Of a stretch of DNA of 40,477 nt, positions 1-40,477 are shown piece after piece. The notes under the pieces are model-generated. The model did not search any database. It saw only the letters and a program-made list of their open reading frames with translations, and had not been told where the DNA came from. The position numbers and the translations under genes are program-made. This stretch comes from Escherichia phage P694. Each line of letters starts with the position of its first letter. Within the stretch, counting starts at the first letter, position 1. Where the stretch lies: the sequence record NC_028863.1, one strand, 5' to 3'.

Positions 1-172
1 CCCTGAGTGGTATCCCCACAATGGTAGCTATCAAGAACTTACTGTAGGCTCCGGTCACGTATGTACTGGTATCGTTCTGAACACTGGTGGCGTGTGCTCT
101 GGTATGCAACACCGGGGTATGTGGATTGGGTATCACAACGGCGCGCAACGTCAGGTTGCCTCTATTGGATAA
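1..172 (+). CDS. 17: Tail fibre protein, 3' end only (exact duplicate of 40249..40420)
   Basis: Bases 1..229 are identical to 40249..40477; the reading frame continues from the gene 17 ORF and stops at TAA 170..172. Confidence 0.85.
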   Translation, partial: PEWYPHNGSYQELTVGSGHVCTGIVLNTGGVCSGMQHRGMWIGYHNGAQRQVASIG

Positions 173-229
173 GGAGACATTATTATGAAGATTTACAAAG
201 GATGGAAGTACACTGTGGTTACTGATAAG
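1..229. repeat. Terminal overlap of the window with itself (1..229 = 40249..40477), indicating a circularised or concatemer-derived assembly
   Basis: Exact 229-bp identity between the window start and end, read directly. Confidence 0.9.
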
Positions 230-562
230 GATACCGGAATCTCCACTTACGACATCTTTAATGAAGACGGTATCGACTGGTATAAGATGATGGTCGAACT
301 GGACGACCGAGACCTTAAGTGGGTCATCGGGGTTAAAGATGGCTTCGTCAATTGGGCTACCACTAAGTCGGTCAACGGGATGAACTCCCCAGCCGATGGT
401 GGCATATTGATTCTAACAGATGACTTCCCGTTCCCTGAGAACACTTTCGGTGTTCGATTTGATGGTGAGAAGTTTTATAAAGAAGAACCAGTGGTTCGAA
501 CCAAAGCAGACATCGAGGCAGACCTTCTAAGGCTCATGGCTGAGTTGAAATCCATAAGCTAA
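185..562 (+). CDS. Hypothetical 125-aa protein between tail fibre and holin; no T7 counterpart I recognise; candidate tail-fibre-associated or host-range accessory protein
   Basis: ATG at 185 preceded by AAGGAGA 171..177; clean ORF in a tightly packed operon; position immediately after gene 17. Confidence 0.6.
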   Translation: MKIYKGWKYTVVTDKDTGISTYDIFNEDGIDWYKMMVELDDRDLKWVIGVKDGFVNWATTKSVNGMNSPADGGILILTDDFPFPENTFGVRFDGEKFYKEEPVVRTKADIEADLLRLMAELKSIS

Positions 563-574
563 TAGGAGGTTATT

Positions 575-781
575 ATGTTGTCTTTAGACTTCAACAATGA
601 AGTTGTTAAGGCGGCTCCGATTGTAGGGACAGGGGTAGCCGATGGTGCTGCCCGACTGTTCTTCGGACTGTCACTTAACGAGTGGTTCTATGTAGCCGCA
701 ATTGCCTACACAGTGGCTCAAATTGGTGCCAAGGTAGTCGATGTGATTATCAAATGGAAGAAGGAGGGTAAAGATGTCTAA
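575..781 (+). CDS. 17.5: Holin (T7 gp17.5-like, class II)
   Basis: 68 aa starting MLSLDFNNE..., near-identical to my recollection of T7 gp17.5; RBS AGGAGG upstream. Confidence 0.9.
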   Translation: MLSLDFNNEVVKAAPIVGTGVADGAARLFFGLSLNEWFYVAAIAYTVAQIGAKVVDVIIKWKKEGKDV

Positions 782-1043
782 CGATAAGTCCTTAATTCAA
801 TTCCTTGAGATGCTGGACACTGAGATGGCTCAACGTATGCTGAAAGACCTTCAGGATGACGATAAGCGCACACCTCAACTGTACAACGCTATCGGGAAAC
901 TATTAGAGCGCCACAAGTTCCAAGTCTCCAAGTTACAGCCAGACCGTAACATCCTTGGTGGACTGGCAGATGGACTCGAAGAGTACCAGAACCTAGTGGG
1001 TGCTGATGGTCTCACTGAAGATGAGAAGTACACACTGAATTGA
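774..1043 (+). CDS. 18: Terminase small subunit (DNA maturation protein A)
   Basis: 89 aa, same length and high similarity to T7 gp18 as recalled; start overlaps the holin stop. Confidence 0.9.
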   Translation: MSNDKSLIQFLEMLDTEMAQRMLKDLQDDDKRTPQLYNAIGKLLERHKFQVSKLQPDRNILGGLADGLEEYQNLVGADGLTEDEKYTLN

Positions 1044-1046
1044 TAG

Positions 1047-1095
1047 AATAACTCAAGGCCACTACATCTAGTGGTCTTTATGATATTTTATCACA
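1047..1095 (+). promoter_or_regulatory. RNase III processing-site-like hairpin (R18.5-like)
   Basis: Motif aactcaagg-hairpin-ctttatgat shared with the other intergenic hairpins at 5081, 5619, 6216, 7985, 11695 and 18561. Confidence 0.5.
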
Positions 1096-1141
1096 ACTCA
1101 CGGCGACTGTGCGTGAAATCTGGAAATATGGGAGGGTAGTT

Positions 1142-1588
1142 ATGCTCAAGAATTTAAAGAGATACGCCATAATCGCTGCGTTTGCCTTGGGAATTACCCT
1201 TGCGTACAACCACGGCTATGACAAGGCTAACACTAAATGGGAACAGGAGGTGCACAATGAGTACGTTAAGAAAGTTGAGGCGACTGCGGATAAACAGGCT
1301 GCTCTCAATGAAGTCTCACGACAATACCAAGAAGACCTTGCGGCGCTGGAAGGCAGCACTGATAGGGTCATTAATGATTTGCGTAACGATGGTAAGCGGC
1401 TGCGCGTCAAACTATCAGCCACCTCACGAGAACTCCAAGCTAACGGTGGATGCCTCGTTGATGGTCGAGCCGAACTTGACGAAGAGTTTAGTAAGCGTCT
1501 TATCGGAGTAACTCAAAGAGGGGATGCGTGGATTCGTGCGCTCCAAGATACAATCAAAGAAATGCAAACTAAGAAGGAGGCTAAGTAA
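1142..1588 (+). CDS. 18.5: Rz-like i-spanin (T7 gp18.5-like)
   Basis: Internal ATG 1142 with GGGAGG RBS; N-terminal membrane anchor; similarity to T7 gp18.5 ([12 protein letters not shown]... motif). Confidence 0.85.
1257..1511 (+). CDS. 18.7: Rz1-like o-spanin lipoprotein, embedded in the +1 frame of gene 18.5
   Basis: ATG 1257 with GGAGG RBS; lipobox-like ...[10 protein letters not shown]; C-terminal SLMVEPNLT as in T7 gp18.7. Confidence 0.8.
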   Translation: MSTLRKLRRLRINRLLSMKSHDNTKKTLRRWKAALIGSLMICVTMVSGCASNYQPPHENSKLTVDASLMVEPNLTKSLVSVLSE

Positions 1589-3348
1589 TGTCACAATCCC
1601 AAGAAGCTAAGAATGCGTTAATCATTGCGCAACTTAAGGGTGATTTTGTTGCTTTCTTATTCGTCTTATGGAAGGCTCTGAACTTACCTAAACCAACCAA
1701 GTGTCAGATTGATATGGCACGTACACTCGCTAATGGTGACCACAAGAAGTTTATCCTTCAGGCGTTCCGTGGTATCGGCAAGTCCTTTATCACCTGTGCG
1801 TTCGTTGTGTGGGTCTTATGGCGTGATCCTCAACTTAAGGTGCTCATCGTGTCTGCCTCTAAGGAACGTGCTGACGCTAACTCCATCTTCATCAAGAACA
1901 TCATTGACCTGCTGCCATTCCTCGCTGAGTTAAAACCTCGACCGGGACAGCGTGACTCTGTGATTAGCTTCGACGTTGGCTTGGCGAAACCCGACCACTC
2001 ACCCTCTGTGAAGTCTGTGGGTATCACTGGTCAGTTAACTGGTAGCCGTGCTGACATCATCATTGCAGATGACGTTGAGGTTCCCGGCAATAGCTCTACG
2101 AGTTCGGCCCGTGAGAAGCTCTGGACGTTGGTAACTGAGTTTGCTGCGTTACTTAAGCCACTGCCTACCTCTCGTGTTATCTACCTTGGCACACCTCAAA
2201 CCGAGATGACGCTCTACAAGGAACTTGAGGATAACAAAGGGTACAGCACTGTAATCTGGCCTGCACAGTATCCACGTAATGACGCTGAGGCTCTCTACTA
2301 TGGGGACCGCTTGGCTCCGATGCTTAAGGCTGAATACGATGAAGGCTTTGAGTTACTTCGTGGTCAACCTACTGACCCTATTCGATTCGATATGGATGAC
2401 CTCCGTGAACGTGAACTCGAATATGGCAAAGCTGGCTACACGCTTCAGTTCATGCTTAACCCGAACCTTAGTGATGCCGAGAAGTACCCGCTACGACTCC
2501 GTGACGCTATCGTGTGCGCTGTGGACCCTGAACGTGCCCCATTGTCTTACCAGTGGTTGCCGAACCGTCAGAACCGCAATGAGGAACTCCCTAACGTTGG
2601 TCTGAAGGGTGATGACATCCATGCGTTCCATACGTGCTCTTCTCGTACCGCTGAGTATCAGTCTAAGATTCTGGTCATTGACCCAAGTGGTCGTGGTAAG
2701 GATGAGACCGGGTATGCAGTCCTGTACTCACTTAACGGTTATATCTACTTGATGGAAGTCGGTGGGTTCCGTGGTGGTTACGATGATGCTACCCTAGAGA
2801 AGCTCGCTAAGAAGGCCAAGCAGTGGAAGGTACAGACAGTCGTCCACGAGTCCAACTTCGGTGATGGTATGTTCGGTAAGATTTTCTCTCCGATTCTCCT
2901 GAAGCACCACAAGTGTGCCTTAGAGGAAATCCGTGCTAAAGGCATGAAGGAGGTGCGAATCTGCGATACTATCGAACCATTGATGGGTGCGCACAAGCTG
3001 GTCATTCGTGATGAGGTTATCCGTGAGGACTACCAGACTGCTCGTGACCTTGATGGGAAACATGATGTTCGCTACAGTGCGTTCTATCAGATGACCCGTA
3101 TGACCCGTGAGCGAGGCGCTGTGGCACACGATGACCGACTTGATGCTATCGCATTGGGTATCGAGTTCCTGCGTGAAGGGATGCTTGTGGACAGCCGTGT
3201 AGGTGAAGAAGAGATGACCCTTGAGTTCCTTGAACACCACATGGAGAAACAGACCATTGGTGGTGATGCTATCCATAGCTACGATGTTGGTGGCGTGGAC
3301 ATCTACTACGAGGACGATGGAGACTCTAGCTGCTTCATTGAGTGGTAA
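1588..3348 (+). CDS. 19: Terminase large subunit (DNA maturation protein B)
   Basis: 586 aa, same length as T7 gp19 with high similarity as recalled; ATG overlaps the 18.5 stop. Confidence 0.95.
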
Positions 3349-3435
3349 TAGATAAGTATGCGGGAAAGGTGCATAGGTAAGCACTTAGTACCGCTACGTT
3401 ACCGTTAAGTAACTTACTGATATACATGAAGAAAT

Positions 3436-3458
3436 TAATACGACTCACTATTGGGAAG
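3436..3458 (+). promoter_or_regulatory. Phage RNAP promoter (phiOR-like)
   Basis: TAATACGACTCACTATTGGGAAGG, one mismatch to the T7 consensus at -1. Confidence 0.8.
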
Positions 3459-3615
3459 GGCACCCTAAGACAACTTAAAGACACTTAAAGACTGCATATG
3501 CAAAGTGCATACTTAGTGACTAACTCTAAGAGACCCTTACAGTGAGGGATGATAGTAATAGTAATTACATCCCCACTATCAGTGTAACCATCAAGTATAA
3601 CAAGGAGGACGCTCT

Positions 3616-3771
3616 ATGCGCTTACTAACCGTGCTCAAGACACTGGCAACGCATCGAGTGACCTATAAATTTCTCGTTGTACTTGCTGCTTCCATTGGTC
3701 TCGCATCTAGTGCTGAACACATCGGTGAACTGGAGACTCTGCTTTGTTCTCTACTCACTTGTGTTCCTTAG
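3616..3771 (+). CDS. 19.5: gp19.5-like small protein
   Basis: 51 aa MRLLTVLKTLATHRVTYKFLVVL..., similar to T7 gp19.5 as recalled; AAGGAGG RBS. Confidence 0.75.
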   Translation: MRLLTVLKTLATHRVTYKFLVVLAASIGLASSAEHIGELETLLCSLLTCVP

Positions 3772-3859
3772 ACTGCTCATCGGCGCTTAATGCGCTCTTA
3801 GTGATTATGGTCGATATACATCTTCCCTATAATCACTGTAAGAAGTCAACTCTAAGAGT

Positions 3860-4300
3860 AACCCTTATGTACCCTCTATGGTCTACAGGGTCTCTTAGGG
3901 TCTCACCTTATGATAGAGCCTCTGTGGTTAACCTTATGAGAGACTTGATGTACCCTTTAAGAATCCTACAGAAAAATCTGAGTGGGTATCTCATAGTTCA
4001 TACACACCGAGTTCCCCCTATGGCCTCCTTCAGTCCCACCCAAAGAGTGCCACCCCTTATGATAACTTATGGTTTACTTAATGTCAATCCTTATGTGAGA
4101 CATTGGGTTAACTCTAGGTGTTACCACTAGATGTGGTGCTTAGAGTGACCTTATGACCACTATATGTAGTCCTCTCTGTGTCCCTATCTGTAATCACCTT
4201 ATGTTTCCTCTTAGAGTTAACACCTTATGTCACCTCTTATTAGCTACGCTAACCTTAATGTTACTCCTTATGGCTGCCTCTCCTTATGTTAACCTTCAGT
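3860..4300. repeat. Array of short dispersed CCTTATG-type repeats in the genome-end region
   Basis: At least 10 copies of (A/C)CCTTATG at irregular spacing (e.g. 3865, 3907, 3932, 4046, 4091, 4151, 4198, 4224, 4268, 4284); analogous to the CCTAAAG repeats at the T7 ends. Confidence 0.7.
3990..4200. repeat. Predicted location of the collapsed direct terminal repeat; physical left end near 3990 (approximate)
   Basis: TCTCATAGTTCATACACACCGAGTTCCCCCTATGG resembles the T7 left terminus TCTCACAGTGTACGGACC...TTCCCCCATAGGG; CTCTCTGTGTCCCTATCTGT (about 4175..4195) matches a T7 terminal-repeat segment. Confidence 0.35.
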
Positions 4301-4366
4301 CGGTGCCTTCAGTCTATAGACACCTATCGTTACCACTCTTAGACCAGCCTTAAAGACCATACAGCT

Positions 4367-4391
4367 AATGCGACTCACTATTGAGAATGGT
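4367..4391 (+). promoter_or_regulatory. Phage RNAP promoter variant (phiOL-like)
   Basis: TAATGCGACTCACTATTGAGAATGG; degenerate relative to the consensus seen elsewhere in the window. Confidence 0.5.
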
Positions 4392-4482
4392 TGTTTATAG
4401 TCTTATTACTATTCCCTTCCTTATAGGCTAACTTAAAGAGACTTAAAGAGACTCTGAGACTACTTAAAGTTTCAACTAGGGG

Positions 4483-4511
4483 TTGACTCTAAGAAACAGC
4501 TGTGAGACTAT
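4483..4511 (+). promoter_or_regulatory. Candidate host sigma70 early promoter (A1-like)
   Basis: TTGACT, 17-bp spacer, GACTAT; position upstream of the early genes as in T7. Confidence 0.45.
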
Positions 4512-4617
4512 AGCAACCGTTGAGAGACACAACGCTACCAACTACCAGACAAGACCGCGAGTTATCTGGTAATGCTGAAGAGTCTCAAGTAGTCATCAAC
4601 CAGACATAAGAAAGTGG

Positions 4618-4646
4618 TTGACTCAACGAAAGAAATAACGTAGTAT
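4618..4646 (+). promoter_or_regulatory. Candidate host sigma70 early promoter (A2-like)
   Basis: TTGACT, 17-bp spacer, TAGTAT. Confidence 0.55.
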
Positions 4647-4712
4647 AGCAGTCGTCAACAACTGGTCGCCCTATGAAACAACATGAGGTGTCACGGTGAC
4701 AAACAAAAGTAG

Positions 4713-4742
4713 TTGACAGGCAGTAAAGTTAAGATGTAAGAT
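4713..4742 (+). promoter_or_regulatory. Candidate host sigma70 early promoter (A3-like)
   Basis: TTGACA, 18-bp spacer, TAAGAT. Confidence 0.55.
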
Positions 4743-4860
4743 GTACGACATGCAGTAAGGGTGTAGGGATAGGAACCGAGAAACCTGCCCGTGACCCGCC
4801 AAGGATAAGGCACTAGCCGTGAGTCGAATTCGGTCACTCATCGCATAAAAGAATAACAGG

Positions 4861-4889
4861 TTGACAGTCTCCTTTAAAAACTGTAAGCT
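4861..4889 (+). promoter_or_regulatory. Candidate additional host sigma70 promoter
   Basis: TTGACA, 17-bp spacer, TAAGCT. Confidence 0.4.
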
Positions 4890-5080
4890 GTACCACATGC
4901 ACTACATAACGTTCTTGTGAGGTCACACACTGAAAGTGACTCGGTGCTAACAAACCTGCACTTAAAGTTCTTTAACAATTTGGTCGTGTAATTCCCTTAC
5001 TGCGGGACAGGTAGTCAAGAACTACGGGGATGACGTGAACGCACAAGCGTTTAACCAGTGATGACGCCGACTGATAGCGA

Positions 5081-5136
5081 TTAACTCAAGGGCGCACATT
5101 AAGTAACAACGTGTGCTCTTTATGATAATCACTAAC
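5081..5136 (+). promoter_or_regulatory. RNase III-like hairpin upstream of the SAM hydrolase gene
   Basis: aactcaagg + hairpin + ctttatgata motif. Confidence 0.5.
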
Positions 5137-5156
5137 ACACATAATGAGGCACTATC

Positions 5157-5615
5157 ATGATTTACACTAACGAACCTGCAAACGTATTCTATGTACTGGT
5201 ATCAGCGTTCCGCTCCAACCTCTGCGATGAAGTCAATATGAGCCGTCATCGTCACATGGTTAACTCACTGCGTAATGCACCACTTGAATACGGTAGCGTT
5301 GAGTCTACAAATTTGACTGGTTGTTATCGAGAGGTTATCGCAAGTGCACCAACTGAGGAACTGACCGTTCGTGTACGCTGTGCTAACAAAGCTCAAGCAA
5401 TAGCGGTTGCACGTCTGGCGTGTAACGAGTTCGAGCAAGATTGTGTATTGGTCTATAAGTCACAGACGCACACGGCTGGCTTAGTGTACGCTCAAGGTAT
5501 TGCTGGCTATAAAGCTGAACGTCTGCCGGGTAGCTTCCAAGAAGTGCCTAAAGGCGCACCGCTTCAAGGTTGCTTCACGATTGATGAGTTCGGTCGCCGC
5601 TGGCAAGTACAGTAA
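5157..5615 (+). CDS. S-adenosylmethionine hydrolase/lyase (T3 gene 0.3-type anti-restriction)
   Basis: 152 aa; very similar to phage T3 SAMase as I recall it (MI.T.EPA.VFYVLVSAFRSNLCDEVNMSRHRHMV ... GCFTIDEFGRRWQVQ). Confidence 0.85.
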   Translation: MIYTNEPANVFYVLVSAFRSNLCDEVNMSRHRHMVNSLRNAPLEYGSVESTNLTGCYREVIASAPTEELTVRVRCANKAQAIAVARLACNEFEQDCVLVYKSQTHTAGLVYAQGIAGYKAERLPGSFQEVPKGAPLQGCFTIDEFGRRWQVQ

Positions 5616-5618
5616 GCG

Positions 5619-5668
5619 ATAAACTCAAGGTCGCTCCACGCGAGTGGCCTTTATGATTATCACTTTAA
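5619..5668 (+). promoter_or_regulatory. RNase III-like hairpin (R0.3-like), near-identical copy 1
   Basis: 49 bp differing at about 3 positions from the copy at 6216..6265. Confidence 0.55.
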
Positions 5669-5697
5669 CCTATACACACACTATGAGGTAACACAAG

Positions 5698-6060
5698 ATG
5701 GCTATGTCTAACATGACTTATAACAACGTTTTCGATCACGCTTACGAAATGCTGAAAGAAAATATCCGTTATGATGACATCCGTGACACTGATGACCTGC
5801 ACGATGCAGTGTACATGGCTGCTGAAATCGCCGTTCCGCACTATTACAGTGACGTTTTCAGCGTAATGGCTAGCGAAGGCATTGACCTTGAGTTCGAGGA
5901 CTCTGGTCTGATGCCGGACACCAAGGACGTAATCCGTATCCTGCAAGCGCGTATCTATGAGCAATTAACGATTGACCTTTGGGAAGACGCTGAGGACTTA
6001 CTGAACGAGTATCTTGAGGAAGTCGAAGAGTCTGAAGAGTACGAGGAGGATGAAGAGTAA
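5698..6060 (+). CDS. ocr: Ocr, DNA-mimic anti-restriction protein (T7 gene 0.3-type)
   Basis: 120 aa, strongly acidic, near-identical to T7 Ocr as recalled ([37 protein letters not shown]...). Confidence 0.95.
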
Positions 6061-6215
6061 TGGCTAACAACACCACGCAATACGGTCTGACCGCTCAAAC
6101 TGTACTGTTTTATAGTGACATGGTGCGCTGTGGCTTTGATTGGTCGCTCGCAATGGACCACCTTAAGGAACTGTACGAAAACAACAAGGCAATAGCCTTG
6201 GAGTCTGCTGAGTAA
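6060..6215 (+). CDS. 0.4: gp0.4-like (T7 FtsZ inhibitor homologue)
   Basis: 51 aa, ...QYGLTAQTVLFYSDMVRCGF.WSLAM..LKELYENNKAIALESAE matches T7 gp0.4 as recalled; ATG overlaps the ocr stop. Below the ORF-track length cutoff. Confidence 0.8.
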   Translation: MANNTTQYGLTAQTVLFYSDMVRCGFDWSLAMDHLKELYENNKAIALESAE

Positions 6216-6260
6216 TAAACCCAAGGTCGCTCCTAGCGAGTGGCCTTTATGATTATCACT
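6216..6260 (+). promoter_or_regulatory. RNase III-like hairpin (R0.5-like), near-identical copy 2
   Basis: Direct repeat of 5621..5669. Confidence 0.55.
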
Positions 6261-6284
6261 TTAACATGCAATAGGACTAACACC

Positions 6285-6485
6285 ATGAGTAAACTTCTGG
6301 CAACATCTAAAATCAAAGGCCAACACACTGTAACACTGCGAGAGTATGATCACGGGGCAATGGGTAGCACCTACGTTGTGCGATACGGTAAACAAGTCAC
6401 ACATTGGGTAAACGAGGTTTTGGCACAGGAGGAGTATCAAGCCTGTATGATACACCAAGCAACATGTGCAGGCTGGAATGACTGA
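6285..6485 (+). CDS. Hypothetical early protein (gene 0.5 position)
   Basis: 66 aa from ATG 6285 with AGGA-like RBS; the upstream in-frame ATG 6240 lies inside the hairpin. Confidence 0.5.
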   Translation: MSKLLATSKIKGQHTVTLREYDHGAMGSTYVVRYGKQVTHWVNEVLAQEEYQACMIHQATCAGWND

Positions 6486-6518
6486 TGACGCTATTTGCAC
6501 TCTATGAGGTAACACCAC

Positions 6519-6716
6519 ATGTTATATACATTTGTTGCACTCGTTTACACTCTAATCGCGCTGTACTTCCTTCGAGACTTCCGCAATGGTCTCAAGGTAC
6601 ACAAGGCTAACTTCTCGCACCTGAAGTATGGCTTTCTACCACGATTCACAGCCCGTGAACGTAACGGGCGCTTTAAGGCTAACAAGGTAGGTATCTTCTA
6701 TGTTGCAACACACTGA
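6519..6716 (+). CDS. Hypothetical early protein with hydrophobic N-terminus (gene 0.6 position)
   Basis: 65 aa; GAGGT RBS; a +1-frame ORF 6700..6864 overlaps its 3' end. Confidence 0.5.
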   Translation: MLYTFVALVYTLIALYFLRDFRNGLKVHKANFSHLKYGFLPRFTARERNGRFKANKVGIFYVATH

Positions 6717-6864
6717 TAGTTTAACTAAGAAAGTTCTGTACACACTGGCATATGGTGCTACCAACAAGACTCTAATGCGATCATTGCACCTGAAGCGGCT
6801 ACCAGCCAGAAAGGTGGCAAAGGCACGTAAAGAAGCGCGTTTAATCCTCAATTCTCTCTCTTAA
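6700..6864 (+). CDS. Small basic ORF (54 aa) overlapping the end of the gene 0.6-like ORF; possible 0.6B-type extension or independent gene
   Basis: ATG 6700 (AAGGTAGG upstream) to TAA 6862..6864; basic tail KRLPARKVAKARKEARL. Confidence 0.3.
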   Translation: MLQHTDSLTKKVLYTLAYGATNKTLMRSLHLKRLPARKVAKARKEARLILNSLS

Positions 6865-6891
6865 AGTCTCAACTAAATAGGACACAATCTA

Positions 6892-7977
6892 ATGAACTAC
6901 ACCGACATTCAGGCACGTCTGGAAATCATCAAGTCTCTACCGCTTAGCGAACTGGACAAGCGCCAGCCTCTTTTGGTCGAACTGGCTGCTGACATCGTGA
7001 ACGGTGAAACGTGCGATGGTAACGCCACCGATGGCTCGAACGGCTTGGAGTATCAGGACTGGTGGCACACATTGGGTGCACTGATGTGTGATGCAGGTTT
7101 CCGCATGTTGGGTAATGGTCACTTTAGTGCGGCATACTCGCATGAACTGTTACCGGGTCGAGTCATCAAGGTTGGCTTTAAGAAAGAGGATTCAGGCGCT
7201 GCATACACTGCATTCTGTAGGATGCACCAAGGCCGAGCGGGTATCCCTAACGTCTATCACGTAGCACGTCATGCAGGTTGCTATACGGTCGTACTGGACC
7301 GCTTAAAAAGCTGTGACGACGATAATGATGACCATGGGGCATACGCTGACATCGCGCGTTGCTTTGTGGAGTCGGATTACTATGACTCAAGCGACTTTGC
7401 ACCGGGTGACTACGAGTTCATCGAGACATGCAAGATGATTCGTGAGTTCTTCAACGGTATTGCATCTTTCGACATGCACAGCGGGAACATTATGTTCGAC
7501 GATAACGATGTTCCGTACATCACTGACCCGGTGAGTTTCTCACATGACCGTGAACGTGAGGACGGTTTCCCTCTGGACCCGGAAGCACTGATTGCCGAGG
7601 TCGAGGCGATAGCTAACGAGCGCATCATTGAACGTTGTCGCAACCGCAAGGCCAAGCGTGACCCTAATGGAACCTTTCAGGTTAACCGCAAGGCCAACAT
7701 GAAACGCCGTAAGTGCAACCGTAAGTTACACGTCAAAGGCATGGCACAGTTTGTTAAAGGTCGCATCGAACGCAGGGCCATTGATAGAAACGAACGCCGT
7801 GCTGAGATGCTCATGGGGTCTGCATGGAATAACTTCTGGTTCCGCAATGGTCCCTCAGCGGCACGCAAGGTTGAACAAGTGAACGGCCTTAAGTGGCAAC
7901 TAGGGGACCGCCTCGCAATCCAAGCGGGTCTCCCTCTGAATATCGACAAGGTACTTGACGCTCAACTGATGGGCTGA
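6892..7977 (+). CDS. 0.7: Ser/Thr protein kinase, host shutoff (T7 gp0.7-like)
   Basis: 361 aa; conserved motifs GNGHFSAAYSH, VIKVGFKKEDSGAAYTAFCRM, FDMHSGNIMF as in T7 gp0.7. Confidence 0.9.
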   Translation: MNYTDIQARLEIIKSLPLSELDKRQPLLVELAADIVNGETCDGNATDGSNGLEYQDWWHTLGALMCDAGFRMLGNGHFSAAYSHELLPGRVIKVGFKKEDSGAAYTAFCRMHQGRAGIPNVYHVARHAGCYTVVLDRLKSCDDDNDDHGAYADIARCFVESDYYDSSDFAPGDYEFIETCKMIREFFNGIASFDMHSGNIMFDDNDVPYITDPVSFSHDREREDGFPLDPEALIAEVEAIANERIIERCRNRKAKRDPNGTFQVNRKANMKRRKCNRKLHVKGMAQFVKGRIERRAIDRNERRAEMLMGSAWNNFWFRNGPSAARKVEQVNGLKWQLGDRLAIQAGLPLNIDKVLDAQLMG

Positions 7978-7984
7978 TAAGGTG

Positions 7985-8028
7985 TATCTTCAAGGTCGGC
8001 ACTGACTGCTGGCCTTTATAGATAAACT
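7985..8028 (+). promoter_or_regulatory. RNase III-like hairpin (R1-like)
   Basis: caaggtcggc...ggcctttatagat motif between the kinase and RNAP genes. Confidence 0.5.
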
Positions 8029-8050
8029 TTCTTAACAACGTGAGGCAACA

Positions 8051-10702
8051 ATGACTAACGTAATCAACGCACCAAAGAACGACTTCTCTGACATCGCTAA
8101 CGCAATCATGCCATACAACATTCTGGCTGACCATTACGGTGCACAGCTTGCAGCTACACAGCTTGAGTTAGAACATGAAGCGCACACTGAAGGCGAGAAG
8201 CGTTTCCTTAAGGCAATGGAACGTCAAATCAAAGCGGGTGAGTTCGGTGATAACGCAGTGGCTAAACCGCTCCTGTCATCTCTCGCACCAAAGTTTATCG
8301 AGGCGTGGAACACTTGGTTCACCGAGGTGGAAGCGAAGCGTGGCAAGCGTCCAGTGGCCTACAATCTGGTACAGAAGGTTGCACCTGAAGCGGCTGCTTT
8401 CATCACACTGAAGGTCACGCTGGCTTGCTTGACGAAAGAAGAGTTTACCAACCTGCAATCGGTCGCCACTAAGATTGGTCGTAGCATTGAAGATGAGTTA
8501 CGTTTCGGACGCATTCGTGATGAAGAAGCGAAACACTTTAAGAATCACGTACAGGAGGCACTGAACAAGCGCGTTGGTATCGTCTACAAGAAAGCATTCA
8601 TGCAAGCCGTAGAAGGCAAGATGTTAGACGCTGGTCAACTGCAAACCAAGTGGACTACATGGACACCTGAAGAATCAATTCACGTTGGTGTGCGCATGTT
8701 GGAACTGCTCATCGGGTCTACTGGTCTCGTTGAGTTACACCGACCGTTTGCTGGTAACGTTGAGAAGGATGGCGAGTACATCCAGTTAACCGAACAATAC
8801 GTTGACCTGTTATCTAAACGTGCTGGTGCACTGGCTGCAATCGCTCCAATGTATCAACCTTGCGTGGTCCCTCCTAAGCCTTGGACGAGTCCGGTCGGTG
8901 GCGGCTATTGGGCTGCTGGTCGCAAGCCTCTCTCTCTGGTTCGAACTGGTTCCAAGAAGGGACTTGAGCGTTACAACGACGTGTACATGCCTGAAGTTTA
9001 CAAGGCGGTGAACATCGCACAGAATACTCCTTGGAAGATTAACAAGAAGGTTCTGGCAGTGGTCAATGAGATTGTGAACTGGAAGCATTGCCCGGTTGAC
9101 GATGTACCTGCTCTCGAACGTGGTGAACTGCCTGTCAAACCTGAAGACATCGACACGAACGAAGCGGCTCTGAAAGCGTGGAAGAAAGCGGCCTCCGCAA
9201 TCTATCGCAAAGAGAAGGCCCGTGTGTCTCGTCGCATGAGCATGGAGTTCATGTTAGGGCAAGCCAACAAGTTCGCACAGTTTAAAGCTATCTGGTTCCC
9301 GATGAACATGGACTGGCGCGGTCGTGTGTATGCTGTACCGATGTTCAACCCGCAAGGCAACGACATGACCAAGGGTCTGTTAACGCTCGCTAAAGGTAAA
9401 CCAATCGGTGTCGATGGGTACTACTGGCTGAAGATTCACGGTGCTAACACTGCTGGCGTGGACAAGGTGGACTTTGCAGAACGCATCAAGTTCATTGAGG
9501 ACAACCACGAGAACATCATGAGCGTTGCGGCTGACCCGATTGCTAACACTTGGTGGGCTGAACAAGACTCTCCGTTCTGCTTCCTCGCGTTCTGCTTCGA
9601 GTATGCTGGCGTTCAACACCACGGTATGAACTACAACTGCTCTCTGCCGCTGGCGTTCGATGGCTCTTGCTCTGGTATTCAGCACTTCTCTGCAATGCTT
9701 CGTGATGAAGTAGGTGGACGCGCTGTTAACCTGATGCCAAGCAAGGAAGTACAAGACATCTACCGCATCGTTGCCGAACGTGTGAACGAAATCCTGAATC
9801 AAGATGTTATCAACGGGACCGACAACGAAGTAGAGACAGTGACCAACAAGGACACAGGCGAAATCACTGAGAAGCTGAAGTTAGGCACGAAGGAACTGGC
9901 TGGTCAATGGCTGGCATACGGTGTAACTCGCAAGGAAACTAAGCGTTCGGTCATGACGTTGGCTTACGGTTCCAAAGAGTACGGCTTCCGTGACCAAGTT
10001 CTTGAGGACACCATTCAGCCAGCTATCGACGATGGCAATGGATTGATGTTCACTCAACCGAACCAAGCTGCTAGCTATATGGCTAAACTGATTTGGAACG
10101 CTGTAACGGTGACTGTGGTCGCAGCGGTTGAAGCGATGAACTGGTTGAAGTCTGCTGCTAAACTTCTGGCTGCTGAAGTCAAGGACAAGAAGACTAAAGA
10201 GGTTCTCCGCAAGCGCTGCGCGGTACATTGGGTAACACCTGATGGCTTCCCTGTGTGGCAGGAGTATCGCAAGGCAGTACAGACTCGTTTGAACCTGATG
10301 TTCTTGGGTCAGATTCGTTTGCAGCCTACTGTGAACACCAACAAGGATAGCGGAATTGACGCACGTAAGCAGGAGTCAGGCATCGCACCTAACTTTGTTC
10401 ACTCAATGGACGGCAGCCACCTGAGAATGACTGTAGTGCGCTCCAATGAGGTCTACGGTGTGGAATCCTTCGCACTGATTCATGACTCCTTTGGTACTAT
10501 CCCTGCTGATGCTGGCAACCTGTTTAAAGCAGTGCGTGAAACGATGGTCAACACTTACGAAGAGAACGATGTACTTGCAGACTTCTATGAACAGTTTGCG
10601 GACCAGTTGCACGAGTCACAGCTTGACAAGATGCCTGAGATGCCAGCTAAAGGCGCTCTCGACCTCCAAGAAATCCTGAAGTCAGACTTTGCGTTTGCCT
10701 AA
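8051..10702 (+). CDS. 1: Single-subunit DNA-directed RNA polymerase
   Basis: 883 aa, same length as T7 RNAP, near-identical over long stretches including the C-terminal ...FAFA. Confidence 0.98.
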   Translation: MTNVINAPKNDFSDIANAIMPYNILADHYGAQLAATQLELEHEAHTEGEKRFLKAMERQIKAGEFGDNAVAKPLLSSLAPKFIEAWNTWFTEVEAKRGKRPVAYNLVQKVAPEAAAFITLKVTLACLTKEEFTNLQSVATKIGRSIEDELRFGRIRDEEAKHFKNHVQEALNKRVGIVYKKAFMQAVEGKMLDAGQLQTKWTTWTPEESIHVGVRMLELLIGSTGLVELHRPFAGNVEKDGEYIQLTEQYVDLLSKRAGALAAIAPMYQPCVVPPKPWTSPVGGGYWAAGRKPLSLVRTGSKKGLERYNDVYMPEVYKAVNIAQNTPWKINKKVLAVVNEIVNWKHCPVDDVPALERGELPVKPEDIDTNEAALKAWKKAASAIYRKEKARVSRRMSMEFMLGQANKFAQFKAIWFPMNMDWRGRVYAVPMFNPQGNDMTKGLLTLAKGKPIGVDGYYWLKIHGANTAGVDKVDFAERIKFIEDNHENIMSVAADPIANTWWAEQDSPFCFLAFCFEYAGVQHHGMNYNCSLPLAFDGSCSGIQHFSAMLRDEVGGRAVNLMPSKEVQDIYRIVAERVNEILNQDVINGTDNEVETVTNKDTGEITEKLKLGTKELAGQWLAYGVTRKETKRSVMTLAYGSKEYGFRDQVLEDTIQPAIDDGNGLMFTQPNQAASYMAKLIWNAVTVTVVAAVEAMNWLKSAAKLLAAEVKDKKTKEVLRKRCAVHWVTPDGFPVWQEYRKAVQTRLNLMFLGQIRLQPTVNTNKDSGIDARKQESGIAPNFVHSMDGSHLRMTVVRSNEVYGVESFALIHDSFGTIPADAGNLFKAVRETMVNTYEENDVLADFYEQFADQLHESQLDKMPEMPAKGALDLQEILKSDFAFA

Positions 10703-10709
10703 CGGAATC

Positions 10710-10731
10710 TAATACGACTCACTATTGGGAG
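10710..10731 (+). promoter_or_regulatory. Phage RNAP promoter (phi1.1A-like); candidate primary replication origin region
   Basis: TAATACGACTCACTATTGGGAG followed by a GCCTTCGGGC hairpin and an AT-rich leader. Confidence 0.8.
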
Positions 10732-10792
10732 CCTTCGGGCTTCCTACACTTTAAGATAACTTTAAGTTCTAACTCTAAGAGGAAACAACATT

Positions 10793-10924
10793 ATGCGTAA
10801 CTTCGAAAAGATGACCAAAAGTTCCAACCGTAACGCTCATGACTTCGAGGCAACTAAGGGTCGCAAGTTTAATAAACCATTACGCACCCGTGCGCATAAA
10901 CGCTGCTGGAAGGAGGCACTCTAA
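10793..10924 (+). CDS. 1.1: gp1.1-like small basic protein, copy A (T7-like allele)
   Basis: 43 aa MRNFEKMTKSSNRNAHDFEATKGRK..., close to T7 gp1.1 as recalled; GAGGAAA RBS. Confidence 0.75.
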   Translation: MRNFEKMTKSSNRNAHDFEATKGRKFNKPLRTRAHKRCWKEAL

Positions 10925-11196
10925 TGGGACGCTTATACAGTGGTAACTTAATAGCATACAAAGACGCTATCGAACGACTTAAAGAAGACCATGATGCAAA
11001 TGTGGTCGTTGAGACTTATCGCTATGAGGACTTCGCACAGCGACGGATGGTCGCCGGAGAGACACTTCGAGTGGTCTTACGGAATGGCTTAATGCTGACC
11101 GCTAAGTGTTTCGAACAGGATGATGCAGACGTTCGCTGTAATGCACAGACTGAATGGCTCCGCAAGGTTCACAGTGATATGAAGCACTGGAAGTAA
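10924..11196 (+). CDS. 1.2: gp1.2-like protein, copy A (divergent allele); dGTPase-inhibitor family
   Basis: 90 aa; shares the N-terminal MGRLYSGNL.A.K and C-terminal ...KHWK with copy B but is divergent in the middle. Confidence 0.7.
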   Translation: MGRLYSGNLIAYKDAIERLKEDHDANVVVETYRYEDFAQRRMVAGETLRVVLRNGLMLTAKCFEQDDADVRCNAQTEWLRKVHSDMKHWK

Positions 11197-11216
11197 TACG
11201 ACTCACTATTGGGGAG
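11194..11216 (+). promoter_or_regulatory. Phage RNAP promoter (phi1.1B-like)
   Basis: TAATACGACTCACTATTGGGGAG followed by a leader near-identical to 10732..10792. Confidence 0.8.
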
Positions 11217-11266
11217 CCTATGGGCTTCCTACACTTTAAGTTCTAACTCTAAGAGGAAACAACATT

Positions 11267-11416
11267 ATGCGTACCAACTTTGAACCAACCACTAAGCGCA
11301 ACAACGTAATCAATGAACATGGTGCTGAATGGCAGGAACGTAAAGACCGCATGAAGAAACGTCACAAGACACAACGTGGCAACTCTGAGAAACGCAACTG
11401 GAAGGAGACAATCTAA
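11267..11416 (+). CDS. gp1.1-like small basic protein, copy B (divergent allele)
   Basis: 49 aa MRTNFEPTTKRNNVINEHGAEWQERKDRMKKRHK...; same leader and RBS as copy A. Confidence 0.65.
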   Translation: MRTNFEPTTKRNNVINEHGAEWQERKDRMKKRHKTQRGNSEKRNWKETI

Positions 11417-11673
11417 TGGGTCGCTTATACGGTGGGAATCTTAGCGCATTCAAGGCCGCTGCTGGTCGAATCTTTAAGCTGGACTTAGTTGTCACATGTG
11501 ATGAATGGTATGAAGCACATATTCGTCTTGAGTGTATCAGGCTGCGCATAGAGGACCGGGATGGTCGCCTTATCGACTCTACTATTTGTAGTCATCATGA
11601 CGAAGACGTTCTCTATAGCACTTGTACCAATTGGCTGAACCGTATGTATGACCAGTTGAAAGACTGGAAGTAA
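11416..11673 (+). CDS. 1.2: gp1.2, inhibitor of host dGTP triphosphohydrolase, copy B (T7-like allele)
   Basis: 85 aa, same length as T7 gp1.2 and very similar as recalled (...CIRLRIEDRDGRLID...HHDEDVLY..CT.WLN.MYDQLKDWK). Confidence 0.85.
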   Translation: MGRLYGGNLSAFKAAAGRIFKLDLVVTCDEWYEAHIRLECIRLRIEDRDGRLIDSTICSHHDEDVLYSTCTNWLNRMYDQLKDWK

Positions 11674-11694
11674 TACGACTCACTATTGCGAGAG
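11671..11694 (+). promoter_or_regulatory. Phage RNAP promoter (phi1.3-like)
   Basis: TAATACGACTCACTATTGCGAGAGG. Confidence 0.7.
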
Positions 11695-11741
11695 GTAAAC
11701 TCAAGGTCATCCGAAAGGTTGGCCTTTGTGATTAACTTTTG
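11695..11741 (+). promoter_or_regulatory. RNase III-like hairpin (R1.3-like)
   Basis: gtaaactcaaggtcatccgaaaggttggcctttgtgattaac. Confidence 0.5.
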
Positions 11742-11781
11742 TTTAAACATTAACCAATAACACACATATAGGAGTTCCACC

Positions 11782-12834
11782 ATGGAAATCACATTTAAGA
11801 CTTCGCCACATAAAGCTGTATCATTCGTTGAGTCTGCCGTTAATAAAGCCCTCGACAAAGCTGGCTACCTGATTGCTGACATTAAATATGATGGCGTTCG
11901 TGGTAACATTGTAGTTGACAATACGGCTGACTCTGCGTGGCTCTCTCGTGTCTCCAAAGAGATTCCTGCTCTGTCACATCTCAACGGGTACGACAAGCGC
12001 TGGGAGATGCTCCTGAAGGATGACCGCTGTATCTTCCCTGATGGATTCATGCTTGATGGTGAACTGATGGTCAAAGGCGTGGACTTTAACACAGGGTCTG
12101 GCTTACTGAGGACCAAGTGGCTCAAGCAGAAGAACTTCATGTACACTGATTGTTCTGAGTGGGGCAAGGACTGTAATGGAAAACCTTTTGAGCTAGACGT
12201 TAAGCGACTCAAGGTTGTTCTCTACGGTGTCATGCCGTTTGACTCTATGGTCTCCGGTGAGACCTACGAAGTGATGAACCTATTAATGCGTGAGCACGTT
12301 AAGGCTATGCTTCCTGTTCTGCGTGAGCACTTCCCTGAAATCGAATGGGACATCTCTGAGAGCTATGAAGTCTACGATATGGTAGAACTGAATGCCCTCT
12401 ATGAGAAAGCCCGTGCCGATGGTCATGAAGGTCTGGTAGTCAAAGACCCTCTGGGCTTCTACATGCGTGGCAAGAAGTCTGGCTACTGGAAGATGAAGCC
12501 TGAGTGTGAAGCTGATGGTGTCATCGTGGGACTCAACTGGGGTACTCCGGGTCTGGCTAATGAAGGTAAAGTGATTGGCTTCGAGGTTCTCCTTGAGTCC
12601 GGTCGCGTAGTCTCCGCTAACAATATCAGCCAAGCGTTGATGGATGAGTTCACCAATAACGTTTTTGATGCTACAAACATCCTAAATGTAAGAACTGAGA
12701 GTGATTGGGTTAACCCTTATCAGGGCTGGCAGTGCCAAGTGGCCTACATGGAACAAACTCCTGACGGTTCTCTGCGTCACCCATCGTTCGCTATGTTCCG
12801 TGGTGTCGAGTCAGACCCAACGGTCAAGATGTAA
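11782..12834 (+). CDS. 1.3: ATP-dependent DNA ligase
   Basis: 350 aa; adenylation motif KYDGVRG near residue 35; overall T7 ligase similarity as recalled. Confidence 0.92.
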   Translation: MEITFKTSPHKAVSFVESAVNKALDKAGYLIADIKYDGVRGNIVVDNTADSAWLSRVSKEIPALSHLNGYDKRWEMLLKDDRCIFPDGFMLDGELMVKGVDFNTGSGLLRTKWLKQKNFMYTDCSEWGKDCNGKPFELDVKRLKVVLYGVMPFDSMVSGETYEVMNLLMREHVKAMLPVLREHFPEIEWDISESYEVYDMVELNALYEKARADGHEGLVVKDPLGFYMRGKKSGYWKMKPECEADGVIVGLNWGTPGLANEGKVIGFEVLLESGRVVSANNISQALMDEFTNNVFDATNILNVRTESDWVNPYQGWQCQVAYMEQTPDGSLRHPSFAMFRGVESDPTVKM

Positions 12835-12844
12835 ACCAACAAAC

Positions 12845-12876
12845 GGTCAGTCCTTAACGGGGCTGGCCTTTTCGCG
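12845..12876 (+). terminator. Candidate intrinsic terminator (early terminator TE-like)
   Basis: GGTCAGTCC / GGGGCTGGCC stem (two G-U pairs) with TTAAC loop, followed by TTTTCGCGTTTC. Confidence 0.45.
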
Positions 12877-12880
12877 TTTC

Positions 12881-12901
12881 TATTAGACTCACTATGGAGG
12901 A
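12881..12901 (+). promoter_or_regulatory. Degenerate phage-promoter-like sequence
   Basis: TATTAGACTCACTATGGAGGA; shortened relative to the consensus. Confidence 0.35.
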
Positions 12902-12909
12902 ACGACCTC

Positions 12910-12990
12910 ATGCTATTTCTAATTGTTGCTATCATTGTTGCCACGTTTGCCCTCGTTATCATTGACGACAACTGCTGGCCTGATTGCTAA
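12910..12990 (+). CDS. Small hydrophobic peptide (26 aa; gene 1.4 position)
   Basis: MLFLIVAIIVATFALVIIDDNCWPDC; GGAGGA RBS 9 nt upstream. Confidence 0.4.
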   Translation: MLFLIVAIIVATFALVIIDDNCWPDC

Positions 12991-13010
12991 TACGACTCAC
13001 ATATGGAGGA
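12988..13010 (+). promoter_or_regulatory. Phage-promoter-like sequence overlapping the RBS of the next gene
   Basis: TAATACGACTCACATATGGAGGA. Confidence 0.45.
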
Positions 13011-13017
13011 CACAACT

Positions 13018-13242
13018 ATGTTAAGACTTCACTTCAACAAATCTAATGGCATATTCTCTGCTCGTGGCTCTGACCGTTCTACGGTGCTGGCCTCTGAGAA
13101 ACATGCAGTCATCCCTAAAGTGCTTGGTTCGATCATTGAGTTAGCACCCCGTGTTCACGCTGTGATTACGACTGGCTTATATAAAGAAGCGACCACTGGC
13201 TCCCGGCCTTTCATCCCGGGTTCTCGTCACGCGTTTCCCTAA
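13018..13242 (+). CDS. Hypothetical protein (gene 1.5/1.6 position)
   Basis: 74 aa from ATG 13018 with GGAGGA RBS at spacing 7; the upstream ATG 13003 has no RBS. Confidence 0.55.
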   Translation: MLRLHFNKSNGIFSARGSDRSTVLASEKHAVIPKVLGSIIELAPRVHAVITTGLYKEATTGSRPFIPGSRHAFP

Positions 13243-13281
13243 AGTCCGTCTGGTCATTGCACGTATCAAGGAGGTGCTCTA

Positions 13282-13791
13282 ATGTCACGTAACACAGGAA
13301 GATGTGATAGCACCACGTACTGTGAAGCATGTAATGGTGACGACCGCTATCCGCATGTTGGTAAGCCAATAGTTAACAAACCACAAGATAAAGAGGGTGT
13401 TCTAATGGGACTGTTAGATGGTGCAGCTTGGGAAAAAGAAAACCCGCCAGTACGAGCAACTGGGTGTATAGCTTGCTTAGAGAATGATGACCGCTACCCA
13501 CACACTTGCCCACAACATGTTGGTAAGCCAATAGTTAACAAACCACAAGATATAGAGGGTGTTCGGACTCCGAGCCACTATATGTTGTTTGATGACATTG
13601 AGGCTATCGAAGTGATTGCCCGGTCGATGACCCGCGAACAGTTCAAAGGGTACTGCTTAGGGAACATCCTTAAGTACCGCCTCCGTGCTGGTAAGAAATC
13701 CGAACTGGCATTCTTAGAGAAGGACATGGCGAAAGCTGGGTTCTACGGTGAACTGTACGAGAAACATAAGGACAAGTGCTATGATTATTAA
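13282..13791 (+). CDS. 1.7: gp1.7-like nucleotide kinase with an N-terminal in-frame duplication
   Basis: 169 aa; residues 42 onward (MGLLDGAAWEKENPP...CIACLENDDRYPHTC...) match the T7 gp1.7 N-terminus as recalled, and the C-terminus (...KGYCLGNILKYRLRAGKKSELA...) matches too; alternative start ATG 13405 also has an RBS. Confidence 0.8.
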   Translation: MSRNTGRCDSTTYCEACNGDDRYPHVGKPIVNKPQDKEGVLMGLLDGAAWEKENPPVRATGCIACLENDDRYPHTCPQHVGKPIVNKPQDIEGVRTPSHYMLFDDIEAIEVIARSMTREQFKGYCLGNILKYRLRAGKKSELAFLEKDMAKAGFYGELYEKHKDKCYDY

Positions 13792-13954
13792 GGTCGAGTA
13801 TGTGGGTGAAGATGATATGATGGCACTAGTTAAACGCCATGACATATTCTTTGCAGAGCGAACATGGGACGGTAAGTTCTATAAGATCATGAACAAGCAT
13901 GACGAAGAAGTATATCTTTCACGTAACGAGGTGATTGAATATGACGATGCTTAA
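13781..13954 (+). CDS. Hypothetical small protein (gene 1.8 position)
   Basis: 57 aa from ATG 13781 (AAGGA upstream), overlapping the gene 1.7 stop. Confidence 0.5.
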   Translation: MIIKVEYVGEDDMMALVKRHDIFFAERTWDGKFYKIMNKHDEEVYLSRNEVIEYDDA

Positions 13955-14045
13955 ACCTAGCGAATGGTGTGAGCGTATGTTTGAAAAGACAGGCAACACC
14001 GACTATCTTGAATTATACAATCAGTGGAAGGAGAGAGGACAATGA
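13941..14045 (+). CDS. Hypothetical small ORF (34 aa) bridging the gene 1.8-like ORF and gene 2
   Basis: ATG 13941 with GAGGTGA RBS; its stop overlaps the gene 2 ATG (ATGA). Confidence 0.3.
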
Positions 14046-14233
14046 GCAATTTAAACAAAGGGTCACTGGTCAACGGTGACAAGAAGTTCTTCGCAACGGT
14101 AGAAGGCCAAGGCCAATCGTTCGAAGTCCCTGTGTTCGCTGTGTCTCTTGAAGAGGCCAACGAGTTAGCTGAATGGCAATATGTCCCGGCTGGCTTCGCA
14201 GTGACACGCATCCGTCCAGACCGAAAGGTTTAA
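14042..14233 (+). CDS. 2: Inhibitor of host RNA polymerase (T7 gp2-like)
   Basis: 63 aa [22 protein letters not shown]...[18 protein letters not shown], close to T7 gp2 as recalled; strong RBS. Confidence 0.88.
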
Positions 14234-14254
14234 TAGGACTCACTATTGGGGAGA
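14231..14254 (+). promoter_or_regulatory. Phage RNAP promoter (phi2.5-like)
   Basis: TAATAGGACTCACTATTGGGGAGA followed by a GGGGAGAC...GTTTCCC 5' hairpin. Confidence 0.75.
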
Positions 14255-14302
14255 CACAACGTTTCCCATTTTAACTTGCAGAAACTTCAAAGGAGAATCA
14301 TT

Positions 14303-15007
14303 ATGGCATTCGCAAAACGTAAAGTATTCACTTCCGCTCGTGGTGTTGCTGAACCTTACTGCTATCTGGCTAAACCAGACTTCGGTAGTGGTGACTTCAA
14401 GAACGAACGTGGTGTCTACAAAGTATCACTGACTGTATCCAACGATGACCCTCGCTGTCAGAAAATGATTGACGAGATTGTCGAAGCCCATGAGACGGAC
14501 TATGCTGCTCGACTTGAAGAGTACGAAGCGAACCCGCCGAAAGTTGTCAAGGGTAAGAAACCGCTGAAGCCATATGTTGGCGACATGCCTTTCATGGATA
14601 ACGAAGATGGAACCACTACGTTCAACTTCAAGTGCTATGGCTCGTTCACTGACAAGAAGACTGGTGAGAACAAACCAATCGACTTGGCTATCGTGGACTC
14701 CAAAGGTAAGCGCATCCGTGGTGAGCGCCCAGCTATCTCTGGCGGCTCTGAACTGAAGATTAAATACACTCTGTTCCCTTACGGCTGGTCTGCTGTGGCG
14801 GGTGCATCCGTTAAGCTGCAACTGGATTCCGTGATGCTGATTAAGCTGGTCGAGTTCGGTGGTGGTGATGACGATTGGGGTGATGAAATCGAAGAAGATG
14901 GCTACGAAGCTGATGAAAGCCAGACCCGTCAACGTCCCCAAAATGATTCTGGTTGGAACGAAGAACCGGAAGATGAAGGCGACGAAGATGAAGATGGCGA
15001 CTTCTAA
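14303..15007 (+). CDS. 2.5: Single-stranded DNA-binding protein with acidic C-terminal tail
   Basis: 234 aa from ATG 14303 (AAAGGAGA RBS); acidic C-terminus ...EDEGDEDEDGDF as in T7 gp2.5. Confidence 0.92.
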   Translation: MAFAKRKVFTSARGVAEPYCYLAKPDFGSGDFKNERGVYKVSLTVSNDDPRCQKMIDEIVEAHETDYAARLEEYEANPPKVVKGKKPLKPYVGDMPFMDNEDGTTTFNFKCYGSFTDKKTGENKPIDLAIVDSKGKRIRGERPAISGGSELKIKYTLFPYGWSAVAGASVKLQLDSVMLIKLVEFGGGDDDWGDEIEEDGYEADESQTRQRPQNDSGWNEEPEDEGDEDEDGDF

Positions 15008-15453
15008 TGGCTAAGGGATATGCAGGTCGGGGCACTCGTGTGGGTGCCTTTCGCTCTGGCTTGGAGGACAAGGTAAGCAAACAGCTTGAGTCAAAGAACG
15101 TTAAGTTCGACTATGAGCGCTGGCGTGTACCATATGTTGTTCCTGCAAGCAACCATACCTATTGCCCGGACTTCCTGTTACCTAATGGCATCTTTGTGGA
15201 AACCAAAGGTCTGTGGGACAGTGAGGACCGCAAGAAACACTTGCTGATTCGTGAACAGTATCCTGAACTTGATGTTCGCATCGTGTTCTCTTCAAGCCGC
15301 TCCAAGCTGTACAAAGGGTCTCCGACCAGTTACGGTGAGTGGTGCGAGAAGCATGGCATTCTGTTTGCTGACAAGTTAATTCCAGTTGATTGGCTTAAAG
15401 AGCCTTCTAAGGATGTTCCATTCGATAAATTTAAAGAGGTGAAGAAGAAATGA
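15007..15453 (+). CDS. 3: Endonuclease I (Holliday junction resolvase)
   Basis: 148 aa; VGAFRSGLEDKVSKQLESK...PASNHTY.PDFLLPNGIFVETKG as in T7 gp3. Confidence 0.92.
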   Translation: MAKGYAGRGTRVGAFRSGLEDKVSKQLESKNVKFDYERWRVPYVVPASNHTYCPDFLLPNGIFVETKGLWDSEDRKKHLLIREQYPELDVRIVFSSSRSKLYKGSPTSYGEWCEKHGILFADKLIPVDWLKEPSKDVPFDKFKEVKKK

Positions 15454-15905
15454 GTAAGGTACAATTCAAACAACGCGCTGTGACAGAAGCAATCTTTGTC
15501 CACTGTAGCGCAACTAAGGCGACCATGAATGTTGGTCTGCGTGAAATCCGTCAGTGGCATAAAGAACAGGGCTGGCTTGATGTAGGCTACCACTTCATTA
15601 TTCGACGTGATGGTACAATCGAAGAAGGCCGTCCGGTCGGAGTCGTTGGGTCTCACGTTAAGGACTGGAACAGTAAGTCAGTCGGTGTGTGTCTCGTTGG
15701 TGGCATCGACGATAAGGGCAAGTACGAAGCTAACTTTACTCCAGCGCAGATGCACTCTCTTAAAGAGAAACTTGCAGACCTGCTGGACATGTATCCAGAT
15801 GCTGAAGTGAAAGCTCACCATGACGTTGCACCTAAAGCGTGTCCGTCTTTCAACTTGAGTCGCTGGCTGAAAACTGGCGAATTAGTAACTAGTGATTGGG
15901 GTTAA
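15450..15905 (+). CDS. 3.5: Lysozyme / N-acetylmuramoyl-L-alanine amidase (also RNAP inhibitor in T7)
   Basis: 151 aa; ...AIFVHCSATK...REIRQWHKEQGWLDVGYHFII.RDGT... as in T7 gp3.5. Confidence 0.93.
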   Translation: MSKVQFKQRAVTEAIFVHCSATKATMNVGLREIRQWHKEQGWLDVGYHFIIRRDGTIEEGRPVGVVGSHVKDWNSKSVGVCLVGGIDDKGKYEANFTPAQMHSLKEKLADLLDMYPDAEVKAHHDVAPKACPSFNLSRWLKTGELVTSDWG

Positions 15906-15909
15906 TACT

Positions 15910-16002
15910 ATGATGATTATTCACGAGATGGGTCTGTACGATTTGGTTTATCGCTTGGCCTTCATGCTGGCAATGGTCTACATTCTGACCCGAAAGGATT
16001 AA
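15910..16002 (+). CDS. Small hydrophobic peptide (30 aa)
   Basis: MMIIHEMGLYDLVYRLAFMLAMVYILTRKD; sits where T7 carries gene 3.8. Confidence 0.35.
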   Translation: MMIIHEMGLYDLVYRLAFMLAMVYILTRKD

Positions 16003-16022
16003 TAGAACTCACTATGGGAGGA
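16000..16022 (+). promoter_or_regulatory. Degenerate phage-promoter-like sequence
   Basis: TAATAGAACTCACTATGGGAGGA. Confidence 0.4.
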
Positions 16023-16072
16023 CCGAAAGGTTTCTCCCTTTGTTCGCTAAAATTGTATAAGGAGTAACCACT

Positions 16073-18028
<1,956 letters not shown>

Positions 18029-18036
<8 letters not shown>

Positions 18037-18241
18037 ATTCATCAACACTCTCGGTAAACTGGTAGTTAAAATGTACTTCCGTGAAGCTAAACGCCTGAAC
18101 GACAAGGCTCGCAAAGATGCTGCACAGGCACAACGCTTGGCTAAACAGGCACGTCTACTGTCTGAAGATGCAAGTGCTGGTGTAACGTCTGCTGCTAAGA
18201 TTGCAGCTAAAGCAACCGACCTCAACAAATTCTTTCTGTAA
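18029..18241 (+). CDS. 4.3: gp4.3-like protein
   Basis: 70 aa MFKFINTLGKLVVKMY.REAKRLNDKARKDA..., same length and similar to T7 gp4.3 as recalled. Confidence 0.75.
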
Positions 18242-18254
18242 GGAGTGACACATT

Positions 18255-18557
18255 ATGGCTATTAAATTCCCCGGCAACACAATCCGTCTGTCTGACACCA
18301 TCGACCAGTATGCTCGTCGAGTTCACATCAACGTTCGTAACGGCAAGGTAACTCTGGTCTACCGTTGGAAAGACCGTAAGTCCACCAAGGCGCACACACA
18401 GCGTGTAACTTTGGATGACACACAGACAGGTCGTCTGACGGCTTCCATTGCTGTAGCTGCTACTGTGGCTGTAGGTGAAGATAAGACTCGTGAACTCCTG
18501 CTGTCCAAAGTGGCTGGCGAAGAGGGCATGATTCTGGCTGCGAAGTCTGGAATCTAA
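18255..18557 (+). CDS. Hypothetical protein (gene 4.5 position)
   Basis: 100 aa; AAGGAG RBS. Confidence 0.6.
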   Translation: MAIKFPGNTIRLSDTIDQYARRVHINVRNGKVTLVYRWKDRKSTKAHTQRVTLDDTQTGRLTASIAVAATVAVGEDKTRELLLSKVAGEEGMILAAKSGI

Positions 18558-18560
18558 AGA

Positions 18561-18606
18561 GTTAAACTAAAGGTCATCTACGGGTGGCCTTAGTGATTAA
18601 CTTTTG
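18561..18606 (+). promoter_or_regulatory. RNase III-like hairpin (R4.7-like)
   Basis: gttaaactaaaggtcatctacgggtggccttagtgattaac. Confidence 0.5.
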
Positions 18607-18613
18607 TATGAAA

Positions 18614-18638
18614 TCTATTCAACTCACTAATGGGAGAA
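18614..18638 (+). promoter_or_regulatory. Phage RNAP promoter (phi4.7-like)
   Basis: TCTATTCAACTCACTAATGGGAGAA. Confidence 0.6.
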
Positions 18639-18645
18639 CAACACT

Positions 18646-19044
18646 ATGCGTAATCGTAATGTAATCGAAGCTGAAATCTCTAAGCTGCAAGCTGAACTGG
18701 CTGATGTAAAAGAGTATGAATGTGCTCGTGATTCTGCGGTACACATCCTGAAGAACTTAGGGTGGACTCGCTCTCGTGGTCAATGGGTGAAACCTGCCAA
18801 GGCAAACACCAAGCTGTTCGATAAGGACACCATGACCCACATTAAGGCAGGTGACTTCTGCGCATCAACTGAGACATCCTCTCTATGGTACGTGCGCACG
18901 GTCGCTGGCAACATCTGCTGGTGCTCACGAGTGTCCCGCATTGCTCCTAATGGAACCTTAGTGACCAGCAACAACGTTGGAATCAAAGCTGAGAACCTGA
19001 AGGTAATCAACGCGAAAGACTATATGGGATACACCCATCGTTAA
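18646..19044 (+). CDS. Hypothetical protein (gene 4.7 position)
   Basis: 132 aa ORF downstream of the phi4.7-like promoter. Confidence 0.6.
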   Translation: MRNRNVIEAEISKLQAELADVKEYECARDSAVHILKNLGWTRSRGQWVKPAKANTKLFDKDTMTHIKAGDFCASTETSSLWYVRTVAGNICWCSRVSRIAPNGTLVTSNNVGIKAENLKVINAKDYMGYTHR

Positions 19045-19063
19045 ACTTTAAGGAGTAAACACA

Positions 19064-21178
19064 ATGTTACTATCCGACATCGAAACAAACGGGTTGCTGC
19101 ACAACGTTAGTCAATTTCACTGTGCGGTGACTTACGACTACACAACTGACCAGTACATCCGTTATCGACCTGATGACTTTGGGGCATACATTGATGCTCT
19201 CGAAGCTGAGGTTGCTCGTGGTGGTCTCATTGTGTTCCATAATGGTCACAAGTATGACATCCCGGTAATTGAGTTGCTCGCCAAGAAACTGTTAGGCCGC
19301 GACGTTAAGTTCCCGAAAGAGAACGTACTAGATACCCTAGTGATGTCCCGCTTGATTTACTCTAACATCAAAGACACCGATGCTGGTCTGCTCCGTGCTG
19401 GCAAGCTGCCGGGTAAACGCTTTGGTTCCCACGCTCTGGAGGCTTGGGGTTATCGATTAGGTGAAATGAAGGGTGAGTACAAGGACGACTTCAAGGCTTC
19501 ACTGGCTGAGTCTGGTGAAGAATACGTTGATGGGATGGAGTGGTTGCTGTTCAACGAAGACATGATGGAATATAACGTTCAAGACGTTGTAGTCACCAAG
19601 GCTCTCTTCGAGAAACTTTGTAGCAACACATTCTATTTCCCTAACGAGACACCTGCTGGAAGCACAGAAGCAGAACGTTTCTGGAACGGTAGCCTTGAGG
19701 CTGTCAAACTGGAACACGATGCTGCATGGCTGTTAGCCAAGATGGAACGTAATGGTTTCCCTATTGACATCAAGTCCTTGGAGAATCTCTACGCAGAACT
19801 CGCTGGCAGACGTGGTGAGCTACTCGTAGAGTTAACCAATACGTTTGGCTCATGGTACTCCGCTAAGGGCGGTACTGAAGCATTCAGGCATCCTCGTACC
19901 GGAAAGCCGCTCACCAAGTATCCTCGTGTGAAGTACCCGAAACAGGGTGGCATCTTTAAGAAGCCTAAGAACAAGAAGCAACGTGAAGGCTTAGAACCGT
20001 GTGAGTTGGATACCCGCGATTACGTTGAGGGTGCTCCGTATACTCCGGTTGAGCACGTTGTGTTTAACCCTGCGAGCCGAGACCACATCACTCGTGTTCT
20101 TACCAAGGCTGGCTGGGTTCCCGTTGAGTTCACTCCTAGTGGTGCACCAAAGGTAGACGATGAGGTCTTAGAGCACGTTAAGGTTGATGACCCGGATGCA
20201 CAGCGTTGCATTGAGTTGATTAAAGAATACCTTATGATTCAGAAGCGTATCGGTCAGGTTGCTGAAGGTGATAACGGCTGGCTCCGAATGATTGGAGACG
20301 ATGGTCGTATTCACGGAAGCGTTAACCCGAACGGTGCGGTAACTGGACGTGCAACCCATAGTTTCCCTAACGTGGCACAGGTGCCTTCAATCCGTGCTGC
20401 TTATGGTGAACCTTGTCGTGCTGCTTTCGGTGCCGAGCATAACCTGAAAGACGGTAAGCCAGACCCTTGGATTCAAGTTGGTGTGGATGCGTCCGGCCTT
20501 GAGCTACGTTGCTTGGGCCACTTCATGTATCGTTATGATGAGGGTGAGTACGTTGAGACCATCCTAACGGGTGACATTCATACGAAGAACCAATTGGCTG
20601 CTGGTCTGCCGACTCGTGACAACGCTAAGACGTTTATCTATGGGTTCCTCTATGGTGCTGGTGCTGCGAAGATTGGACAGATTGTTGGTGGCACTGCCGA
20701 AGATGGTAAGCGACTCATCAAGAACTTCCTTGAGCAAACTCCGGCTATCGCTGCGTTACGTGAAGCAATCACAGGGACACTCGTCAAGGACTCCAAGTGG
20801 GTTGGTGGCGAACAGAAAGTAACTTGGAAGCGCCGTTGGGTTCGTGGCTTGGATGGTCGTAAAGTACACGTCCGTAGTCCTCACGCTGCGCTGAACACCT
20901 TGTTGCAGTCTGCTGGTGCTCTGATTTGTAAACTGTGGATTGTTAAGACAGAAGAGATGCTCCTTGAGATGGGCTACAAACACGGATGGGATGGTGACTT
21001 CTGCCTCATGGGATGGATTCATGATGAGCAACAGCTTGCTTGCCGTACAGAAGAGATTGCCAACGTTGTAATCGAAGTATCTCAACAGGCTATGCGTTGG
21101 GTAGGCGACCACTTTAACTTCCGGTGTCAGTTAGATACTGAAGGGAAGATGGGGCCGAATTGGGCTGTATGTCACTAA
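19064..21178 (+). CDS. 5: DNA polymerase (family A, with 3'-5' exonuclease domain)
   Basis: 704 aa, same length as T7 gp5; near-identical blocks (GGLIVFHNGHKYD, KLPGKRFGSHALEAWGY, NAKTFIYGFLYGAG). Confidence 0.98.
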   Translation: MLLSDIETNGLLHNVSQFHCAVTYDYTTDQYIRYRPDDFGAYIDALEAEVARGGLIVFHNGHKYDIPVIELLAKKLLGRDVKFPKENVLDTLVMSRLIYSNIKDTDAGLLRAGKLPGKRFGSHALEAWGYRLGEMKGEYKDDFKASLAESGEEYVDGMEWLLFNEDMMEYNVQDVVVTKALFEKLCSNTFYFPNETPAGSTEAERFWNGSLEAVKLEHDAAWLLAKMERNGFPIDIKSLENLYAELAGRRGELLVELTNTFGSWYSAKGGTEAFRHPRTGKPLTKYPRVKYPKQGGIFKKPKNKKQREGLEPCELDTRDYVEGAPYTPVEHVVFNPASRDHITRVLTKAGWVPVEFTPSGAPKVDDEVLEHVKVDDPDAQRCIELIKEYLMIQKRIGQVAEGDNGWLRMIGDDGRIHGSVNPNGAVTGRATHSFPNVAQVPSIRAAYGEPCRAAFGAEHNLKDGKPDPWIQVGVDASGLELRCLGHFMYRYDEGEYVETILTGDIHTKNQLAAGLPTRDNAKTFIYGFLYGAGAAKIGQIVGGTAEDGKRLIKNFLEQTPAIAALREAITGTLVKDSKWVGGEQKVTWKRRWVRGLDGRKVHVRSPHAALNTLLQSAGALICKLWIVKTEEMLLEMGYKHGWDGDFCLMGWIHDEQQLACRTEEIANVVIEVSQQAMRWVGDHFNFRCQLDTEGKMGPNWAVCH

Positions 21179-21197
21179 TTAACAGGAGAAATATATC

Positions 21198-21491
21198 ATG
21201 GCTATTACTAAACGTTTTAAAGTATCATTCGAAATGACCGTAAAGGTTGACTCTGAGACTGAAGATATGATTAAGGAACGCATCTTGGATTTGGCTCGCA
21301 GCGTTCGTGATGGTGAGTCCGTAAGTGCACAGGACAAAGAGTTACTCGTACAGGCTCTTACTCATGGTGCCGATGGTGTTGTTGCCTTTGCTGTTAAGCA
21401 GGGCATTCGTAATGAAATCCGTGAGATGGGCATTGAGCACCACGGAGAGGGCATTAAGTTTGCACCTGCAACTATTCGTGAGGTGAAGTAA
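21198..21491 (+). CDS. 5.5: gp5.5-like protein (H-NS-binding in T7)
   Basis: 97 aa at the T7 5.5 position with similar termini (MA.TKRFKV.F ... GIKF.PATIREV). Confidence 0.7.
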   Translation: MAITKRFKVSFEMTVKVDSETEDMIKERILDLARSVRDGESVSAQDKELLVQALTHGADGVVAFAVKQGIRNEIREMGIEHHGEGIKFAPATIREVK

Positions 21492-21700
21492 TGGGTGATT
21501 ATCTACGTGTACTGGCGGCTATTAAAAGCTGCCCTAAGACCTTTCAGTCGAACTATGTGCGCAACAATGCGTCACTGGTGGCTGAGGCTGCGAGTCGTGG
21601 TCATATCTCTTGCCTATCAGTCGATGGGCGTAATGCTGGCGCTTGGGAAGTAACAGGCGCTGGTGTCCGATTCCTGAAGAAGATGGGAGGTTGTGTATGA
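21491..21700 (+). CDS. 5.7: gp5.7-like protein (sigma-S RNAP inhibitor in T7)
   Basis: 69 aa ..YLRVLAAIKSCPKTFQSNYVRNNASLVAEAASRGHISCL..., near-identical to T7 gp5.7 as recalled. Confidence 0.88.
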   Translation: MGDYLRVLAAIKSCPKTFQSNYVRNNASLVAEAASRGHISCLSVDGRNAGAWEVTGAGVRFLKKMGGCV

Positions 21701-21876
21701 GTTTGCATACTGACAACGTACAGGTGACTCGTGAAGCGTGGAATGACATGCAAGCGTACATCCAGTCCCTTGAGAAAGACCAAGAGTTCCTGAACGCTCT
21801 GAGAGCCTGTGGTGTGGACAATTGGGATGGCTATTCAGATGCTATCGAAATGGTCTACGGGGAGGACGACTTATGA
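21697..21876 (+). CDS. 5.9: gp5.9-like acidic protein (RecBCD inhibitor in T7)
   Basis: 59 aa from ATG 21697 (GGGAGG RBS); acidic; motif W.D.Q.YI.SLE shared with T7 gp5.9. Confidence 0.65.
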   Translation: MSLHTDNVQVTREAWNDMQAYIQSLEKDQEFLNALRACGVDNWDGYSDAIEMVYGEDDL

Positions 21877-22787
21877 GCGCCATTACACTGAAGGAGTTCT
21901 ATGAGTTACGCCAAGGCAAATCTGACAAGGGTGTCTTGGTCATGGATGGTGACTGGCTGGTATTCCAAGCGATGGCAGCAAGTGAAGTCGAGACCGATTG
22001 GGGTGACGATGTGTGGACATTAGAGTGTGACCATGCGAAAGCGTGGAGTATCCTCGTGGATTCCATTAAGTCCTATGCGAGCCGTAAGAAGGCTTGGCGT
22101 GATGCACCTATCGTGTTGGCCTTCACTGACTCTGTGAACTGGCGTAAGGAACTAGTTGACCCAACCTATAAGGAGAACCGTAAGGCATCCCGTAAGCCTG
22201 TAGGCTACCGTGCGTTCGTCGAGCGTGTTCAAGCCTTTGAGGACTGGACATCTATCCTTGAGCCTCGCTTAGAGGGTGATGACGTAATGGGAATCATTGG
22301 GTCTGGTGCTAAACACTTTGGTTTCAAGAAGGCTGTGCTTGTCTCCTGTGATAAGGACTTTAAGACCATCCCTGATTGTGACTTCTTGTGGTGCACTACT
22401 GGTAACATCTTGACTCAAGACCAGACGACTGCTGACTACTGGCACATCTATCAGACCATTAAAGGTGACTTGACGGATGGCTATGGTGGCATTCCGGGCT
22501 GGGGTGAGACCACTGCTGAGTGGTTAGAGAACCCGTATGCCTTTGAACAGGTTGAGAAAACCTTTAAGTCTGGTGCCCGTAAGGGTCAGACAGTTCTCGA
22601 ATGGAAGAAGGTTGACATGGGAGACCGAACCTTGTGGGAAGCGATTGTGACCCTTGGTGCCAAAGCTGGGATGACCGAAGAGGAAATCATTAAGCAAGGT
22701 CAGATGGCTCGCATCCTTCGTTTCGAAGAGTACAACTTTATCGACAAGGAGATTTACCTATGGTCGCCGGAACAGTTGCGTTCGTAG
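21873..22787 (+). CDS. 6: 5'-3' exonuclease
   Basis: 304 aa from ATG 21873 (GGGAGG RBS); blocks VLVMDGDWLVFQAM, PIVLAFTDSVNWRKELVDP, KDFKTIPDCDFLWCTTGNILTQ as in T7 gp6. Confidence 0.95.
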   Translation: MSAITLKEFYELRQGKSDKGVLVMDGDWLVFQAMAASEVETDWGDDVWTLECDHAKAWSILVDSIKSYASRKKAWRDAPIVLAFTDSVNWRKELVDPTYKENRKASRKPVGYRAFVERVQAFEDWTSILEPRLEGDDVMGIIGSGAKHFGFKKAVLVSCDKDFKTIPDCDFLWCTTGNILTQDQTTADYWHIYQTIKGDLTDGYGGIPGWGETTAEWLENPYAFEQVEKTFKSGARKGQTVLEWKKVDMGDRTLWEAIVTLGAKAGMTEEEIIKQGQMARILRFEEYNFIDKEIYLWSPEQLRS

Positions 22788-22843
22788 CGTTCGCAATCGT
22801 AGCCTTCGCAATAGTGTGGGCTGCATTCATCACAACACTTTGA
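22760..22843 (+). CDS. Small hydrophobic peptide (27 aa; gene 6.3 position)
   Basis: MVAGTVAFVAFAIVAFAIVWAAFITTL; AAGGAG RBS at spacing 8; overlaps the gene 6 3' end in another frame. Confidence 0.45.
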   Translation: MVAGTVAFVAFAIVAFAIVWAAFITTL

Positions 22844-22877
22844 GTGTGTAACTCTAGGCATTCTTCTCTACGTGAAA

Positions 22878-22902
22878 TCAATACGACTCACTATTGGAGA
22901 GG
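22878..22902 (+). promoter_or_regulatory. Phage RNAP promoter (phi6.5-like)
   Basis: TCAATACGACTCACTATTGGAGAGG. Confidence 0.7.
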
Positions 22903-22954
22903 GGTGCCTATATGATACCTACTTTAAGTTCTAACTTTAAGGAGAACATTAATT

Positions 22955-23200
22955 ATGTTAACCCCTATCAAGAAGTACATGGAGAACCCACAAGATATTC
23001 CTAACGTTCCTCGGAGTGTCATGGAGTATCTACAGGTTCAGTATAATGCTGGATATGCTATTCAGTCTGGTCTTATCAATCGGTTGAAACAGGCTGGGTG
23101 GTCTGAAAGCTACATCGCTGGGTTCCTCGCGGGTCTCAACTATGCGTCTCAAACCTTAGACGACATGGAGGCAATCCGTAAGGAACAGGCAGAATCCTAA
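22955..23200 (+). CDS. Hypothetical protein (gene 6.5 position)
   Basis: 81 aa; AAGGAGA RBS. Confidence 0.65.
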   Translation: MLTPIKKYMENPQDIPNVPRSVMEYLQVQYNAGYAIQSGLINRLKQAGWSESYIAGFLAGLNYASQTLDDMEAIRKEQAES

Positions 23201-23219
23201 TCTAACAGGAGGTAATCTG

Positions 23220-23498
23220 ATGTGCTGGTCGCCTAAGATTAAAACGCCTAAAGTGGACACTAACAAAGTCCGAGCGGTAGACCCTGCACCACTCACTGAG
23301 GAACCGAAAGGCATCCTCTTTGGTGGCGATGATGATACCGATAAGGACACCGGAACCTCTTCTGAGGTGCCAACTGGTGGCAAGAAGTCCCTGAAGGTGA
23401 AACTGGATGACTCCGTTGAGAAGTCCAAGAAGGCTGATAATGCAGCCAAGAATAAAACTAAGTCTGGTATTCGTACCAGTGTCTTTAAGAAGAGATAA
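23220..23498 (+). CDS. 6.7: gp6.7-like virion protein
   Basis: 92 aa MCWSPKIKTPKVDTN.VRAVDPAPLT..., similar to T7 gp6.7 as recalled. Confidence 0.8.
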   Translation: MCWSPKIKTPKVDTNKVRAVDPAPLTEEPKGILFGGDDDTDKDTGTSSEVPTGGKKSLKVKLDDSVEKSKKADNAAKNKTKSGIRTSVFKKR

Positions 23499-23516
23499 TT
23501 AGGAGGAGTTCGGTAA

Positions 23517-23903
23517 ATGGTTACAGTACATAAGTGCACAGAACGCGCGGCTGCTATTGTCTGGACTGTGGCGCACTTAGGGTTGCCAGAAGGGTTCACT
23601 ACGTTAAGCGAGTATGCTGACTACGTGGATGAACTTATGGATGACGCTGGGTACGAAGAGTTCTACTTTAAGAATGCCAAGGGTTATCCTGTGGCTTATG
23701 TAGCTCTCTGTATCAGCAACGACATACACCATAAGGGTGACATATTGGATATAACCAATATAGTCATTAAGCCACGCTCAGGGTACGCACCTTGGGTCTG
23801 GCGCTGGGTGTTAGCTGAGGCGACTCGTAGAGGTTGCCAGTGGGTCTCCCGTTGTGCACATGAACACGATGGGTCAATTCGAAACGTATTCAAGAGGATA
23901 TAA
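23517..23903 (+). CDS. Hypothetical protein at the gene 7 position (Trp/Cys-rich)
   Basis: 128 aa; AGGAGGAG RBS; I cannot confirm similarity to T7 gp7 from memory. Confidence 0.6.
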   Translation: MVTVHKCTERAAAIVWTVAHLGLPEGFTTLSEYADYVDELMDDAGYEEFYFKNAKGYPVAYVALCISNDIHHKGDILDITNIVIKPRSGYAPWVWRWVLAEATRRGCQWVSRCAHEHDGSIRNVFKRI

Positions 23904-23905
23904 TC

Positions 23906-24256
23906 ATGGGTAAGAAAATCAAAAAGACTATCAAGAAAACTGTTAAGAAAGTCACTAAGCCAGTCAAGAAGGCTGTTAAGCAGGTCGGTAAAGCTGGTGA
24001 GGACATCGTTAAGGGGACTGTAGGCGCAGCCACTGGTCTGCTTGGAGGTGGACAGAAAGAGCCTGAAGTTGTGGTACAACAGGCAGCTCCAGTGGCTGCA
24101 CCCGCTCCTGCTGCACAGATTATTGAGCCACCGAGTAAAGATGATGTTGATACCGATGATGAGTCTCAAACTGAATCAGGCAAAAAGAAAGCTCGTGCTG
24201 GCGGTAAGAAATCACTGAGTGTCGCTCGCAGTTCTGGCAGTGGAATAAACATTTGA
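23906..24256 (+). CDS. 7.3: gp7.3-like tail/host-range virion protein
   Basis: 116 aa; Lys-rich N-terminus MGKKIKKTIKK...; C-terminal ...QTESGKKKARAGGKKSLSVARSSGSGINI as in T7 gp7.3. Confidence 0.82.
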   Translation: MGKKIKKTIKKTVKKVTKPVKKAVKQVGKAGEDIVKGTVGAATGLLGGGQKEPEVVVQQAAPVAAPAPAAQIIEPPSKDDVDTDDESQTESGKKKARAGGKKSLSVARSSGSGINI

Positions 24257-24270
24257 TAAGGAGGCACTAA

Positions 24271-25872
24271 ATGGCAAGCTCACAGAAACGTGAAGGCTTC
24301 GCTGAGAATGGTGCCAAGGCGGTGTATGACGCATTGAAGAACGACCGGAACTCCTATGAGACCCGTGCGGAAAACTGCGCGAAGTACACCATCCCCTCGT
24401 TGTTCCCGAAGGACTCCGATAACGCCTCTACTGACTACACGACTCCGTGGCAAGCAGTAGGTGCTCGTGGTCTGAACAACTTGGCCTCTAAGCTCATGCT
24501 TGCTCTGTTCCCCATGCAGACTTGGATGAAGCTGACCATCTCTGAGTTCGAAGCGAAACAATTGGTAGCACAACCTGCCGAACTAGCGAAGGTCGAAGAA
24601 GGTCTCTCTATGGTCGAGCGAATCTTGATGAACTACATCGAGTCCAACTCGTACCGTGTGACACTCTTTGAGACCCTCAAGCAGTTGGTCGTAGCTGGTA
24701 ACGCTCTGCTGTACATTCCTGAACCTGAAGGGACTTACAATCCCATGAAGTTATACCGACTGTCTTCTTATGTTGTCCAACGAGACGCATTCGGCACGGT
24801 ATTACAGATTGTGACCTTGGATAAGACTGCCTATGCAGCACTTCCAGAAGACGTAAGGAACTCTATGGACTCTGGTCAGGAACATAAGGGTGACGAGATG
24901 ATTGATGTGTACACTCACATTTATCTCGATGAGGAATCTGGAGAGTACCTGAAGTACGAAGAGATTGATGGCGTTGAAGTTGATGGCACAGATGCTTCTT
25001 ATCCGGTGGACGCTTGTCCGTATATCCCGGTTCGCATGGTGCGCATTGATGGAGAGTCATATGGTCGTTCGTACTGTGAGGAATACTTAGGTGACTTACG
25101 TTCACTTGAGAACCTTCAGGAAGCAATCGTCAAGATGTCCATGATTAGTGCAAAGGTTATCGGCTTGGTTAACCCGGCTGGTATCACACAGGTCCGTCGC
25201 TTAACGAAAGCACAGACAGGTGACTTTGTGTCTGGTCGTCCAGAAGACATCTCGTTCCTTCAGTTGGAAAAGGCCGCTGACTTCTCTGTAGCGAAAGCTG
25301 TAAGTGAACAGATTGAAGGCCGACTGTCCTATGCCTTTATGTTGAACTCTGCGGTACAGCGTACTGGTGAGCGTGTGACAGCCGAAGAGATTCGTTATGT
25401 TGCATCGGAACTGGAAGATACCCTTGGTGGTGTCTATTCGATTCTCTCACAGGAACTTCAGTTACCTATGGTTCGTGTCCTGCTGAAACAACTTCAAGCA
25501 ACCAATCAGATTCCTGAGTTACCGAAAGAGGCCGTTGAGCCTACTATCAGTACCGGGATGGAAGCATTGGGTCGTGGTCAAGACCTCGATAAGCTGGAGC
25601 GTTGTATCGCTGCGTGGTCTGCTCTTGCTCCTATGCAGAATGACCCGGACATCAACATTGCGACCATTAAGTTGCGCATTGCGAACGCTATCGGCATCGA
25701 CACTTCTGGTATCCTTAAGACACCTGAAGAGAAGCAACAGGAAATGGCTGAGGCCGCTCAAGGCACTGCTATGGAGAACGCTGCTGCGTCTGCTGGTGCT
25801 GGTGCTGGTGCTCTGGCTACTGCAAGCCCTGAGAACATGCAAGCTGCGGCTGAACAGGCTGGCATGATTTAA
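24271..25872 (+). CDS. 8: Portal (head-to-tail connector) protein
   Basis: 533 aa (T7 gp8 is 536); TAAGGAGG RBS; strong similarity as recalled. Confidence 0.95.
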   Translation: MASSQKREGFAENGAKAVYDALKNDRNSYETRAENCAKYTIPSLFPKDSDNASTDYTTPWQAVGARGLNNLASKLMLALFPMQTWMKLTISEFEAKQLVAQPAELAKVEEGLSMVERILMNYIESNSYRVTLFETLKQLVVAGNALLYIPEPEGTYNPMKLYRLSSYVVQRDAFGTVLQIVTLDKTAYAALPEDVRNSMDSGQEHKGDEMIDVYTHIYLDEESGEYLKYEEIDGVEVDGTDASYPVDACPYIPVRMVRIDGESYGRSYCEEYLGDLRSLENLQEAIVKMSMISAKVIGLVNPAGITQVRRLTKAQTGDFVSGRPEDISFLQLEKAADFSVAKAVSEQIEGRLSYAFMLNSAVQRTGERVTAEEIRYVASELEDTLGGVYSILSQELQLPMVRVLLKQLQATNQIPELPKEAVEPTISTGMEALGRGQDLDKLERCIAAWSALAPMQNDPDINIATIKLRIANAIGIDTSGILKTPEEKQQEMAEAAQGTAMENAAASAGAGAGALATASPENMQAAAEQAGMI

Positions 25873-25894
25873 TACGACTCACTAATGGGAGAGA
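25870..25894 (+). promoter_or_regulatory. Phage RNAP promoter (phi9-like)
   Basis: TAATACGACTCACTAATGGGAGAGA. Confidence 0.8.
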
Positions 25895-25945
25895 CAATAC
25901 GTCCTCCCTTTGAGTTCTAAACTTTATTATCAAAGGAGATACAAT

Positions 25946-26845
25946 ATGTCCGGTGAATCTAATGCTGATGTTTACGCATCTTTCGGTGTGAACTCTGCGG
26001 TTGTCGGTGGGTCTACTCCTACTGACCACGAACAGGCTATGCTTGAACTCGATGTTGCCGCCCGTGATGGTGATGATGCAATCGAGTTAGTCGGCAATGA
26101 TGACCCTTATGGTAATCCAGACCCGTTTGGTGAAGAAGACGAGAATCGTACTGAGATTCGTATCTCCACTGATGGTGAACCTGAAGTAACCGAAGAAGGT
26201 GAAATCGACTACGAAGAAGGCTCCGAAGAGTTTGAACCAGTTGGTGACGTTCCAGATGAACTGAACGAAGCCTCAAGTCAACTCGAAGAGCACGAAGCTG
26301 GTTTCGAAGAGATGGTCAATCAGGCGGCTGAACGTGGCCTGTCAGAAGAAACCATCGTGCGTATCCAACAGGAATACGGAGAGGACGGTCTGTCTGAAGA
26401 GTCTTACGAAGAGTTAGCCAAAGCTGGTTACTCCAAGTCGTTTGTTGACTCCTACATCCGTGGTCAGGAAGCACTGGTAGAACAGTATGTTCAGTCCGTT
26501 ATGGAGTATGCTGGCGGTGAAGCGCAGTTCCAAGCAATCTACAATCACCTCGAAGTGTCCAACCCGGATGCTGCTGAGTCTCTGATTAGTGCCTTGGAGA
26601 ACCGTGACCTTTCCACTGTGAAGGCTATCGTGAATCTCGCTGGTGCAAGCCGTGCGAAGACTTTCGGTAAACCTGCTGCCCGTAGTATCTCTAAACGTGC
26701 CGTACCTGCTGCACCTGTACGCACCAAACAGTCTGGCTTTGAGTCACAGGCTGAGATGATTGCTGCAATGTCCGACCCTCGCTATCGCCACGACAGTAAG
26801 TTCCGTGCGGAAGTTGAGCGCAAGATGATGTACAGTCAGTTCTAA
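25946..26845 (+). CDS. 9: Capsid assembly (scaffolding) protein
   Basis: 299 aa from ATG 25946 (AAAGGAGA RBS); MSGESNADVYASFGVNSAV... and acidic composition as in T7 gp9. Confidence 0.92.
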   Translation: MSGESNADVYASFGVNSAVVGGSTPTDHEQAMLELDVAARDGDDAIELVGNDDPYGNPDPFGEEDENRTEIRISTDGEPEVTEEGEIDYEEGSEEFEPVGDVPDELNEASSQLEEHEAGFEEMVNQAAERGLSEETIVRIQQEYGEDGLSEESYEELAKAGYSKSFVDSYIRGQEALVEQYVQSVMEYAGGEAQFQAIYNHLEVSNPDAAESLISALENRDLSTVKAIVNLAGASRAKTFGKPAARSISKRAVPAAPVRTKQSGFESQAEMIAAMSDPRYRHDSKFRAEVERKMMYSQF

Positions 26846-26847
26846 AT

Positions 26848-26872
26848 TAATACGACTCACTATTGGGAGAGA
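26848..26872 (+). promoter_or_regulatory. Phage RNAP promoter (phi10-like) with an extended structured leader
   Basis: TAATACGACTCACTATTGGGAGAGA; 146-nt leader to the gene 10 ATG. Confidence 0.85.
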
Positions 26873-27018
26873 CTTAGACCCTGCGATGTCTGCGCTCGTA
26901 GACCTATCCAGATGGGATGTATCTCCCTTTGAGTGATACACAATGAGAACCAACTCGTTTCAAGTAGTACCTCACACATTTAAAACTTTTATCATAAATC
27001 AACAGAAGGAGATTCAAC

Positions 27019-28062
27019 ATGGCTAACATGACTGGTGGACAACAGATTGGTAAGGATCAAGGTAAAGGCATGAGCGCTGGCGATAAACTGGCTCTGTTCC
27101 TGAAGGTCTTCGGTGGTGAAGTTCTGACTGCATTTACCCGTACCTCCGTAACTATGAACAAACACCTCGTGCGTTCTATTCAGTCCGGTAAGTCCGCGCA
27201 GTTCCCTGTGCTGGGTCGTACCAAAGCTGCTTATCTGCAACCGGGTGAGAACCTCGATGACAAACGTAAAGACATGAAGCACACTGAGAAGACCATTAAC
27301 ATTGATGGTTTGCTGACTGCTGACGTTCTGATTTACGACATCGAAGACGCAATGAACCACTATGACGTGCGCTCTGAGTATACTGCTCAGTTGGGCGAGT
27401 CTCTGGCTCTGGCTGCTGATGGCGCGGTACTGGCTGAAATGGCTAAACTGTGTAACCTCCCGGCTGCATCCAATGAGAACATCGCCGGTCTTGGTACTGC
27501 AAGTGTACTGGAAGTAGGCACTGCGGCTGACCTGCAAGGTGACCAAGTGAAGCTGGGTCAGGCAATCATTGCACAGTTGACTCTGGCTCGTGCTCGTCTG
27601 ACTAAGAACTACGTGCCGTCTGCTGACCGTACCTTCTACACCACTCCGGATAACTACTCCGCGATTCTGGCTGCTCTGATGCCTAACGCTGCCAACTATC
27701 AGGCGCTGATTGACCCGTCTACTGGTTCTATCCGCAACGTCATGGGCTTTGAAGTAATCGAAGTTCCTCACCTGACTGCTGGTGGTGCTGGTGATGACCG
27801 TCCAGAAGAAGGCACAAGCCCGTCTGGTCAGAAACACGCATTCCCTGTGACTGCTACGGGTGACACTAAGGTTGCTCTGGATACCGTTGTTGGTCTGTTC
27901 TGCCACCGCTCTGCCGTTGGTACTGTGAAGCTGAAAGACATGGCGCTGGAACGTGCTCGTCGTGCTAACTATCAGGCTGACCAGATTATCGCTAAGTACG
28001 CTATGGGTCACGGTGGTCTGCGTCCAGAAGCAGTAGGTGCACTGGTTTTCAAAAAGGCTTAA
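27019..28062 (+). CDS. 10A: Major capsid protein (10A)
   Basis: 347 aa; MA.MTGGQQ.G..QGKG N-terminus and near-identity to T7 gp10A across the protein; AAGGAGA RBS. Confidence 0.98.
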   Translation: MANMTGGQQIGKDQGKGMSAGDKLALFLKVFGGEVLTAFTRTSVTMNKHLVRSIQSGKSAQFPVLGRTKAAYLQPGENLDDKRKDMKHTEKTINIDGLLTADVLIYDIEDAMNHYDVRSEYTAQLGESLALAADGAVLAEMAKLCNLPAASNENIAGLGTASVLEVGTAADLQGDQVKLGQAIIAQLTLARARLTKNYVPSADRTFYTTPDNYSAILAALMPNAANYQALIDPSTGSIRNVMGFEVIEVPHLTAGGAGDDRPEEGTSPSGQKHAFPVTATGDTKVALDTVVGLFCHRSAVGTVKLKDMALERARRANYQADQIIAKYAMGHGGLRPEAVGALVFKKA

Positions 28063-28187
28063 CTTCTCGCAAACTCGTAGGGGACAATGAGTCCCTTACT
28101 GAAGTTGAGCAAGAGCTAACGCCACAGCAGAAAGCTGCTCGTACCCGTGCTGCTAACAAGGCGGCAAAACTAGCTGCTGAACAGTAA
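27019..28187 (+). CDS. 10B: Minor capsid protein (10B) by programmed -1 frameshift near 28044..28050
   Basis: GGTTTTC at 28044..28050; the -1 frame stays open for 45 codons (QKGLTSRKLVGDNESLTEVEQELTPQQKAARTRAANKAAKLAAEQ) to TAA 28185..28187, resembling the T7 10B tail as recalled. Confidence 0.6.
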
Positions 28188-28198
28188 TAACTATATGA

Positions 28199-28239
28199 AA
28201 CCCCTTGGGTGCCTTCGCGGGTGCTTGAGGGGTTTTTTT
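28199..28239 (+). terminator. Intrinsic terminator for phage RNAP (T-phi-like)
   Basis: AACCCCTTGGGTGCCTTCGCGGGTGCTTGAGGGGTTTTTTT: GC-rich hairpin plus a 7-T run, close to the T7 T-phi sequence. Confidence 0.85.
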
Positions 28240-28258
28240 CAACTCACTAATGGGAGGA
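28234..28258 (+). promoter_or_regulatory. Truncated phage-promoter-like core immediately after the terminator (phi11-like)
   Basis: TTTTTTCAACTCACTAATGGGAGGA keeps the -9..+6 core but lacks the upstream TAATACG. Confidence 0.4.
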
Positions 28259-28267
28259 CATTTAACC

Positions 28268-28858
28268 ATGCGCTCATATGAAACAACGCTTGAGACAGGC
28301 GAAGAGTTGTCTGCTGTCAACGACATCTTGGCCTCTATCGGTGAACCTCCAGTATCAACCCTTGAGGGTGATGCCAACGCAGACGTAGCGAACGCTCGAC
28401 GTATCCTCAATAAGATTAACCGTCAGATTCAGTCCAAAGGCTGGACGTTCAACATTGAGGAAGGTCAACAGCTGCTACCTGATGTGTTCAACGGATTGAT
28501 TCCCTACATGTCTGACTACTTGGCTGTGTTCTCGGATGGCGGTGCCACTGCCTATGTAAACCGTGGTGGCTACGTCTATGACAGAACCAACGCTACCGAT
28601 GTGTTTAAGGCTCCAATCACTGTGACCATCATCCGACTGCGAGAGTTCTACGAGATGCCTGAATGCTTCCGCTACTGGATTGTCACCAAGGCTGCTCGAC
28701 AGTTTAACAACCGATTCTTTGGTGCTCCTGAGATTGACGCTGTGTTGTCCGAAGAGGAACAAGAAGCGAAGATGCAGTGTGCCGAGTACGAACTGGACTT
28801 CGGTAACTTCAACATGCTTGATGGCGATGCCTTCACTGGTGGTCTGCTGTCTCGCTAA
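28268..28858 (+). CDS. 11: Tail tubular protein A
   Basis: 196 aa from ATG 28268; near-identical to T7 gp11 over ...[52 protein letters not shown]... Confidence 0.95.
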
Positions 28859-28877
28859 TAACTTAAGGAGGTCTCTA

Positions 28878-31256
28878 ATGGCTCTTATTTCACAATCCGT
28901 CAAGAACCTGAAAGGCGGTATCAGTCAACAACCAGACATCTTAAGGTTCCCCGAACAGGGTGCCGAACAGATTAACGGCTGGTCGTCTGAAACTGAAGGT
29001 CTCCAGAAGAGGCCACCTTTTGTATTCATCAAGACCCTTAGCGATGCTGGTGGTCTAGGGGCGAACCCTCTCGTTCACTTGATTAACCGAGATGAGCGTG
29101 AGCGTTACTATGTGGTGTTCACTGGTGGTACTATCCGCGTGTTCGACCTTGATGGTAAGGAGTATACAGTTACTGGTGATATGACCTACGTTGGTACTCC
29201 AAATCCACGAGATGACCTCCGTATGGTTACTGTAGCAGACTATACGTTCATCGTTAACCGGAATTGGACCGTTTCTGCTAACACCATTCCAGTATACCCC
29301 CTGAACCCCAAGGGCGACTGCTTGATTAACATCCGTGGTGGTCAGTATGGGAGAACCTTCCAGATTGGCATTAATGGCGGCGTACACGCATCACTTACTA
29401 TTGCGGATGGTAGCGCCCCCGAACATGTAAACCAGACCGACGCTCAATGGATTGCTGAACAACTAGCCACTAAACTGAGAGAGAGCCTATCGCAGTATGG
29501 GTGGGCAATCGACGTTGGACAGGGCTACATTCACATCAAGAGCACTGGAGGTAATCAGGTAGATACAGTAATGTCTAAGGACGGCTACGGAAACCAACTA
29601 ATGAACGCTGTGGTACATACTGCACAGTCATTCTCTAAGTTACCACTTGAGGCTCCCAATGGGTACACTGTGCAAATCGTTGGGGACACCTCTAAGACCT
29701 CTGATGCGTTCTATGTTCAGTACGATGCAGGACGCAAGGTCTGGAAGGAAGTCGTAGGGTGGAACGTACAGTCTGGTATCCATCGACCATCAATGCCACA
29801 TGCGCTGATTCGTAAGCCGGATGGGTCGTTCTCTCTTGAGGTTCTTCATTGGGAGGACCGTAAGTGTGGTGACATGGATACTAACCCCGACCCTTCACTG
29901 GTAGGGCAGACAATCAACGATGTGTTCTTCTTCAGGAACCGCTTAGGCTTCATTGCTGGTGAGAACATTGTGATGTCTCGTACCTCGAAGTATTTCAACT
30001 TGTTCCCAGCCTCTGTAGCAAACCTGTCAGATGATGACCCAATTGACGTGGCTGTCTCTCACAACCGAATCTCACTTCTGAAGTACGCGGTCCCGTTCTC
30101 CGAAGAGTTACTCCTATGGTCAGACCAAGCACAGTTCGTGTTGTCCGCTCAAGGTATCCTCTCACCGAAGACTGTAGAGCTAAACCTCACTACCGAGTTC
30201 GATGTGTCAGACCGAGCGAGACCTTATGGGATTGGGCGCGGTGTCTACTTTGCGTCACCTCGTGCCTCTTATACGTCACTAAACCGCTATTATGCGGTAC
30301 AGGATGTTAGCTCAGTGAAGTCTGCTGAGGATATGAGTGCACACGTTCCTAGCTACATTCCGAATGGTGTATTCTCTATTCGTGGGTCAGGAACTGAGAA
30401 CTTCGTGTCCGTTCTATCTGCTAACGCTCCGAGCAAGGTGTTCATATACAAGTTCCTGTACCTCAACGAAGAGATCGCACAACAGTCGTGGTCTCATTGG
30501 GAACTTGGGGATAACGTTAAGGTTAGGGCATGTGACTCTATCGGGTCAACTATGTACCTTCTTCTGGAGAATGCCTCACAAATCTGGCTGGCTAAGGCTA
30601 TGTTCACCAAAGACTCTGTGGACTTCTCGGACGAACCTTACCGTATCTATCTGGACAACAAGACACAATATGTAATACCTGCTGGTGCTTATAATGATGA
30701 CACATACAAGACACGGGTACATCTGTGGGATGTGTACAAAATGGGATTCCAGAAGGGAAACATTTCTATCGTTGAGATGGATGGTAGGGTTGAGACATTT
30801 GAAGAGCCACCTGAAGGTTGGTATGTTAGTCCTGAACTGTATCTAAATGGGAACAAGGAGGGTGCTAGAATATTCATAGGGTTCAATATTAACTTCCGAT
30901 ACGTATTCTCTAAATTCCTCATCAAGAAGGCCGCTGACGATGGGTCTACAGCAACCGAGGACATAGGCCGATTGCAGCTTCGACGTGCGTGGCTAAACTA
31001 TGAGAACTCTGGTGCATTCGATATTGAGGTTGAGAACACATCAAGGCTGTTCAGATACAATATGGCAGGTGCACGGCTAGGCTCAAACGCTCTTAGAGTT
31101 GGGGCACTAAACCTAGGCACAGGTCAATTCAGGTTCCCGGTATCAGGCAACGCACAGTTGAACATTGTCCGTATCATCTCTGACCACACTACGCCACTTA
31201 ACGTGATTGGTTGTGGCTGGGAAGGTAACTACCTGCGTCGTTCTTCTGGTATCTAA
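28878..31256 (+). CDS. 12: Tail tubular protein B
   Basis: 792 aa from ATG 28878 (TAAGGAGG RBS); MALISQSVKNLKGGISQQPDILR... and C-terminal ...GCGWEGNYLRRSSGI as in T7 gp12. Confidence 0.95.
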   Translation: MALISQSVKNLKGGISQQPDILRFPEQGAEQINGWSSETEGLQKRPPFVFIKTLSDAGGLGANPLVHLINRDERERYYVVFTGGTIRVFDLDGKEYTVTGDMTYVGTPNPRDDLRMVTVADYTFIVNRNWTVSANTIPVYPLNPKGDCLINIRGGQYGRTFQIGINGGVHASLTIADGSAPEHVNQTDAQWIAEQLATKLRESLSQYGWAIDVGQGYIHIKSTGGNQVDTVMSKDGYGNQLMNAVVHTAQSFSKLPLEAPNGYTVQIVGDTSKTSDAFYVQYDAGRKVWKEVVGWNVQSGIHRPSMPHALIRKPDGSFSLEVLHWEDRKCGDMDTNPDPSLVGQTINDVFFFRNRLGFIAGENIVMSRTSKYFNLFPASVANLSDDDPIDVAVSHNRISLLKYAVPFSEELLLWSDQAQFVLSAQGILSPKTVELNLTTEFDVSDRARPYGIGRGVYFASPRASYTSLNRYYAVQDVSSVKSAEDMSAHVPSYIPNGVFSIRGSGTENFVSVLSANAPSKVFIYKFLYLNEEIAQQSWSHWELGDNVKVRACDSIGSTMYLLLENASQIWLAKAMFTKDSVDFSDEPYRIYLDNKTQYVIPAGAYNDDTYKTRVHLWDVYKMGFQKGNISIVEMDGRVETFEEPPEGWYVSPELYLNGNKEGARIFIGFNINFRYVFSKFLIKKAADDGSTATEDIGRLQLRRAWLNYENSGAFDIEVENTSRLFRYNMAGARLGSNALRVGALNLGTGQFRFPVSGNAQLNIVRIISDHTTPLNVIGCGWEGNYLRRSSGI

Positions 31257-31284
31257 TCATAAACACCCCGACTCATTTAGTGAA

Positions 31285-31308
31285 CAATACGACTCACTAT
31301 TGGGAAGG
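31285..31308 (+). promoter_or_regulatory. Phage RNAP promoter (phi13-like)
   Basis: CAATACGACTCACTATTGGGAAGG. Confidence 0.8.
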
Positions 31309-31336
31309 GGTTTATACTATAGGAGAGAGAAACTCT

Positions 31337-31750
31337 ATGTTAATAATCAGACCTACTAAAGAATCAGACTTCGAGAGATTCACACCGTCACCTGAAGACA
31401 TCGCTGAGGCAAAAGCCTATGGCATTGAACCTTCGTTTCCACCAGCCTCTGAGTGCGTCACTATGTCTCTTCATGGGATGCCAGTGGCAATTGGAGGGAA
31501 CCGTGGAGACCAAGTGTGGTTCGTTACGTCTGCCCGTGTGTGGAAACTGAGTATGAAGACACGAAGAGAGTTCCGCAAGCTCATTCTAGAGTACCGCGAT
31601 ACGATGCTCAAACAGTATCCAATAATCTGGAACTATGTCTGGATAGGCAATAAGTCCCACATTAGGTTCTTGAAGTCTATCGGTGCGGTATTCCACAATG
31701 AGTTTACTGGTGACAGTAATCAATTCCAACTATTCACAATAGGAGGTTAA
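31337..31750 (+). CDS. 13: Internal virion protein A (gp13-like)
   Basis: 137 aa from ATG 31337; M.IIRPTK.SDFE.FTPS.ED.AEAKA.GIEP...WNYVW.GNKSHIRFLKSIGAVFH as in T7 gp13. Confidence 0.88.
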   Translation: MLIIRPTKESDFERFTPSPEDIAEAKAYGIEPSFPPASECVTMSLHGMPVAIGGNRGDQVWFVTSARVWKLSMKTRREFRKLILEYRDTMLKQYPIIWNYVWIGNKSHIRFLKSIGAVFHNEFTGDSNQFQLFTIGG

Positions 31751-31752
31751 CT

Positions 31753-32358
31753 ATGTGCTGGATGGCTGCAATCCCTATCGCTATGCAAGGTGCGTCTATG
31801 GTTATGGGCGGTATGCAGGGTGAACAGGCAAAGGCCGCACAGATTGACCAAGGTCGTCGACAAAGTTGGCAGATGGTAAAGGAGATGAACTATAACGAAG
31901 CTAACCTTAAGTTAGAATCTCGTGACCTCATCGACTCAACTGTCCAAGAGATGACCCAAGCGAGTATGAACCGTGTGAGAAACATGGGGACTATCCGTGC
32001 GGCAATCGGTGAAGGGATGCTTGAAGGTAACTCTATGGAACGTGTAGCTCGCGTTACCGAGGGTGACTTCCTTCGAGAGTCTCAAGGTCTCACTGAGAAC
32101 TATCAACGTGACTACAGTGTCATCTTAGGGAAGCGTATTGCCAACCGAGAGAACACAGTGAGTCAAATCAATGAAATCAACAAGTCTGAACCTAAGCTGA
32201 AAGGCAAGCTGGAACAAATCATTGACCCATTGGGTTTGGGCATGGGTAAGCTAGCTGGCATCGCAACTGCTGGTGGACTCTTAGAGGGCAAGCTGGCGAA
32301 GAAGGCTACCGATAAGGTTAAGGCTTCAGATGCTAAGTCTACCGGACAAAGTAAATAA
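31753..32358 (+). CDS. 14: Internal virion protein B (gp14-like)
   Basis: 201 aa; N-terminal MCW.AAIPIA... and central RAAIGE.MLEG.SM.R..RVTEG.F.RE motif as in T7 gp14. Confidence 0.85.
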   Translation: MCWMAAIPIAMQGASMVMGGMQGEQAKAAQIDQGRRQSWQMVKEMNYNEANLKLESRDLIDSTVQEMTQASMNRVRNMGTIRAAIGEGMLEGNSMERVARVTEGDFLRESQGLTENYQRDYSVILGKRIANRENTVSQINEINKSEPKLKGKLEQIIDPLGLGMGKLAGIATAGGLLEGKLAKKATDKVKASDAKSTGQSK

Positions 32359-32372
32359 AGGAGGTACAGTTT

Positions 32373-34652
32373 ATGAGTAAGTTAGCTCAAGCATTGGGTA
32401 GCATGAATGCTCCGTCTACTAGTCGTCTGCGTGGCACTGGTCGTGTGGAAGTGAAGGCTTCAACCGTCTATGAAGACCCTAAGTATGCCGAGAAGTCTAA
32501 GCTGATTGGCACTGTAGGTAAACTTGCTGAGATGGGTGCGGATGCTTACATGAAGTATGACCAGCACCAGAAGGATAAAGCAGATGAACGCTCTAACGAG
32601 ATTATTCGTAAGCTGACTCCTGAGCAACGTCGAGAGGCCATTAAGAATGGGACACTGTTATATCAGGATGACCCATATGCGATGGAAGCACTTAAGATTA
32701 AGACTGGTCGTAACGCTGCGTATCTTGTAGATGACGAAGTGGCACAGAAGGTGAAGAACGGTGAGTTCCGTACTCGTCAAGAGTTGGAAGAGTTCCGTCA
32801 CAGCCGACTGCAAGAAGCCGCTAAGAACTATGCGGAACAATTCGGTATCGACGAGACTGATGAGCACTATCAGAAAGGTTTCAACTCCGACATCACTGAA
32901 CGTAACATCGCCCTCTATGGTGCTCACGATAACTTCCTGAGTGACCAAGCTAAGAAGGGTGCTGTCATCAACAGTCGCGTAGAGTTGAACTCTGTGTTGA
33001 ACGACCCGGAAACCCTACGTTCTCCGTATGCTGGTGAGTTCTTTGAGAACTACTTCAGTGCTGGCTTGACGACTGGTAGTATCCCTAGTGATGACCAAGC
33101 GTTCACCATGATTAGCCAAGGTCTGTCTGACGTGGTTAACCGTGAAGGTGGTGGTCAGTTCTTACAACAGATTGAGAACCGCAAGGTCAAACTCCATGGC
33201 AAGGAGACTACCTTCAAGGAACTGATGGGTGCCGAACAGTGGAATAACTTGATGGTTAAGGCTCAACATAATGAGTTCCAGTTGAGTGCCAAGAAGACCG
33301 AGGCGTTCCAACTTAATGTGAACTCTGCGTTGAACCAAGAGAACGTGAACACTGGCTGGGAACAGTTGCAATCCATCAAGGCTGAACTGGACACACTGCA
33401 ACCGGGCGAAGAGATGACACCTGAACGTCAGGCGTTAATCAATGCACAGACGCAGATGCAGGACAGGATGAAGCGGGAGACCGCTGAGTTAGCCAAGCAG
33501 ATGGACAAGCAACAGAAGTCGATGAACAAGATGAACGTCATTGATGCACAGTTCCAGAAGCGACTCAATGGTCAGTATGTGTCTACTGCGTATGGCGATA
33601 TGCCAACAAATGAGAACACTGGTGAGTTCACTCATAGTGATATGGTCAATTATGCTAACAAGAAGCTGGCTGACATCGACGCTATGGGTATTCCTGATGC
33701 ACAGAAGGACCGCATGAAGCTCGACTACCTCAAGGCTGACTCCGATAAGGGTGCTTTCCGTACTGCGGTTGGTGAACTGATTGGTGATGCTGAGAAGGAG
33801 TGGACGTCCGCTGTGATTAACGGGAAGATGCCTGAAGATGGTGGAGTGGCACTTAATGCTCTTCGTCGTGTTCGTAATGCTGACCCTGAGTTGTTCGCTG
33901 CGCTGTATCCTGATAAGGCCGAGATGTTCCTCACTATGGACATGATGGACAACCAAGGGATTGACCCACAAATCCTGCTGGATGCAGATAAGGCTCGACA
34001 GTCTCTGACCAAAGAGATGCAGTACGAGGACGATAAGGCTTGGGCTTCTCTCATGAACAACTCTGAGTCTCCTGAGATTAAGTACATGCCGTCCCCTCTC
34101 CAGAATGGTGCTCGTAAGATTTACGACTCCGTTAAGTACCGCACAGGTAATCCCAACGCGGCAATGCAACAGGTCGATAAGTATCTCAAAGAGAACACTA
34201 CGACTCTCACAGGTGATGACGTTGATGGTGATACCATTGGTGTCTTAACGAGAAACTCCCTGCGTGTGACCGATGACCCTGACTCTTGGAAACAAGGTAA
34301 GGACATTATCGACACAGCCGCTAAGAAACTCGCTGAGACGAACCCTTGGGTGACTAACAAGCAACTCACTGTGTTCGAGCGTGGTGACTCTATCTACCTG
34401 ATGGACACTACCGGACAGGTAAACATTCGGTACGACAAGCAGTTGCTCTCGAAGATGTATCAAGAGAACCAAGCGAAGCTGGACGAGGAAGCCCGTAACA
34501 AGGCACTCAAAGATGCCAACAAGCGAACCCTACATACACGAGCTATGAACCGCAAGCGTGAACGTGAAGCTAAGAAGCCTAAACGCTCTGGCAGCATGTA
34601 CGATAGTGTGAGTGGCAAAGGTATTCTGGATACGCTAACTGGTAAAGACTAA
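32373..34652 (+). CDS. 15: Internal virion protein C (gp15-like)
   Basis: 759 aa (T7 gp15 is 747); position and RBS AAAGGAGG. Confidence 0.85.
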   Translation: MSKLAQALGSMNAPSTSRLRGTGRVEVKASTVYEDPKYAEKSKLIGTVGKLAEMGADAYMKYDQHQKDKADERSNEIIRKLTPEQRREAIKNGTLLYQDDPYAMEALKIKTGRNAAYLVDDEVAQKVKNGEFRTRQELEEFRHSRLQEAAKNYAEQFGIDETDEHYQKGFNSDITERNIALYGAHDNFLSDQAKKGAVINSRVELNSVLNDPETLRSPYAGEFFENYFSAGLTTGSIPSDDQAFTMISQGLSDVVNREGGGQFLQQIENRKVKLHGKETTFKELMGAEQWNNLMVKAQHNEFQLSAKKTEAFQLNVNSALNQENVNTGWEQLQSIKAELDTLQPGEEMTPERQALINAQTQMQDRMKRETAELAKQMDKQQKSMNKMNVIDAQFQKRLNGQYVSTAYGDMPTNENTGEFTHSDMVNYANKKLADIDAMGIPDAQKDRMKLDYLKADSDKGAFRTAVGELIGDAEKEWTSAVINGKMPEDGGVALNALRRVRNADPELFAALYPDKAEMFLTMDMMDNQGIDPQILLDADKARQSLTKEMQYEDDKAWASLMNNSESPEIKYMPSPLQNGARKIYDSVKYRTGNPNAAMQQVDKYLKENTTTLTGDDVDGDTIGVLTRNSLRVTDDPDSWKQGKDIIDTAAKKLAETNPWVTNKQLTVFERGDSIYLMDTTGQVNIRYDKQLLSKMYQENQAKLDEEARNKALKDANKRTLHTRAMNRKREREAKKPKRSGSMYDSVSGKGILDTLTGKD

Positions 34653-34675
34653 CAGACCACGATAGGAGGTTCCAA

Positions 34676-37600
34676 GTGGATAAGTATAACCCGAACGAAC
34701 CGCATGAATATGATGCGTTATTTCAACAAGCTGCTGACACACATGGAGTCTCCTATGGCCTTCTTCGGAAGGTCGGTTGGGTAGAGTCCCGCTTTAAGCC
34801 TACGGCTCAATCACCAACAGGACCGAGAGGTGTCATGCAGTTCACTAAGGCAACTGGTCAGGCTTATGGTCTCCAGAACGATGAAGATTTTAATGACCCG
34901 GCTAAGTCCATTGATGCAGGTGCTCGTTACCTTGCAGACCTCGTTAAGAAGTATAATGGTGATGAACTTAAAGCTGCCCTAGCGTACAACCAAGGTGAAG
35001 GACGTAATGGTAAGCCTCAACTGGAAGCCTACGATTCTGGTAACTTTGCAAACATTGGGGACGAAGGTCGTAACTATCTGCGTTCACTTCTGGATGTCGC
35101 TAAGTCTCCTAAGAGTGGAGACATTGAGTCATTCGGCGGTATCACCCCAAAGGCTAAAGGGATTCCGTTTGATGCTGCGATGAGTGGTATCGGGAAGAAA
35201 GGAAAGGTAACAACAGAACTCCCTGAGTCTCACGAAATGTCCTTTCAAGGTAAAGAACAGGCCGCTCCCAATCAGCCGTTCGGTAAAGACTATTGGGAAG
35301 CAAAAGGAACAACTCTTGACGAAGCCAATGAGCGTTCAACCTTCTTCGGATTCGGTAGTGCTGCTGAAGCAGAACTCTCCAACTCAACCTTGGGTGTTGC
35401 CTTCCGTGCTGGTAAGCGCGACAATGGTTTTGATGTGCTCACTGACGTACTTCAACCGACACGGTTTAATAGCCACATATGGTCGCCTGAAGAACTGGAG
35501 AAGATTCGGACTGAAGTAAAGAACCCTGCGTACATGAACGTTGTACTTGGTGGTTCCGCTGAGAACCTTGACGAGCTAATCAAAATGGCTAACGAGAACT
35601 TCGAGGCTGATGCTAAGGCTGCTGATGCTGGACTTGGTGCCAAGCTGTCTGCTGGCCTGATTGGTGCTGGTGTGGACCCGTTGACCTACGTCCCACTCGC
35701 AGGGAGTACAGCCAAGGGATTCAAACTGGTGAACAAGGCATTGATGGTGGGTGCTCAAGCTGGTGCACTTAACGTTGCCTCTGAGGGTCTGCGTACATCC
35801 GTTGCTGGTGGTAATGCTCACTATGCTGAAGCTGCCCTTGCTGGGATGTTACTGGCTGGTGGACTGACTGCTGTGGCAGATGGTGTTGCCGCTGGTCTCC
35901 GTAAGTCTGGTGCTGAACAGATTGAGAACCCCTTTGCTGCTGCACAGATGCGCTTTGAGGCTCGTGAGACTGCACGTAACACTGGTGGTTATGATGCAAG
36001 CCGTATGCCTCCTAGTGAAGACCGAGTGTTCTCACAGCACAACGGCGTTGAGTATTCACCTCTTGAGACCGAACCGGGTGCCGTAGTGTTGCGTGATGGT
36101 TCTATTATCAGTGACACCAACTTAGCTAACCCGATGACAGCCAGAGAGTTCGCCGAGGTAGACCCTGAACGTGCTGCTTGGGGATTGCCTATGCGTGGTC
36201 TGAGTGAAATCGGTCTGAGAACTCTACGTTCTGAACATGCTGAAATCCGTGGTCTCGCTAAGGACTTAGTGCGTTCACCTACAGGGATGGAGTCTGGCTC
36301 ACATGGTAAGTTCGGTGCTACCGCATCTGACATCAAAGAGCGACTGCACAGTACCAACCAGCGAACCTACAATGACCTCTATGGTGCAATGAAGGAAGCA
36401 ATGGCTGACCCCGAGTGGTCTGTGGGTATGTTCAAGAGTGGTGCTCAAGGTGCCCGTCAAGAAATCTATCGTCGTGCTGCTGTGGCTATCGAGCGTCCTG
36501 AACTTCAGGCTAACTTGACCAAGGCAGAGCGTAAGGTGATGGACATCATGAAGGAACACTTTGACCTCAAGCGGGAGATGATGGAGAACCCGTCGATGTT
36601 CGGTAACAAGGCCAACTCTATCTTCCCTAACAGTCGTCACAAAGGGACTTACGTTCCTCATGTGTACTCACGGGAAGCCAAGCAGTTGTACTCACAGGCT
36701 CTTGGTGGCTCTGATGGTTTACAGGAAGCAATCGCTGCAAGCTGGATGACCTCTTATCGTTCACGTCCAGAAGTTAAGGCTCGTGTAGATGAGCACTTAG
36801 CGGAGACCTTGGGCATCGACACGAAGGCTGTAACCGAAGAGATGGTGATGAAACATGCCAGCGACAAGGCTTATGGTATTGCGAAGACAGATGAGTTCAA
36901 CTCTTCAAGTGTCATTGACGATAACATTGAGGGTCTCGTTGGTATTGAGAACAACTCATTCCTTGAAGCCCGTAACCTATTCGATTCTGACATGCCAGTC
37001 ACCCTACCTAATGGACAGCCATTCTCTGTGAACGACCTCCGTGACTTCGATATGAAGCATGTGATGCCAGCATATGACCGCCGCGTTGATGGTGACATTG
37101 CTATCATGGGTGGCACAGGGAAGACCACTGCTGAACTGAAGGATTCCATTATGGCTCTCGATAAGAAGTCAGAAGGGAAGGGCACGATGAAAGGTGAAGT
37201 GGAAGCACTTAAGGATACCGTTAAGATTCTCACTGGTCGTGCTCGACGTAATCAGGATACTGTAGGTGACACTATGGTCCGTGCCCTGTCCGATATGTCC
37301 TTCTTTACGAAGAACGCATATATGGGCTTGCAGAACCTAACCGAAATCTCCGGTATGTTGGCGAAGGGTAACATTCGTGCGATGCTTCATGGTATTCCGG
37401 TACTGCGTGACTTAGCGTTCCGCAACAAGCCAGTCTCCGGTAGTGAACTCAAAGAACTCCACTCTATGGTGTTCGGTAAAGAGTTCGACCAGTTAATCCG
37501 ACCGACTCGTCAAGACATCATTCAGCGACTCCGTGAGTCAACTGATACACCTGATGTTGCAGCAAAGGTTGTCGGTTCTATTAAGCACACAACTCAAGAG

Positions 37601-38623
37601 TTAGCTGCCCGTTCCCCACTGACCAAGTTCCTCAACGGTACATCAAACTACCTTCTGGACATGGCTCGACAGGGTGTGATGGGTGATGTGGTCACTCACG
37701 CTATTACAGGCAAAGGTGCCAACAAGTGGATTAAAGGTGACATGCTGAAGTCTGCGAGTATCTCTAAGGAACAGTGGGAAGGCATTCAGTCTCTCATCCG
37801 GGAGAACGTGACTCGTGGTGAAGACGGTAAGTTCACCTTCAAGGACAAGCGTAAGCTGGCTAACGACCCTCGTGCTATGGACTTATGGCGTTTAGCTGAT
37901 AAGGTTGCTGATGAGACGATGCTCCGACCTCATAAGGTTTCCTTACAGGATTCCCATGCGTTTGGTGCTACCGCTAAGTTAGTCCTTCAGTTTAAGTCGT
38001 TTGTCATCAAGTCGATGAACTCTAAGTTTATCCGCTCTGGCAACGAAGCCTTTAAGAATCATCGTGCTATGGACATGGCGCTGACCTATGCTATCTCTGG
38101 TGGTCTTGCTGGTTCCTACTACGTGGCACAGGCTCACTTGAAAGCTGCTGGTCTTCCTAAAGAGCAACAGAAGGATTACTTGAAGAAAGCTCTGGACCCT
38201 AAGATGATTGCCTACGCTGCGGCCTCCCGAAGTTCACACCTTGGGTCTCCGTTGAGTATCGCCAACTTCGCTATGGGTGCTGCCGGTTACGACCAAGGTC
38301 TTATGGTCCGCTCTACGATTCTACCTAAAGGTGATGACAAGCGTGAGCGCAATAAGGCAGTAACTTCTCGTGACATGGGTGATTCCATTATGGGCGCTAT
38401 TGGTGAACAGGTTCCTGCTCTTGGGTTCGCTGGTGCCACTCTTGCTGCTGGTCGAAATGCTTATGGTGTCCTTACGGCTCCTAACAAAGTGACCGAGCGT
38501 GAGATGATGACTGGCTTGATGAATGCCCACCGAGAGATGATTCCTAACGACCCAATCTCTCAGCAGATGCTCATTAAGTTCTATGAGGCCAACGGTGTTC
38601 ACATTAAGGCTGACAAGAAGTAA
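34676..38623 (+). CDS. 16: Internal virion protein D with N-terminal lytic transglycosylase domain (gp16-like); GTG start
   Basis: 1315 aa; starts at GTG 34676 preceded by GGAGG; transglycosylase motif ...WVESRF.PTA.S.TGP.G.MQFTKAT...ALAYNQGEG. Confidence 0.93.
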   Translation: MDKYNPNEPHEYDALFQQAADTHGVSYGLLRKVGWVESRFKPTAQSPTGPRGVMQFTKATGQAYGLQNDEDFNDPAKSIDAGARYLADLVKKYNGDELKAALAYNQGEGRNGKPQLEAYDSGNFANIGDEGRNYLRSLLDVAKSPKSGDIESFGGITPKAKGIPFDAAMSGIGKKGKVTTELPESHEMSFQGKEQAAPNQPFGKDYWEAKGTTLDEANERSTFFGFGSAAEAELSNSTLGVAFRAGKRDNGFDVLTDVLQPTRFNSHIWSPEELEKIRTEVKNPAYMNVVLGGSAENLDELIKMANENFEADAKAADAGLGAKLSAGLIGAGVDPLTYVPLAGSTAKGFKLVNKALMVGAQAGALNVASEGLRTSVAGGNAHYAEAALAGMLLAGGLTAVADGVAAGLRKSGAEQIENPFAAAQMRFEARETARNTGGYDASRMPPSEDRVFSQHNGVEYSPLETEPGAVVLRDGSIISDTNLANPMTAREFAEVDPERAAWGLPMRGLSEIGLRTLRSEHAEIRGLAKDLVRSPTGMESGSHGKFGATASDIKERLHSTNQRTYNDLYGAMKEAMADPEWSVGMFKSGAQGARQEIYRRAAVAIERPELQANLTKAERKVMDIMKEHFDLKREMMENPSMFGNKANSIFPNSRHKGTYVPHVYSREAKQLYSQALGGSDGLQEAIAASWMTSYRSRPEVKARVDEHLAETLGIDTKAVTEEMVMKHASDKAYGIAKTDEFNSSSVIDDNIEGLVGIENNSFLEARNLFDSDMPVTLPNGQPFSVNDLRDFDMKHVMPAYDRRVDGDIAIMGGTGKTTAELKDSIMALDKKSEGKGTMKGEVEALKDTVKILTGRARRNQDTVGDTMVRALSDMSFFTKNAYMGLQNLTEISGMLAKGNIRAMLHGIPVLRDLAFRNKPVSGSELKELHSMVFGKEFDQLIRPTRQDIIQRLRESTDTPDVAAKVVGSIKHTTQELAARSPLTKFLNGTSNYLLDMARQGVMGDVVTHAITGKGANKWIKGDMLKSASISKEQWEGIQSLIRENVTRGEDGKFTFKDKRKLANDPRAMDLWRLADKVADETMLRPHKVSLQDSHAFGATAKLVLQFKSFVIKSMNSKFIRSGNEAFKNHRAMDMALTYAISGGLAGSYYVAQAHLKAAGLPKEQQKDYLKKALDPKMIAYAAASRSSHLGSPLSIANFAMGAAGYDQGLMVRSTILPKGDDKRERNKAVTSRDMGDSIMGAIGEQVPALGFAGATLAAGRNAYGVLTAPNKVTEREMMTGLMNAHREMIPNDPISQQMLIKFYEANGVHIKADKK

Positions 38624-38624
38624 A

Positions 38625-38648
38625 CAATACGACTCACTATTGGGAAGG
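38625..38648 (+). promoter_or_regulatory. Phage RNAP promoter (phi17-like)
   Basis: CAATACGACTCACTATTGGGAAGG followed by a GGGAAGGCT...AGCTTCCC hairpin. Confidence 0.8.
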
Positions 38649-38692
38649 CTAACACAGCTTCCCTTTATTATACCCAACTAAGGAGGTACATT

Positions 38693-40420
38693 ATGGCTCT
38701 TAAAATTCGTACCGTAATGACTTACCCGCTGAATGGCTCTACTGTGGACTTCGGTATCACGTTTGAGTATCTAGCGCGTAAGTTCGTTTCGGTGACTCTT
38801 ATTGGTAAAGACCGCAAAGAGTTGGTCTTGAATCAGGACTTCCGGTTTACCACTAAGACTCAAATCACAACCACTCGTGCGTGGAGTCCATCTGATGGAT
38901 ACACCATGATTGAGATTCGTCGTTACACCTCCGTTACCGACCGTCTGGTGGACTTTGCTGATGGTTCTATCCTCCGTGCTTATGACCTGAACATTGCTCA
39001 AATCCAGACACTTCACGTTGCTGAAGAGGCTCGTGATTTAACAGCGGATACGATTGGCGTTAACAACGATGGGAACCTAGATGCGCGTGGTCGCCGCATT
39101 GTGAACCTAGCGAATGCTGTAGAGGATGGTGATGCTATCAATCTTGGTCAGGTAAAGGGCTGGAATGAATCAGCATGGAACTCTAAGAATGAAGCGGCAA
39201 CATCTGCCAACTGGTCTGCTCGCTGGGCGCAAGGTGAAGGTGTCATCGCTGATGGTCGCTACTCTTCCCGCCAATACAACGAATGGGCGATGGCTATTCA
39301 GAAGGATGTAGAGCGTATGCGTGGCCTTGTGGCTGCTGACGCTAAGTGGGCAGATGAGTCTGTCAACAAGGCAAAGAACTCCGAGAACGCTGCTGCCGCG
39401 TCTGCTACTGCTGCTTCTGGTGATGCTCGCTGGGCTAACGAATCGGCACAGAAGGCAAAGACATCTGAGACCAACGCGAAGGCTTCCGAAGAAAGGGCAA
39501 TCCTTGAGGCGAACAAGCTGGAGAACAACAATGCACTAGCGGCCTCTATCCGTGGAATCACTGGTAACGACGTTAAGTGGAAGGGTTCTCACCAGTTTAC
39601 TAACGGTGTCTCTATTGTTCGTGCTGACAACTTAGAGCACGTTTGGCGGCAGGGCTTATGGGCTGAAGGTAATGCGCTTCACTCCGACTTTGTTACCGAG
39701 CTTCCGGGTGGAGAGTTTGGTTCTGGTGCTTTCACTCATATGCACTTCGTATATCCAGTATCAGGGGTTCCTACTCTTGACATGTACCCACACACAACGT
39801 TCAACTCCAAGGTCGTAACAAAGTCGATGATTGATTCACAGGCTAACTTCTCTGGTGCGCACTCTGACCAGTACAACGACTATGCCCCACTGTGGCAACA
39901 GGTTCGTGCTTCGAGTGGTAATGAGTTCTTCCCGTTAATCAAACAGCGTTCCTATCAGGCTGGGGCTGATGCTCGCTCTTGGACTATGGGTATTCTATTG
40001 GATAACAACAGAATCGCGCAGTGGAACCTACTGACGACTAACGAGGGAGGTGTTGCAAATGCGTCCTATACGTGGACTCGTGATGGGGACTTTAATGCTC
40101 CTCGTCAGGTAGTCTCTGGCTCTTTCAGAACACATGGTGGTAGTGTATTAGGTGGCGATGGTAACATCACAGGCAGTGCATTCGGGCCTCAGAACAACAT
40201 TGCGGATTGGATTCGTGCCAACTTCCCCGGTGACATCTGGCTCGCCAACCCTGAGTGGTATCCCCACAATGGTAGCTATCAAGAACTTACTGTAGGCTCC
40301 GGTCACGTATGTACTGGTATCGTTCTGAACACTGGTGGCGTGTGCTCTGGTATGCAACACCGGGGTATGTGGATTGGGTATCACAACGGCGCGCAACGTC
40401 AGGTTGCCTCTATTGGATAA
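38693..40420 (+). CDS. 17: Tail fibre protein with conserved N-terminal tail-attachment domain and divergent C-terminal receptor-binding region
   Basis: 575 aa; residues 1 to about 150 closely match T7 gp17 (FEYLARKFV.VTLIG.DRK, RLVDFADGSILRAYDLN.AQIQT.HVAEEARDLT.DTIGVNNDG.LDARGRRIVNLANAV); the C-terminal half does not match T7 as I recall it. Confidence 0.93.
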   Translation: MALKIRTVMTYPLNGSTVDFGITFEYLARKFVSVTLIGKDRKELVLNQDFRFTTKTQITTTRAWSPSDGYTMIEIRRYTSVTDRLVDFADGSILRAYDLNIAQIQTLHVAEEARDLTADTIGVNNDGNLDARGRRIVNLANAVEDGDAINLGQVKGWNESAWNSKNEAATSANWSARWAQGEGVIADGRYSSRQYNEWAMAIQKDVERMRGLVAADAKWADESVNKAKNSENAAAASATAASGDARWANESAQKAKTSETNAKASEERAILEANKLENNNALAASIRGITGNDVKWKGSHQFTNGVSIVRADNLEHVWRQGLWAEGNALHSDFVTELPGGEFGSGAFTHMHFVYPVSGVPTLDMYPHTTFNSKVVTKSMIDSQANFSGAHSDQYNDYAPLWQQVRASSGNEFFPLIKQRSYQAGADARSWTMGILLDNNRIAQWNLLTTNEGGVANASYTWTRDGDFNAPRQVVSGSFRTHGGSVLGGDGNITGSAFGPQNNIADWIRANFPGDIWLANPEWYPHNGSYQELTVGSGHVCTGIVLNTGGVCSGMQHRGMWIGYHNGAQRQVASIG

Positions 40421-40432
40421 GGAGACATTATT

Positions 40433-40477
40433 ATGAAGATTTACAAAGGATGGAAGTACACTGTGGTTACTGATAAG
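40433..40477 (+). CDS. 5' end of the 125-aa post-fibre ORF (duplicate of 185..229; truncated by the window end)
   Basis: Identical to 185..229. Confidence 0.6.
   Translation, partial: MKIYKGWKYTVVTDK

Follow-up and report, generated by a model that had tools for sequence, protein, structure and literature searches.

T7 gp7 is among the few proteins of that phage still known only by a decades-old phenotype label, and in Escherichia phage P694 (NC_028863.1) the corresponding position is occupied by an open reading frame (ORF) at 23517–23903 (+), whose product was initially of uncertain identity. The locus raises the questions of whether this ORF is a true gene, whether it encodes the counterpart of T7 gp7 or a module that has taken its place, and what such a protein may do during infection. 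We addressed them within the whole 40,477-nt stretch of P694 DNA (hereafter, the window) and by comparison with related phages.

Gene 7 and its transcriptional context

The ORF runs from an ATG at 23517 to a TAA at 23901–23903 and encodes 128 amino acids (aa), including five Trp (3.9%) and four Cys (3.1%). These counts make the description of the product as Trp/Cys-rich in the initial annotation a fair one; the peptide quoted there, APWVWRWVLAEATRRGCQWVSRCAHEHDG, corresponds to residues 91–119. ORF length alone is no proof of a gene here because two ORFs on the opposite strand, 147 and 157 aa long, overlap the same region. Neither of the antisense ORFs matched a PHROG, the strand that carries them is without phage promoters, and both were rejected as genes. 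The ORF at 23517–23903 is a genuine gene, since homologues are present in 214 phage records, its dN/dS ratio against four relatives is 0.11–0.16, it has a ribosome-binding site (AGGAGG, 23501–23506, +) 10 nt 5' of the ATG, and all eight phage promoter matches in the window are on its strand. The dN/dS values also indicate that gene 7 is under purifying selection. A search for structured RNA returned no Rfam family match anywhere in the window.

The eight matches to phage RNA polymerase promoters (zero expected by chance) have a T7-type core (AATACGACTCACTATTGGGA) and are located on the + strand at 3437, 10711, 11195, 14232, 22880, 26849, 31286, and 38626. The match at 22880–22900 (+; AATACGACTCACTATTGGAGA) is the equivalent of phi6.5, which lies at the same relative position in T7. 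With the next match at 26849, genes 6.5, 6.7, 7, 7.3, 8, and 9 are predicted to share a late transcription unit, and comparison with T7 phi6.5 places gene 7 within it. The unit begins with a gene 6.5 homologue (81 aa, 22955–23200, +; Pfam PF10911, E = 1.1e-42), followed by a gene 6.7 homologue directly upstream of gene 7 (92 aa, 23220–23498, +; Pfam PF17570, E = 1.3e-26). In T7, gp6.7 is an ejected core protein, according to a cryo-electron microscopy (cryo-EM) report (PMC11784390). Directly downstream of gene 7 is a gene 7.3 homologue (116 aa, 23906–24256, +; Pfam PF11653, E = 2.9e-23), and then the portal (head-tail adaptor) gene 8 (24271–25872, +). The ATG of gene 7.3 is 2 nt past the gene 7 stop codon, and the GAGG serving gene 7.3 (23894–23897) lies inside gene 7.

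Several features of the surrounding region were recorded alongside. The genes that flank gene 7 are otherwise closest to those of Berlinvirus-like phages. Genes 7.3 and 8 almost abut (24256–24271); gene 7.7 (HNH endonuclease), which T7 carries at that location downstream of gene 7, is absent there. The gp7.3 protein has 116 aa here versus 96 aa in phages P1338 and pO103; when these are aligned, 12 additional nt (ACTATCAAGAAA, within KKTIKKTVKK) form a Lys-rich insertion close to the N terminus, and the middle part is divergent. Further upstream, a 27-aa, strongly hydrophobic ORF (MVAGTVAFVAFAIVAFAIVWAAFITTL; 22760–22843, +) overlaps the 3' end of the exonuclease gene; it matched no PHROG, and its position is that of the 37-aa hydrophobic gene 6.3 of T7 and of ORF28 in AP10. 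The exonuclease ORF itself (21822–22787, +) is probably over-extended by its mechanically assigned TTG start at 21822, as the gene is annotated with 915 nt in relatives, which fits an ATG at 21873 (MSAITLKEF...). A 77-aa ORF at 21643–21876 corresponds to a gp5.9-like RecBCD inhibitor annotated in relatives.

Orthology to T7 gp7

BLASTP aligned T7 gp7 with residues 10–128 of the P694 protein (46% identity, 61% positives, E = 2e-33). The alignment spans 93% of the protein length, and the two proteins are similar in size (128 aa here versus 133 aa in T7) and have the motifs DIHHKGDILD and WVSRCxHE in common. Residues 2–128 also matched PHROG 2746 ("host range and adsorption protein"; E = 3.7e-40), the members of which include T7 gp7 and a K1F protein. 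Moreover, the gene sits in the same genomic slot as in T7, P1338, and AP10, between genes 6.7 and 7.3 and upstream of the portal gene. Judged from these alignments, the P694 protein is almost certainly a diverged orthologue of T7 gp7, and it is an ordinary member of that family.

The initial annotation had left similarity to T7 gp7 unconfirmed, pending a BLASTP comparison, and had suggested that a replaced, non-homologous module might occupy the gene 7 position. The identity to T7 gp7 of only 46% could be cited for such a replacement, as could the variability of the locus among relatives (discussed below). The idea is nonetheless refuted by the near full-length alignment with T7 gp7 (E = 2e-33), the very outcome that the initial annotation had named as its disproof. 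The two proteins also belong to the same PHROG, the GC content and skew of gene 7 show no anomaly, and its GC content matches that of neighboring genes, leaving replacement a negligible probability. The protein should hence be annotated as gene 7 (T7 gp7-like) protein rather than as a novel module, which for P694 is a routine result.

Differences from T7 were also apparent. The loop between the predicted strand β4 and helix α3 is three residues shorter in P694 (KPRSGYA versus NPEADSKGLQ in T7), and the nearest alleles (89%–98% identity) are found in Berlinvirus- and Apdecimavirus-like phages, not in T7. The closest allele, which is also the top match among the collected phage genomes, is that of Escherichia phage vB_EcoS_P1338 (97.7% identity), followed by those of Escherichia phage pO103 (97%), Salmonella phage PC127 (95%), and Yersinia phage AP10 (89%). 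The BFVD entry A0A0D3QHE4 ("Host range protein", Escherichia phage P694) is 100% identical over 128 residues. The gp7 family is small: when 1.84 billion representative proteins were searched with a profile, only 16 members were recovered.

Distribution of gene 7 among close relatives

The Berlinvirus phages PYPS50 and PP74 have genes 6.5/6.7, 7.3, and portal that closely match those of P694, and gene 7 is missing from both. In alignments, its absence is a clean, cassette-sized gap extending from the gene 6.7 stop codon and ribosome-binding site to the gene 7.3 ATG, and the site that serves gene 7 in P694 serves gene 7.3 in PYPS50. At the nucleotide level, the P694 gene 7 allele was found in 14 phage records (13 of them near full length) versus 85 for the adjacent genes 6.5/6.7, and the records carrying it are from phages of six host genera. 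The genome comparisons indicate that gene 7 behaves as a cassette that close relatives either carry or lack, and that the locus varies in this way and not by the replacement of one gene with an unrelated one. They likewise indicate that gene 7 is dispensable in nature. Because relatives with near-identical genes 6.7, 7.3, and portal do without gene 7, phage assembly does not need it. A preprint on T7 also describes gp7 as non-essential, and as freely edited with no loss of titre (bioRxiv 10.64898/2026.06.25.734514).

Predicted fold and conserved residues

The AF2 model of the gene 7 protein (11 sequences; pLDDT 88.1, pTM 0.80) has the topology β1 (residues 3–6), α1 (11–21), α2 (30–44), β2 (47–52), β3 (58–68), β4 (75–84), α3 (91–104), β5 (109–115), and β6 (121–127). 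The model thereby contains the core order of the Gcn5-related N-acetyltransferase (GNAT) fold (β1-α1-α2-β2-β3-β4-α3-β5-...-β6), and Foldseek comparisons against PDB and BFVD agree with this fold. Helix α4 (motif B) is absent from the model, in which β5 leads straight into β6. Based on the predicted structure, the protein very probably adopts a minimal GNAT fold without α4. In canonical GNATs, α4 lines the CoA (pantetheine/ADP) site. Canonical cellular GNATs (such as PDB 8osp, 3i9s, and 1vkc) differ from gp7 in keeping α4 and in having no conserved His loop.

Sequence searches with the gene 7 protein yielded a sub-threshold match to Pfam PF00583 (Acetyltransf_1; 13.1 bits, below the cut-off of 20.7; E = 0.12) and no match in NCBIfam. 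Nothing significant was returned by phmmer and hmmsearch against PDB sequences; the weak non-repeat matches there (E = 0.2–1) were to β4-α3 segments of GNATs only.

Three segments of the protein carry recognizable motifs. The loop between β3 and β4 (DIHHKG, codons 69–74; 23721–23738, +) is a signature of the family, and its His is kept in PHROGs 2746, 3986, and 5167. The loop between β4 and α3 (KPRSGYA, codons 85–91; 23769–23789, +) is at the position of GNAT motif A (Q/R-x-x-G-x-G/A), which reads P-R-S-G-Y-A here: the G-x-A (G89-x-A91) is kept at the N terminus of α3, and the Q/R is displaced. Of all segments of the gp7 family, this loop has the most indels and the weakest conservation, and only a few lineages keep the Gly. 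Lastly, codons 109–119 (WVSRCAHEHDG; 23841–23873, +) form β5 and a tight turn into β6, and the W-x-[SH]-R within them is common to the gh-1 and phiKMV proteins. Residues conserved across the family (R10, F27, E48, H71, G74, and A102) are not at canonical catalytic or cofactor positions, and close homologues additionally conserve the DIHHKGD loop and WVSRCxH. A family-wide zinc site formed by C65, H71/H72, C107, C113, and H115 was considered and rejected; the residues are invariant in close homologues, but the Cys are not conserved more widely. A zinc site limited to the P694-type clade is possible.

Relatives in other Autographiviridae

The order of a small GNAT-type gene, a 7.3-like gene, and the portal gene was found in all nine Autographiviridae genomes examined (P694, T7, K1F, gh-1, ICP3, SP6, phiKMV, KP34, and LIMElight). 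Genes occupying the slot include those of T7, K1F, gh-1, and ICP3 in the Studiervirinae, SP6 gp28 in the Molineuxvirinae (annotated as "acetyltransferase"), phiKMV gp28 in the Krylovirinae (annotated as "GNAT family N-acetyltransferase"), KP34 gp38 in the Slopekvirinae, and LIMElight ORF37 in Limelightvirus. PHROGs splits the slot genes into four families (2746, 3986, 5167, and 1249).

Profile comparisons connect some of these families. The gp7 family aligned with the gh-1/phiKMV family over 99 columns (hhalign, Prob 95.1%, E = 3e-8), and ICP3 orf35 bridges PHROG 2746 (6e-42) and PHROG 3986 (3e-9). PHROG 5167 weakly matched both the gene 7 protein and phiKMV gp28. The gene 7 protein alone did not match PHROG 3986, and comparisons of single sequences with the gp7 profile were suggestive only (phiKMV gp28, P = 0.002; gh-1 protein, P = 0.00025). 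Taken together, homology between the gp7 family and the family of gh-1 and Rac (the phiKMV-type protein described below) is likely, and we hold it with good confidence. Outside the gp7 family, phiKMV gp28 and SP6 gp28 exceed the Pfam GNAT gathering score, and some gh-1-type proteins carry precomputed GNAT matches.

The gh-1-type proteins (those of Ghunavirus, and VO98_160 of phage phiPsa17) resemble gp7 in belonging to Studiervirinae phages, in occupying the same slot, and in their predicted topology, as a model of this type (pLDDT 91.5) also has no α4. They differ from gp7 in length (~147 aa), in having a longer helical region at the N terminus and a tail at the C terminus, and in belonging to a separate PHROG. 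The D-x-H-x-G loop and the β5-β6 hairpin are present in all of the proteins compared except SP6 gp28 (PHROG 1249), which, unlike gp7, keeps α4 (Y..LGF) and has no conserved His loop. A direct link between gp7 and SP6 gp28 was rejected, as the hhalign comparison of the gp7 profile with SP6 gp28 was not significant; the relation of SP6 gp28 to gp7 therefore rests on its position and its Pfam GNAT match.

The characterized member of this group is Rac, gp28 of phage LUZ19, which is 93% identical to phiKMV gp28. Its gene adjoins, and lies upstream of, the first structural gene (PMC7552054). Expression of Rac alone leads to cleavage of the Pseudomonas aeruginosa RNA polymerase α subunit at Gln244-Glu245, and host transcription falls; purified Rac is not a protease, and the effect is lost when its predicted acetyl-CoA pocket (QYV...AR) is mutated (PMC7552054). 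No acetylated peptide was identified for Rac. The homologue in LKA1 does not cause cleavage of α, making the effect genus-specific even within the Krylovirinae (PMC7552054), and Rac is inert in Pseudomonas putida (PMC11794488). Given this genus specificity and the inactivity in P. putida, the target of Rac is not transferable to enterobacterial phages. The study of Rac lists homologues from Krylovirinae and a small number of further phages only and makes no mention of T7 gp7 (PMC7552054), and we found no paper connecting gp7 and Rac in the literature searched, which omits most subscription journals.

Rac and phiKMV gp28 (PHROG 3986) are similar to gp7 in occupying the slot just before a 7.3-like gene and the portal gene, and in having the D-x-H-x-G loop, the W-x-[SH]-R strand, and, according to the alignment, a β5-β6 hairpin without α4. 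In contrast to gp7, to which it is ~17% identical, Rac retains the whole of motif A (RNTGVA), exceeds the Pfam GNAT threshold, and has an effect specific to Phikmvvirus and P. aeruginosa. The Rac pocket QYV...AR aligns to I82-V83-I84...A91-P92 of the P694 protein, with A91 as the sole identity and about one to two of the five positions kept.

Virion status and possible function

T7 genes 7 and 7.3 are both annotated as "host range". In the literature searched, we found statements on gp7.3 but no primary account of the phenotype behind the "host range" label of T7 gene 7. The initial annotation had correctly placed the gene at the position of T7 gene 7, but calling gp7 a virion protein, as it did, is unsupported. 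Only the name given in databases, "host range and adsorption protein", supports gp7 as a structural, virion host-range protein that contacts the receptor. From the virion proteome of phiPsa17, which does include gp6.7 and gp7.3, the gh-1-type homologue VO98_160 was missing; it is listed in the genome table of that phage only (PMC4517105). In addition, gp14, gp6.7, and gp7.3 are the only small structural proteins listed in the abstract of the T7 cryo-EM report (PMC11784390), and no GNAT is named among the 14 structural proteins of the Ar-KM structural atlas. A globular, enzyme-like fold would also be atypical of a receptor-binding protein. A virion role for gp7 thus seems very improbable.

Instead, gp7 may be a dispensable, non-virion accessory protein that is made late in infection. 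It could act on a host protein, in a Rac-like manner, and thereby improve phage yield only in some hosts; such a host-dependent benefit would agree with the long-standing label "host range". By analogy with Rac, we consider the chances of a host-directed role to be about even. The late co-transcription of gene 7 and its tight coupling to gene 7.3, however, fit a role in morphogenesis equally well. In that case, gp7 would act on phage proteins and thereby secure proper adsorption or ejection by progeny particles on certain hosts, for example, by chaperoning or acylating the Lys-rich, ejected gp7.3 and gp6.7 or the portal-tail junction. Consistent with this are the co-transcription of gene 7 with genes 6.7, 7.3, and 8 from a late promoter, the 2-nt spacing to the gene 7.3 ATG with the gene 7.3 ribosome-binding site inside gene 7, the conserved order of GNAT-type, 7.3-like, and portal genes in five Autographiviridae lineages, and the shared "host range" annotation of T7 genes 7 and 7.3. 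Yet close relatives with near-identical genes 6.7, 7.3, and portal have no gene 7, and, since this phage family keeps its gene order throughout, the conserved order is weak evidence of functional coupling. Furthermore, Rac, which occupies the same slot, acts on the host (PMC7552054). We therefore view help in morphogenesis as unlikely.

The chemistry of gp7 may be considered separately. A fully active acetyl-CoA-dependent N-acetyltransferase with a standard GNAT site would be in line with the predicted core fold, with the G89-x-A91 kept at the N terminus of α3, and with the alignment-based absence of α4 from Rac, which needs its predicted acetyl-CoA pocket all the same. Against such an enzyme, the motif A loop varies by 4–9 residues and its Gly is lost in most family members, the helix that lines the pantetheine/ADP site is missing, the Pfam GNAT match is sub-threshold, and the conserved residues lie mostly in other parts of the protein. 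A canonical enzyme is, on balance, rather doubtful. In a broader sense, acetyl-CoA-dependent acylation by gp7 may still be the single likeliest chemistry, at somewhat less than an even chance; it leads because Rac needs its pocket though apparently also without α4. Stoichiometric binding by a degenerate pseudoenzyme is a tentative alternative, and it or a non-canonical site is nearly as likely as acylation because motif A is degenerate and conservation is displaced from it.

Implications for T7-like phages

A wider, speculative reading is that T7 gp7 and its P694 orthologue descend, in degenerate form, from a Rac-like GNAT gene that was ancestral to the whole of the Autographiviridae and became fixed directly before the 7.3 and portal genes; the products of this gene would reprogram host proteins late in infection, having been retargeted to different host proteins in different genera. 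Such reprogramming could proceed by acylation, or by a new activity at the conserved Glu/His-loop surface and not at the classical acetyl-CoA site. Retargeting by genus, if true, would explain both host-specific phenotypes and the frequent loss of gene 7. For T7, gene 7 thus gains a predicted fold, a characterized distant relative, and a testable hypothesis, a result of modest interest. The GNAT fold, the link to Rac, and the recurrent genomic slot lead to the hypothesis that gp7 is a late-made modifier of a host protein, which may be tested by simple experiments in the best-developed phage model.

Follow-up and report, generated by a model that had tools for sequence, protein, structure and literature searches.

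The window analysed here, a stretch of 40,477 nucleotides of phage DNA, belongs to a T7-like phage of the genus Berlinvirus (subfamily Studiervirinae, family Autographiviridae). The segment 27019..28250 was 99.7% identical to Escherichia phage pO103, with the major capsid gene likewise at 99.7% nucleotide identity, and was 88–94% identical to other Berlinviruses, among them P483, BP12A, FE44, BA14, and Kvp1. The gene 10 locus comprises the following features.

26848..26870, plus strand: promoter for the phage RNA polymerase upstream of gene 10 (phi10 equivalent), a perfect match to the consensus
27019..28062, plus strand: gene 10A, major capsid protein, the zero-frame product of the open reading frame (347 aa, 36.8 kDa)
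28044..28050, plus strand: putative slip site G_GUU_UUC (Val343-Phe344), GGTTTTC in the register CTG GTT TTC
28050..28187, plus strand: predicted 10B-specific extension in the −1 frame, 45 codons followed by TAA at 28185..28187
28197..28236, plus strand: Tφ-type terminator hairpin followed by a T run, from the fold and a terminator scan; a possible distal frameshift stimulator

The promoter consensus TAATACGACTCACTATTGGGAGA was present in 8 copies in the window compared with 0 expected, and the record of Kvp1 annotates a promoter at the place equivalent to 26848..26870. The gene 10A product matched the Pfam family PF21703 (Gp10A-like; E 7.8e-106), and its reading frame closes with the codons CTG GTT TTC AAA AAG GCT TAA, the stop codon occupying 28060..28062. 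The heptamer GGTTTTC lies four codons ahead of this TAA. Over both strands of the window GGTTTTC was not enriched (4 occurrences, 4.9 expected); the copy at 28044..28050 was the sole one on the plus strand and the sole in-register copy in a long open reading frame. The corresponding T7 motif has been described as a variant of X_XXY_YYZ in which X_XX is G_GU (PMC5009743). G_GU is an imperfect motif for re-pairing in the P site, which counts against the frameshift reading, and a literature search with GGUUUUC returned papers on eukaryotic viruses only.

Translation of the −1 frame from 28050 gave QKGLTSRKLVGDNESLTEVEQELTPQQKAARTRAANKAAKLAAEQ (sense codons 28050..28184). The full 10B would be join(27019..28050, 28050..28187), a protein of 344 + 45 = 389 aa and 41.3 kDa that ends in ...KAAKLAAEQ, and the peptides specific to it in this phage would be YAMGHGGLRPEAVGALVFQK, GLTSR, and LVGDNESLTEVEQELTPQQK. 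The original prediction had placed GGTTTTC at 28044..28050 just before the 10A stop, followed by a 45-codon −1 open frame that ends at 28187 immediately upstream of a T-phi-like terminator. The coordinates and register of the heptamer were correct, the open frame was borne out by translation, and its stop codon was located 10 nt before the Tφ-type terminator. The terminator hairpin is GC-rich with an 18-bp stem, carries CCCC at 28201..28204 on its 5' arm, and follows the 10B stop in the relatives as well.

No ATG, GTG, or TTG codon in the window offers a start of the extension's own that gives at least 20 residues in its frame, and the extension is therefore reachable only from gene 10. Readthrough of the 10A stop codon was excluded as a route, since the extension is read in −1, and translation that continued in the zero frame would meet TAG six codons past the TAA. 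Among the long open reading frames of the window, at least 45 stop-free codons followed 2.5% of the −1-frame positions, and the density of stop codons in these frames (0.10 per codon) corresponds to a chance of about 0.009 for 45 codons. The frame remained open in 11% of trials when the segment was subjected to mononucleotide shuffling; because of this, the open 45-codon frame in this one sequence alone is only suggestive. With the single-sequence case being only moderate, it was the comparative evidence that decided for the frameshift reading.

For comparison, we assembled 80 loci with 10A relatives from IMG/VR together with the records of T7, Kvp1, BP12A, and pO103; some 370 phage records in all match the region. 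The −1 frame was open for at least 125 nt beyond the 10A stop in 33 of 34 distinct loci with an in-register GGTTTTC, with at most 46 nt in the +1 frame of such loci. Where no slip motif was recognised, and in many cases GGTCTTC stood in its place, the median −1 run was 63.5 nt. The heptamer was invariant, or replaced only by the variants A/CGTTTTC or GGTTTTT, in all relatives with a 10B-type tail, and the record of BP12A, a phage that shares the 14 bases GGTTTTCAAAAAGG with the window, labels it a 'potential frame slippage site'. An alignment of the tails spanned about 38 loci and contained a conserved block.

28116..28160, plus strand: coding block for the conserved 10B-tail motif LTPQQKAARTRAANK, found in 30/30 complete non-Ig tails

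The motif LTPxQxAARTRAANK was common to all 30 complete non-Ig tails, encoded by 20 distinct nucleotide versions, and takes the form LTPxQKAARTRAANK in this phage. A peptide pattern served to locate the block; it matched every one of the 30 tails, so that none was selected away. Across the 20 nucleotide versions, codon changes in the 10B frame were synonymous in 98 cases and non-synonymous in 7, and all 15 third codon positions varied; for the two remaining frames the synonymous to non-synonymous counts were 2:94 and 1:90. Such a pattern is the hallmark of translation, and in the 10B frame purifying selection on the block is strong. A natural relative (L011) carries a stop codon inside the tail, a hint that loss of the complete tail can occur. 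The claim of a conserved T7-type frameshift in gene 10 is supported by the relatives, where an in-register heptamer goes together with an open −1 frame.

Protein evidence within the genus comes from the Kluyvera phage Kvp1, a Berlinvirus with 89% nucleotide identity to the window across gene 10 and with the same heptamer, hairpin, and terminator. In its record, 10B appears as a joined CDS. Kvp1 virions gave a 43.6-kDa band in SDS-PAGE, from which MALDI peptides covering 10B-specific residues were recovered along with peptides shared with Gp10 (PMC2579914), and the authors (Lingohr et al. 2008) concluded that a −1 frameshift takes place at TTTTCA (PMC2579914). We recomputed the masses of the reported ions. 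The values for m/z 2244.123 (residues 353–372) and m/z 2372.219 (residues 352–372) were 2244.124 and 2372.219, respectively, and the ion at m/z 2692.310, corresponding to the junction peptide YAMGHGGLRPEACGALVFQQGLTSR, which ends in ...GALVFQQGLTSR, was matched at 2692.308 with carbamidomethyl-Cys and oxidised Met, both modifications being assumed for this fit. The recomputed masses place the shift at Phe-Gln. The Kvp1 tail comprises 48 residues and ends in ...KARKEAELAATE, in contrast to ...KAAKLAAEQ in the window.

The tail is annotated as a free-standing CDS in ETEP21B, fPS-53, Lilpapawes, and AP5, in keeping with a small 'minor capsid protein' ORF that is initiated separately, and the short homopolymer runs at the site could be taken to favour transcriptional slippage, in which the phage RNA polymerase would lose one base at the T4 or the A5 run. 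Separate initiation would have to do without the start codon sought above, and the runs have just 4 and 5 bases. Polymerase slippage is usually seen at runs well longer than this. The 43.6-kDa protein of Kvp1 is moreover a fusion that shares peptides with Gp10 (PMC2579914), which speaks against separate initiation, and we regard both of these routes to the tail as exceedingly improbable, the least credible of the explanations considered.

Beyond the genus, the locus was compared with other gene 10 systems. T7 (NC_001604) reads GTG GTT TTC AAA GTG GAG TAA, with the heptamer in the same register as in the window, three codons ahead of the 10A stop rather than four, and its record joins the 10B CDS across the heptamer to give products of 345 aa (10A) and 398 aa (10B). 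The original prediction had noted a resemblance to the T7 10B C-terminus and called for an alignment; BLASTP of the two tails now substantiates it with 25 identical residues out of 50 (50%; pairwise E 2e-12). The similarity was concentrated in the C-terminal half, where both tails carry LTPxQxAARTRAANKA, whereas the first halves were unrelated in sequence and the tail lengths differ (45 codons in the window, 56 in T7). In both phages a Tφ terminator with CCCC follows closely on the end of the tail. The share of T7 translations that yield 10B is about 10% (PMC1635266). The record of MmP1 annotates gp10B as a −1 frameshift product, and the Kayfunaviruses K1F and EcoDS1 have the heptamer and tail as in the window, although the RefSeq record of K1F lists 10A alone. 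T3 and phiYeO3-12 likewise make a minor capsid protein with a C-terminal extension, through a −1 shift close to where the homologous gene ends. The T3 type slips at Lys codons, CCCAAAG in T3-like loci, whereas no CCCAAAG occurs near the 10A end in the window; its extension is about 90 residues long (250–280 nt in T3-like loci) and has been described as Ig-like (PMC5009743), compared with the 45 residues of the window tail, which is of the T7 type.

Folding of the sequence downstream of the heptamer revealed a structured element.

28057..28110, plus strand: bipartite stem-loop, a candidate proximal frameshift stimulator, from the fold and covariation

The stem-loop begins 6 nt past the heptamer and includes the 10A stop codon. 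It is predicted to consist of an outer helix of 10 bp (28057–28066 paired with 28101–28110), a 5' internal loop of 10 nt (28067–28076), and an inner helix of 9 bp (28077–28085 paired with 28091–28099) closed by a 5-nt loop (28086–28090). The minimum free energy was −25.3 kcal/mol (z −4.19), and none of 200 shuffled sequences was as stable. Nine distinct sequences were aligned without gaps; in this set, 99.4% of the cells were paired and 9 of the 19 pairs showed compensatory changes, while slid controls reached 30–53%. Extension of this set by two Minipunaviruses and ETEP21B gave 12 sequences from four lineages, with 98.7% of cells paired, compensatory changes at 10 of the 19 pairs, and slid controls at 31–51%; this larger set was aligned with a covariance model and is slightly biased towards the structure. 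The inner helix of the L014-type (identical here to Helsettvirus fPS-53), Minipunavirus, and L035 lineages has an almost wholly different sequence at equal length and position. The unpaired CUCGCAA in the internal loop is invariant. For the T7 group, an analogous stem was predicted to start 5 nt past the heptamer; the T7 hairpin departs from that of the window in sequence and in details. Analysed separately, the T7 group showed no double compensatory change in this stem, its members offering too little divergence, and the covariance model of the Berlin type gave weak scores on the T7 group (13–20 bits, T7 itself 16.7) that were anchored on the heptamer.

A scan of 27900..28300 against Rfam gave no meaningful match (the sole match was SpF22, E 0.3), and an IMG/VR search for hairpin variants with the loose pattern TGGTTTTCNNNNNNGCTTAA returned mostly unrelated chance matches and was not used. 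Stimulatory structures are commonly found about 5–9 nt downstream of a slip site. The spacer of 6 nt is also close to the distance of 5 nt between motif and pseudoknot in an E. coli reporter (PMC4066793). We found no description of the proximal stem-loop in the literature examined; in the Kvp1 paper, a stimulator was sought in the terminator region only ('pseudoknot 144 bp downstream'), and the proximal hairpin does not appear (PMC2579914). Judging from its position and conservation, the stem-loop at 28057..28110 is likely to act as a proximal stimulator. That gene 10 frameshifting is stimulated mainly by this element, with a shape kept in Berlinvirus, the Helsettvirus type, Minipunavirus, and one further lineage and an analogue in the T7 group, is a more tentative proposal, which we consider possible rather than probable. 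The first half of the tail, variable between lineages, overlaps the stem-loop, and the second half is kept at the peptide level, which suggests that the former is constrained by RNA structure and the latter by protein function.

The conserved RNA structure and the terminator in this region could also be read to mean that no recoding occurs, the −1 frame being a relic or one held open by RNA constraints (mRNA stability, 3'-end formation, or RNase III processing) and the hairpin having nothing to do with frameshifting. The shape of two helices with an asymmetric internal loop resembles the RNase III processing signals of T7 and counts in favour of such constraints; in addition, many database records annotate 10A alone, and L011 tolerates its stop in the tail. 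Constraints on the RNA are at odds with the distal block, which lies outside the hairpin and in which synonymous changes prevail (98 versus 7) with third positions saturated, and a lack of recoding is contradicted by the 10B peptides in Kvp1 virions and by T7 10B, an established product. We therefore consider it very improbable that the frame goes untranslated. A narrower alternative, in which the frameshift itself is real and the hairpin serves mRNA processing or stability, could still hold.

A further question concerns the bases on which the ribosome would slip, as this phage has a second motif right behind the heptamer.

28050..28056, plus strand: second potential slip motif C_AAA_AAG, adjoining the heptamer, non-conserved

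The bases after the heptamer are AAAAAG in the window and AAAGTG in T7, by which difference the window gains the second slippery motif. Should the −1 shift occur mainly on C_AAA_AAG, through tRNA-Lys on AAG, the product would have Lys345 in place of Gln345, with its length and tail unchanged. In E. coli, A_AAG was the most slippery tetramer when a stimulator was provided, ahead of U_UUC, and C_AAG reached 0.93% (PMC4066793). The motif is nevertheless not kept among the relatives, which read AACAAG (Kvp1), AAAACG, ACAGCG, or AAAGTG (T7) at this place, while GGTTTTC is; Kvp1, in which AACAAG leaves no second slip motif, produces 10B all the same. The covarying stem, furthermore, stands 0 nt from the AAG as against 6 nt from GGTTTTC, and E. 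coli tetramers without a 3' stimulator shifted barely over background (PMC4066793). A shift mainly on C_AAA_AAG is thus improbable, if less so than a frame that goes untranslated, and the motif is probably a minor second contributor at most.

The E. coli dnaX gene offers a likeness to the window: bacterial ribosomes shift by −1 on its motif, and a stem-loop follows within a few bases. The dnaX motif is A_AAA_AAG, whereas the conserved motif of the window is G_GUU_UUC and its AAAAAG is preceded by C, varies among relatives, and directly adjoins the stem. The dnaX cassette has its stem-loop 5–6 nt downstream of the motif and an element of the Shine-Dalgarno type about 10 nt upstream, and the window has no conserved upstream element of the Shine-Dalgarno type; the shift rate is about 50% in dnaX compared with about 10% in T7 gene 10. 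AGGTG at 28035..28039 was considered as such a stimulator and set aside, as only 4 nt separate it from the heptamer and relatives have AGGCG instead.

The terminator may represent a second, distal element. The CCCC of the T7 terminator, more than 200 nt downstream, has been reported to be involved in the frameshift by a mechanism left unexplained (PMC5009743), and according to the same review the published T7 work favours the distal terminator element over a proximal hairpin (PMC5009743). By analogy with T7, the terminator region may add to the slip in this phage, where the CCCC is about 150 nt from the slip site compared with about 180 nt in T7. As a side observation, inspection by eye for a GGGG in the hairpin or spacer that could pair with the terminator CCCC revealed a run of at least four G in the Berlin-type, the L014-type, L035, and most members of the T7 group. 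No complement to the loop CUCGCAA was found by eye within 28110 to 28240.

Taken together, we consider it very likely that gene 10 of this phage gives two capsid proteins, 10A and 10B, by a −1 frameshift at G_GUU_UUC. In the proposed mechanism, most ribosomes would terminate at the TAA at 28060 to yield 10A (347 aa). A minority would slip by −1 on G_GUU_UUC with the Val tRNA in the P site and the Phe tRNA in the A site, the tRNA-Val re-pairing from GUU to GGU and the tRNA-Phe from UUC to UUU. For these ribosomes, reading would continue from CAA 28050 through 45 more residues up to the stop TAA at 28185, giving 10B (389 aa). The slip would probably be promoted by the conserved bipartite stem-loop 6 nt downstream, and perhaps also by the terminator region. 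The presence of 10B in virions is taken from T7 and Kvp1, and by the same analogy with T7 the efficiency would be in the range of about 10%.

The T7-type 10A/10B system has long been known, is established across Studiervirinae, and has already been demonstrated in this genus; the covarying proximal hairpin adds a modest, testable element. The record of pO103 annotates 10A only and lacks 10B, and 10B should be added to the annotation of this phage, pO103, K1F, and the many records with 10A alone or with a free-standing 'minor capsid protein' ORF. Since the 10B tail is the attachment point in T7 display, it is also relevant to the engineering of Berlinvirus capsids. The research value is limited to the hairpin, a candidate proximal stimulator that can be tested directly; the stimulatory signals of this classic frameshift were still unexplained in a 2016 review. 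If the stem-loop is real and new, it would set a conventional proximal element beside the unexplained long-range terminator effect of T7, and if it does stimulate, the invariant unpaired CUCGCAA would be a candidate contact site.

The slip site at which ribosomes would leave the frame of the major capsid protein 10A (G_GTT_TTC, window 28044..28050) was compared with the gene 10 loci of relatives. Escherichia phage ETEP21B carries G_GTT_TTT in its place (L209:165-171), a change that is synonymous for Phe, and both the hairpin downstream of the slip site, a candidate frameshift stimulator, and the tail that extends 10A to 10B are intact; in the ETEP21B record, this tail is annotated as an ORF of its own, a 'minor capsid protein'. 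The Kayfunaviruses EcoDS1 and K1F have an in-register CTG GTT TTC (L210 and L211, about 320-480), followed in the −1 frame by the tail QPSGVSTFSQPNVATVAAAPEEETLTPQQKAARTRAANRAAKLAESNN. Only 10A is annotated in the RefSeq entry of K1F, and the EcoDS1 record carries the remark 'region of similarity to gp10B'.

Within the hairpin, one segment was found unchanged in nine sequences from three lineages, with covarying helices on both sides:

window 28066..28072, CTCGCAA, from the pair that closes the outer helix into the start of the 10-nt 5' internal loop

CTCGCA is retained in Minipunaviruses. Read in the 10B frame, the segment encodes Ser/Pro-Arg, and its conservation could reflect either the peptide or an RNA contact; inspection by eye of window 28110 to 28240 found no complement to CTCGCAA. 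In one IMG/VR contig (L011:2226-2300), a single G-to-T change converts codon 20 of the 10B tail from GAG to TAG, cutting the tail off upstream of the conserved LTPxQKAARTRAANK motif, and the covariation alignment shows this same base as the sole unpaired cell of the outer helix. The truncation by this stop suggests that natural loss of the full 10B tail is possible.

Variation was also observed between gene 10 and gene 11. In the PYPS50-type locus L015 (2226-2440), a Shine-Dalgarno sequence lies directly 3' of the 10B stop, together with an additional ORF (TAAGGAGGAAATACCATG...); in other Berlinviruses the terminator occupies this position, and L015 has an insertion between the two genes. The Yersinia pestis AKS phages, which gave two-piece matches in the sequence search, were grouped with the L015 insertion. 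Just beyond the terminator in the window lies a further element:

window 28240..28258, CAACTCACTAATGGGAGGA, just 3' of the terminator

This element matches the phage promoter consensus in the 3' two-thirds of the latter, without the TAATACG part, and may represent a gene 11 promoter, located upstream of that gene, in weakened or truncated form; a phi11 promoter is annotated at the equivalent position in the Kluyvera phage Kvp1. Compared with its close relative pO103, the window differs in length (40,477 versus 39,837 bp) and in the start of gene 10 (27019 versus 22707), and therefore has either another start point or extra sequence (a terminal repeat or permutation) relative to the pO103 record.

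The same slip site was also found ahead of an unrelated-looking extension. In eight loci (L008, L020, L022, L052, L059, L061, L067, and L078), an in-register (G/C)GTTTTC leads into a very different −1 tail of 89-96 residues, Ig-like in appearance (e.g. ...VTGVTLSQATMSLQIGNTKTL...). One of these, L008, encodes a 10A that is 95% identical to that of the window and has the same terminator. The 10B extension therefore appears to undergo modular exchange, with retention of the slip site.

Follow-up and report, generated by a model that had tools for sequence, protein, structure and literature searches.

The tail-fibre gene of Escherichia phage P694 raises the question of whether its distal part is a diverged T7 tip or an exchanged module, and what the small open reading frame (ORF) behind it has to do with the fibre. 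The window analysed here is the whole 40,477-nt stretch of P694 DNA, in which positions 1 to 229 are an exact duplicate of positions 40249 to 40477; this duplicate is an overlap from a circularizing assembly and no biological repeat, and the unique sequence without it is 40248 nt long. P694 is a Berlinvirus-type T7-like phage, and its gp17 gene (575 residues, plus strand, 38693 to 40420 including the stop codon) lies in the T7-type position between gp16 (34676 to 38623) and the holin and terminase genes. As for T7 gp17 (7BOZ, 4A0T; PF03906, PF20744, and PF12604), the gene follows gp16 under a phi17 promoter for the phage RNA polymerase (ACAATACGACTCACTATTGGGAAG, plus strand, 38625 to 38647), which is identical to the BA14 stretch holding the annotated phi17. 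On its other side, gp17 is flanked by an ORF of 125 amino acids in the same orientation, whose ATG stands 13 nt past the gp17 stop with a GGAG (RBS) before it. The 5' end of this ORF (40434 to 40477, plus strand) runs off the end of the window and, because the first 229 nt repeat the last 229, the reading frame goes on at 230 to 562, a complete copy being present on the plus strand at 185 to 562. Gene 17.5 (holin) starts at 575, and the gene order around gp17 is common to D226, P1338, Kvp1, and BA14.

The first-pass annotation had described a T7-like N-terminal anchor of about 150 residues followed by a repetitive shaft with ARW/AKW motifs, and both elements were confirmed. Residues 1 to 150 (38693 to 39142, plus strand) form the conserved tail-attachment domain Phage_T7_tail (PF03906), which Pfam extends over residues 1 to 155 with an E value of 3.9e-56; the identity to T7 gp17 is about 75% overall and 60 to 88% per 25-residue block, and the region aligns with the T7 gp17 chains of 7BOZ (phmmer E value of 4e-82 for P694 gp17), 8DSP, and 8E4G. 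The N-terminal 450 nt of the gene are 100% identical to those of D226. Residues 151 to 300 (39143 to 39592, plus strand) constitute a shaft rich in Ala, Asn, and Ser (A, 21%; N, 10%; S, 10%; E, 9%; K, 8%), presumably a coiled coil, with ARW, AKW, and ARW at residues 176, 217, and 245. It contains a direct repeat of 24 residues (39332 to 39487, plus strand), DAKWADESVNKAKNSENAAAAS at residues 214 to 237 and DARWANESAQKAKTSETNAKAS at residues 242 to 265, whose local self-alignment score of 70 was reached by none of 200 shuffles. The alignment with the T7 shaft is weak (16 to 48% identity), and the phmmer alignment to 7BOZ stops at residue 301. At its end stands the junction LEANKLENNNALAASI..V.WKG, the residues of which are invariant in the tip alignment (A1) and which is the same motif that closes the shaft of T7 gp17 (READKLENYNGLAGAI..V.WKG).

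Comparison at the DNA level revealed sharp limits to the similarity with related phages. The homology (89 to 93% in blastn) to BA14, P1338, and Kvp1 ends at 39112, 39126, and 39174, respectively, which places the left recombination boundary at 39112 to 39174 (codons ~141 to 161), and the identity to D226 drops from 100% to ~68% between 39140 and 39200. Homology restarts just ahead of gene 17.5, at 563 (Kvp1), 564 (BA14), and 565 (P1338), giving a right boundary at 563 to 565, while the stop codon of the 125-residue ORF ends at 562. Since homology breaks off and restarts at these limits, distal gp17 and the ORF constitute a single replaceable cassette, and since the left breakpoint coincides with the end of the N-terminal domain, before the shaft, the shaft belongs to the exchanged piece; the phi17 promoter lies upstream, outside the cassette. 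Scans for sigma-70 promoters and terminators around the cassette returned nothing above the shuffled expectation. The backbone is widely shared: in ~80 phage records, ≥80% of it (window positions 13001 to 38000) is present at 91 to 93% identity, and the gp16/gp17 junction is matched by 89 records, of which a single one, vB_Eco_D226, matches throughout gp17. The host-range module exchange that had been proposed from the sequence is supported by these observations, as is the pairing of the tip with an extra downstream gene, given that the ORF is real, lies inside the cassette, and has its stop at the boundary. The proposed extent holds in part: the distal fibre is indeed exchanged, but its divergence had been taken to begin at 39500 (39500 to 40420, equivalent to residues 270 to 575), whereas the breakpoint is situated ~350 nt upstream.

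Within the phage collection, the P694 cassette recurs in a single isolate, vB_Eco_D226 (MN080711, Berlinvirus), which carries a different allele of the module in the same layout: its fibre (QDH48974, "tail fibers protein") is 84% identical to that of P694 at the protein level and its downstream product (QDH48973, "hypothetical protein") is 94% identical to the 125-residue ORF, while shaft and middle region have only ~70% nucleotide identity. In the 900 nt after the first 450, synonymous sites are saturated (pS of 0.74 to 0.77) and pN/pS is ~0.22; positive selection was therefore rejected as the source of the divergence, and the pattern, as read from the two sequences, indicates old alleles shuffled by recombination and not fast in-place change.

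Distal to the shaft, two regions can be distinguished. Residues 301 to 443 (39593 to 40021, plus strand) make up a variable beta-rich middle region that can be recognized in some related fibres only, with identities of 73% to D226, 43% to Pila, and 34% to Bas104; the AF2 model shows mostly strands, with low confidence at residues 372 to 402, and neither pairwise BLASTP nor profile comparison yielded a T7 counterpart. Residues 444 to 575 (40022 to 40417, plus strand; AF2 pLDDT of ~70 to 86) form a conserved C-terminal domain, which we propose as a putative chaperone-docking and distal tip domain. No Pfam or NCBIfam family matched residues 301 to 575. The pyramid (PF20744, gp37_trimer) and tip (PF12604, gp37_C) families, which T7 gp17 itself matches with E values of 1.6e-40 and 1.1e-15, respectively, gave no match in P694 gp17 at an E value of ≤1, and the C-terminal intramolecular chaperone Peptidase_S74 (PF13884), present in many other T7-like fibres of the gp17 homologue list, had no Pfam match in it either. 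P694 gp17 ends ~10 residues past the ..W.GYHNG.. motif, whereas T7 gp17 continues for ~50 further residues, the beta-sandwich tip. High identity to T7 gp17 over the full length was looked for and is absent, residues 301 to 575 being without a pairwise match.

The view that the distal ~300 residues do not resemble T7 thus stands for pairwise comparison, in which BLASTP of residues 301 to 575 against T7 gp17 found nothing below an E value of 0.8, but not at the profile level. A clean hhalign comparison aligned residues 440 to 565 weakly with residues 392 to 501 of T7 gp17 (probability of 78.8%; E value of 1.7e-5), a stretch that corresponds to the T7 pyramid and connector region, and on account of this profile similarity the tips of P694 and T7 may be related to some extent. 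A first hhalign result for alignment A1 against T7, 98.8%, was rejected as inflated, because P0097, a Kvp1-like sequence acting as a bridge, was among the sequences of A1, and the alignment also took in the conserved junction of the shaft. The word-indexed homologue search gave no matches with the tip alone (residues 283 to 575), and the search with full-length gp17 gave 41 full-length tip homologues.

The same profile alignment can be read in favor of vertical divergence, according to which the distal fibre would be a fast-evolving T7-type tip under diversifying selection and no cassette would have been exchanged, and the intermediate fibres P0053, P0057, and P0066, matching both the P694 tip and the T7 pyramid region, point the same way. 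We regard this account as very improbable for several reasons: (i) the flanks retain 89 to 93% identity, yet similarity is lost abruptly, over ~60 nt at the left boundary and at one position at the right boundary; (ii) the tip family is also found in other genera with differing backbones; (iii) in D226, 450 identical nucleotides are followed by saturated pS and low pN/pS; and (iv) the breakpoints suggest incongruent phylogenies for the backbone and residues 160 to 575.

Turning to the product of the downstream ORF, its predicted fold, PHROG match, and gene position identify it as a putative Mu-like tail-fibre assembly protein (Tfa) of the short type. The AF2 model, computed from an alignment of 4 near-identical sequences and poor in three of five models, matches the Tfa N-terminal domain (5YVQ chain B), and PHROG 136 matches the protein with an E value of 2.9e-6 as well as 9 of 13 family members, at best with an E value of 7e-13. 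Sequence-level similarity to the Mu and lambda Tfa proteins is weak, with an E value of 0.029; hhalign of a 24-sequence profile against Mu U, Mu U', and lambda Tfa likewise gave a weak 56% (E value of 1e-4), and the narrower 13-sequence family reached only 6.6% against Mu and lambda Tfa. The protein has no Pfam (Caudo_TAP) or NCBIfam match, none of the 24 family members has a Pfam match, and the only phmmer matches in the PDB, to OspA repeats, were discarded as spurious. A helix is predicted at residues 107 to 124, and this C-terminal helix is the most conserved part, with R105, D113, L114, L117, E120, and L121 invariant. Among the closest known systems is that of phage Mu, in which tail fibre S is paired with the assembly protein U (TfibMu:TfaMu, 5YVQ).

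The distribution of the family ties this protein to the fibre end. The tip family occurs in 28 T7-like GenBank records from several genera, with Escherichia, Klebsiella, Serratia, and Citrobacter as hosts, and in all 28 a homologue of the 125-residue protein is encoded directly downstream of the fibre gene, the gap measuring 8 to 25 nt in every T7-like record examined; the same holds for 3 of 3 metagenome contigs checked, where the homologue also stands behind the fibre gene. Of the 11 further fibres compared that have such a downstream homologue, 10, that of the T4-like phage Cronus included, show the C-terminal domain at an E value of <1e-5, and the eleventh, PoeticCupcake, gives a marginal E value of 0.024. 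Tfa identity correlates with the identity of the last 130 residues of the fibre (r of 0.95; Mantel P of 2e-4), less so with the middle region (r of 0.74) and the N terminus (r of 0.33). Within the Tfa, the N-terminal part tracks the fibre end (r of ~0.9) more closely than does the C-terminal helix (~0.7), the helix being more conserved, in agreement with the modular model described for the Tfa proteins of Mu and Pam3 (PMC9608196). Part of the co-variation between fibre end and Tfa could stem from the two genes being physically linked as neighbors and not from functional coupling. One contig (L022) combines a Pila-like N terminus (98%) and middle region (87%) with a P694-like C-terminal domain (88%) and Tfa (89%) and is, judging by these identities, a natural recombinant.

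Other phages show the same arrangement to varying degrees. In T7, gene 17 is followed directly by gene 17.5, whereas P694 has a separate Tfa gene between the two, as does the Berlinvirus Kluyvera phage Kvp1, in which distal gp17 is also replaced within the same cassette boundaries and gene 17.2 is annotated "putative phage tail fiber assembly protein." The Kvp1 Tfa is longer (174 residues), is similar to P2 gpG according to its record, and is absent among the tblastn matches of the 125-residue ORF; the P694 tip and Kvp1 gp17 are not significantly similar in pairwise BLASTP (E value of 0.069), and their strong profile match is inflated because the Kvp1-like P0097 sits in the profile. For the BASEL phage EmilieLinder (Bas103, Teseptimavirus), the fibre Gp59 and its partner Gp60 have been presented as a Mu-like complex of fibre and Tfa (PMC11990801); the sister phage Bas104 encodes a homologue, annotated as hypothetical, with 42% identity to the 125-residue protein. 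Beyond the T7-like phages, the T4-like myovirus Cronus of Erwinia (Straboviridae) has a long tail fibre (AWD90415) whose last ~150 residues align to P694 residues 444 to 573 (30%; E value of 4e-9), the rest being unrelated, and a 130-residue protein (AWD90416) with 36% identity to the 125-residue ORF (E value of 2e-23), encoded by the next gene, which fills the gp38 slot ahead of holin gene t. "Escherichia phage ST2" (171 kb) was rejected as a second large-phage context, since its record includes a block of T7-like genes and appears to be a mixed assembly.

The position in Cronus suggests another role, in which the 125-residue protein would stay on the virion tip as a cap or adhesin of the T2/S16 gp38 type and add to receptor specificity. 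Such gp38 adhesins are proteins of ~260 residues in which glycine-rich motifs lie between hypervariable segments. The P694 protein, at only 125 residues with 10 scattered glycines, has neither this size nor a glycine-rich motif, its predicted fold corresponds to the Mu Tfa N-domain and not to a gp38 adhesin, and its family, unlike hypervariable adhesins, is of limited size and shows fair conservation, 1.84 billion proteins having yielded 24 clusters at 50% identity. Although Mu Tfa U was crystallized bound to its fibre (5YVQ), the variable N-terminal part of the P694 protein tracks the fibre end, and a study of Alteromonas phages reports "transient chaperone caps" on tail fibres (PMC10579305), we consider a permanent cap unlikely. 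Still harder to credit, and the least probable of the readings weighed here, is an ORF unconnected with the fibre, such as a gene for a single-stranded DNA (ssDNA)-binding protein or a passenger (moron) gene. The homologues in KPP-5, HZP2, VAC1, VR4605, and Emp27 do carry the label (putative) ssDNA-binding protein, and no curated Pfam or NCBIfam family matches; against this, no SSB family matched, the gene is always found 8 to 25 nt behind the fibre gene in the T7-like records examined and adjoins the fibre gene in Cronus too, fold and PHROG evidence point to a Tfa, and the protein co-varies with the fibre C terminus.

Taken together, gp17 of P694 is probably built of exchangeable modules, its cassette having been gained by recombination, and the 125-residue protein is probably a short Mu-like Tfa. 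Residues 1 to 150, which are backbone-like, would fix the gp17 trimer to the tail, and the ~1.65-kb cassette that starts at codon ~141 to 161 would supply the shaft, the middle region, the C-terminal domain, and the 125-residue gene. The variable N-terminal beta domain of the Tfa may dock on the C-terminal domain of the fibre while the conserved C-terminal helix gathers three copies, and three gp17 chains would then be put in register from the distal end, whereupon the fibre trimerizes. As the presumed receptor-binding part, the distal fibre would set the surface receptor, probably lipopolysaccharide (LPS) as with other T7-like fibres, and hence the host range. A bolder extension, doubtful but conceivable, is that the last ~130 residues of the fibre and a one-helix Tfa of 125 residues make up a self-contained, portable "fold-from-the-tip" unit, a narrow family moving among podoviruses from a number of Studiervirinae genera and one or more T4-like myovirus lineages. 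It would be the most compact Tfa architecture to date, and the Tfa might stay on the virion as a cap that contributes to specificity.

Tail-fibre module swapping is a well-known phage route to new hosts, and T7-like phages with a Tfa gene have already been annotated or published (Kvp1 gene 17.2; Bas103). The locus therefore raises no new biological question, module exchange and Tfa-dependent T7-like fibres being established, and its practical value is modest. The results correct database labels, as the homologues of the 125-residue protein are mostly recorded as "hypothetical" or, wrongly, as "ssDNA-binding protein," and they tell engineers of T7-like phages which piece moves as a unit, namely, a cassette running from 39112/39174 to 562 of the window, with the pairing rule that the C-terminal ~130 residues of the fibre travel with their own Tfa.

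The tail fibre gene of Escherichia phage P694, gp17 (38693..40420, + strand, 575 aa), lies downstream of gp16 (34676..38623) and of a phi17-like promoter, a 23-nt element between the two genes that is identical in sequence to phi17 as annotated in phage BA14. The extra downstream ORF mentioned in the first-pass annotation is present; it encodes 125 aa and starts 13 nt after the gp17 stop (40434), with GGAG ahead of it, its whole copy being found at 185..562 in the duplicated end. Against three relatives that share 89-93% identity over the flanks, homology stops at 39112 and is back at 564 (BA14), at 39126 and 565 (P1338), and at 39174 and 563 (Kvp1). The left limit lies at codons ~141-161, where the N-terminal domain ends, and the right limit falls just past the stop of the 125-aa ORF (562), right before the holin gene (start 575). 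Because homology breaks at the end of the N-terminal domain and returns after the 125-aa stop, the exchanged unit comprises the shaft and distal fibre together with the 125-aa gene. The exchange of a module paired with the downstream ORF, as proposed in the first-pass annotation, agrees with these sharp breaks enclosing both distal gp17 and the 125-aa gene; the distal region that it delimited (39500-40420, gp17 aa 270-575) falls inside the unit, which begins ~350 nt further upstream. The same slot holds a 903-aa gp17 in P1338 and a 655-aa gp17 in BA14, each with no extra gene, and a 590-aa gp17 in Kvp1 together with a gene of its own, 17.2 (174 aa), which bears the annotation tail fibre assembly protein (Tfa).

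The backbone is of the Berlinvirus type, with ~80 GenBank phage records spanning at least 80% of positions 13001-38000 at 91-93% identity, the best match being Escherichia phage vB_Eco_D226. The gp16/gp17 junction was matched in 89 records, and D226 alone (1/89) matched through the cassette. Identity between the window and D226 is 100% at the nucleotide level over 38660-39140 (~480 nt, the gp17 N-terminal domain), 52-82% (mostly 62-75%) over 39200-40100, where synonymous sites are saturated (pS 0.74-0.77; pN/pS ~0.22), 95-97% over 40100-40248, 77-87% across the 3' end of gp17 plus the first half of the 125-aa gene, and 93-100% beyond. This mosaic is the signature of reshuffling among old alleles, not of rapid divergence in place. 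Since the 100% block lies between the adjoining gp16, 90-98% identical, and a shaft of ~70% identity, it suggests that the gp17 N-terminal segment alone was exchanged very recently.

The window represents a T7-like phage genome assembled in circularly permuted form: positions 1-229 exactly duplicate 40249-40477 (unique length, 40248). This duplicate lies within gp17 and the Tfa gene and arose as an overlap when the assembly was circularised; it is not the true terminal repeat of P694. The true genome ends have to be elsewhere, possibly near 4000-5000, where GC drops to 0.43 and GC skew goes negative. Gene 18.5 (1109..1588) abuts gene 19 (1588..3348) in the window; two metagenome contigs with a Tfa gene identical to that of the window, L003 and L004, carry between these genes a 141-aa Endonuclease_7 (HNH-type) gene (9142-9567 and 8740-9165, respectively) that is absent from the window, and other inserts occur at this position in BA14, Bubbas and pEp_SNUABM_03. 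The occurrence of differing inserts at one spot points to a homing-endonuclease hot spot.

Along its full length, gp17 is highly identical to T7 gp17 only at the N-terminus. The closeness of the first ~150 residues to T7 was read correctly in the first-pass annotation, with Pfam Phage_T7_tail spanning aa 1-155 (E 3.9e-56) and 60-88% identity per 25-aa block over aa 1-150. Identity decreases to 16-48% in the shaft (aa 151-300), where it is highest at a junction motif (LEANKLENNNALAASI..V.WKG in gp17, READKLENYNGLAGAI..V.WKG in T7). The shaft is rich in Ala (21%), Asn (10%) and Ser (10%), and its repetitive nature was likewise recovered: ARW/AKW motifs occur at aa 176, 217 and 245, and the score of the repeat of aa 214-237 against 242-265 was reached in 0/200 shuffles. 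The claim that the distal residues do not resemble T7 holds in part. From aa 301 on, neither BLASTP nor phmmer matched T7 gp17, and PF20744 and PF12604, the pyramid and tip domains located at aa 371-464 and 466-542 of T7 gp17, had no match in the window gp17; however, when a clean profile built from 41 sequences of aa 301-575 was used, aa 440-565 aligned to aa 392-501 of T7 (probability 78.8%, E 1.7e-5), a stretch that in T7 runs from the end of the pyramid domain through the connector helix into the beginning of the tip. An initial profile comparison (98.8%) was rejected as inflated by the common junction and by a Kvp1-like sequence in the alignment. The motifs DGNIxG..(F/W)G...(I/L).D(W/Y)(I/L)R..F and (H/F)R..WI are common to both proteins, and the AF2 model of the tip has a helix at aa 503-510, in a place matching the T7 connector; the monomer tip model gave nothing informative in fold searches. 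The most defensible reading is that aa 301-440 are unrelated to T7, that aa 440-565 may be very distantly related to the distal region of T7, and that the last ~50 residues of T7 are missing from the window gp17, which has a separate chaperone instead.

Tblastn with the tip (aa 301-575) matched 28 T7-like records, and marginally T4-like long tail fibres. Tip homologues were found in D226 (80% identity), Serratia phage Pila (41%), Klebsiella Koku phages and Citrobacter phage YSYH (~35%), E. coli phages C5, N30, JB01, AV103, CQ615 and Bas104 (~31%), and 13 Klebsiella phages, in which only the last ~95 aa matched. The metagenome protein collection holds the whole tip in 41 clusters and part of it in ~27 more, mostly the C-terminal ~100 aa, and near-identical copies (97%) are present in sequencing runs; a word-indexed protein search with the tip fragment alone returned nothing despite 97% and 83% identical full-length proteins in the database that was searched, a limitation of the tool.

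The 125-aa protein was matched in 63 records, including all 28 tip records, always directly after the fibre gene, and in 3/3 metagenome contigs checked. It had no match in Pfam or NCBIfam and matched PHROG 136 ("tail fiber assembly protein"; E 2.9e-6), as did 9/13 family members (best E 7e-13). A 24-sequence profile ranked 5yvq_B, the Tfa chain of the Mu fibre:Tfa structure, first in a PDB sequence search (E 0.029) and aligned with Mu U, Mu U' and lambda Tfa (hhalign probability 56%, E 1e-4). The family forms 24 clusters at 50% identity among 1.84 billion proteins, of 113-136 aa bar one match, a ~30-residue repeated stretch of a 2171-aa protein. By PHROG and profile matches, Tfa-like predicted fold and gene position, the 125-aa gene is a predicted short Mu-like Tfa. 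Some homologues already carry the label "tail fiber assembly protein"; others are labelled "(putative) ssDNA-binding protein" (KPP-5 MW600722, HZP2 MK542821/NC_048164, vB_KpnP-VAC1 MZ428229, KpnP_VR4605 OM103160 and Emp27 MN013074), a label that position, PHROG match and predicted fold indicate to be wrong. The record of "Escherichia phage ST2" (OM982647, 171 kb, under Kagunavirus) contains a T7-like block with a gp16 fragment, a fibre fragment, a Tfa-like ORF, a class II holin, small terminase and primase/helicase, and seems to be a chimeric or mixed assembly, not a single genome.

The C-terminal domain of the fibre appears tied to this Tfa. Residues 301-443 are detectable in a subset of fibres only; of 11 further fibres compared that have a downstream 125-aa homologue, 10 have a detectable counterpart of aa 444-575 (E < 1e-5) and the eleventh, PoeticCupcake, a marginal one (E 0.024). 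Across 13 fibre/Tfa pairs, Tfa identity correlated with that of the last 130 aa of the fibre at r 0.95 (Mantel p 2e-4), of the middle region at r 0.74, and of the N-terminus at r 0.33. Contig L022 is a natural recombinant, Pila-like in its N-terminus (98%) and middle region (87%) and window-like in its C-domain (88%) and Tfa (89%); contig L023 has the converse pattern. Within Tfa, the N-part follows the fibre end (r ~0.9) more closely than do the last 25 aa (r ~0.7), and the C-terminal helix is the most conserved part (invariant R105, D113, L114, L117, E120, L121). This co-variation fits the modular picture given for Mu Tfa and for Pam3 gp25 (PMC9608196), where the fibre is bound by a variable N-domain and trimerisation is the task of a conserved helical part at the C-terminus. 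Part of the correlation could come from linkage alone, because adjacent DNA is co-inherited anyway. Erwinia phage Cronus, a T4-like myovirus, encodes a 130-aa Tfa homologue between its long-tail-fibre gene and holin, that is, in the gp38 slot, and the last ~150 aa of its long tail fibre align to window aa 444-573 (30%, E 4e-9); the presence of this pair at the gp37/gp38 position (3508-5393) shows movement of the C-domain/Tfa unit across families. A Tfa homologue is also present in Erwinia phage IT22.

In the proposed mechanism, gp17 and Tfa would be co-transcribed from phi17, and three Tfa copies would dock on the gp17 C-terminal domains, bringing the three gp17 chains into line from the distal end; once complete, the fibre would join the tail via aa 1-150. 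Tfa may then leave the fibre or stay on it as a cap. Other T7-like phages use LPS as receptor, and the distal fibre of P694 would determine the receptor, probably LPS as well.

To conclude, the exchange of the tip together with Tfa in P694 is real, was read correctly in the first-pass annotation, and is ordinary, since exchange of the distal part of gp17 is a textbook pattern in Studiervirinae and Tfa-bearing T7-like phages are already recorded, Kvp1 with its gene 17.2 among them. A Mu-like Tfa has also been described for BASEL phage Bas103 (PMC11990801), where LPS is likewise stated to be the receptor of T7-like phages. What is new is the allele, which is 84% identical to that of the nearest isolate, the exact position of the cassette limits, and evidence that the last ~130 aa of the fibre travel with the short 125-aa Tfa, including into a T4-like phage.
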